A stretch of DNA of 36,147 nucleotides from a virus (IMGVR_UViG_3300027931_000002:1-36147), one strand, 5' to 3'; counted from the first letter of the stretch, positions 1 to 36,147 are shown. Numbers and translations are program-made. Notes: generated from the letters alone by a model not told the origin.

Positions 1-22
1 GAGATATGTTATATGTGTTAGT

Positions 23-101
23 ATACGTATTCGTGTTAGATATGTCTTATACGTATTCTTAGTCTTATACGTATATCATATTTCTTATGTCTTATACGTA
101 T
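23..101. repeat. ITR sub-repeats: 13-mer GTCTTATACGTAT x3 with palindromic core ATACGTAT
   Basis: GTCTTATACGTAT occurs at 44-56, 62-74 and 89-101. The self-complementary core ATACGTAT also occurs at 23-30. The pattern is mirrored in the right ITR. Confidence 0.85.
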
Positions 102-126
102 ATTACATTAGTTACTTCATACTTCT

Positions 127-243
127 TACTGACACTCATTCTTTTTTTTATTATATAGATATACTTTCCCACCCCTCATGCGGGGGGGTTACACTTCACT
201 CGTTCACACTGACACTCATGAGTTCGTACTGACACACTGACGC
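127..243. repeat. ITR sub-repeats: ACTGACAC x3 plus ACTGACGC
   Basis: ACTGACAC occurs at 128-135, 208-215 and 228-235, and ACTGACGC at 236-243. The only GC-rich patch of the ITR (CCCACCCCTCATGCGGGGGGG, 168-188) lies between them. Confidence 0.8.
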
Positions 244-313
244 TTGGTATTTCATGCTGGGACTCATTCAGGTCTGTTTTAAGAAAAGAAAAAAGTTCTA
301 GAACAATTTTTTT

Positions 314-357
314 TCGAACCTCACAGTTCGTAAACTCGAACTACGAACTTCGAACTC
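314..357. repeat. ITR sub-repeats: tandem CGAACTN x3 plus inverted AGTTCG / TTCGAA
   Basis: CGAACT occurs at 337-342, 344-349 and 351-356 (7-nt period). CGAAC is at 315-319 and the inverted copy GTTCG at 326-330. Confidence 0.8.
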
Positions 358-470
358 TCTAAAGAAGTATTCAAAAAAGTGATGTAACAATTTATATGCG
401 AAAAGTTTAAATACCACTATCCTCAAAAAACGTTAAATTTATAAACTATTTTTCACATATTTTACGTGAT

Positions 471-647
471 ATGAATTACTTTTCAGTCATTATGTATCTT
501 ATTAACGCTGTAATTTTCACCTTCATGCTTTTCCTCACTTTTATCAACCCTTCACTCTTAAATAATCAATATTGGGTTTACATTCTTGTAGGTTTTTTTA
601 CAGCAATAGTTTTTCATACAGGTTATAGTGCAGGTAAATCCTCATGA
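471..647 (+). CDS. Small membrane protein (58 aa, below the ORF-track cutoff)
   Basis: Hand translation gives MNYFSVIMYLINAVIFTFMLFLTFINPSLLNNQYWVYILVGFFTAIVFHTGYSAGKSS, with two hydrophobic segments. A TATA-like GTTAAATTTATAAAC lies at 432-446, about 26 nt upstream. The stop overlaps the next start (ATGA at 644-647). Confidence 0.45.
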   Translation: MNYFSVIMYLINAVIFTFMLFLTFINPSLLNNQYWVYILVGFFTAIVFHTGYSAGKSS

Positions 648-988
648 TACATCACCCATTACGTTTCGCTATGGCTCTTTATTTATTATTTGGTTGGATA
701 TACTATCTTGTTATTCATGCTCATTGTCCTGTTTATGTTATCTATTTTGTGCTTATTCTTTTTCCAATATGGATTTTTTATGAGGATTTTGCAGATTTTT
801 GCGAATATTCTAATCTGCGTGACATTTTATTCATTAACATTATCTCACTTCCTGTACCATTTTTCGTTTTTTACACTCTTTCTTTCGGATATTATTATTA
901 TCTTACTCTTGCTTACCTAATTTTCTATATATCTCTCGGTCTTTATATCAATTTCAAGATGTTTCGTCGTAAACCTAAATGTTTTTAA
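644..988 (+). CDS. Polytopic membrane protein, 114 aa
   Basis: ORF track entry. The sequence is very hydrophobic (F/Y/L/I-rich, several TM-like segments). ATGA coupling to the upstream small ORF. Confidence 0.6.
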   Translation: MIHHPLRFAMALYLLFGWIYYLVIHAHCPVYVIYFVLILFPIWIFYEDFADFCEYSNLRDILFINIISLPVPFFVFYTLSFGYYYYLTLAYLIFYISLGLYINFKMFRRKPKCF

Positions 989-1011
989 GCCCTGTATCCA
1001 CTATTTTTAAC
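982..1011 (+). promoter_or_regulatory. Class I promoter: TTTTTAAG (982-989) - CCC - TGTATCCA (993-1000) - N11 - ATG 1012
   Basis: The TATA-like box centre is about 26 nt from the ATG. The same geometry recurs at 4381-4410, 21959-21989 and 23264-23293 (minus strand). Confidence 0.65.
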
Positions 1012-1209
1012 ATGCACGGTCTTACTTTCATCAAACCCGATGGTGAAACGATAAAAGTCTTATTTTTCCCCACTAAAGCTATTGCAAAAGCATACCTTGA
1101 GATGTTATTGGAGGATTTCACCAGGTTGGGTTATAATGTTAAATATGGTGAGAAAGACGGAAAAATTTATTTTAATATTTCTGATAAAATTTTTATTGTA
1201 GGTGAGTGA
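1012..1209 (+). CDS. Small protein, cassette gene A copy 1 (65 aa)
   Basis: The start at ATG 1012 is chosen from the promoter geometry and alignment to paralogue 4411..4608. The two share MH.LT...G.I.K.L.FP....KAY..ML.ED...L.Y.V....I..VG. Confidence 0.7.
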   Translation: MHGLTFIKPDGETIKVLFFPTKAIAKAYLEMLLEDFTRLGYNVKYGEKDGKIYFNISDKIFIVGE

Positions 1210-1212
1210 TTT

Positions 1213-1467
1213 ATGATAGTTTATTTCGTTAATATAATCGATTCTGATGGTACGGTTTTAGTCCAGAGGGAGTTTCCAACCCAATGTGAACGTCAAACTT
1301 ATGCTGATCTTATGGTTGATATACTTTCCTTTATTGAAGGTCGTAAAGTAAAGGATGTAAAGAAAGAAATACTGAAAGAAAATAAGGCTCTTAAGTCAGT
1401 TTTAGCGTCTGCCAGGGAAATAGAGGAAAAATTTGTTGTAACAGAAATGGTTGTTGAAAAAGCTTAA
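1213..1467 (+). CDS. Small protein, cassette gene B copy 1 (84 aa)
   Basis: Paralogue of 4612..4836: VNIIDSDGTVLVQREF...QTYADLMVDILS versus VDVMDSNGNLLIHREF...QTYADILMEIIS. It starts 4 nt after the gene A stop in both copies. Confidence 0.7.
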   Translation: MIVYFVNIIDSDGTVLVQREFPTQCERQTYADLMVDILSFIEGRKVKDVKKEILKENKALKSVLASAREIEEKFVVTEMVVEKA

Positions 1468-1501
1468 AAGTCTTTTTTTCCAATTTTTTTCTTGGTGTTT
1501 T

Positions 1502-1690
1502 ATGGGAGATATTGAGGACGTTATTTCTTTCTTACGTTCCGTAGGTGTAATTAAAGGTAATACTGTTTCTTATGATGGTCTTGTACATTATGGTGAAAGT
1601 ATTAGTATAATTCTTAATTTACCTCCTGAAGAAGCCGGGCGTAAAGTTCTTGATTATCTTGTAAATAACGGTTACATTATGGTGAGATAA
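1502..1690 (+). CDS. Small protein (62 aa), possibly winged-helix-like
   Basis: The track ORF 1451.. starts at TTG. The first ATG is at 1502 (MGDIEDVISFLRSVG...). The end overlaps the next start (ATAATG). Confidence 0.5.
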   Translation: MGDIEDVISFLRSVGVIKGNTVSYDGLVHYGESISIILNLPPEEAGRKVLDYLVNNGYIMVR

Positions 1691-2319
1691 TGGAACCTGA
1701 ATTATATGTTATGTCAGTAGGCGATAAACATTATGTGAGCGGTACTGTCTATACTCCGGATGGTATAGTGCAATATAATGTGGTGCTTGATGACTTTGAG
1801 AAGATATTTACTCTCTTTCCTACTTTTGCTACTTTGATTAATTGTTATCATGATGATGTTTGTATACGTGACCATATTGACCATTTTTATTATCTTACTT
1901 ATCGTGATGAAGATGAGCTTATGAAGATGCTTACGTTTATGAGTGGTGCGTCTATTTCTTATCTTCAGCTTATTCCTGAGGAAGTAATTAAGAAGTTAGA
2001 TATTCATTTTAGTTTCAATTCGTTTCATATCGGTGGTGCTGATGTGTTAAAGAATGTTGAGTGTAATGTAATTGGTTCAATTCCTTCCTTTTTAGTTATT
2101 ACTTATGGCTATGTTTCTATTAACGGCGTGAAAATAGGTATGCGTGATGAAAGTGGTGATTATGATGTTTGTGGGCAAATAATTAACTTAGAGTCTAATG
2201 CACTTAGTTACCTTTCATATTTATTGGCTTGTTATTTTCTAAAATATTATAAGGTTACTCCGACTTGGAGTGAGGTGTTAAAAACATGGTGCGGTATCAG
2301 GATATCATTAATGATGTGA
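1690..2319 (+). CDS. Hypothetical protein, 209 aa
   Basis: Long ORF with T/G-ending codon usage like its neighbours. No motif recognised. Confidence 0.65.
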   Translation: MEPELYVMSVGDKHYVSGTVYTPDGIVQYNVVLDDFEKIFTLFPTFATLINCYHDDVCIRDHIDHFYYLTYRDEDELMKMLTFMSGASISYLQLIPEEVIKKLDIHFSFNSFHIGGADVLKNVECNVIGSIPSFLVITYGYVSINGVKIGMRDESGDYDVCGQIINLESNALSYLSYLLACYFLKYYKVTPTWSEVLKTWCGIRISLMM

Positions 2320-2975
2320 ATAGTAAGTTGTTTCTTCTTGATAAGTGGTTAGAAGTCTATAAGCTTGCAGAACATTATGATAGTTATCTTGATGCTTGCT
2401 ATGGTGGTCATGCTAGAGCTTTTATGCAGAATGTTGGTTCCTTTGCTGAGGATTTTGTTTCCATTACTCATATTGTTTATGACCTTTCCTGTATTCCGGG
2501 TCTTGCGGAATTTCTCAGGCTTTGGAACTCTTATGATTTAAGGGGTAAGTATATTTATCGTACTACTACTGTTAGTTATATTAAAGATTATATTGTTGCC
2601 TCCACTCCTTTTATGGTTGCTAATGCTCAAGACACTTCGATTAATAGATATCTTTCTTATTGGTCTGTTAGTCTTTATACTTCAAATTATTTTATTCGTA
2701 GATATATTAGTTATACTAATGTTAAGTCCGATGATATACGTGTACTTGTTGCACCTTATGATTACACGATTTGTGGCAAAGACTGGTATGATAATATCAG
2801 TCCTGAATATACTGTCGTTATTGACAACAAGCCCTATAATTTTGGTGATTTAAAATACCTCAGAGAACTTGAAGTACGTTGCTTTAACTACCCTAGTTCT
2901 AAGCTCGTCTATTCTCTTACTGTTGATGATTTTAACGAGTTAATGAAATATCTTCCCAAAAAATACGTTTATTAG
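2286..2975 (+). CDS. Hypothetical protein, 229 aa
   Basis: Long ORF overlapping the previous gene by 34 nt. No motif recognised. Confidence 0.65.
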   Translation: MVRYQDIINDVNSKLFLLDKWLEVYKLAEHYDSYLDACYGGHARAFMQNVGSFAEDFVSITHIVYDLSCIPGLAEFLRLWNSYDLRGKYIYRTTTVSYIKDYIVASTPFMVANAQDTSINRYLSYWSVSLYTSNYFIRRYISYTNVKSDDIRVLVAPYDYTICGKDWYDNISPEYTVVIDNKPYNFGDLKYLRELEVRCFNYPSSKLVYSLTVDDFNELMKYLPKKYVY

Positions 2976-2976
2976 G

Positions 2977-3318
2977 TTACGGGTCATCGTCTTTTGGACG
3001 ACGCGAGCATAATTCTGCATAATTTCCTTTTATTAAAATTAGAAATGATGATTCATCTATAAGTTTCAGTAATTCGTCTAATGTTAACTGAACTCTTTTT
3101 GAATTTTTTGTTCTGAATTTTTTCCAGGTTTTTTCTTTTACCCATACAAAATATATTTCGCTATCTTCAGATGGAAGCCACATTTTTATACGTTCTTTAT
3201 CCATCCATGAAAGCCACTCTTTAAATTCATTTTTATCTAGGGGTTCGAATGTTCTTCCATCTCTTAATGGCGAACATGTATAGTCTGGTAATTCGAAATC
3301 GATTACTACAATTTTCAT
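2977..3318 (-). CDS. Hypothetical protein, 113 aa
   Basis: ORF track entry, tightly packed with 3321..3599. No motif recognised. Confidence 0.6.
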   Translation of the reverse strand: MKIVVIDFELPDYTCSPLRDGRTFEPLDKNEFKEWLSWMDKERIKMWLPSEDSEIYFVWVKEKTWKKFRTKNSKRVQLTLDELLKLIDESSFLILIKGNYAELCSRRPKDDDP

Positions 3319-3320
3319 GT

Positions 3321-3599
3321 CTAAATAGTTAATTCACTTCGTGATTTTAAAATTTCTTCCCATTCATTTTGCGGTATTCCTAGTTTCTTTAATAGTTCTT
3401 TTGCTATTTCTTCCGGTTCTGGTGGTTTCACAAATGATATTGTTGGTTTTTCTATTGTAGTTGATTGGTCTCCTAGTTCTGCTATTCCTACTATATGTCT
3501 TTTTCCTATTGCTATCATTATTTTTAATGGGACTTCTGCCTTTGATTCTATGAAAAGCGATTTCGATTTCCTTTTTCCCGAAAATGAAAAGAGTTTCAT
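3321..3599 (-). CDS. Hypothetical protein, 92 aa
   Basis: ORF track entry, first gene of a two-gene minus-strand unit. Confidence 0.55.
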   Translation of the reverse strand: MKLFSFSGKRKSKSLFIESKAEVPLKIMIAIGKRHIVGIAELGDQSTTIEKPTISFVKPPEPEEIAKELLKKLGIPQNEWEEILKSRSELTI

Positions 3600-3680
3600 T
3601 GCTTAATTTTCTTGTTTTTCTCCTTAATAACTGTTTCTAACTTTAAATACTGGTTCTGTCTATTTTTATTTGGGTTTACT

Positions 3681-4379
3681 ATGAGAAAGTTACGTGCTTC
3701 AGTAAAAGATATAAGACCTCTTTCCGAAATTCCTCCTAATTCACAACTATTATGGCAAAATAATGAGTTTGCTATTTACTATATTTACGATATTTATGCT
3801 GGCGAAGTCCAATGGGTACTCGTAAATAAGACTTATACTCAGAAGTATGTTTCATTGCTGAGGGGTGCTGTTCTCGAAATTCAGGGTCAGACTTATGCTA
3901 TTCCTAAATATATTTTCGGTAATGCTTTCGCGGAGGTGTATTTTGGCAACGGTTTGTCTTCTTATATCAGTAACCTTAACGATATTCCTCTTTATTCTCT
4001 TGCAGTACTTAGGGATTCTTCAAATAAGAGTATTGTGGGTTTCGTTTTCTATTTACCTCCTAAGGGTGTTCTTATTGTCCCTGAGTACGGTTTCTATGGT
4101 TTACAATCTCTTGAGGCTGAGCTTCTTGAGGTCAGTCCCGGGAATTTAAACCTATATGTTATAATTTACGATTATGCTGAAATTATAGAATATGAGCAAC
4201 AAACTGGTCTTCAAGTCCAAGCACCTCCAGACCCTTATGCCGTATTTTCGTATCAATTCAATATTAGCGATGTCGGTACTGTGGTAACTTCTAGGGTCAT
4301 ATTAGAGATTCCTCAGAGTGATGTTAATTTTGTTAATACATTAATAAATGATATTAAGAAGTTCTTCCATAGACTATAA
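3681..4379 (+). CDS. Hypothetical protein, 232 aa
   Basis: The track ORF 3612.. begins at TTG. The first ATG is at 3681 (MRKLRASVKD...). Confidence 0.6.
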   Translation: MRKLRASVKDIRPLSEIPPNSQLLWQNNEFAIYYIYDIYAGEVQWVLVNKTYTQKYVSLLRGAVLEIQGQTYAIPKYIFGNAFAEVYFGNGLSSYISNLNDIPLYSLAVLRDSSNKSIVGFVFYLPPKGVLIVPEYGFYGLQSLEAELLEVSPGNLNLYVIIYDYAEIIEYEQQTGLQVQAPPDPYAVFSYQFNISDVGTVVTSRVILEIPQSDVNFVNTLINDIKKFFHRL

Positions 4380-4380
4380 T

Positions 4381-4410
4381 TTTTTAAATCCTGTATCCAT
4401 TATTTTTCTC
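4381..4410 (+). promoter_or_regulatory. Class I promoter: TTTTTAAA (4381-4388) - TCC - TGTATCCA (4392-4399) - N11 - ATG 4411
   Basis: Spacing is identical to the 982-1011 copy. Confidence 0.65.
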
Positions 4411-4608
4411 ATGCATAAATTGACTTTGTTTAATTGTAAGGGTGATATTTTTAAGGAATTGGTTTTTCCTTCTGAAGAGTTTACTAAGGCTTATATGCAT
4501 ATGTTAGCTGAAGATATGGATAAATTGAAGTATTGGGTGGACTTTAAGAAAGTGGGGGATAAATACGTTATTAAAATTGAACACCAAATAATTGTTGTAG
4601 GTGATTAA
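4411..4608 (+). CDS. Small protein, cassette gene A copy 2 (65 aa)
   Basis: Paralogue of 1012..1209, with the start set by the same promoter geometry. Confidence 0.7.
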   Translation: MHKLTLFNCKGDIFKELVFPSEEFTKAYMHMLAEDMDKLKYWVDFKKVGDKYVIKIEHQIIVVGD

Positions 4609-4611
4609 GTC

Positions 4612-4836
4612 GTGGAATATTATGTGGTTGATGTTATGGATTCTAATGGTAATTTGTTGATTCATAGGGAGTTTTCTAGTCACATTGATTGTCAGACATA
4701 TGCCGATATTTTGATGGAGATTATTTCCTGTGTAGAGTTTCATAGGGAGAGGGAACTAAAATCCGATGATCCTTCTATTTTAAGAATTAGGGAAGTTAAT
4801 GGTAAGTACTTTATCATTGAAAAGGTTTGTAAATAA
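4612..4836 (+). CDS. Small protein, cassette gene B copy 2 (74 aa, GTG start)
   Basis: Paralogue of 1213..1467. The GTG start at 4612 is supported by N-terminal alignment (MEYYVVDVMDSNG versus MIVYFVNIIDSDG) and by the same 4-nt gap after gene A. Confidence 0.7.
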   Translation: MEYYVVDVMDSNGNLLIHREFSSHIDCQTYADILMEIISCVEFHRERELKSDDPSILRIREVNGKYFIIEKVCK

Positions 4837-4843
4837 TTTTTGG

Positions 4844-5317
4844 CTAGATTTTACATAAGGTTATTTCTCTCCCATCATCACTTGCATATGTAAAAACTGT
4901 ACCTTCTAGTCTTCTTAGTAATTGTACTCTGTTCTTAGTCCAATCATGTATCCCTATACACCATTGTTCATACTTTTTTAGTATATCCATGTTTAGGTTT
5001 TCTTCGCATCCTTCACAGTCCATTATGAAAATATCAACGTTCTCATATTCTCCTTTCCATTCACCTTTCATTACCGCTTTATCGCAAATGTTGAAATATT
5101 GGCATACTTCTTCCCATTTTTTTCTTAAGTGTTCTTCTTTCTCATATTGTATTATATTTTTTGCTCCTCTCCATAAGAAATACAATGCTGAACTACCACA
5201 ATCTGCCCCTACTATTTGTATTGTTTTTTCGAATATGTTTAATTTTCCATAAGCGTGCGGATATTCTCTCCAATAATCACATTCTTTTTTCCTGAAATAT
5301 TCGGATATGTTTTCCAT
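4844..5317 (-). CDS. SAM-dependent methyltransferase, FkbM-like
   Basis: IVGADCGSSALYF resembles SAM-binding motif I. DIFIMDCEGCE resembles the FkbM-family hKhDhEGxE motif. Confidence 0.65.
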   Translation of the reverse strand: MENISEYFRKKECDYWREYPHAYGKLNIFEKTIQIVGADCGSSALYFLWRGAKNIIQYEKEEHLRKKWEEVCQYFNICDKAVMKGEWKGEYENVDIFIMDCEGCEENLNMDILKKYEQWCIGIHDWTKNRVQLLRRLEGTVFTYASDDGREITLCKI

Positions 5318-5374
5318 TTTTATATCCCCCTATTTTGTCTGAGTTATAGATTTTTACTTTTTTCTTTAATAAAC

Positions 5375-5806
5375 TTAGTGACGTACATGTATAATGTAGA
5401 AATCTTGAAGTGAGTTAAAATGATGCGGTATTTCTTGAATGTAAATATTGAAGTCAATACACGGTGGGCATAACATTTTCATCGCATCCTTAATTTTCAC
5501 GTTGTATATATACATTATACTCGCCAGTGCAAAAGTCACACTCCTATGTACGCCTGCTACACAATGAATTAAAGTCTTTATTTCTTGTTCGAAATTGTTT
5601 CTAGTTATTTCTGCTATAATTAGTAGGTCATCGATATCTATAGGTACTAAGTCGGGATATTTCAACCAGAGTTTTGCTTTCGGATTGTGAAAATCTTTTG
5701 CTACGTTTATTGTAAAGTACTCCTGTCCATGTTCTAGTGCGTATATTCCATCGCTTTGCCAAATCATTTTCTTAGGGTCTGAGCGTAGAAAACCCATATT
5801 TATCAC
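5375..5806 (-). CDS. Cysteine-based protein phosphatase (dual-specificity/PTP-like, HCX5R)
   Basis: HCVAGVHRS (aa 81-89, nt 5540-5566) fits the HCX5R(S/T) P-loop signature exactly. Candidate general-acid Asp residues (IDIDD, aa 56-60) lie 22-26 residues upstream. Confidence 0.7.
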   Translation of the reverse strand: MINMGFLRSDPKKMIWQSDGIYALEHGQEYFTINVAKDFHNPKAKLWLKYPDLVPIDIDDLLIIAEITRNNFEQEIKTLIHCVAGVHRSVTFALASIMYIYNVKIKDAMKMLCPPCIDFNIYIQEIPHHFNSLQDFYIIHVRH

Positions 5807-5808
5807 CT

Positions 5809-6591
5809 CTATTTAAGCCATTCCCATAATTCCTGTCCTATTGTTATGTAATAATAACGTAGCGACTTATGCCAACACTTCCAACTTAAGTCTTCCCATT
5901 CTTCTTTATTTACCTCTATTTTTCTTAAATCCTCTACTGAATCTATCTCAATCCCGCATCCATATTCTGCATATGCATGGTTTTTAATGTAGATGAGTGG
6001 TGTTCCTACGCTCATTGCCTCAATCGGTGGTATATTGAATCCCTCAGCCTCACTTACTGCTATATAGAAAAGGGAATGAGATAGTAGGTAGTACTTCATA
6101 TCTTCACTTAAACTCATAAACTTAAAGTCCGCATTAGGGTGGTCACTTACTAATGTAAGTTCTGCTCTTCTTCCTTCGAATATATTGAGTACGTCATTTA
6201 TCCTCTTATACGGTCTGTTTTTAGTTATTATTATATACCCTCTTCTAGCATTAAAGTCAAAGTTCACATGTTTCTGAGCCATTTCATCATTAACTCCCCA
6301 TGGGGTCACTTGCTCTACTTTTATTCCGTTTTTTTCCATATACTCTTTTAACCATGTTGATGTTGTTATTATTTTTCGGTTATCTATTAATACTATGTTA
6401 CCTTTTCCCGGTCTGTTACACCATATTATTCCACTACTCGCTACGTTGCATTCGCCAACGTAAAAATCAGCTGGTTTGAAATACGTTTTTATTATGTCGA
6501 ATTCATGATATTTTTTCATATAATATATTGTCTGATCTACTACCCATTCATAACTACAGTCCTTGCATGGCGTATATATTTTTTTTACCAT
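5809..6591 (-). CDS. Glycosyltransferase (GT-B, GT4-like) with N-terminal 4-Cys module
   Basis: EAEGFNIPPIEAMSVGTPLIY is the E-x7-E type motif. The N-terminus has PCKDCSY plus two further Cys. Paralogous to 14650..15555 and 18185..19060. Confidence 0.8.
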   Translation of the reverse strand: MVKKIYTPCKDCSYEWVVDQTIYYMKKYHEFDIIKTYFKPADFYVGECNVASSGIIWCNRPGKGNIVLIDNRKIITTSTWLKEYMEKNGIKVEQVTPWGVNDEMAQKHVNFDFNARRGYIIITKNRPYKRINDVLNIFEGRRAELTLVSDHPNADFKFMSLSEDMKYYLLSHSLFYIAVSEAEGFNIPPIEAMSVGTPLIYIKNHAYAEYGCGIEIDSVEDLRKIEVNKEEWEDLSWKCWHKSLRYYYITIGQELWEWLK

Positions 6592-7443
6592 TTATGATAC
6601 ACTTACCCCTATTTTATAGTTATACACATTACCTATATTGAACGTTACTGATACTGGTAGTTGCATATATGCTAAGTAAATACTACCGATCTGGTATAAT
6701 GCTATCATTGTTGGTGAACTACAGTTAATGGTTGACGTTATTACTGCTGTACCCAAGCCGTTGTATACGGGATAGCATAGTTGTGGTTGTCCGTTGCATG
6801 TATAGATGAATGCAGTTATACCTTTTAATTGTTGTGGTGATGATGGTGTTGGTACTATAGCTAACATTGTTGCAAGTGGTATGTTAGGGAATTGTGATTG
6901 TACTGTAAATGCAGTTGATGGTATTAACGTATATGCAATGATCAAGTGTACGAAGTATGTGTACGCTAATAATTGACCATTTAGTGATTTACAGTCATTT
7001 ATTGGTAGTAAGTATGACATTACGATGCTTTGACCTATGTTAAATATTGAGTTTACTACGATGTCTATAGTCCATTCTACTGATAAGTTATCATCTGTTG
7101 ATGACGTGAAGTTTCCCGTTACAGTTGCTATTTTATATAGCATTGTACTGCCAATTACTGCATACATGTCGATTTCATTAGCGTTAAAGTCCGTGGTGAA
7201 TGTTGCTTCGAATGTTATTGATAATTCGCCTCCATTTTCCACTATTGATGTTATTTTTGCGAACGCCATAGCTTTTGCTACTCCATTCTGTCTAGGTATC
7301 ATTGCTATTCCCGTAGGAAAATTAAAGACGAAAGTGTATTTCTGTGTTGCAAATGAGTAACCATAGTAATAATAGTAAGTACTCTCATATCCATCGACTA
7401 GAAGTGTTTCCAGTAGGGACTTATATTCTGCCGATATTGTCAT
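6592..7443 (-). CDS. Ser/Thr/Asn-rich virion (terminal fibre-like) protein, 283 aa
   Basis: The N-terminus MTISAEYKSLLETLL resembles those of the next two genes. It has beta-rich S/T/N/Y composition and an ATGA overlap with the upstream gene. Confidence 0.6.
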   Translation of the reverse strand: MTISAEYKSLLETLLVDGYESTYYYYYGYSFATQKYTFVFNFPTGIAMIPRQNGVAKAMAFAKITSIVENGGELSITFEATFTTDFNANEIDMYAVIGSTMLYKIATVTGNFTSSTDDNLSVEWTIDIVVNSIFNIGQSIVMSYLLPINDCKSLNGQLLAYTYFVHLIIAYTLIPSTAFTVQSQFPNIPLATMLAIVPTPSSPQQLKGITAFIYTCNGQPQLCYPVYNGLGTAVITSTINCSSPTMIALYQIGSIYLAYMQLPVSVTFNIGNVYNYKIGVSVS

Positions 7444-8306
7444 GGAGTCCCACCTGTAGTCTTTGTCTCGAACTGGTTAATTACTGTTGCGTTACCGTAA
7501 GTGGTGGATATCTTTATTGATACATAGTTATTTATGGTTCCACTATAATAGTTATAGGCTATTACTAATAATCCATTACTTGTAGTAATACCTATGAATA
7601 CTGGTACGTTTGTATAAGAACTATATACTTGTCCGTTTACTACTAAGTTTACTTGTGAATTACCGAATCCCACTAGCTTTGATATTATTGTTATTTGATC
7701 GCTTCCAATATACATTGCATCTATACCTTGGAATGCTGATGTGTTAATGTAATTAAGTAGTTGTGACTGCGGAAATGTTGGATTCTGTTTTAGTATAGTA
7801 TTCCATGATGGTACCAAAAATAATCCGAAGAAGTATAAGATTGGTGCCACCAGTGTCTTGAATGTTACTACGCTCGTGTATTGTGATATTGCACTCACAG
7901 TAGTATAGTTTGCTCCCGCTATTATCGTTATCTCATATTCAATATTCAAATAGTCGTGTTCCGTCTTTGATAATGGCTGGTTTAGGTTAATATCTGCGAT
8001 TTTATATAACAAGGCAGATTGGGTTGATGCCCATATTTCTATCTCATCAGTAGTGTAAGTGAATGGTGATGCATCGGTTCCGCTGTATCTTATTGTAATA
8101 GTTTCTTCCTGTGATGCGTTTATAATGTCAGTTACGTTTATTGATGTTATTGTTGTCCTTGATACTGTAACGTTGTTGTTTTTCATTATCGCAATTATTT
8201 GATATGGTGCTAGTGTAGTTATTGCCTGTGTTGTTGATGATTCTACTGTTACTACACCGTTTGCGATGTAATTAAGGATTGCTAATAGAACTTCTTTAGA
8301 TATCAT
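7440..8306 (-). CDS. Ser/Thr/Asn-rich virion (terminal fibre-like) protein, 288 aa
   Basis: Same composition and 4-nt overlaps on both sides, giving an operon-like chain. Confidence 0.6.
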   Translation of the reverse strand: MISKEVLLAILNYIANGVVTVESSTTQAITTLAPYQIIAIMKNNNVTVSRTTITSINVTDIINASQEETITIRYSGTDASPFTYTTDEIEIWASTQSALLYKIADINLNQPLSKTEHDYLNIEYEITIIAGANYTTVSAISQYTSVVTFKTLVAPILYFFGLFLVPSWNTILKQNPTFPQSQLLNYINTSAFQGIDAMYIGSDQITIISKLVGFGNSQVNLVVNGQVYSSYTNVPVFIGITTSNGLLVIAYNYYSGTINNYVSIKISTTYGNATVINQFETKTTGGTP

Positions 8307-9040
8307 GATTCCACCTCATATGTTAGTCCAATCACTATGAGGTATGTTGCTTGGTTTGATGTTGGTGGTAGTTTCACATTTAATGTTGCACTGAATACGT
8401 AAATATCAGTTACTATTGGTGGTACTGATGATGTTAATGCAGTTATTGTCGGTGTTCCATTTCCTGTTGTGGTCAGCTGTAGTATTATACTAAAACCATT
8501 TATTGTTAACCCCGTTCCTACTAATGCTACTGTTCCGCTTACTCCACTGACAACATATGATATTATGCCAGTATAGTTATTAAATGGAAATACGTTCTGA
8601 AGTACTAACCCTGGGACTAATAAGTATAGGAATGAGTAATTAATGTATACTGATGGTGTATTTTGAAGTTCAAGTGTAAAGTATATGGTTACTGCTTCAC
8701 TTTCCGATTTTGAATAGTTTAATCCGGTGGTTCTAGAAACTAGGTACTGTAATACTCCATTGTTTTCGGTGTATATATCTACTTCATCAAAACTATAAAC
8801 ATTGTTACTGGTATCATAAAATAGGAATTGTACACTTGTAGTACTTATTGATACTTGGTACCCTGTCAGTTTTGCTACCACATTTCCACTGTTTTTTAAT
8901 ACTGCCACTATACTTGTTGGTGCGTTAGTTGTGAATGTTGAGCCACTGTAATAATAATAGTTAAACATTGTAGCTTTCTGATTTTGCCCAAAGATAATCA
9001 TTGTCGATACTGCTGATAGATACTCTTGCGATAATGTCAC
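8303..9040 (-). CDS. Ser/Thr/Asn-rich virion (terminal fibre-like) protein, 245 aa
   Basis: The N-terminus MTLSQEYLSAVSTMI parallels 6592..7443. 4-nt overlaps on both sides. Confidence 0.6.
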   Translation of the reverse strand: MTLSQEYLSAVSTMIIFGQNQKATMFNYYYYSGSTFTTNAPTSIVAVLKNSGNVVAKLTGYQVSISTTSVQFLFYDTSNNVYSFDEVDIYTENNGVLQYLVSRTTGLNYSKSESEAVTIYFTLELQNTPSVYINYSFLYLLVPGLVLQNVFPFNNYTGIISYVVSGVSGTVALVGTGLTINGFSIILQLTTTGNGTPTITALTSSVPPIVTDIYVFSATLNVKLPPTSNQATYLIVIGLTYEVES

Positions 9041-9234
9041 TTCAATTGCACCACATTCTGTTTATCGGTTATTGTAACTATACCTAATTCGATTAGTTTT
9101 CTTAACATTAGGTCTGGCGTGTTAGTGCATTTTGTCAGCAATCTATATAGATCGGTAATAGCAATATAATCTCCACTATGGTAATAGAACTGTAGCTGTA
9201 TTTGACTACATAATAACTCGTTTAATATGCTCAA
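9037..9234 (-). CDS. Small protein, 65 aa, possible winged helix
   Basis: ORF with 4-nt overlaps on both sides. ITDLYRLL...LMLRKLIELGIV looks like an HTH. Confidence 0.5.
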   Translation of the reverse strand: MSILNELLCSQIQLQFYYHSGDYIAITDLYRLLTKCTNTPDLMLRKLIELGIVTITDKQNVVQLK

Positions 9235-9671
9235 AAGTCAATATCACCTCCTACTTGTGTTGGTTGTTGTGCCATTCTTCTTCCAGTATTAACTTTAATT
9301 ACGACGTCAGTAGTATCACCTACTTTAACTTCTTCAATTCCAATGATTGGCATATTTGCCATTTGTGTCAAGTCGTCAATGAATTTTTTCTTTATTGGTA
9401 TTTTTAGTATTGAAGTCCCTGTATATTGGCTTAAATCAATTTTTAGCCCATTGTCAAGTTGTATTGGTTCAAATCCGACCTTTGTGGCAATGTATAGGTA
9501 TATGTTGTCACCATCAAGTGATATTCGTATGAAATTCATGTCGGTAGCAAATTGTTGAAATAGTTTCTTTAATGATATTTTTGCTATTAAGTTACCTTTA
9601 TCATCAACGTCACCGCCTTGTACACTGTTAAGTAATATCGATTTCATCATGTTAACATCAAATTTGGACAT
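9231..9671 (-). CDS. Hypothetical protein, 146 aa
   Basis: ORF track entry, coupled to its neighbours by overlaps. Confidence 0.6.
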   Translation of the reverse strand: MSKFDVNMMKSILLNSVQGGDVDDKGNLIAKISLKKLFQQFATDMNFIRISLDGDNIYLYIATKVGFEPIQLDNGLKIDLSQYTGTSILKIPIKKKFIDDLTQMANMPIIGIEEVKVGDTTDVVIKVNTGRRMAQQPTQVGGDIDF

Positions 9672-9913
9672 TATAGCAACCCGTAGTAAGTCATAATTGC
9701 TAATGATCCTGCAAACTGTATGAACCTAATTGGGTCTTTTTGGAAAGTCCCATATACTCTTCCTAAATATTTCCAGAACGCTTTAACATATTCAAATAGG
9801 TAATGTAACCCTAACTTAATGTAATGCGATATTTTATTTCCGATATATCTTAGTCCTTTTCCTATTTGGTATATTACCTGTGAGAATACTTTACCTAAAC
9901 CTGTTAATCCCAT
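9671..9913 (-). CDS. Small Gly/Lys/Tyr-rich membrane-associated protein, 80 aa
   Basis: ORF track entry with a hydrophobic C-terminus. It is the first gene of the 9913->6592 overlap chain. Confidence 0.55.
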   Translation of the reverse strand: MGLTGLGKVFSQVIYQIGKGLRYIGNKISHYIKLGLHYLFEYVKAFWKYLGRVYGTFQKDPIRFIQFAGSLAIMTYYGLL

Positions 9914-9949
9914 AAGTAAAAGTATGAGGAGTAACTAAAAAATATTTCA

Positions 9950-10723
9950 CTATGTGGTTACCCATGTAGCATTATAAAATACTAATGCTAACTGTCCTAC
10001 TTGTATTATTGCTTGCAGTACTTGTACTATCAAGTTCACATATCCACCACTTGCAGATACCACAATACCTAAGTTAGTGTATGTCGTTTCTGATGTCATA
10101 CTTTGGAATTGATAATAAACTGATATCGAGTTATTTGTAAACGATGCATTTACTTGGATATATTGCCCGTTATATGTTATATAGTATGTTGGTGGTGATG
10201 TTAGATATCCAAGATTTTGTATTGAATTTATTGCGGATTGTACATTTTGTAATGGTGCATTGGTAAATGGTGTCTCATTTGATGGTGGTGAAAAGAAGGC
10301 GAAAATTAGGTATGGCGTATAATAATCTTGTGGTGATATGTTGAACGATATCGTCCATATTACTTGTAGGGTTCCAGATGATAGTGTAACATTACTTGCT
10401 TGTGCTACCAAGAAAGTTCCTAATGATGATGATAGGTATAATTGTAATATGTTTGTCGATGATGGTGCATTACTTATTACAAATATGAATTGTAATTGTA
10501 GTTTTGTTGATACTTGTTTGTAAGATAATGAACCTGGGTATGATCCTACTAATATGTTGTTGGACAGTAGTTGTATCGTATATGCGTAATTCGATATTGT
10601 CCCTCCTACTTGAGCATACTGTATTATTGCTGTTATTAGTTGTTGTTGGACTTGGTTCTTATACTTGTAAGTTTTTCCTTCTGTGTCTCTTATCTCTACT
10701 TCGCCGGTAACTCCTACTTTCAT
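9950..10723 (-). CDS. Ser/Thr/Asn-rich fibre-like protein, 257 aa, with shared N-terminal module
   Basis: N-terminal VTGEVEIRDTEGKTYKYKNQV...L aligns with IHGEVTLYTTEGKIIKHNTIV...L of 10733..11986. Confidence 0.6.
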   Translation of the reverse strand: MKVGVTGEVEIRDTEGKTYKYKNQVQQQLITAIIQYAQVGGTISNYAYTIQLLSNNILVGSYPGSLSYKQVSTKLQLQFIFVISNAPSSTNILQLYLSSSLGTFLVAQASNVTLSSGTLQVIWTISFNISPQDYYTPYLIFAFFSPPSNETPFTNAPLQNVQSAINSIQNLGYLTSPPTYYITYNGQYIQVNASFTNNSISVYYQFQSMTSETTYTNLGIVVSASGGYVNLIVQVLQAIIQVGQLALVFYNATWVTT

Positions 10724-10732
10724 TTATTTCAC

Positions 10733-11986
10733 CTAATCACCATTGTATGTAGCAGTTATTGGTAATAACTGTGATGATTTATAATTAACAGGTATTTGTA
10801 CTGAGTATGGATACCAGTTTTGTATCCTTACTAGTGACCAATTTGCATAGTTACCACCATTTCTAGCAGTAACAATAACATAACCTACACTTGGTGGAGT
10901 AAATGGCAATGTTACAGTTTGTGATGCTATTGTAGTATTAGCCGTTAAGTCAGTCACCGTTATAGTCATTGTTGTACCTGATACCTGTATCGATATTACG
11001 AATATGTCTCCTGCAGTCATTGAAGTTCCAGACCCACTGCCACTACTTGCTAATATTGTTTGTTTATACCCCGACGATGTCCACCATGTAACTGAAATCG
11101 GTTGTGATGAATATGGATCAAACTCAACTACTATTTGGTTTCCACTTCCATATGCTAGTGTACTGTTAGTCATTCCACTTATTGATGCAGTATTGAATGC
11201 TATTGGTGGTGTTGTACTATATAGGCATATTGCAAACCCGTCTGCTAATGGTGATGACCCGGAACTAAAAGTGAACTGTATTGTTAGATTTTGTGAATTC
11301 CAAAGATAGTAAAATACGGTGTGTTGTGACCCTGATGCTGGTACTAATTGTAGTGCGAAGTTATTGTTAATTGTTACTGCTGATGGTGCTGTGGTATAAT
11401 CTAGGAATGTAAAGAAGTGAGTGTTGAGGTAGGTAATTGGGTTATTAGCTGTGGTGTCATTGAAGAATGCGTATAAGTACCGACTATAGTTATTTAGGTT
11501 AAGTAACGCATTTATGTTATTATCGTCAACATATAACATTTCGGCAAAGTTAGTACTGGGTATTATTTGAGGTAGTATTAAGTTTAGTAATACTCCTGTT
11601 TTGTCTTGGATATAGATTGCCCACTCTATTTGTGTTACTCCCGTTATTTCCCTAGTATATACTATTGATGCAAGTGGTTGTTTGAATAATGACATTGAGT
11701 ATGGATATAGGAATGCACTTATAATATTGATCGGTTGTTGAAAAGTTGCGGTGAAAATGAAGACGTATCCGTTCTCGTACTGTTGTACAGAATAGGTAGC
11801 GTTTGCTGTTCCTCCACTTGTTGATATTATCGGTGTTTCTATTGTTGATGGTGTGGATTTTGTATACGCGACTAAATTTAACAATACTGAAAGGTTGACT
11901 ATGGTGTTATGTTTAATAATTTTACCCTCGGTAGTATATAGGGTTACTTCTCCATGTATTCTAGGTTGCGAATTCAATCTGGACAC
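10733..11986 (-). CDS. Fibre-like protein, 417 aa, with C-terminal legume-lectin/ConA-like domain
   Basis: Four segments match the L-type lectin hallmarks in order: LTIQFTFSSGSSPLADGFAICL (FsF....aDGlaFfl), GNQIVVEFDPY (vAVEFDT), GDIFVISIQVSGTTMTITV, and VGYVIVTARNGG...WSL (vGFSaaTG...sW). Confidence 0.65.
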   Translation of the reverse strand: MSRLNSQPRIHGEVTLYTTEGKIIKHNTIVNLSVLLNLVAYTKSTPSTIETPIISTSGGTANATYSVQQYENGYVFIFTATFQQPINIISAFLYPYSMSLFKQPLASIVYTREITGVTQIEWAIYIQDKTGVLLNLILPQIIPSTNFAEMLYVDDNNINALLNLNNYSRYLYAFFNDTTANNPITYLNTHFFTFLDYTTAPSAVTINNNFALQLVPASGSQHTVFYYLWNSQNLTIQFTFSSGSSPLADGFAICLYSTTPPIAFNTASISGMTNSTLAYGSGNQIVVEFDPYSSQPISVTWWTSSGYKQTILASSGSGSGTSMTAGDIFVISIQVSGTTMTITVTDLTANTTIASQTVTLPFTPPSVGYVIVTARNGGNYANWSLVRIQNWYPYSVQIPVNYKSSQLLPITATYNGD

Positions 11987-12908
11987 CCATATATGGTTCC
12001 GATACAGTTGGTATGTATACTTGGACGTATATTGGATTTACACCTGACCCATTGGTAAAACATGAAGTACCATTTTGATAACTGCTAAAATTAACAGGTC
12101 CTACTACAAAATATTCCATACAATATAGAGTATAAATATAGAGTGTTGTACTTACGTATGATGTGAATGAGTTTGAAGGTCCTGCCCCATAAGTGTTATA
12201 AAATATATCAGTAAATAATTGTGTTGTTACAAAACTGGTTTGGGTGTATTGTGACGATAACCCAGAAGGATTGCAACCATTCCACTGAGTCGGTAATAGT
12301 GAATTTGCATTTCTTTCTACACATGCACCACAATTACCAGCGAAATTTGAGCATCCCCAACCACCAGGTTGACCTGTTGTAGTTGGGATGTAAATGATTC
12401 CCGGTGACGGTGATATTGTTATTGTGATTATCCATGTCAGCGTTAATATTTCATCAGAATTTTTAGTCACAGATAGATTTGCAGTAGCTATGGGGATGTT
12501 GTATCCTGCACTTGTCGTAATTAATTGTTCACTTGTTGCAGTATACGAATTAGCACTGTCATCCATAACTGTGAATGATACGATTGCTGAGTTTTCAGTT
12601 GCAGAAGCACCGGGAGGAATGGAAAAAGATAGAGTATATGTTTGCCCTGTTGTTGTAGTTATAATGATTCCCGATGATGACGCTGTTGCTCCAAGATATG
12701 ATGCACCTGACATGTACCTTTGGAATGCATTAAGTAAGTATGATAACCCAGTTATAGTGTTTTTTTTGCTTTTTATTGTAACAAGAGTTTTTTCTAAGTC
12801 ATATTTTTTAATCTCTGACGTATTACGCTTTTCAATCTTGGCAATTAGAAATCCACTTACTTTAGCCTTAACTTTGAGAAATCTGCCACTTAATTTATTG
12901 CATTCCAT
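11961..12908 (-). CDS. Fibre-like protein, 315 aa, with Cys-rich C-terminal part
   Basis: The N-terminal region is loosely similar to the previous two genes. It contains GGWGCSNFAGNCGACVERN...NGCNPSG and overlaps the downstream gene by 26 nt. Confidence 0.6.
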   Translation of the reverse strand: MECNKLSGRFLKVKAKVSGFLIAKIEKRNTSEIKKYDLEKTLVTIKSKKNTITGLSYLLNAFQRYMSGASYLGATASSSGIIITTTTGQTYTLSFSIPPGASATENSAIVSFTVMDDSANSYTATSEQLITTSAGYNIPIATANLSVTKNSDEILTLTWIITITISPSPGIIYIPTTTGQPGGWGCSNFAGNCGACVERNANSLLPTQWNGCNPSGLSSQYTQTSFVTTQLFTDIFYNTYGAGPSNSFTSYVSTTLYIYTLYCMEYFVVGPVNFSSYQNGTSCFTNGSGVNPIYVQVYIPTVSEPYMGVQIEFAT

Positions 12909-12956
12909 ATTATCATTTTTATCAATAAGTTTATTAAGGTTATGCTATGGTGCAAA

Positions 12957-14570
12957 TCAACCAGAGTATGGTGATACTGATGCGGTTGCGGTATCAGATT
13001 GTATATACTGTGCTGGTATATATGGACTACTAAATACCGATACTGATGCAGTTGCAGTATCAGATTGCATATATTGTGCTGGTATATATGAATTATTAAA
13101 TAATGATGTTGGTGCTGATACGGAATTACCTATAATGTTCCCTATCTCTAAACACACTTGTACACTACTATCAATACCCTCATTTATTGCACCACTAATA
13201 CTACTTACAGGTGCATTATTTGCAGGTGGTAAACATATTGGTACTCCAAGTAAGTATGTCTGTACACTTACTCCACCTGTAAATGATACATCTACATTAT
13301 CTTGTTCACTTACTTTGTTTATTTTCAACTGTGCATATGGCAACACGTATACGCTATCTGTTTCACTGAATGATATGAATTCCCTAGTTATTTGTGCAAT
13401 ATATCCATCTATGCTGAGCTGGTCAATTGCCGTGACACTGTTCGGATATGGTGATACTAGTTTATTACTGACAGTTGGTAATGCTGTCAGTATCTCCTCA
13501 TCGTTCTCCCTAACACCGACCACATATTTCTCAAAAGTTTGTGCTGACTTTAATTGCACTGATGCAGAAGGTGGTTGAGTTACCGTAGGTGGTGTATAAT
13601 TTGGGGATACGGGTTGGAATGGGTTCGGTATACTTATCTTGCTTGTAACACTAGATTTAGGTGGAGTGTTGACTTGAGTCCTTTGTGATGCACCAACGCC
13701 AGTGATTTCAGGGAAGAACGAATTTATTGCTGACTCAGCAATTAGCGAAGTAAATCCTGCAATAAATGGAGACCCTATCTTTAATAATATCGGTGCCAGC
13801 GTCTTCTTCTTAGCCATATTTTCTGCCAGTCTATCAAGGGATTTCATTTCTTCAAAGAACAAGTTATAGGAAGCTACTTTTGGCAACGCTGATGCTATCT
13901 TGGATGTCACATATTTTGACACGTCCTCAGGTGCATACTTCAGATCGTTAAATATATTACCCACATAATCTATCGCTCCATTAAATAGATTTTCGACATG
14001 TGATGCAAATGACGTTAGTGCATTGAGTATGTCACCACCAACTGTTAATAACCCATTCCATATGGTTGCAAAGAAATTCTTAATATCAGCATATATGTCA
14101 CCAAATATCACGGGTAATTGCATTAATGAGTAACCTATTTCCCTAAATCCGTTATATAACCATTCACCAACACCATGTAAAGCGTCTCCAATATGTACTA
14201 TTCCACCCCATATCCACTTACCAATATACTCAAAGGCATTTGCAACTCTCTGAAATGCACCGTATACTGCACTAGCGACAATATGGAAAGCCTCATAGAA
14301 GAAAGTACCAAATGAAGTAGCAAATGATACTAGACCATGCCATATGGCACTACCTAACTGTCCAAAAATACTCGCTATATCACTTCCTATCGATAGGATG
14401 CCATTATATATTCCCTGAGCAATATTAGCTATCGAATGTATAACTCCTTGTATAGCGTTTTGCACACCGTTCACTATGTTTGATCCAAAGTTTACTACAC
14501 CGCTAAAGGTATCACTAGCTCCACTGAAGAAATTAGTAATATCCTGTTCTATCCCACTAATGAAACTCAT
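12957..14570 (-). CDS. Large virion-associated protein (537 aa): Gly/aromatic amphipathic repeats at the N-terminus, 22-aa tandem repeat at the C-terminus
   Basis: The start is moved to ATG 14570 (MSFISGIEQD...). The track start at 14696 would overlap the neighbouring gene and add an odd hydrophobic leader. The N-terminal 250 aa are rich in G-x-x-x-G/N-G-I-type repeats. Confidence 0.6.
   Translation of the reverse strand: MSFISGIEQDITNFFSGASDTFSGVVNFGSNIVNGVQNAIQGVIHSIANIAQGIYNGILSIGSDIASIFGQLGSAIWHGLVSFATSFGTFFYEAFHIVASAVYGAFQRVANAFEYIGKWIWGGIVHIGDALHGVGEWLYNGFREIGYSLMQLPVIFGDIYADIKNFFATIWNGLLTVGGDILNALTSFASHVENLFNGAIDYVGNIFNDLKYAPEDVSKYVTSKIASALPKVASYNLFFEEMKSLDRLAENMAKKKTLAPILLKIGSPFIAGFTSLIAESAINSFFPEITGVGASQRTQVNTPPKSSVTSKISIPNPFQPVSPNYTPPTVTQPPSASVQLKSAQTFEKYVVGVRENDEEILTALPTVSNKLVSPYPNSVTAIDQLSIDGYIAQITREFISFSETDSVYVLPYAQLKINKVSEQDNVDVSFTGGVSVQTYLLGVPICLPPANNAPVSSISGAINEGIDSSVQVCLEIGNIIGNSVSAPTSLFNNSYIPAQYMQSDTATASVSVFSSPYIPAQYIQSDTATASVSPYSG
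12973..13104. repeat. 66-bp tandem duplication (2 units) inside the 3' end of 12957..14570
   Basis: Unit 1 (12973-13038) and unit 2 (13039-13104) both begin GATACTGATGC.GTTGC.GTATCAGATTG.ATATA.TGTGCTGGTATATATG. About 48 of the first 52 nt are identical. The repeat encodes (S)PYIPAQY(I/M)QSDTATASVS twice. Confidence 0.85.
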
Positions 14571-14649
14571 GCTAATTTTATATACCCCGAGACGGAATAA
14601 AAAAGTATGGGAAAAATTAAGGTACGTGATGAAATAAAAATAGCTGTTG

Positions 14650-15555
14650 TTAAGAAGAATAACGAGAAGAACGAAGCAAATAAGAAATAGATTCATAAAT
14701 TTTTTCGGGCTTAAACTCTTCCCTAGCCTTATTTTTTATTTTCCATGATAGTTCCTTATATTCATTTTCCGACATTGACAACGCATATTTTACCGCTTCA
14801 ATAACGTCCTCATATTCATATTCAAACCAATCCTCCCTCTTTTTATATGCGGGTATCGGTATCCCTTCTGCATATTCCTCAAACGCGTGACCGTTAATGA
14901 AAATGGGTATCGTTCCTGCTATCATTGATTCAAGGACAGGTAACCCAAATCCTTCCGTATGAGACAAAGCTAGGTAGAAACGTGATTGAGTTATCATTTT
15001 ATATAGTTCCTCTCTTTTTAATGACATGAATTTGTAACACCAATCCTCTCCATTACATTCATTACTTATTTCAATATACTTTAACCCTAATTCTTTAGCA
15101 ATCTTCCTCGCTACCTTAAGCCCCTTATGGTCATCTTCAGTATTGTAACCAATAGTGATAACGTCGAATTTTTTCTCCTTTACATTATCAACTACCTGTA
15201 TTTCGTCTGGGTCATAAGGATGTGGTACTACTTCTACACGTTTAAATAATTTCGAGAATAATTTAGCGTTATAATTTGATGTCGTAATTAATAGGTGGTC
15301 TTCTTTTCTGTATACGTCTTTGATGTATTGATATGGCGAATCACCTCTTATGATACTTCTAGGTGATTCTATATTATCAATTACTCTACACTGTGACCAC
15401 CACAAATTTACGTCGATAAACTCAATGTCGCCATTACAACCTATTTTCTGTAACACGATGTCCTTGCTCCTAGTTTTTATCCAGTTGTAGAATTGGGTTG
15501 CAACAATATCAAAACTGCAATTAATGCATTGTTTGGAAATTATCATCTTGGTCAC
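14650..15555 (-). CDS. Glycosyltransferase (GT-B, GT4-like) with N-terminal 4-Cys module
   Basis: Motif SHTEGFGLPVLESMIAGTIPIF plus N-terminal QCINCSF. Paralogue of 5809..6591 and 18185..19060. Confidence 0.8.
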   Translation of the reverse strand: MTKMIISKQCINCSFDIVATQFYNWIKTRSKDIVLQKIGCNGDIEFIDVNLWWSQCRVIDNIESPRSIIRGDSPYQYIKDVYRKEDHLLITTSNYNAKLFSKLFKRVEVVPHPYDPDEIQVVDNVKEKKFDVITIGYNTEDDHKGLKVARKIAKELGLKYIEISNECNGEDWCYKFMSLKREELYKMITQSRFYLALSHTEGFGLPVLESMIAGTIPIFINGHAFEEYAEGIPIPAYKKREDWFEYEYEDVIEAVKYALSMSENEYKELSWKIKNKAREEFKPEKIYESISYLLRSSRYSS

Positions 15556-15557
15556 TC

Positions 15558-16130
15558 TTATATACAGTATTTGAGTCCGTTAATATAGTGACACACTCCG
15601 TTCATATATAACGTCCTGCTTTGTAATTGGATGTGTATGAATATGTCCACCGGGTTAGTCGTGTAGAGAGAGTTGTTTAGATAGTTATCAATTACCTCTC
15701 CCAGTTTAGGTTTCCACGATAACGGTAGGTAAAAGTTAGTTGATAGGAAGAAGGTCACTATAAAGTCGCTAGGTTTTGCCTTTGCAGGAATAGCGATAGT
15801 AGTCGGCACGTTTGCATTTTCGAACCGTTTAATTACGTTCTGTATATCATTTACAATGACGTCGCTGTCAAGGAATAGAATGTTATCGTTTATTCTCGAA
15901 ATTATTTCCTTAATCATTTTCACTATCCTTATTCGCCTATTAATCATTTCAACTTCATCAGAATTACTAGGTTTTATTCCCGTGTCAACGTAATGATAAT
16001 TGACATTCTTATCATAATAGACTTCTCCTATAATATATGACTTATCAACGAAAACATCCGTTAACTTATTTTTTTCTATAGCTTCTCTCAAGTATTGAGT
16101 TTTTCCCAGAAATGTCACAATATGTGTCAC
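15558..16130 (-). CDS. Putative GT-A type glycosyltransferase, 190 aa
   Basis: ILFLDSDVIVND is a DxD-like motif after a hydrophobic strand. Supported by its position within the glycosyltransferase cluster. Confidence 0.45.
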   Translation of the reverse strand: MTHIVTFLGKTQYLREAIEKNKLTDVFVDKSYIIGEVYYDKNVNYHYVDTGIKPSNSDEVEMINRRIRIVKMIKEIISRINDNILFLDSDVIVNDIQNVIKRFENANVPTTIAIPAKAKPSDFIVTFFLSTNFYLPLSWKPKLGEVIDNYLNNSLYTTNPVDIFIHIQLQSRTLYMNGVCHYINGLKYCI

Positions 16131-16220
16131 GTTATTAAACTTTTATATTCAAGATTTTATGTTTTTACGACTTTACTCGATACAAAAATTTATATATAAA
16201 ATGTGATATAACAAATTATT

Positions 16221-16538
16221 GTGGATTGGAAACCTATCAAAAGAGAGTTGTTTGTAACTATTGAGGGAATTCAAAAAGAAGGTGATACGGATAAATGTAC
16301 TGATTTTTTGTTTAAAGAATGTAGAAAGTTTGACGTAAGTGAGTGTGACGATTATTGGTCAACTTGCTGGGAGAAATTCAGGGTCAAAGTTTTTAATAAG
16401 ATAAAATATGAAGGAGACCGTTATCACAGTGCAGAATATGTATATGATATTTCTGTAATGAAACATTTATTAATTATATTCGCATTCTTAGCATCACTTG
16501 CAATAATTTTATCTTCTACCCTAATCTTTAACCTCTAA
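16221..16538 (+). CDS. Cys-rich protein with C-terminal TM anchor, 105 aa (GTG start)
   Basis: TATA-like TTTATATATAAAA lies about 26 nt upstream of GTG 16221. The C-terminus LLIIFAFLASLAIILSSTLIF is hydrophobic. Confidence 0.5.
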   Translation: MDWKPIKRELFVTIEGIQKEGDTDKCTDFLFKECRKFDVSECDDYWSTCWEKFRVKVFNKIKYEGDRYHSAEYVYDISVMKHLLIIFAFLASLAIILSSTLIFNL

Positions 16539-16579
16539 CCCATAACTTATTTATATTCACGTTTTTATCATTTTAGTGT

Positions 16580-17575
16580 ATGAGAATTGCATTAGTTCGG
16601 GACTTCAACGATAATAGTTTCAAGAGGCAAGCTGTACTGCTGGAACGTGGTCTTAAGGAATTAGGACATGAGGTTACACCTTTCGATAAAAATAAGACTG
16701 CAAAAGCTAACTTACCGTCAGGGTTTCAGGATTATATTTATTATACAATTTTTAATACTACCTTATTTTGGAAGGGAATTCCTAATTACGGTAAGAATAT
16801 TGTGTTTGAAGTTAGTGACACTGATTCACTAAGTTATACAGCACTTTACTTCTTCAGACAACAGCCTGTTAATGAGATTGTAGTACCATCGCAATGGAGT
16901 AAGAACGCTTTCTTTACCTTAAAGGTACCAATCCCACAAAATATTCACGTTATCCCTCACGCCTTAAATCCCGATATATTTTATTACCCTCCTAAGGAAA
17001 TGCCCCATCCCTGTGTCCTTGCAATATTGCCCCATAGTTGGGATAGAAAGGGTGGGGATGTTGTGGTTAATGTTTTCCGTGAACTAATGAATTCTGGGTA
17101 CCACTTTTACCCTCTTATACTTGTTGCTAATATGCTAGAACCTAGAATAAGGGGAATGAATGCTATAAAGACCCCATTACCTGACCCCGATTATTACAGT
17201 ATTTTCGCCGGGTGTGATATCCTATTTTATCCTGTAAGAGGAGGGGCTTTCGAAATACCCGTTATTGAGGCTTTAGCCTTAGGATTGGATGTAGTAGTTA
17301 CTGAGAAGGGTGCATGGAGTGAGTGGATACTTGATAAGGATGATGTTTATTGGATAAAAGCCCCAAAAAAAGTCAAGTTATGGTATACTAATCCCTTTCA
17401 CGTGGGGTATTTCTTAGACCCAGACCCCGAAGATGCATATCAAAAACTTGTAATAGCATTAGCTAACTGGTCACTTGATAAGAAAAAGGAGAATCTAGAA
17501 AATCGTGCAATACTTTACACAGAAATGTATAACTATCTAAATATTTCAAAAGAGTGGGAGAAACAAGTCCTGTGA
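16580..17575 (+). CDS. Glycosyltransferase (GT-B), 331 aa
   Basis: RGGAFEIPVIEALALGLDVVV is a GT1/GT4 C-terminal motif. The N-terminus MRIALVRD is typical of this fold. Confidence 0.75.
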   Translation: MRIALVRDFNDNSFKRQAVLLERGLKELGHEVTPFDKNKTAKANLPSGFQDYIYYTIFNTTLFWKGIPNYGKNIVFEVSDTDSLSYTALYFFRQQPVNEIVVPSQWSKNAFFTLKVPIPQNIHVIPHALNPDIFYYPPKEMPHPCVLAILPHSWDRKGGDVVVNVFRELMNSGYHFYPLILVANMLEPRIRGMNAIKTPLPDPDYYSIFAGCDILFYPVRGGAFEIPVIEALALGLDVVVTEKGAWSEWILDKDDVYWIKAPKKVKLWYTNPFHVGYFLDPDPEDAYQKLVIALANWSLDKKKENLENRAILYTEMYNYLNISKEWEKQVL

Positions 17576-17581
17576 GTTGCA

Positions 17582-17857
17582 ATGAACTTCGAAATTTATT
17601 ATATAATTTCAAGTTCCTTTTACGTTGTTACTATAGTGTATACTCTGTATAGACTGAGAAAGGTGATTGAGATTCAGCATGAACAAGATACAAAAAAGCA
17701 GTTTGATGAATATGTCCATTCTGAAGAATTCCGAAATTTACTTATTGAAGCGATAAATCAAAGTGATATGAATAAGAAACTTAACTTGATTGTCCTAGCT
17801 CTTTGTACTCATGTACCTGAGTTAAAGAAATCTAAAATATGTGAAGAAGGGTTATAA
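17582..17857 (+). CDS. Small protein with N-terminal TM helix and helical C-terminus, 91 aa (egress-pyramid candidate)
   Basis: IYYIISSSFYVVTIVYTLY is a TM-like segment followed by a charged helical region. This architecture matches the pyramid-forming proteins of archaeal viruses. Confidence 0.55.
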   Translation: MNFEIYYIISSSFYVVTIVYTLYRLRKVIEIQHEQDTKKQFDEYVHSEEFRNLLIEAINQSDMNKKLNLIVLALCTHVPELKKSKICEEGL

Positions 17858-17877
17858 AAAAAATAGTTTTAACTTTT

Positions 17878-18093
17878 TTAGAGACCTAAGTAGCCTAGGA
17901 ATGAACCGACGAATGGTAGACTTGATGCGAATTTGGTTATAACTCCTACTATTATTCCTGCTACCGCTAATGCTACGAATATGTCTGCATTGTTTGCTAT
18001 GAAGTTCGCTACTCCAGCTAAGAAATTAGTTATTGCTGATACTAATGATGTTACTACTGAAGTTAAGGCAGATGCAACATTTGCGTAGGACAT
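17878..18093 (-). CDS. Small very hydrophobic Ala/Val/Gly-rich membrane protein, 71 aa (envelope candidate)
   Basis: ORF track entry. It has a class II TGTATCCA promoter like the capsid gene. Confidence 0.6.
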   Translation of the reverse strand: MSYANVASALTSVVTSLVSAITNFLAGVANFIANNADIFVALAVAGIIVGVITKFASSLPFVGSFLGYLGL

Positions 18094-18148
18094 CTATCTG
18101 TCCCCGTATTCAATGTTTGTACGATATATAAAATATCTAGTGGATACA
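18094..18148 (-). promoter_or_regulatory. Class II promoter: TGTATCCA (18148->18141) - CTAGAT - ATTTTATATATCG - about 35 nt - ATG 18093
   Basis: Here the motif lies immediately upstream of the TATA-like box. The geometry matches 20780-20830. Confidence 0.55.
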
Positions 18149-18184
18149 ACAAATAATAAAAACTTGATTGATGATTGTATATAA

Positions 18185-19060
18185 ATGAAAGCATACGTCC
18201 CATGCGAGAATTGTAGCTATTACCAAGTTGCTCTTTATGAAGGGTATCAGATTACTCATGACCCATTTGAAGCAGATGTTTGTATTGATGACCCTATACT
18301 CTTTTTAAAAAGGTTTAGATTTGTTACTGATATAAATTGCGTATTATGGGGTGATACTGTATATGATGTGTTACGTTATTTTGGAGAATTAAGGCATTAC
18401 GATAATTTCGTAGTACCATCTCGTTGGAATTATATGATGTTTCACAAAATAGATTTAACACCTAAAGCCGTCATTAAAAGGCATATAAAACCTATCTTCC
18501 CTAATATGAAAAAGGATAAATTATTTGTAACCCTAGGAGAATCACGTTATTTTGATAGGAAGAACCTACTCCTTGTTGACGAAATTACTAGGGAATTTAA
18601 CGTTAGGGATAAGACTATTATTGTAGGTAATTTAGGAAATCCCGACTACAGTACTTTCAGTTTAACTGAAGAACAGAAATACGAGCTTTACGCTAGGGCT
18701 AAGTTCTTTTTAGCCCTGTCTAAGAGTGAAGGTTTCGGGCTACCTCCTATTGAAGCCATGGCTGTTGGTGTTGTGCCAATATACTTGAACGCACATGGTT
18801 ATAAGGAAAATTTAGTAGGTTTACCTATAGAACCGATAGAGACGGACACTCTTTGTACTGATAATAAGCATTGTTTTAAGATATGGGAATTTTCTAAACG
18901 TGAGCTAAAATATGAGATACAACACGCTCTTACTATGTCAAAAGATGAATATGAAGATTTAAGTGAAAAAGTTAAAATTAAATCTAGAGAGTATTATGCC
19001 TCAATGGAACCCTTCGATATTTATAAAGTTATTAGATTACGCAAGGAGGAATGGGATTGA
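18185..19060 (+). CDS. Glycosyltransferase (GT-B, GT4-like) with N-terminal 4-Cys module
   Basis: Motif SKSEGFGLPPIEAMAVGVVPIY plus N-terminal PCENCSY. Third member of the paralogous trio. Confidence 0.8.
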   Translation: MKAYVPCENCSYYQVALYEGYQITHDPFEADVCIDDPILFLKRFRFVTDINCVLWGDTVYDVLRYFGELRHYDNFVVPSRWNYMMFHKIDLTPKAVIKRHIKPIFPNMKKDKLFVTLGESRYFDRKNLLLVDEITREFNVRDKTIIVGNLGNPDYSTFSLTEEQKYELYARAKFFLALSKSEGFGLPPIEAMAVGVVPIYLNAHGYKENLVGLPIEPIETDTLCTDNKHCFKIWEFSKRELKYEIQHALTMSKDEYEDLSEKVKIKSREYYASMEPFDIYKVIRLRKEEWD

Positions 19061-19643
19061 ACGTAGGTATAATACTTACTATATTAAGGGAGTCGCATTA
19101 GTCCAGTGCAACGAAGTTTCTATTAATGTAACTGTAGCTAAAGACCATTTACACATGTTCTATGACCCTATAGTCAACATGTATTCTGCCTATAGTATGC
19201 CCTTCTTTTACCAATACCCTAATGCTCAGCAACTTTATACTGAGGCTAAGAGATTATGCAGTGAACTTGAAAAGATGGTTTCAGGTGTTGTAGTCTCTCC
19301 TCCTTCTACGCCTCCTAAGAATGCCGATTCAGACCTTGATAGGATAATCTTATCATTATCTCTTAGGAGTGATAGAGCAATAACTAAAGGTACTGAGTAC
19401 CATAGGGCAAAGGATTACGTTAAATCGAGGTACCCAGAGTGCTATGAGATAGTGAAATATTTAGGAATTAAAAAAGAGACGGTCAAATTCATGGAATCAA
19501 TTTTTGCAAAACAGTGGGATATTGCAGAAAACACGCTTACATTGTTGGCTATGGAATGCACGGAACCGGAATGTGTAAGCAGAGTAGGAAAGTTTATTGA
19601 CCAGTGTAGAGAAGTTATAACTAAGAAGGAGGTGCGTGAATAA
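18996..19643 (+). CDS. Hypothetical protein, about 215 aa
   Basis: The track ORF starts at GTG 18963. The first ATG is at 18996. It overlaps the end of the glycosyltransferase gene and the true start is uncertain. Confidence 0.5.
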   Translation: MPQWNPSIFIKLLDYARRNGIERRYNTYYIKGVALVQCNEVSINVTVAKDHLHMFYDPIVNMYSAYSMPFFYQYPNAQQLYTEAKRLCSELEKMVSGVVVSPPSTPPKNADSDLDRIILSLSLRSDRAITKGTEYHRAKDYVKSRYPECYEIVKYLGIKKETVKFMESIFAKQWDIAENTLTLLAMECTEPECVSRVGKFIDQCREVITKKEVRE

Positions 19644-19644
19644 T

Positions 19645-20133
19645 ATGAACACTTATGAAATGACTAAGAAAATTTATAATGGGTATGGAGAATCAGGTAA
19701 ACATTATGTTTGTTTGAACGGTTTTGATTATGAGTTCTCTAATGAGTATAATCGTAAATATGAACTTTGTACAAGTACATTTGATGTTATCCTAGCTTAC
19801 CTAAAGATTTATGACCCCAAAACCCTATTTGTCCCTCAATTATTGACAAGACTTGGTTATGCATCAGCGTCAATGATAGAAGTCAAACCTCCATTTTTAC
19901 TTACAAACAATGCTGTATTTATATGGTTGGGTAGGGAATTATTCTATCATGATGAGGCTCAAATAGTAAAAACCAGGACTGGTTATAATGATAACGGTGA
20001 GCCTATTATAAAAGTGAATATAAAATACGACATGAACCCCATGAGCCTAGAGGCTATTTCGTGGTGCCTTAAGTTAGCGTTCATGTATAATAAGCCGGTC
20101 AATTGTGGCGTATATGGGGTGCTTTACGAATGA
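19645..20133 (+). CDS. Hypothetical protein, 162 aa
   Basis: SD-like AAGGAGGTG (19625-19633) lies about 11 nt upstream of ATG 19645. Confidence 0.6.
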
Positions 20134-20354
20134 GTTTATGTTTGAGGGAAATTGGTAACAAGAAAGTACTTTATATTCCAAAGTCACTTGAGGATAACTT
20201 TATAGAAGGTCATATTTACCCCGTAATTGTCGATAATAAAATCGTAGGTCTTAAGTGTATAAGGACTGCAAAGAGAAAAGTACTTTATATCCCATCACAG
20301 TTGGAAGAATTATTTCGTGAGGGGTGTTATTCGTTTGCGTATATCAGAGCTTAA
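20130..20354 (+). CDS. AbrB/SpoVT-like DNA-binding protein with internal duplication, 74 aa
   Basis: ATGA overlap with the upstream gene. It has two swapped-hairpin-like halves: [24 protein letters not shown] and [24 protein letters not shown]. Confidence 0.6.
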
Positions 20355-20372
20355 ACGTTTGAATGTATCGAG

Positions 20373-20400
20373 AATTAGTTTTTCCACATCAACTAATTTT
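20373..20400 (+). terminator. Hairpin plus T-run after 20130..20354
   Basis: AATTAGTT (20373-20380) and AACTAATT (20391-20398) form an 8-bp stem with a 10-nt loop, followed by TT. It sits in a convergent intergenic region. Archaeal termination mainly needs oligo-T, so this call is weak. Confidence 0.25.
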
Positions 20401-20498
20401 AATACGGGTTATTATAGTATACCCAACATATCCATATCAGTGAGCTATGTCCCGAAACGGTATGACGGAGTCGTATATAACCCTGTTATGAATAATTA

Positions 20499-20768
20499 CT
20501 AATCACATATCTTCAAGTTTAGAACTTTCACTTTCTTTGATGGAGGAGGGTATTCAGTAAATAGCCTCTTGACAAATTCTCTTGGCGTTATTTTTCCCGA
20601 GTCAAGCTCGTCTAGCAAAATAAGCAGTCTCTCTTTAGTTTTAGGCACTACTCTAGTTTGGTCTAGAAGCATGTAAGCAATCCTTATTGCCTGAGGTATC
20701 GAGTATTTCTTAGAATTAGCTAATAGCAGGTATACGCACCTAACAAACTGTGTCTTTGTTAACGCCAT
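20499..20768 (-). CDS. Hypothetical protein, 89 aa
   Basis: ORF track entry, divergent from the capsid gene promoter region. Confidence 0.55.
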   Translation of the reverse strand: MALTKTQFVRCVYLLLANSKKYSIPQAIRIAYMLLDQTRVVPKTKERLLILLDELDSGKITPREFVKRLFTEYPPPSKKVKVLNLKICD

Positions 20769-20779
20769 ACATTATTATA

Positions 20780-20830
20780 TGTATCCAAATATTTATATAT
20801 TACGTTTTATAGATATACACGTGATGTAGT
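20780..20830 (+). promoter_or_regulatory. Class II promoter: TGTATCCA (20780-20787) - AAT - ATTTATATATTA - about 28 nt - ATG 20831
   Basis: The motif lies directly upstream of the strongest TATA-like box in the region. The predicted 5' UTR is about 9 nt. Confidence 0.6.
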
Positions 20831-21445
20831 ATGGCTGGTAGACAGTCTCATAGAAAGCAGGATACAAGGAATGATACATCGACTAGGTATAAGGGCAAAC
20901 TCTACGGCATATTTATTAATTACATGGGAGAGAAGTATGCTCAGGAACTTGTAGAGCAAATGTATGCTAATTACAGGGATGTATTTGAAGAGATTTATAC
21001 TAAAATCCACAATAACTTGAGACCTACTTTAGTTAAACTTGCAGGTGCAGGTGCCACATTCCCATTATGGCAAATTATTAATGAAAGTATCTATGCTGTC
21101 TATTTAACACATAAGGAAACTGCTTCATTTCTTGTGACTAAGTACTTAAGTAGGGGTATTCCTGCAAGTACCATTAAGAAAATACTAGCTGAGGTGGGCA
21201 ATCAACTTAAGGAGTTAGTTCCCGCTGTAGCTGAACAGCTCAGTGGTGTCACATTAGATGAATCTAATGTAGTAACAACGCTCGATAACATAGTAACTAA
21301 AATGCCAGCACTACCCAACTCCTATGCAGGTACCTTAATGAAGAGTAGGGTACCCACTGCACCTCCACATTATGCAGGAACTAAGACATTTAGTAACATT
21401 GAGTCCACGTATAAGGCATTAGAGGATATAGAAAAAGGTTTGTGA
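20831..21445 (+). CDS. Major capsid protein candidate 1 (204 aa)
   Basis: Basic N-terminal arm (MAGRQSHRKQDTRNDTSTRYKGK) followed by a helix-rich body. It is adjacent to a second such gene, the paired arrangement known for lipothrixvirus nucleocapsid heterodimers. Confidence 0.7.
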   Translation: MAGRQSHRKQDTRNDTSTRYKGKLYGIFINYMGEKYAQELVEQMYANYRDVFEEIYTKIHNNLRPTLVKLAGAGATFPLWQIINESIYAVYLTHKETASFLVTKYLSRGIPASTIKKILAEVGNQLKELVPAVAEQLSGVTLDESNVVTTLDNIVTKMPALPNSYAGTLMKSRVPTAPPHYAGTKTFSNIESTYKALEDIEKGL

Positions 21446-21456
21446 GGTGGTGAAAG

Positions 21457-21957
21457 GTGGCGAGAAGGAATAGGAGATTAAGTTCTGCTTCAGTTTACAG
21501 ATACTACCTGAAAAGATATACAATGAACCTAGGAACTACAGGACACATGTTGGCAAAGGAAATTACATATAATCCTGAGGCGATGAAAGCAATTTCTAAG
21601 TTGTCAGAACAGGAAACTTATAATTGGCTAACAGATTACACACCATCACATTTGGCAAAAGAAGTAGTAAAGAATATCGCCGAAAAATACAATATTCCCG
21701 GCACATTCCAAGGATTATTGATGGCATTTGCTGAGAAAGTACTTGCGAATTACATATTAGATTACAAAGGAGAACCATTAGTAGAAATGCACCACAACTT
21801 CCTGTGGGAACTAATGCAGAGGACTACAACTACTACAGTTACAGGAACATCTGGATACTTATATACGTTTATAGGTAAGAGCGGGAAACCGTATACTGTT
21901 GATATGAGTAAAATACTAACAGAAATCGAGAACGAATTGTTCAAGTTATTAAAGTAA
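21457..21957 (+). CDS. Major capsid protein candidate 2 (166 aa, GTG start)
   Basis: SD-like GAGGTGGTGA lies upstream of GTG 21457. Basic N-terminus (ARRNRRLSSASVYRYYLKRY) and helical body. Confidence 0.7.
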   Translation: MARRNRRLSSASVYRYYLKRYTMNLGTTGHMLAKEITYNPEAMKAISKLSEQETYNWLTDYTPSHLAKEVVKNIAEKYNIPGTFQGLLMAFAEKVLANYILDYKGEPLVEMHHNFLWELMQRTTTTTVTGTSGYLYTFIGKSGKPYTVDMSKILTEIENELFKLLK

Positions 21958-21958
21958 C

Positions 21959-21989
21959 TTTTTTTTACTCTGTATCCATTTTTTAAGAT
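21959..21989 (+). promoter_or_regulatory. Class I promoter: T-run/TTTTTTAC - TC - TGTATCCA (21971-21978) - N11 - ATG 21990
   Basis: Same 19-nt motif-to-ATG spacing as at 993 and 4392. Confidence 0.6.
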
Positions 21990-22526
21990 ATGGATAAAAT
22001 AAAACTAAAAGGTTCAGTTGCTTACGTTTACAAGGTTTTTGTTGAATCTCTGAAGAAAGCAGGTATAGAAACCGTTAGCGGAGCATTGAATGAAAATGCA
22101 GTAGTAGTTGGCGTACCGTTTAGTAAATTTGCTGACCTTATAACGGCAGAAATTAACAAGGATATTTGGGAGCAAAAAATCAAAAACGGGAAATTATTCC
22201 TTGTAGGTATGAAAGAACTAGTTGATGAGGATGTGAAAACTGTTAACAATAAATTACTTTCAAAACTAAAGAAAATAGGAGTCGACGCTAGTGCTTATAT
22301 TACTGACGATGGAGATGCTGTGGTAATGGTATCTCTCATTGATGTAATACTGAGAATTCTAGAAAAAACCTTACAGGAAACTAAGGCAAGGGCAAGTAAT
22401 CACATGAGGGCTTTAAGAGTAAAATTTGGAAATGATGATGATTATGCTTATATTATAATTTACACAAGAAGCTCACAAAAAGACACACTAACTAGTAAAA
22501 TAGAGGAGGTGTTGAAAGGTGAGTGA
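21990..22526 (+). CDS. Hypothetical protein, 178 aa
   Basis: ORF track entry. The leaderless-type start is set by the class I promoter. Confidence 0.65.
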   Translation: MDKIKLKGSVAYVYKVFVESLKKAGIETVSGALNENAVVVGVPFSKFADLITAEINKDIWEQKIKNGKLFLVGMKELVDEDVKTVNNKLLSKLKKIGVDASAYITDDGDAVVMVSLIDVILRILEKTLQETKARASNHMRALRVKFGNDDDYAYIIIYTRSSQKDTLTSKIEEVLKGE

Positions 22527-22893
22527 AAATCAACAACAAGACTTGGCAAAAAGAGTTGAGGAACTGGAAAAGAAAGTCCAAGAACTTACTGAACAGTTGG
22601 AGAAGACTAAAAATGCCGTGAAGACGGTAGCTGGTATTCTTGATAACCATTTGAAGGGTAAATGGACACTGGAAGATATTCAGATGGCTCTTAATCACAT
22701 TAACGAAATGATTCAGTTACTTACTCAGGCTGGGATAATAAGACCAGGTGGTGAAGGAGGAGGGAATTGGTTACAGATGATGCTAGCACAACAAATGTTA
22801 ACACAGAAACAGACACAGAACGACGTAGAAGTTGAGCCATTAAAAAAGAAATCAAAGAAAAAATTAAAAAAATTCCTTGAGGAAGAAGAATGA
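22519..22893 (+). CDS. Coiled-coil protein with Lys-rich C-terminus, 124 aa (GTG start)
   Basis: SD-like GAGGAGGTG lies upstream. Heptad-like LAKRVEELEKKVQELTEQLEKTKNAV. Confidence 0.6.
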   Translation: MSENQQQDLAKRVEELEKKVQELTEQLEKTKNAVKTVAGILDNHLKGKWTLEDIQMALNHINEMIQLLTQAGIIRPGGEGGGNWLQMMLAQQMLTQKQTQNDVEVEPLKKKSKKKLKKFLEEEE

Positions 22894-22894
22894 T

Positions 22895-23263
22895 TTAAAA
22901 AATAGACTGTAGTTCTTTTCTAGCCCTCTTTTCTAATTCTCCAGACCAGAATTCCTTATAACTAGGTATCATTGCCTTTAAGATATAAAGAGCATTAACT
23001 AAATAAGCGGGATTACCATTTTCCGCATATTTTCTAATCTCTACGATATTGCTTTCATCTTTCCCTATATACAGTTTACCACCCTTTATTATCAATAAAT
23101 TTCTGTCTTCATCAACTATGATTCCTGTTGTGTAATTGGTACCACTAGGTAATTGGCTTTCTATTTCGTTGATTAAACTACCTACATAATCCTCGCTTGG
23201 CTTTTGAGGGAGCTGAAACTCTTCTTCCTCCTCTTTTTCCTCATTCTCCTGGTTTTCGCTCAT
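22895..23263 (-). CDS. Hypothetical protein with acidic N-terminus, 122 aa
   Basis: The start is moved to ATG 23263 (MSENQENEEKEEEEE...) because the class I promoter predicts it. The track start at 23350 remains possible. Confidence 0.55.
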   Translation of the reverse strand: MSENQENEEKEEEEEFQLPQKPSEDYVGSLINEIESQLPSGTNYTTGIIVDEDRNLLIIKGGKLYIGKDESNIVEIRKYAENGNPAYLVNALYILKAMIPSYKEFWSGELEKRARKELQSIF

Positions 23264-23293
23264 AGGATAAGGTATGGATACAAAATATTTAAA
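23264..23293 (-). promoter_or_regulatory. Class I promoter (minus strand): TTTAAATA - TTT - TGTATCCA (23282->23275) - N11 - ATG 23263
   Basis: The reverse complement of 23264-23297 reads AAAATTTAAATATTTTGTATCCATACCTTATCCT followed by ATG. The spacing is identical to the plus-strand copies. Confidence 0.6.
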
Positions 23294-23427
23294 TTTTGCT
23301 GTTCCGATTATGTACGTATGAGGATTGTAGAAGAAGGGTGGGTTGGGCATGAAAATCTGAAAGTTAAATACGCAATAGTGGAAGAAATACCAGAAAAATT
23401 ATACCACATAATTTGTCCTTCTTTGCA

Positions 23428-24207
23428 TTATTTTGAATATTGCTTTGACTTGAACCAATGCCGTAAAATAGCCCTTAGTTTGTCAGAGAAAGTTAAAGAC
23501 TTTTTATACGTGTAAAGTACGTTGAAATGAATAGCGTCTTCTCCCATTACACTATATCTTAGATAATTAAAGTAAACACGCTTGTGGTCATCACCTAGTA
23601 TGAACTGTAGGTCAAATAACTCCTTTGTAGGTAAGGGGTCTTTTAACACGATAAGGATATGAATATGCTTTCCCGATGGTGAATATTCCCACCAGGCTTC
23701 TTGTTCCCAGTAACCTAAGCCGTGTAATACTTGTAGTTTCTTCTCTAGTAGCCATTGTGGGTCATAAAATACGGTGTCAACATCAATATCCAATTTAATT
23801 ATTTGATTTGCACTTACCATGTATACTCCCCCCCGTCTCCAGGATATCGATGATACCATGCGATTCTCTTGCCCGTAGCACCCCCATACCACACCCCCTC
23901 GTCCTCCAGTAAAGGTAATACTTGAATACCAAAGAAGTCTAATATCATGTCCTCCAATTCCTCTTCCATTTCCTTGATTTGCTCCTTCTCTTTCTCCTTT
24001 TTTAAAGGTAAACAAATAGTTCCCTCCACGAATAAAGGATGGCTCCATTCGTTGTAGCGGAACGATAATGTAACACATACTGTCTGTGCCGTATTTTTCT
24101 TCACCGATGTTTTTGACGTATGGGATATATCTGATGGGGATTTGCTCAAGTGTCCTCACCTTAAAGTCAATGTACCAGCCCTTTTTTACTACCTGAGCTA
24201 TCAACAT
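23428..24207 (-). CDS. ORF259: C-terminal 130 aa is HUH/Rep-like (alternatively AEP-like); the frame of the central part is ambiguous
   Basis: The ORF is uninterrupted, with a 7-nt overlap with the upstream RHH gene. An internal ATG at 23820 (MVSANQ...) is preceded by a G-rich SD-like run. The C-terminal part has IIKLDIDVD, SGKHIHILIV (H-hydrophobic-H) and VLYTYKK (YxxK). Confidence 0.5.
   Translation of the reverse strand: MLIAQVVKKGWYIDFKVRTLEQIPIRYIPYVKNIGEEKYGTDSMCYIIVPLQRMEPSFIRGGNYLFTFKKGEREGANQGNGRGIGGHDIRLLWYSSITFTGGRGGVVWGCYGQENRMVSSISWRRGGVYMVSANQIIKLDIDVDTVFYDPQWLLEKKLQVLHGLGYWEQEAWWEYSPSGKHIHILIVLKDPLPTKELFDLQFILGDDHKRVYFNYLRYSVMGEDAIHFNVLYTYKKSLTFSDKLRAILRHWFKSKQYSK
23814..24149 (-). 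other. Alternative-frame ORF (111 aa) fully inside ORF259
   Basis: This frame gives ...KKEKEKEQIKEMEEELEDMILDFFGIQVLPLLEDEGVWYGGATGKRIAWYHRYPGDGGEYTW. Its stop overlaps ATG 23820 as ATGGTAA. It is bounded by an A6 run (23998-24003) and a G7 run (23828-23834) on the coding strand. Confidence 0.3.
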
Positions 24208-24491
24208 AACTTTTCAGCCTTAGCTTTGATTAACCTTCTTAACGTTTCAGACCTTGAAATTTCGTATTTTTTAGATAGTAAATCCAATTTTACCAAAGTG
24301 TCCTCAGACATTTTTATACTGAACCCCCTTAAAGATTCTAATGACAAATCATTAACATTAAGAATTTTTTCATTACATTCATCAACCATCTTATTTAATA
24401 TCTTGTCATAATTATTTCTATATTGTTTTATCATTTTTAAAAAATCAATGTCGCTTGGTCTAACTTTTAATGTAACTGCTCTTAGTACCAT
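24201..24491 (-). CDS. Double ribbon-helix-helix (RHH) DNA-binding protein, 96 aa
   Basis: Two RHH-like units: AVTLKVRPSDIDFLKMIKQY... and FSIKMSEDTLVKLDLLSKKYEISRSETLRRLI. Confidence 0.65.
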   Translation of the reverse strand: MVLRAVTLKVRPSDIDFLKMIKQYRNNYDKILNKMVDECNEKILNVNDLSLESLRGFSIKMSEDTLVKLDLLSKKYEISRSETLRRLIKAKAEKLC

Positions 24492-24579
24492 AATTAAAAT
24501 TATACTATCACCTTTTTAAAGCTGTGTGAAAGAGAAAACTTTAAAAATTGTGATGTAATAATTTATGTTAGTGAGAAGC

Positions 24580-24882
24580 ATGCTAGTTACAATTGAAAAA
24601 GAAATTTATGATAAATTAAAAGAAGATGCACAGAAAAAAGCAATAAGCGTAGGTGCTGTAATCAGAGAGATACTATTAAATTATTTTAACTTAGAAGATG
24701 ATACTAAAGCATATTCGAAAAAGGAAATAAGCAATGAAATAATAATAGTGGGAGATAAACAATATGTCAGATTACAGATGAGAATGTCAAAAGAAAATGA
24801 ATTATTGATTAAAAACGAGCTAAGAAAAAGAAATATGAGTGTAAATCAACTTCTAAAAAATGAAATCCTACTTACAGCATAA
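24580..24882 (+). CDS. Double RHH DNA-binding protein, 100 aa
   Basis: Units MLVTIEKEIYDKLKEDAQKKAISVGAVIREILLNYF and YVRLQMRMSKENELLIKNELRKRNMSVNQLLKNEIL. ATG 24565 is an alternative start. Confidence 0.6.
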   Translation: MLVTIEKEIYDKLKEDAQKKAISVGAVIREILLNYFNLEDDTKAYSKKEISNEIIIVGDKQYVRLQMRMSKENELLIKNELRKRNMSVNQLLKNEILLTA

Positions 24883-24890
24883 AAAAATTA

Positions 24891-25247
24891 TCATATACAT
24901 GGATTAGGGTCGTCACGCTTATACACATGGAACAACCACAGTGTATACCCTATTTTCTCAAGTTCCTCAACTGATTTTATGATTTGTCCTTCTTCTAATC
25001 TTCTTTTCAAAAGGAATACTAACAGTTTATCTCCTGGTTGTAACTCTATCTGTATTCTGTTGAATGGAATCTCAACACGTAGAACATTCGTTAACAGTTC
25101 AGCTGTAGCTTTATGACCCAGAGCAGATATGAAATACTCTTTCTCTAGCATTTCCTTTGCTTCTTCTATTGAAATTTGCCTAGCAGAAATAAGGTATTTT
25201 TCCCCTTCCTTCAAGGGAAGGGTAGCACTATTTAGAACGTAGAGCAT
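24891..25247 (-). CDS. acrIII-1: DUF1874 / AcrIII-1-type viral ring nuclease homologue (118 aa)
   Basis: LNSATLPL..., ISALGHKATAELL (the family's conserved GH) and RRLEEGQII (conserved RLEEG), matching my recollection of SIRV1 gp29 (SIGHDSTIQLI, QRLEEGKIL). ATG 25247 lies about 26 nt from the TATA at 25270-25278. The track start at 25268 is TTG. Confidence 0.85.
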   Translation of the reverse strand: MLYVLNSATLPLKEGEKYLISARQISIEEAKEMLEKEYFISALGHKATAELLTNVLRVEIPFNRIQIELQPGDKLLVFLLKRRLEEGQIIKSVEELEKIGYTLWLFHVYKRDDPNPCI

Positions 25248-25303
25248 AATTACTGATATGTAAAACAACTATATAAATCTTTCTGAAATAACTATATAAA
25301 TAA
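25248..25303. promoter_or_regulatory. Divergent promoter region with direct repeat AACTATATAAAT x2
   Basis: AACTATATAAAT occurs at 25267-25278 and 25290-25301. On the minus strand the first copy reads AAAGATTTATATA (25282->25270), the same 13-mer as upstream of 27182..27469 and 27597..27944. Confidence 0.6.
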
Positions 25304-25331
25304 TTAAGCACGAAATATATAGTGATGAAAA

Positions 25332-25613
25332 ATGGGGTATACAATAAGAATCCCGAAAAAATATTTCCACAAATTGAAAAGTATATGTGAAAATTATAAT
25401 AGTTATAGGGAATGCGTCCTGAAAGAAATAGAGAAAAAGTATAATTATGAAATTTATAATTCAAAAAAGCCCCACGATATGAGAATATATGCTGATACAG
25501 TACCGAAACCAATTTTCATAATATTCTTTCAAGAAGAGAGTAAAAAATTGGAGGAATTAGCAAAAAAACTAGGAAAAACTAAATATGAGATAATAATGAG
25601 TATTTTTGAGTAA
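25332..25613 (+). CDS. Double RHH-like DNA-binding protein, 93 aa
   Basis: Units YTIRIPKKYFHKLKSICENY... and IFIIFFQEESKKLEELAKKLGKTKYEIIMSIF. The overlapping minus-strand ORF 25228..25512 was judged spurious. Confidence 0.55.
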   Translation: MGYTIRIPKKYFHKLKSICENYNSYRECVLKEIEKKYNYEIYNSKKPHDMRIYADTVPKPIFIIFFQEESKKLEELAKKLGKTKYEIIMSIFE

Positions 25614-25634
25614 AAAATAAAAAATTAACTTTTT

Positions 25635-26006
25635 TTAATCTTTCGCTTCATTAAAAGTATAGAAATTAAGTTTTCCCATTTCCAATGGTATTACCACAAT
25701 ACCATGTTCTGGATGGACTAATATTGTTTTTTCTTGTAATGGTATAATAAAATGATTATTAGCAAATACCCAAATATTACTAGCTACATTACTATCCTTT
25801 CTATTGCACTCATGTAACCATGCATTTCTTAGTCCTCTTCTCCTTCTATCAGAGATAAGAAAATTTGTGACCACCAGGTCTCCTTGACGCACTACAAATT
25901 TTTCATCTTTCCTTATCAGATTTGTTAAATCGTACCTATCATATACAGACGCTTCAAAAAAATTAATTTGACTTAGATTTTTTTGAATCTGGATTTGGAG
26001 ACTCAT
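25635..26006 (-). CDS. Hypothetical protein, 123 aa
   Basis: ORF track entry. No motif recognised. Confidence 0.55.
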   Translation of the reverse strand: MSLQIQIQKNLSQINFFEASVYDRYDLTNLIRKDEKFVVRQGDLVVTNFLISDRRRRGLRNAWLHECNRKDSNVASNIWVFANNHFIIPLQEKTILVHPEHGIVVIPLEMGKLNFYTFNEAKD

Positions 26007-26074
26007 GTTTCTTCATTATAAATTGTTATCTCACAAACTTATAAACTTTTGCTTCTATATAATTATGATAAAAC

Positions 26075-27076
26075 ATGATGAGAAAAGAAGACCCGAATAT
26101 CCAATATTTAAAATATGTAATAAAGAATTTTGATAATTTTTTAACAGATGTTGAATACGTTTACAAGAAAAATTATAAAATCAGAGATTATGAGTACATT
26201 CTACATAAATTAAATGAAAAAATGATTTTTATGTATATATTCCACAATAAAATAGAGATTGTAAAGAAAAACGAAAATAAATTTGAAGTTACTGTAAATT
26301 TAGATAACTTCCTAACTATTGCTACAATGAGAAGAATTACTAAATTCGTGAAAACTGAAAATAAACATTATTATAATTATTTATTGTCATATTATCACGG
26401 CACATGGCATTTTGTTTTTGATAATTTAATAATTCCAATAAGATACAATTCGAGATTAATAAGACTTACTATAATTAAAAAACCACAAAAATATTACTTA
26501 ACACTACCAGAATTAGAAATAAAACCTTTACCAGATGAAAAATACGGATTTCCAATAATTCCTAATGAGCTGTATTTGTATGAGATAAACGGTAAAAAAG
26601 TGGAAAAAATAATAAAGCATTACAAAAAGAAATACAAAGGCATGCCATATATAATAAGAATAAAATTACAAAACAGAAAAATTGAGTACGCAATATACAA
26701 ATTCTTAGTAAACAAAGAAATATTCAAAAGATATGAGGAGAAAATGCCACCATTGGTATTCAGAATTAATAATAATGAAATTCCAGAACATTCATGGTAT
26801 TTTACTAATATATATGTACCTAATTTACAAGCGATTAGAGGTGGTAGATTTCCTAGCTTTAATCACACAGTAATTCAAGATTATGATGATGACGGTGTCA
26901 ATCAAATTTTATTAAAGCTTATAACAATTTCGAATAACAGTTTCCTATGCGGTGTTGATTATTCGAATAGTCTATGGTGTATGAGATTACCTGGATTTAT
27001 GTATAAGTACAAAATAAAATCAGTTTACAAAGTATTGTATGAATTAGATGAAAAAACGAAAATCTTTGAGTTTTAA
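26075..27076 (+). CDS. Hypothetical Lys/Asn/Tyr-rich protein, 333 aa
   Basis: Long ORF in the most AT-rich part of the genome. No motif recognised. Confidence 0.6.
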   Translation: MMRKEDPNIQYLKYVIKNFDNFLTDVEYVYKKNYKIRDYEYILHKLNEKMIFMYIFHNKIEIVKKNENKFEVTVNLDNFLTIATMRRITKFVKTENKHYYNYLLSYYHGTWHFVFDNLIIPIRYNSRLIRLTIIKKPQKYYLTLPELEIKPLPDEKYGFPIIPNELYLYEINGKKVEKIIKHYKKKYKGMPYIIRIKLQNRKIEYAIYKFLVNKEIFKRYEEKMPPLVFRINNNEIPEHSWYFTNIYVPNLQAIRGGRFPSFNHTVIQDYDDDGVNQILLKLITISNNSFLCGVDYSNSLWCMRLPGFMYKYKIKSVYKVLYELDEKTKIFEF

Positions 27077-27081
27077 CCTTT

Positions 27082-27115
27082 TTTTTATATACACGTTTTT
27101 CTCTTCATCAAGAAG
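27082..27115 (-). promoter_or_regulatory. Orphan copy of the motif-B promoter module (CTTCTTGATGAAGAG - N7 - TGTATATAAAAAA on the minus strand)
   Basis: The plus strand at 27101-27115 reads CTCTTCATCAAGAAG. On the minus strand the motif is followed by a TATA-like box pointing into the 3' end of 26075..27076, where there is no minus-strand ORF. Confidence 0.4.
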
Positions 27116-27181
27116 TATCAGAAAAATTTATATATATTAAAACGATATGAGAAGAATGAAAAATAAAAAAAAGAGGATAAA

Positions 27182-27469
27182 TTATTTGAGCAAAAAGATA
27201 TAATGATAGATGTTTTCGCATATTCCTTCATCCTTCCTAAAAGAAATTAAAATAGCATTTTTATATAACCTTCTCTGTACTATATCTAAGACCACATCTA
27301 AATCATTCCTTATTCCATTATCTTTGCAATAATATTGCACCTCATATATTAGTAAAATATTATCTAGTACATGCACATCAAAAAAAGAGCGTTTAGTTGA
27401 AATTGAAAAAATCTGTTCACCCTTATTAAACATTTCATTAAATTCGAATATATTTATCTTTCCTATCAT
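27182..27469 (-). CDS. Hypothetical small protein, 95 aa
   Basis: The track start at 27493 abuts the TATA run (27494-27511). The next in-frame ATG at 27469 (MIGKINIF...) fits a TSS about 25 nt from the TATA. Confidence 0.5.
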   Translation of the reverse strand: MIGKINIFEFNEMFNKGEQIFSISTKRSFFDVHVLDNILLIYEVQYYCKDNGIRNDLDVVLDIVQRRLYKNAILISFRKDEGICENIYHYIFLLK

Positions 27470-27493
27470 AACTACCACTACTATACTATTCAT

Positions 27494-27531
27494 TTTATAT
27501 ATATATAAATCTTTGTCTCTTCATCAAGAAG
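27494..27531 (-). promoter_or_regulatory. Motif-B promoter: CTTCTTGATGAAGAG (27531->27517) - AC - AAAGATTTATATATATATAAAA
   Basis: Read on the minus strand. It shares about 85 percent identity over about 36 nt with 27969-28004. Confidence 0.6.
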
Positions 27532-27596
27532 GAGAGAAGTGAAAGAACTGTAAAAAAATTACATATAAGAGAAAAATTTGGAACAAAAAAAAGAGA

Positions 27597-27944
27597 TTAG
27601 AATAAGAATATTAACTTGTTATTCGTATAGTATATTCCCGATAACGCAATTTCTAAATTTGTTTTCGGAATTTTTAATTCACTTCTGTACTGTTTGGGGA
27701 AAGCTTCATAGTATATTATTTCTATTTCCTTTTCCTTATTTACTACAGTTAAAAATTTATCTTTATCAATATGTACATCTATTTCACCATATGGTAACAG
27801 ATTTGCAATAAATATCTTCCCCTCTATTACTATTTTTTCTGAAATTTTGTTTTTTTCTTCTCTATATGGTATGTTATTTGTCTCAAAAAAATTTTTTATT
27901 TGACTTTTAATTCTTTGTTTTTTCTCTTCTATTACGTTTTGCAT
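27597..27944 (-). CDS. Hypothetical small protein, 115 aa
   Basis: ORF track entry with a motif-B promoter upstream at appropriate spacing. Confidence 0.55.
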   Translation of the reverse strand: MQNVIEEKKQRIKSQIKNFFETNNIPYREEKNKISEKIVIEGKIFIANLLPYGEIDVHIDKDKFLTVVNKEKEIEIIYYEAFPKQYRSELKIPKTNLEIALSGIYYTNNKLIFLF

Positions 27945-27970
27945 ATTTTTCCCCTCTATATTATTCCTCT

Positions 27971-28004
27971 TTTATATATATAAATCTTTTTCTTCATTAA
28001 GAGA
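27971..28004 (-). promoter_or_regulatory. Motif-B promoter variant: TCTCTTAATGAAGA - A - AAAGATTTATATATATAAA
   Basis: The plus strand at 27991-28004 reads TCTTCATTAAGAGA (11 of 14 match to copy 2). The TATA run is at 27971-27984. Confidence 0.55.
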
Positions 28005-28084
28005 ATGGCTTCATGTTGTGGCACAGAATCTCAATATTGTAATAATATTTGTAAAAATTGAAAAATTGTTTGAATACTTTTTTG

Positions 28085-28103
28085 TACACTTAAATTAAGT
28101 GTA
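28085..28103. repeat. Perfect 19-bp palindrome TACACTTAAATTAAGTGTA
   Basis: 9-bp arms around a central A, located in the 480-bp non-coding region. Confidence 0.85.
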
Positions 28104-28136
28104 TAAATTAGATTTCAAACAAAAAATCTCATATTA

Positions 28137-28221
28137 CTGAAAAAAATTGTGCTGAAAAAATTTTTGCTTGAATTTTTTAACGGCTGCAAATGAAAAAAAT
28201 TGAAAAAATTTCCGAAAAAAG
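28137..28221. repeat. A-tract/T-tract repeat array
   Basis: Tandem 15-mers CTGAAAAAAATTGTG (28137-28151) and CTGAAAAAATTTTTG (28152-28166). Three A6-7 tracts then follow at an exact 10-nt period: TGAAAAAAAT, TGAAAAAATT, TCCGAAAAAA (28191-28220). Confidence 0.8.
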
Positions 28222-28370
28222 ATTTTACTGATTTGAGTTAACCCAAACCACTAAAATTTTTTAAATATAAACGATTTTACGCCCTAATTTGCCCTAAAAA
28301 TAAGGGAAAAGAAGGAGAAAAAACAAAAATTAAGAGTTTAAAAATATTTCTAGTAAACTGACAAGAGGAA

Positions 28371-28404
28371 TTTTAAAACTTTTTTGTATCCAGACTGAAA
28401 GTAA
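28371..28404 (+). promoter_or_regulatory. Orphan class-I-like module: TTTTAAAA (28371-28378) - N6 - TGTATCCA (28385-28392), with no ATG at +19
   Basis: Same element order as the four class I promoters, but position 28404 is ATT and there is no plus-strand ORF downstream. It faces the 3' end of the minus-strand ORF 28426..28620. Confidence 0.4.
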
Positions 28405-28413
28405 TTGTAAGTC

Positions 28414-28437
28414 CTTTCAATTCAATCACTGATAATC
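28414..28437 (-). repeat. Solitary CRISPR-repeat-like 24-mer GATTATCAGTGATTGAATTGAAAG
   Basis: On the minus strand it starts GATTA and ends GAATTGAAAG, like the Sulfolobales repeats as I recall them (GATTAATCCCAAAAGGAATTGAAAG and GATAATCTCTTATAGAATTGAAAG). No second copy occurs within 100 nt. Confidence 0.35.
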
Positions 28438-28620
28438 TGAATTAACGAGACTAAATTTTTCTACTAAAAGATGTACATTTTCAATCGGTATACAATTGAA
28501 AATTTCCACTGTACCATTTCTTATCAATTTTAGTGAAACAAAAATACGATTAGATTTTATCTCAACATGTAGAATTTCATATTTTATGCCCATGTAGATA
28601 AACTTAATGAGTATTACCAT
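28426..28620 (-). CDS. Hypothetical small protein, 64 aa
   Basis: ORF track entry, 76 nt downstream of the helicase gene and possibly co-transcribed. Its own promoter is weak and its 3' end overlaps the repeat-like 24-mer. Confidence 0.4.
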   Translation of the reverse strand: MVILIKFIYMGIKYEILHVEIKSNRIFVSLKLIRNGTVEIFNCIPIENVHLLVEKFSLVNSDYQ

Positions 28621-28696
28621 TTAAAGCAAAAAACAAGATATTACCAAAATGACCAGAATATTATCTAAAAAATGAGAAAAATTATTAGTAAAAAAA

Positions 28697-30388
28697 TCAA
28701 ATTGACTTAATTGAAATTATTCCTTCATATTCGTTTTGAACGAATTTTTTACGATTATCTGCTTGTCTCTGGAAAATATCAGAATTGTAAGCAATATCTA
28801 GTATGTATCCTTTTTGTTTACTTTGCCACGGTCTCATTACACGCCCAATACGCTGAATTAATTTAATTCTTGATTTCCCTTGAGATAGAAGTACTACTAA
28901 AGATAATTGTGGAATATCTAAACCCTCATCAGCTAAAGAAGTAGCTATTAAAACTTTCAGTTTTCCGTTCTTCAGATTTTCTATTTTTTCAATACGTTCT
29001 TCTAAAGAAGTTTTTGAACTAACCCAATCCGCAATAATTCCATTTTCATTAAACATTTCTGAAAGTTTTTTGGCTATTGGAATTCTCCTAACAATAATAA
29101 GAGCGGGATATTTATTCAAAGACTTTACTTTTTCAATAATCTGCTTATTTGTATATGGTGACTGTTCAAAGATTCTTATCAAAACACTATACTCTTTTGC
29201 AAATGGTTGGTCAGCAAAATACTGTTTTGTTAACTGTATTTTATTGTAAATTTTCTCACTAATTTTCGGTGTAAACTGAATATACTCAATTGGTACTAAA
29301 TAATGATTTTTAACTAATTCAGTATAATCTATTGAATATGATATTTTCCCTAGTAACCCTAAAATTTCAAGTTCACGCCCATCTTCTCTAATAGGAGTAG
29401 CTGATAGACCTAGTCTTATTGAATTTGGTGAATCTAAAAGTAAGCTCTTTATCATGCTTGCGGGTGTATGATGAGCCTCATCTATAATAATTAAATCAGA
29501 ATTTTGTATTAATTCCTTTAATTTTTGGTTCTGATTTTTCTTTTTCTGACTATAGTAATAACTTACTGATAATGCTATGAAATCAGATTTTTCACCTTTT
29601 TCAATTTCATTTATTTCTCCTGATACTAAAAGGAATGGTAAGTCTTCTCTTTTTGCAAATTGTTGAAATTGTTTTAATAACGTTGTTGAATTTACAGCGT
29701 AAATAATTTTTGAATTTGGTTTATTCTTTAGCATTTCTAATGCTGATAAAATAGCAATTACACTTTTTCCACTTCCTGTTGGTGCTTTTACTATTCCTTC
29801 TCCTACTGTATTAATATCAGAAATCCATGATTTTATACTATTTATTTGGTAATCTCTTATTTCAAAGTTCTTTAGAGAAATATTATAAAATTGCATATTT
29901 GTAAATGGCTTTATTTTTAGATTTGTAACATTTTGTAATTTCCAGTAAAGCCCTCTCAATGTAGCAAAATTGTTTCCTCTTTGCCATGCTAGTAATATTG
30001 GAGTTTCAATATACTGACCTTGAATATGGTCAAAAGTTTTGATTTTATATGTTAGTAAATCCTTATACTTCTCTAAATCATCGAAAACTATTAGATAATT
30101 CCCCCTAAATTCCACATATACTGTATTATCATTATCCTTCAAATAATCACCAAAGGCATTATAAATTTCATCCCCTACATAATTCGATAATCCTTTAATG
30201 ATTTCTTTCAATTCATTATTATTAATTCTGGAGATTTTAAATTCATTAACATACCATTTTTTAGTATTTGGGTCAAAATTTCCAATTAGTTTTACAAGTT
30301 CTAAATATTCTTGAAATTCACTTCTAGATAAGTATCTTTTTGGAGATGGTATTAGAATTTTATTTTGATTTTGAGTATTATTGGACAT
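28697..30388 (-). CDS. SF2 DNA helicase (DEAH, XPB/Rad25- or restriction-Res-like), 563 aa
   Basis: Motifs KAPTGSGKS (I), IIIDEAHH (II), LGLSATP (III), ATSLADEGLDIP (V) and QRIGRVMRP (VI). The start is moved to ATG 30388 (MSNNTQNQ...). The track extension covers the divergent promoter region. Confidence 0.85.
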   Translation of the reverse strand: MSNNTQNQNKILIPSPKRYLSRSEFQEYLELVKLIGNFDPNTKKWYVNEFKISRINNNELKEIIKGLSNYVGDEIYNAFGDYLKDNDNTVYVEFRGNYLIVFDDLEKYKDLLTYKIKTFDHIQGQYIETPILLAWQRGNNFATLRGLYWKLQNVTNLKIKPFTNMQFYNISLKNFEIRDYQINSIKSWISDINTVGEGIVKAPTGSGKSVIAILSALEMLKNKPNSKIIYAVNSTTLLKQFQQFAKREDLPFLLVSGEINEIEKGEKSDFIALSVSYYYSQKKKNQNQKLKELIQNSDLIIIDEAHHTPASMIKSLLLDSPNSIRLGLSATPIREDGRELEILGLLGKISYSIDYTELVKNHYLVPIEYIQFTPKISEKIYNKIQLTKQYFADQPFAKEYSVLIRIFEQSPYTNKQIIEKVKSLNKYPALIIVRRIPIAKKLSEMFNENGIIADWVSSKTSLEERIEKIENLKNGKLKVLIATSLADEGLDIPQLSLVVLLSQGKSRIKLIQRIGRVMRPWQSKQKGYILDIAYNSDIFQRQADNRKKFVQNEYEGIISIKSI

Positions 30389-30442
30389 ACTTCTTCTATT
30401 ATATATATATGATTGCCAGTTTAAAAAGGTTATCTCATCTTT

Positions 30443-30484
30443 TTCTTGATGAAGAGCAAGGAAAAGAAAAAGTTTAAATATAAA
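30443..30484 (+). promoter_or_regulatory. Motif-B promoter in plus orientation: TTCTTGATGAAGAG (30443-30456) - N16 - TTTAAATATAAA (30473-30484)
   Basis: The motif-then-TATA order is the same as in the three minus-strand copies. The predicted TSS is near 30503-30507. Confidence 0.5.
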
Positions 30485-30512
30485 TGATAGCACAATTTAT
30501 GATAATGAGAAC

Positions 30513-30662
30513 ATGCCCTCTTTCGAGGAATGTCAAAAAATAATAAACCCTCAAGGGTTACCCCTTGAGGCATTAAGTAAAAGCGAGAGAATTTTTTTAG
30601 ATTTTTGTGAATATTTCGACACATACCCACAAAAAATAAAGGAGGTAGTTAGATCATGGTAA
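30513..30662 (+). CDS. Small ORF, 49 aa (below the track cutoff)
   Basis: Hand translation gives MPSFEECQKIINPQGLPLEALSKSERIFLDFCEYFDTYPQKIKEVVRSW. It starts just after the predicted TSS, and its stop overlaps the next start as ATGGTAA (30656-30662). Confidence 0.3.
   Translation: MPSFEECQKIINPQGLPLEALSKSERIFLDFCEYFDTYPQKIKEVVRSW
30549..30570 (+). other. GC-rich hairpin CCTCAAGGG-TTAC-CCCTTGAGG
   Basis: Perfect 9-bp stem with a 4-nt loop in an otherwise AT-rich leader/small ORF. Confidence 0.7.
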
Positions 30663-31219
30663 ATAAAGAAAAATCAATTAAAGAAGAACTAAGAGAAGAA
30701 GAAGAAACAGAAGAAATAGTAGAACAAGAAGCACAAACACAAAAAATAGAAGTACAAGAAGAAGCAAAAAATGATGAATTAACGCTACCGTTTAGCAGAG
30801 AAAACATCAAAAACTATTTGTGGCATATAATAATCATCAAAAAAGTAGAAATAAGGGATGTAATACTAAAGAAGACAAACCAACCCGCTCAAATCTCATA
30901 TATCGATGGATACGCAATCTCTGACCCGAAAATTGAAGAAAGAATAATCGAAACACTAAAAGACCAACAAACGATACCAATCGACCTCATTAAAGAGGTA
31001 AATAAAGTAAAAAGAGAAGTGTACTTGTACTCAAGTTCTCAAGGCGTATACTACAGTCTGATGAGAAATGTGATTCCAAAACTTAAGTCAGGAGCCGTAA
31101 TAGTAGGAATTGTGTATCAACAGTCAGACTATCCACAACCCACTATAACACTAGAACACCCCGCAAAAATACCAATACTAAAAGAACAGTATGAGGCATT
31201 AGAAAAAGCAAAGAGGTGA
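30656..31219 (+). CDS. Hypothetical protein with acidic N-terminus, 187 aa
   Basis: SD-like AAGGAGGT lies 8 nt upstream. First large gene of the plus-strand replication/repair arm. Confidence 0.65.
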   Translation: MVNKEKSIKEELREEEETEEIVEQEAQTQKIEVQEEAKNDELTLPFSRENIKNYLWHIIIIKKVEIRDVILKKTNQPAQISYIDGYAISDPKIEERIIETLKDQQTIPIDLIKEVNKVKREVYLYSSSQGVYYSLMRNVIPKLKSGAVIVGIVYQQSDYPQPTITLEHPAKIPILKEQYEALEKAKR

Positions 31220-31225
31220 TAATTA

Positions 31226-31585
31226 ATGCCCTCACAAAAAACAGAAGAAAAGAATGAAAAAATAGAACAAATAAAGAAAGAAATTGATAGTTGGATTGAA
31301 GAATTCTCGAAATCACAAAAACGATTCGATAGATTTGATTTATATGAAGGAGAACAGCTATCATTAGGATTCTTAGCATACAAAGATGACCAAAACAATA
31401 TAACTGTCCTAATATCCGTTCACGGTCAGAAACCTACTAACTCATTGAGTTTTCCAGTAAGCGGATTAGATGACATAAAATGGATTACAAAAATGATAGA
31501 AAAATATGAAGAACTATTCAAATATATAGAAAAATACGAGGAAAACGTAAAGAGCATCAAGAAAAAGAAAAACTTACTCGAATAA
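31226..31585 (+). CDS. Hypothetical protein, 119 aa
   Basis: ORF track entry with A-ending codon usage like its neighbours. Confidence 0.6.
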   Translation: MPSQKTEEKNEKIEQIKKEIDSWIEEFSKSQKRFDRFDLYEGEQLSLGFLAYKDDQNNITVLISVHGQKPTNSLSFPVSGLDDIKWITKMIEKYEELFKYIEKYEENVKSIKKKKNLLE

Positions 31586-31591
31586 TTTTTT

Positions 31592-31801
31592 TTACATTAC
31601 TATTTCCACGTAACCGTGTATACATTCGTTTCTAAATTCACCAGATATAGGAAACTTCTCCGAATAATTCTCTCCATAACATATTCCTAATTGTTTACCA
31701 TATTTAACCAAATACATCATATAATATTCAAGACATTCCATAAAATAATTACACTCCTTCTCTTCATAAAAAACGTTTGGAATATTTAGAACAACTTTCA
31801 T
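31592..31801 (-). CDS. Small Cys/His-containing protein, 69 aa
   Basis: ORF track entry, the only minus-strand gene in this arm. Confidence 0.45.
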   Translation of the reverse strand: MKVVLNIPNVFYEEKECNYFMECLEYYMMYLVKYGKQLGICYGENYSEKFPISGEFRNECIHGYVEIVM

Positions 31802-31863
31802 ATAAACAAGAAAGGAAATGGGAAATAAAAACTTTAAAAATTATACTAGCACAATTTTAAGTG

Positions 31864-32103
31864 ATGCCAAAACGTGAACTCAAGTTAGGGAAAATTTCAT
31901 TTCAAGTAGGAGATTACATAGAAGTACTAGCACAAGGACGTAAATATAGGATGCAAATAACAGAAATCGATGACTATAACAATCTATTAGGAACAGACTC
32001 TAACGGGAACCCAATATACATCAAAATATCAAAAATATCGGTAATAAGGAAAATATCAGAATTAGAATTTACAGGAGGTGAGAAACAAAATGGAACTCAA
32101 TGA
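31864..32103 (+). CDS. Hypothetical small protein, 79 aa
   Basis: The track start GTG 31861 is immediately followed by ATG 31864 (MPKRELKLGK...). Confidence 0.55.
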   Translation: MPKRELKLGKISFQVGDYIEVLAQGRKYRMQITEIDDYNNLLGTDSNGNPIYIKISKISVIRKISELEFTGGEKQNGTQ

Positions 32104-33880
32104 ATTCCAGAAAAAAGTAATAACCACATTCTTTATGACCGATAGAAACTTACTAGTTTCGGCACCCACAGGAGTTGGAAAATCATTCCTAGCCATGTAC
32201 ATAGCAATGAATACGAAATACAGAATATTATACACAGTACCTTTAAGAACTTTAGCATTACAATTAAACGATGACTACCACAACAAAGTGGCACCATTAC
32301 TACACGGATATGCAGATTCAATAGCATTAACATCAGAAGTATATGAATCAGACCCTGAAAATATAATAGAAAGAATGATATTTACAACATACGAAAAAGC
32401 AGACGCCATATTAAGGAGACACTATACGTGGGCTAAAAGAAGTGAACTAGTAGTAATAGATGAAGTTCATAACATTTCCGATAAAGAAAGAGGCAAAGCT
32501 ATAGAGAACTTAATAGCATGGGCTATGGACGAAGGAAAAAGATTATTAATGATGTCAGCCACGGTACCAGACCTGGAAAAACTAGCGGAAATAACAAACG
32601 CCGAAATAATAGAAACAAAAGAAAGACCAATCCCACTTTACAAGGCAATCAAAATAGGGAATACATTAATATTTGAAGACGGTGACAAAGTAGAATTAAA
32701 AGAAGACCTTGTACGCAAACTAGTAAGAAAGAACAAAGTCGTAATGGTCTTCACATCAACAAGAAAGAAAGCAGAAGAACTATTCCTGATTTACGACAAA
32801 AAGTACCCTGGAAAAGTAGCATTCTTTCACGCAGGATTACAACCAGAAACCAAACTAAGACTAATGGAAGAAACGAAACAAGGGAAATATAATATTATCA
32901 TATCAACTACAGCACTATCACAAGGAGTAAACTTCCCGTTCTATGCCGTAATCTTTGATGACTTGAAGCTTCCGATAGTAGAATACGGGAGGTTTATCGG
33001 TTGGAAAGCAATTACACCAGTAGAATTTGACCAGATATGCGGAAGAGCAGGAAGACCTGGATATGACGAGGAAGGATTATGCATAATAGAAGCATCAAAC
33101 ATAAGAGAAGCAGAAAAACTAACCAAAAAGTACTTCACAAACGAATACGGGAACTTGGAAGGTCATCATACACTGGAGGACTTCTTGCTGGCTTTCATAT
33201 CTAAATATCTCTACATTAGACCCGATGATATTTTCAACGCTATAAAACATTCATTAACATTCAAAGAAATACCTAAAGAAGAAATTAATGAAAAACTAGA
33301 ATTCCTAAACGAGAACGGCATTCTAGGATTCGATAACACTGGCTATTATGTCACTGTATACGGACGTGCTGTAGCTGAAAGCTATTTCGACGTTAAAGAC
33401 GCAATTGCATACAGAAACGTCCTTGAAAAAAATAATGTAAATGAAAAAGAAATTATAGACACAGTTATGAACAATGAAAATGTACTAAACGCCTCGAAAG
33501 GTGAAAATATAAAAATAATATTTGAGAATTGGATAAAAGGGGTAGATGAAAAAATGATAGTAAAAGCAACAAAAAACATGTCATACAACGACTTTAACAA
33601 ACTAATACAAACAATAAACTGGCAATTATATGGTGTTTATAGGATAACTAAAGCATTAATGAAAAAAGAACTAGCAGATAGACTAAGACTACTATTCCTA
33701 GAAGCCAGATACGGTGTACCTAGCAGTGCATTAGCATTAGTTCAACTACCTGGCATAGGAAGAAAGAGGTCTATAGAACTGTTAAGAAACGGGATACATA
33801 ACAAAACAGAACTTTGTCAAAATAAGGAAATAGCATCGAAAGTAATAGGACGAAAAATGGTCGAGGTGATTTGCAGATGA
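32090..33880 (+). CDS. Ski2/Hel308-like SF2 helicase (DEVH), 596 aa
   Basis: Motifs SAPTGVGKS (I), VIDEVHNI (II), MSATVP (III), [11 protein letters not shown] (V) and [10 protein letters not shown] (VI), plus a C-terminal HhH-like [23 protein letters not shown] lies upstream of ATG 32090. Confidence 0.85.
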
Positions 33881-34488
33881 TAAAAGAAGCAATAATAAAA
33901 GCATTTGAAAGAATGCAAGAACAACATCCGCAAAAAGGAGAGAAAACAGTATACGTTACAGATTTATTACACTGCGTAATAAGACCAAGGACAGAAGTAT
34001 CACAAATATCTCTGATAAGAGGAATAGCAGTACACGAGGGGATAGAAAAACTACTAAAAGAATACGGAGAAATTGACATAGAGTTTGAGAAAGAGATAAA
34101 AAAACAATATGGAGAATACACACTAATAGGCAGAGTGGACGGAATAACTAAGGACGGAACTATAGTAGAACTCAAAAGCGTATATAAACCTCCAGTATTC
34201 CCATACGAGACACACATATATCAAGTACTAATTTACATGAACATGCTAGAAAGTCAAAAAGGGCTTCTAGTATACCTAGGGAATAATGAGATAACAGAGT
34301 TCGAAATAGCACAAAATCAAATAAAAAACATAGAAACAGAACAAACGTTCTTTGGACAATATCAGATAGACGATAACTGGATATACAAACAAATAATAGC
34401 ATATATGACAAAAACACTAGTAGCCACATTCGATGAATGCAAATTCTGCGAAATAAATAAGTCATGCAAATACGCTAAGTTAAAGTGA
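33877..34488 (+). CDS. cas4: Cas4-like PD-(D/E)xK nuclease with 4-Cys (Fe-S type) signature, 203 aa
   Basis: Motifs GRVDG, ELK and YQVLIY (QxxxY). One N-terminal Cys (LLHC) plus C-terminal [10 protein letters not shown] gives the C-Xn-C-X2-C-X5-C pattern. ATGA overlap with the helicase stop. Confidence 0.85.
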
Positions 34489-34493
34489 GAAAC

Positions 34494-34784
34494 ATGATAA
34501 AAAGAATAGTAGTAGAAATAGTAGATTCCCCACAAGAAGACAAAAATACACAATTTTTAATCGGACTAGCGAAACTAATTGGAAAAAGTGAAATAACATT
34601 CAACGAAAATCAAATACTAAAAAGGGATTTGACAAAAAATGAAGAATTAAGCTCATTAATCAGAGAAATAATAGAAAAATACAGAAATATGGCACCAAAG
34701 ATAGTAAATTTCAAAGAAGGAAAAGTGAAAAATGACGGAAAAATAATTACAAGGTGGGAATATGAAAATAAAAGTACAAGTTGA
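34494..34784 (+). CDS. Hypothetical protein, 96 aa
   Basis: ATG 34494. The track start is GTG 34485, which overlaps the Cas4-like stop. Confidence 0.55.
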
Positions 34785-35010
34785 AGGGAAAACTGACGTA
34801 TCATTAATTGAGGACATCTTTACAGCACTAGAGACAAATAAGATAAACCTAACGAAGACAAGAAAACTAGAAGAAATCGCCGAAATTAAAGAACTAAAAC
34901 AAACGATAAAACAGGAAGTGGAAAAGACATTAGAAGCAGAAGTCCACATAGAGGAACTGATAGTATTTAAGTCAGGCACTTATATATTGCGTGGAGTATT
35001 ACGAAAGTAA
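34762..35010 (+). CDS. Hypothetical protein, 82 aa
   Basis: ORF track entry with a 23-nt overlap with the upstream gene. Confidence 0.55.
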
Positions 35011-35025
35011 ATTTTTTATACTTGT

Positions 35026-35460
35026 ATGACCCCCCTTTATAATAGGGGGTTAAATCCCGTGAATGAATATGAGTTAATACAAAATTTAAATGAATTAATA
35101 AAAAAAGGTTTTTTAATTCTCGCAAGAACGAAAAAAGGAACATATATCATACATTCTATAAGAAAAGAAAACGAGCTAATTATAATCGAAACGGAAGGAG
35201 GAATGAAAATAATTGAGGCACCAAAATTGTTCCTAAAAAAACACTTTATGATAATACCGAAAAACCCAGAACCGAGTCCACTAAATGACATAAACAAAAT
35301 TTACAAAGAACTATCAAAATACAAAGAGCTTATTTATAGGGAAGAAAAAGTGATAGAATTAAGTGTAGCACAAAATAGGATTGTAATAAAGACGGAAAAA
35401 GGCAAAATGATGATACTAACACCATCAGATATATTTGAATATCCGGTACTAGCATGGTGA
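35026..35460 (+). CDS. Hypothetical protein with two copies of a small beta-rich module, 144 aa
   Basis: LIIIETEGGMKIIEAPKLFL and RIVIKTEKGKMMILTPSDIF. The same module occurs in the next gene. Confidence 0.6.
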   Translation: MTPLYNRGLNPVNEYELIQNLNELIKKGFLILARTKKGTYIIHSIRKENELIIIETEGGMKIIEAPKLFLKKHFMIIPKNPEPSPLNDINKIYKELSKYKELIYREEKVIELSVAQNRIVIKTEKGKMMILTPSDIFEYPVLAW

Positions 35461-35466
35461 AAAATT

Positions 35467-35733
35467 GTGCCGTATAGAAATTTGAACGAGATAGCGAAAG
35501 AAATTTACAAAGAAATACGGGAAGCAGACGAGAAATATATTGTGATAAACAACAAAAAAGAGAAAATAATAGATATTGAGATAATATATCTTAGAGAAAC
35601 ACTAACAATGCCACCAAGATTTAAAATAACAACTGAAAATAATACAGTATTAATATTGACCCCAGCAAAACTCTTAAGAAAAAAATACATAATAGTAAAA
35701 GACGGAAAAGAGAAAACTATAATCGGTGTTTGA
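35467..35733 (+). CDS. Hypothetical protein with one copy of the same module, 88 aa (GTG start)
   Basis: LNEIAKEIYKEI...RFKITTENNTVLILTPAKLL aligns with LNDINKIYKEL...RIVIKTEKGKMMILTPSDIF of the previous gene. Confidence 0.55.
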   Translation: MPYRNLNEIAKEIYKEIREADEKYIVINNKKEKIIDIEIIYLRETLTMPPRFKITTENNTVLILTPAKLLRKKYIIVKDGKEKTIIGV

Positions 35734-35743
35734 GTTAAAAAGT

Positions 35744-36147
35744 TTTTCGCATATAAATTGTTACATCACTTTTTTGAATACTTCTTTAGAGAGTTCGAAG
35801 TTCGTAGTTCGAGTTTACGAACTGTGAGGTTCGAAAAAAAATTGTTCTAGAACTTTTTTCTTTTCTTAAAACAGACCTGAATGAGTCCCAGCATGAAATA
35901 CCAAGCGTCAGTGTGTCAGTACGAACTCATGAGTGTCAGTGTGAACGAGTGAAGTGTAACCCCCCCGCATGAGGGGTGGGAAAGTATATCTATATAATAA
36001 AAAAAAGAATGAGTGTCAGTAAGAAGTATGAAGTAACTAATGTAATATACGTATAAGACATAAGAAATATGATATACGTATAAGACTAAGAATACGTATA
36101 AGACATATCTAACACGAATACGTATACTAACACATATAACATATCTC
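35744..36147. repeat. Right inverted terminal repeat (ITR), 404 bp
   Basis: Reverse complement of 1-404, carrying the same sub-repeat sets in mirror order. Confidence 0.95.

Follow-up and report, generated by a model that had tools for sequence, protein, structure and literature searches.

The word TGTATCC(A) stands at exact distances beside the TATA elements of a small group of promoters in a betalipothrixvirus genome, on either side of TATA, and it is conserved at the orthologous promoters of relatives. We consider it probable that this box is a cis-regulatory element of betalipothrixvirus promoters, and that it most likely serves as the site of one asymmetric, sequence-specific DNA-binding protein, which would repress transcription where the box lies between TATA and the start codon (class I) and activate it where the box lies upstream of TATA (class II).

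Results

A complete SIFV-like betalipothrixvirus genome

The window, by which we mean the whole stretch of 36,147 bp that was analysed, carries 404-bp perfect inverted terminal repeats at its two ends, has a G+C content of about 33% and encodes MCP1 and MCP2 of the SIFV type (matches to PF25654 and PF21660) in the gene order of SIFV. Known betalipothrixviruses match 4-6% of a 20-kb query at the DNA level, with 75-77% identity. The MCP1 protein is 80% identical to that of SIFV and 92% identical to that of an uncultivated IMG/VR genome, and the identical protein is also found on hot-spring metagenome contigs. Given the terminal repeats, the two capsid proteins, the SIFV gene order and the distant DNA matches, the window is a complete genome, that of an undescribed betalipothrixvirus of the SIFV type; it combines the features by which members of Betalipothrixvirus are recognised, namely paired MCP1 and MCP2, long inverted terminal repeats on a linear genome and the SIFV/AFV gene order.

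The start codons used here (Table 1) are backed by end-to-end PHROG profile matches for the products of 65, 178 and 122 residues and by the lengths of homologues; the longer mechanical ORFs (from 979, from 4348 and up to 23350) are extensions without conservation. Public gene calls are thereby corrected for ORF122, which had been called too long, and for ORF89, which had been truncated, and it was because of these mis-called starts that the box had been hidden inside annotated coding sequence. ORF65a and ORF84a form the first copy of a duplicated cassette, and a Shine-Dalgarno sequence precedes ORF84a. For ORF65 and ORF178 we found no solved structures.

Table 1. Positions of the box-linked genes, the box-bearing promoters and the candidate regulators in the window
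Feature	Position	Strand	Content
ORF65a and ORF84a	1012..1467 (1012-1209 and 1213-1467)	+	phrog_16076 (profile match 1-65/65), phrog_16559; SIFV0071/0070 orthologues
ORF65b and ORF74b	4411..4836 (4411-4608 and 4612-4836)	+	second cassette copy
ORF71	17878..18093	-	small hydrophobic protein; phrog_9875
ORF89	20499..20768	-	phrog_12913; SIFV0037 orthologue
MCP1 and MCP2 operon	20831..21957 (20831-21445 and 21457-21957)	+	PF25654, PF21660; Shine-Dalgarno before MCP2; MCP1 is SIFV0036 in SIFV
ORF178 and ORF124	21990..22893 (21990-22526 and 22519-22893)	+	phrog_12956, phrog_12270
ORF122	22895..23263	-	phrog_12001; SIFV0032 orthologue
ORF65a promoter (class I)	982..989, 993..1000	+	TTTTTAAG at 982..989, CCC, TGTATCCA at 993..1000 (-19..-12), N11, ATG 1012; read from the sequence
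ORF65b promoter (class I)	4381..4388, 4392..4399	+	TTTTTAAA at 4381..4388, TCC, TGTATCCA at 4392..4399 (-19..-12), N11, ATG 4411
ORF178 promoter (class I)	21960..21967, 21971..21978	+	T-rich TATA-like TTTTTTTA at 21960..21967, CTC, TGTATCCA at 21971..21978 (-19..-12), N11, ATG 21990
ORF122 promoter (class I)	23286-23293, 23275..23282	-	TATA TTTAAATA at 23286-23293, TTT, TGTATCCA at 23275..23282 (-19..-12), N11, ATG 23263
ORF71 promoter (class II)	18141..18148, 18126-18133	-	TGTATCCA at 18141..18148, 7 nt upstream of TATA-like TTTTATAT (18126-18133), 55 nt before ATG 18093
MCP1 promoter (class II)	20780..20787	+	TGTATCCA, then AATA, then TTTATATA; 51 nt before ATG 20831
ORF89 promoter	20780..20787	-	same copy as in the MCP1 promoter, read as TGGATACA; -19..-12 of ATG 20768 of the divergent ORF89
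TATA element, ORF89-MCP1 region	20792..20799	.	TTTATATA / TATATAAA; the only one in the 62-bp intergenic region
Further box copy	28385..28392	+	TGTATCCA, 5-6 nt after TATA-like TTTTAAAA, in a conserved non-coding block at ~28330-28425
SIFV0029/AFV6 gp30-type ribbon-helix-helix (RHH) protein	24201..24491	-	candidate trans-factor
AvtR orthologue, tandem RHH	24565..24882	+	candidate trans-factor; PDB 4HV0, E = 1e-22; SIFV0028 in SIFV
SIFV0005-type regulator			candidate; annotated as RHH in SIFV2, window protein without a Pfam match
STIV B116-like protein			candidate trans-factor, encoded in the window; SIFV0026 in SIFV

Two fixed positions beside TATA

The first base of four TGTATCCA copies lies exactly 19 nt ahead of a validated ATG, and in each case a TATA octamer occupies positions -30 to -23, so that the arrangement reads TATA-N3-box-N11-ATG throughout. 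A preliminary description of this DNA had reported both the 19-nt spacing and the preceding TATA-like octamers; the spacing proved exact and an octamer is present at all four sites, although the third one it had given, TTTTTTAC, was one base off. No Shine-Dalgarno sequence precedes any of the four class I genes, whereas GGTGA or GAGGTG does occur 6-10 nt upstream of later genes in these operons, a difference that makes leaderless transcription of the class I genes, as previously suggested, a reasonable inference. First genes of operons are commonly leaderless in the Sulfolobales.

A second positional class places the box 4-7 nt upstream of TATA, at MCP1 and at ORF71, where the same sequence thus directly precedes the BRE/TATA region. 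In the would-be leader of the class II genes, about 10 nt long, stands a G-rich motif of less canonical form (GTGAT, GGGGA). The copy in front of MCP1 plays a double part: read on the opposite strand it occupies the class I position of the divergent ORF89, so that the box lies between TATA and start at the four class I sites and, inverted, at ORF89. Judging from the spacing, the single TATA element of this intergenic region would serve ORF89 and MCP1 alike. The orientation of the ORF89 box is opposite to that at all other class I sites. The preliminary description had listed the three copies beyond its four merely as extra counts and had thereby missed both class II and the inverted -19 site of ORF89. 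Since the boxes of MCP1 and ORF71 lie upstream of TATA, the regulon would include capsid genes, and its reading of the box as a repressor site, which the class I placement favours, is too narrow for the set as a whole.

The copy at 28385 fits neither class cleanly. The block that surrounds it lies directly past the stop codon of an ORF resembling SIFV0021 and is common to SIFV, SIFV2 and two IMG/VR genomes, and no ORF follows the box on its strand. A stem of 5-6 bp (TGAAAG..CTTTCA) lies 3' of this box, for which inspection by eye gave no convincing covariation.

Two features, a constant spacing from TATA whether the box lies before or after it, and a location ahead of the predicted starts, point to an element that acts at the DNA level in transcription; a methylation site, a packaging signal and an RNA element were set aside by the same reasoning on box placement.

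Copy number

As an exact 8-mer, TGTATCCA occurs seven times on the two strands (993+, 4392+, 20780+, 21971+, 28385+, 18148- and 23282-). Dinucleotide shuffles of the window contained 1.48 +/- 1.20 copies (largest 5), with seven reached in 0/100, and a first-order Markov model predicts 1.57 (P = 0.0012); the earlier estimate had been one or two copies by chance. With the validated ATG starts, all seven copies count as non-coding, as had also been claimed, even though about 89% of the genome is ORF, while roughly 45 one-mismatch variants exist, most of them in coding DNA. The promoters at 993 and 4392 are paralogous (32/40 identical) through the duplication of the ORF65-ORF84 cassette, which leaves six independent copies rather than seven. 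Enrichment of the 8-mer is modest in the window and absent in AFV3/6/7/8, and the strong evidence for the box comes from its conservation across genomes, not from its count.

Conservation in relatives

Relatives were fetched via the MCP1 protein, without reference to the motif, and comprised seven reference genomes, two IMG/VR genomes and 55 metagenome loci, in which orthologues were located by tblastn and the regions upstream of them were read. At -51 of MCP1, TGTATCCAAA is identical in 47/47 distinct promoters, across MCP1 identities of 67-100%. At -55 of ORF71, TGTATCC is present in all 25 of 25 distinct promoters, amid adjacent columns that are 40-60% conserved, and at -19 of ORF178 it is present in 36 of 41, having been lost in AFV3/6/7/8/9 and L059. 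The box at -19 of ORF122 occurs in every genome or metagenome locus with an aligned start, AFV3/6/7/8 reading TGTATCCT, and the promoter block AAATTTAAATATTTTGTATCC of this gene is common to all eight complete betalipothrixvirus genomes. The ORF65a box recurs at the same spacing in UViG_3300026623, and AFV9 has cGTATCCA at that spacing. In AFV6, boxes stand upstream of gp32, gp36/gp37 and gp45. The preliminary description had predicted that its four box-linked genes form a co-regulated set and had proposed a search for the same motif and spacing in related genomes as a test; the orthologous promoters passed that test, and their conservation argues for co-regulation.

The box extends as far as SSFV3, the MCP1 of which is 36% identical: there, TGTATCCAA-N3-TTTATAAA (TGTATCCAATAATTTATAAA) stands 50 nt before MCP1, and TATA-N3-TGTATCCA precedes the homologue of ORF122. 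Of the class I genes, SSFV3 still retains ORF89 and ORF122, joined there in a single operon. AFV2, a Deltalipothrixvirus, has four copies of TGTATCC, all of them outside any promoter context, and the AFV2 promoters inspected contain none; the SIRV2 capsid promoter is likewise without the box. The lack of the box at the AFV2 and SIRV2 promoters indicates a lineage-specific system, confined to the betalipothrixviruses and the SSFV3 lineage. As TGTATCC is what has been kept across the promoters of both, we take this 7-mer to be the functional core, with a preference for A at position 8.

Candidate binding factors

A word that is invariant, that always stands beside TATA on one side or the other, and that is found in almost always one orientation suggests a dedicated asymmetric DNA-binding protein. 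Among the candidates encoded in the window (Table 1), the tandem-RHH proteins, that is, the SIFV0029/gp30 type and AvtR, come first, because a pseudo-dimeric monomer would suit the quasi-palindrome TGTA|TCCA; we take them as leads only, with the gp30-type protein foremost, the SIFV version of which, SIFV0029, has been reported as a tandem-RHH monomer of the aCcr1 clade (PMC9976892). A host RHH factor of the aCcr type is an alternative. Identity with the AvtR site was rejected: the consensus ATnnTnnTAnnACnTT, as given in a review (PMC5569661), mismatches the box and its flanks, with at most about half of the specified positions matching in a manual alignment. This consensus has seven matches in the window (1.7 expected), for instance at 24499-24514 in the AvtR/gp30 intergenic region and also in both terminal repeats, and 0/7 overlap a box. 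AFV2 has an AvtR-like gene, yet no box in a promoter context.

Two further proteins were considered and set aside. ORF89 might have been an autoregulated factor, as it diverges from MCP1 and is itself transcribed from a box-bearing promoter region, but neither structure nor sequence supports this: compared with the PDB, its AlphaFold2 model (pLDDT 78, four helices) matched no fold below E = 2.8, and its sequence had no match in the PDB. For ORF122, no match to a DNA-binding fold and no Pfam match was obtained; the best fold match of its model (pLDDT 72, mixed alpha/beta with a disordered acidic N-terminus) had E = 1.2.

Discussion

How might a single word act in both directions? In Thermococcales, TrmBL1/Tgr (TGM motif) and SurR activate from upstream of BRE/TATA and repress from downstream of TATA, and the logic that we propose for class II and class I depends on position in the same way. 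Those are, however, euryarchaeal host regulators with palindromic motifs and experimental support, whereas here the argument is drawn from promoter architecture. We envision that at class I promoters (ORF122, ORF178-ORF124, the two ORF65-ORF84 cassettes and, in inverted form, ORF89) the bound protein would occupy positions -19 to -12 and block the recruitment of RNA polymerase, with TBP/TFB binding still possible, and would thus repress. At class II promoters (ORF71 and the MCP1-MCP2 operon) this protein would sit against the upstream side of the TFB-recognition element, where archaeal activators recruiting TFB/TBP are placed, and would thus activate. As the factor accumulates, class I genes would be turned off, and the genes for capsid and envelope would be turned on. 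Both directions, down for class I and up for class II, are predicted from position. ORF178 counts as structural in the AFV7 annotation and nevertheless has a class I box, an awkward observation for a simple scheme in which class I genes are early and repressed late.

A more specific version of this mechanism, which we put forward as speculation and regard as unlikely, concerns the ORF89-MCP1 region. Its single TATA element would assemble the pre-initiation complex either way, and an aCcr1-clade tandem-RHH protein (SIFV0029/gp30), bound to the one-sided box, would block ORF89 and orient or recruit TFB for the capsid operon. The gp30-type protein would itself be under AvtR control, giving a cascade from AvtR through gp30 to the TGTATCC regulon. 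If this were true, the genus would possess a direction-flipping promoter switch, the cascade would time virion production, and the regulator would represent a viral offshoot of a host cell-cycle regulator family with re-targeted specificity.

The closest known relatives of such a system are the aCcr1-box and the ccr-2 box of the Sulfolobales (PMC9976878, PMC9976892, PMC13199686), which are read by the RHH regulators aCcr1-3 and viral homologues and likewise lie between TATA and start. In that position, aCcr1-boxes are proposed to repress by preventing formation of the pre-initiation complex (PMC9976878), which gives the preliminary description a precedent for its statement that archaeal repressors act at this place. 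The cdvA promoter contains two copies of the aCcr1 motif, at -10 to -2 and at -40 to -46 (PMC9976892), two positions that mirror the class I and class II placement of TGTATCC. A further link is that betalipothrixviruses encode an RHH protein of the aCcr1 clade, SIFV0029, found in the window at 24201-24491. The described aCcr boxes are host sites, whereas TGTATCC occurs at viral core and capsid promoters, where binding is only predicted. AvtR of AFV6, for which eight sites have been predicted (Peixeiro et al. 2013), offers another comparison: according to the review, its sites are also the target of a betalipothrixvirus tandem-RHH monomer that is able both to repress and to activate; they lie distant from TATA and act via oligomerisation (PMC5569661), in contrast to the box, which lies 3-7 nt from TATA.

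It is conceivable that the box is itself a variant aCcr-type site for a host cell-cycle RHH factor (aCcr1, aCcr2 or aCcr3), in which case the expression of viral capsid and core genes would be tied to the cell-cycle state of the host and not to a viral regulator. The first five bases of the viral box, TGTAT, are shared with the aCcr1-box, A(T/G)G(A)TA(G)A(T/G)TACN, as well as with the older ccr-2 box, TGTATTAT; aCcr2 accepts degenerate sites around a conserved GTA, and viruses of Acidianus, Sulfolobus and Saccharolobus alike retain the motif. We nonetheless find this doubtful. Of the eight specified positions of the aCcr1-box, a 9-bp palindrome (GTA-N-TAC), TGTATCCA matches five, positions 1-5 only, with CCA in place of the TAC half-site, so that identity with the aCcr1-box was rejected; the viral box is asymmetric and biased in orientation, against the strict palindromes of aCcr1/3 sites; the window has no clear excess of canonical aCcr-like boxes (27, where 16 would be expected), and long ORFs contain almost every one of them; and neither the MCP promoter of SIRV2, which shares its host with SIFV, nor the AFV2 promoters examined have the box. 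Alternatively, the basal machinery (TFB, TFE, RNA polymerase or a host TFB paralogue) might read the box as a core-promoter element that marks strong viral promoters. The box is indeed always tightly coupled to TATA, and, the box apart, class I promoters have the look of canonical strong leaderless promoters that are AT-rich in their proximal region. Such an element would, however, be expected at one fixed distance from TATA, not 3 nt downstream in some promoters and 4-7 nt upstream in others; the repeated strong promoters at 27.0-28.0 kb are without it, and the AFV clade lost the box from the ORF178 promoter while keeping the promoter itself. We give this explanation little credence.

The preliminary description had also ventured that the box marks an early or anti-host set, which would here mean anti-defence genes under a shared repressor. 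In these virus families, virus-specific sequences around strong BRE/TATA elements do define early and anti-defence genes (PMC11065993), and the box resembles those consensus regulatory sequences in that it is shared by several promoters of one genome beside strong BRE/TATA and is a putative site of a viral regulator. Each of the published motifs, however, is confined to one genome and marks small genes of poor conservation that cluster near one genome end, whereas TGTATCC is genus-wide, belongs to core and capsid genes and, unlike them, occurs on either side of TATA. The genes linked to the box are not a set of poorly conserved small genes that cluster near one end and are listed as anti-defence: they belong to conserved families (phrog_16076, phrog_12956 and phrog_12001) that have orthologues in every relative, the capsid operon and its neighbours ORF89, ORF122 and ORF178 are among them, and two of the four promoters originally noted flank that operon. 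Their SIFV orthologues SIFV0032, SIFV0034, SIFV0037 and SIFV0071, and likewise SIFV0036 and SIFV0021, are absent from the supplementary list of anti-defence genes (PMC11065993). A different promoter family, strong and repeated (CTTnATGAAGAnAAAGA-TTTATATATATAAAA at 27079-27115, 27495-27531 and 27968-28004 of the minus strand), lies in a variable, AT-rich region of 24-27% G+C and would fit as the window's own candidates for the anti-defence promoter class. The early or anti-host label thus seems very improbable for the box. Even more so is the view that a short AT-rich word without function has been over-counted through chance and common descent. The paralogy of two of the seven copies, an enrichment P of only about 1e-3 and the lack of 8-mer enrichment in AFV3/6/7/8 speak in its favour; it is hardly compatible with a 7-mer that stays invariant in dozens of distinct sequences while adjacent non-coding columns are 40-60% conserved, that survives to 36% protein identity, and whose exact 8-mer copies all avoid coding DNA.

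To our knowledge, almost nothing is known about temporal gene control in archaeal filamentous viruses. AvtR was the only characterised betalipothrixvirus regulator that we found in the literature, which yielded no betalipothrixvirus transcriptome. Literature searches on the literal motif and on lipothrixvirus promoters or transcription gave primer matches and the papers cited here, with no prior description of the box among them, although an earlier mention in the primary AvtR paper or in older subscription papers is possible. The element, its regulon and its genus-wide invariance therefore appear to be new, whereas a virus-specific operator that stands beside TATA and acts according to position is of a known kind. 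The box supplies a sharply defined cis element for a whole genus, a small regulon that has the capsid operon among its members and is set apart from the anti-defence class of early promoters, and a short list of candidate regulators. With these, the question of how virion genes are switched on becomes directly addressable in the cultivable SIFV/SIFV2-Sulfolobus islandicus system.

Genome ends and other promoter-like elements

The perfect 404-bp inverted terminal repeat at both ends shows the window to be a complete linear genome. Each terminal repeat holds one match to the published site consensus of AvtR, the betalipothrixvirus tandem-RHH regulator (292-307; 35841-35856), and direct repeats of 27 bp (GTCTTATACGTATAT..) lie within it at 62-115. 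Elsewhere, a 66-bp tandem duplication (86% identical, 12973-13104) is found within the large minus-strand ORF 12957-14696.

Features located in the window
Feature	Position	Strand	Remarks
Inverted terminal repeat	1-404 and 35744-36147		404 bp, perfect
One-mismatch box TGTATCGA	within 16159-16184	minus	4 nt behind TATA-like TTTTATATATAAA
gp30-type promoter element, GGTGATAGTATAA	24499-24514		overlaps AvtR-consensus match
Promoter unit CTTnATGAAGAnAAAGA-TTTATATATATAAAA, three copies	27079-27115, 27495-27531, 27968-28004	minus	about 37-50 bp
Conserved non-coding block, GTTTAAAAAnnTTTCTAGTAAA ... TTTTTGTATCCAGAnTGAAAnTAAT ... CTTTCAA	about 28330-28425		

In total, the AvtR consensus is matched 7 times in the window, against 1.74 expected matches. 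One match (16159-16174) immediately adjoins a one-mismatch version of the TGTATCC box, at an intergenic site between ORFs 15558-16130 (minus strand) and 16221-16538 (plus strand). In the AvtR/gp30 intergenic regions of the window and the seven betalipothrixvirus reference genomes, the gene for the gp30-type RHH protein has a separate element of its own, placed between TATA and ATG, which is the palindrome TGTGATATCACA in SIFV and SIFV2 and TGTGCTATCA in the AFVs.

The three repeated promoter units lie in a region of 24-27% G+C, and small minus-strand ORFs follow immediately downstream of two of them. TGTATCC is absent from all three (27079-28004), which probably represent the type of promoter that Bhoobalan-Chitty et al. 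(2024) described for early/anti-defence genes. The conserved non-coding block is common to SIFV, SIFV2 and two IMG/VR genomes; it is flanked by an AT-rich variable region on one side and by a SIFV0021-like ORF and the helicase gene on the other, and its box strand is without an ORF.

The class I box in relatives

Public gene calls (proteins P0049 and P0054) cut ORF89 (20499-20768) to 57 aa and lengthen the ORF122 region (22895-23350) to 151 aa, the latter putting the TGTATCCA box, together with the TATA element that precedes it, within annotated coding sequence. Conservation favours lengths of 89 aa and 122 aa. AFV9 carries additional TGTATCCA copies in promoter-like context at 21848 and 25553 (both minus strand), with no counterpart in the window: one lies 22 nt upstream of an internal ATG of gp42, and the other, TGTATCCAAAATATTTATGC, in the gp48-gp49 interval.

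In SSFV3 (L079, 25499-26171), the homologues of ORF122 and ORF89 are neighbours on the same strand, with a single TATA-N3-TGTATCCA promoter ahead of them, whereas in betalipothrixviruses ORF89 is divergent from, and adjoins, MCP1. Both genes have thus remained behind a class I box although their arrangement has changed.
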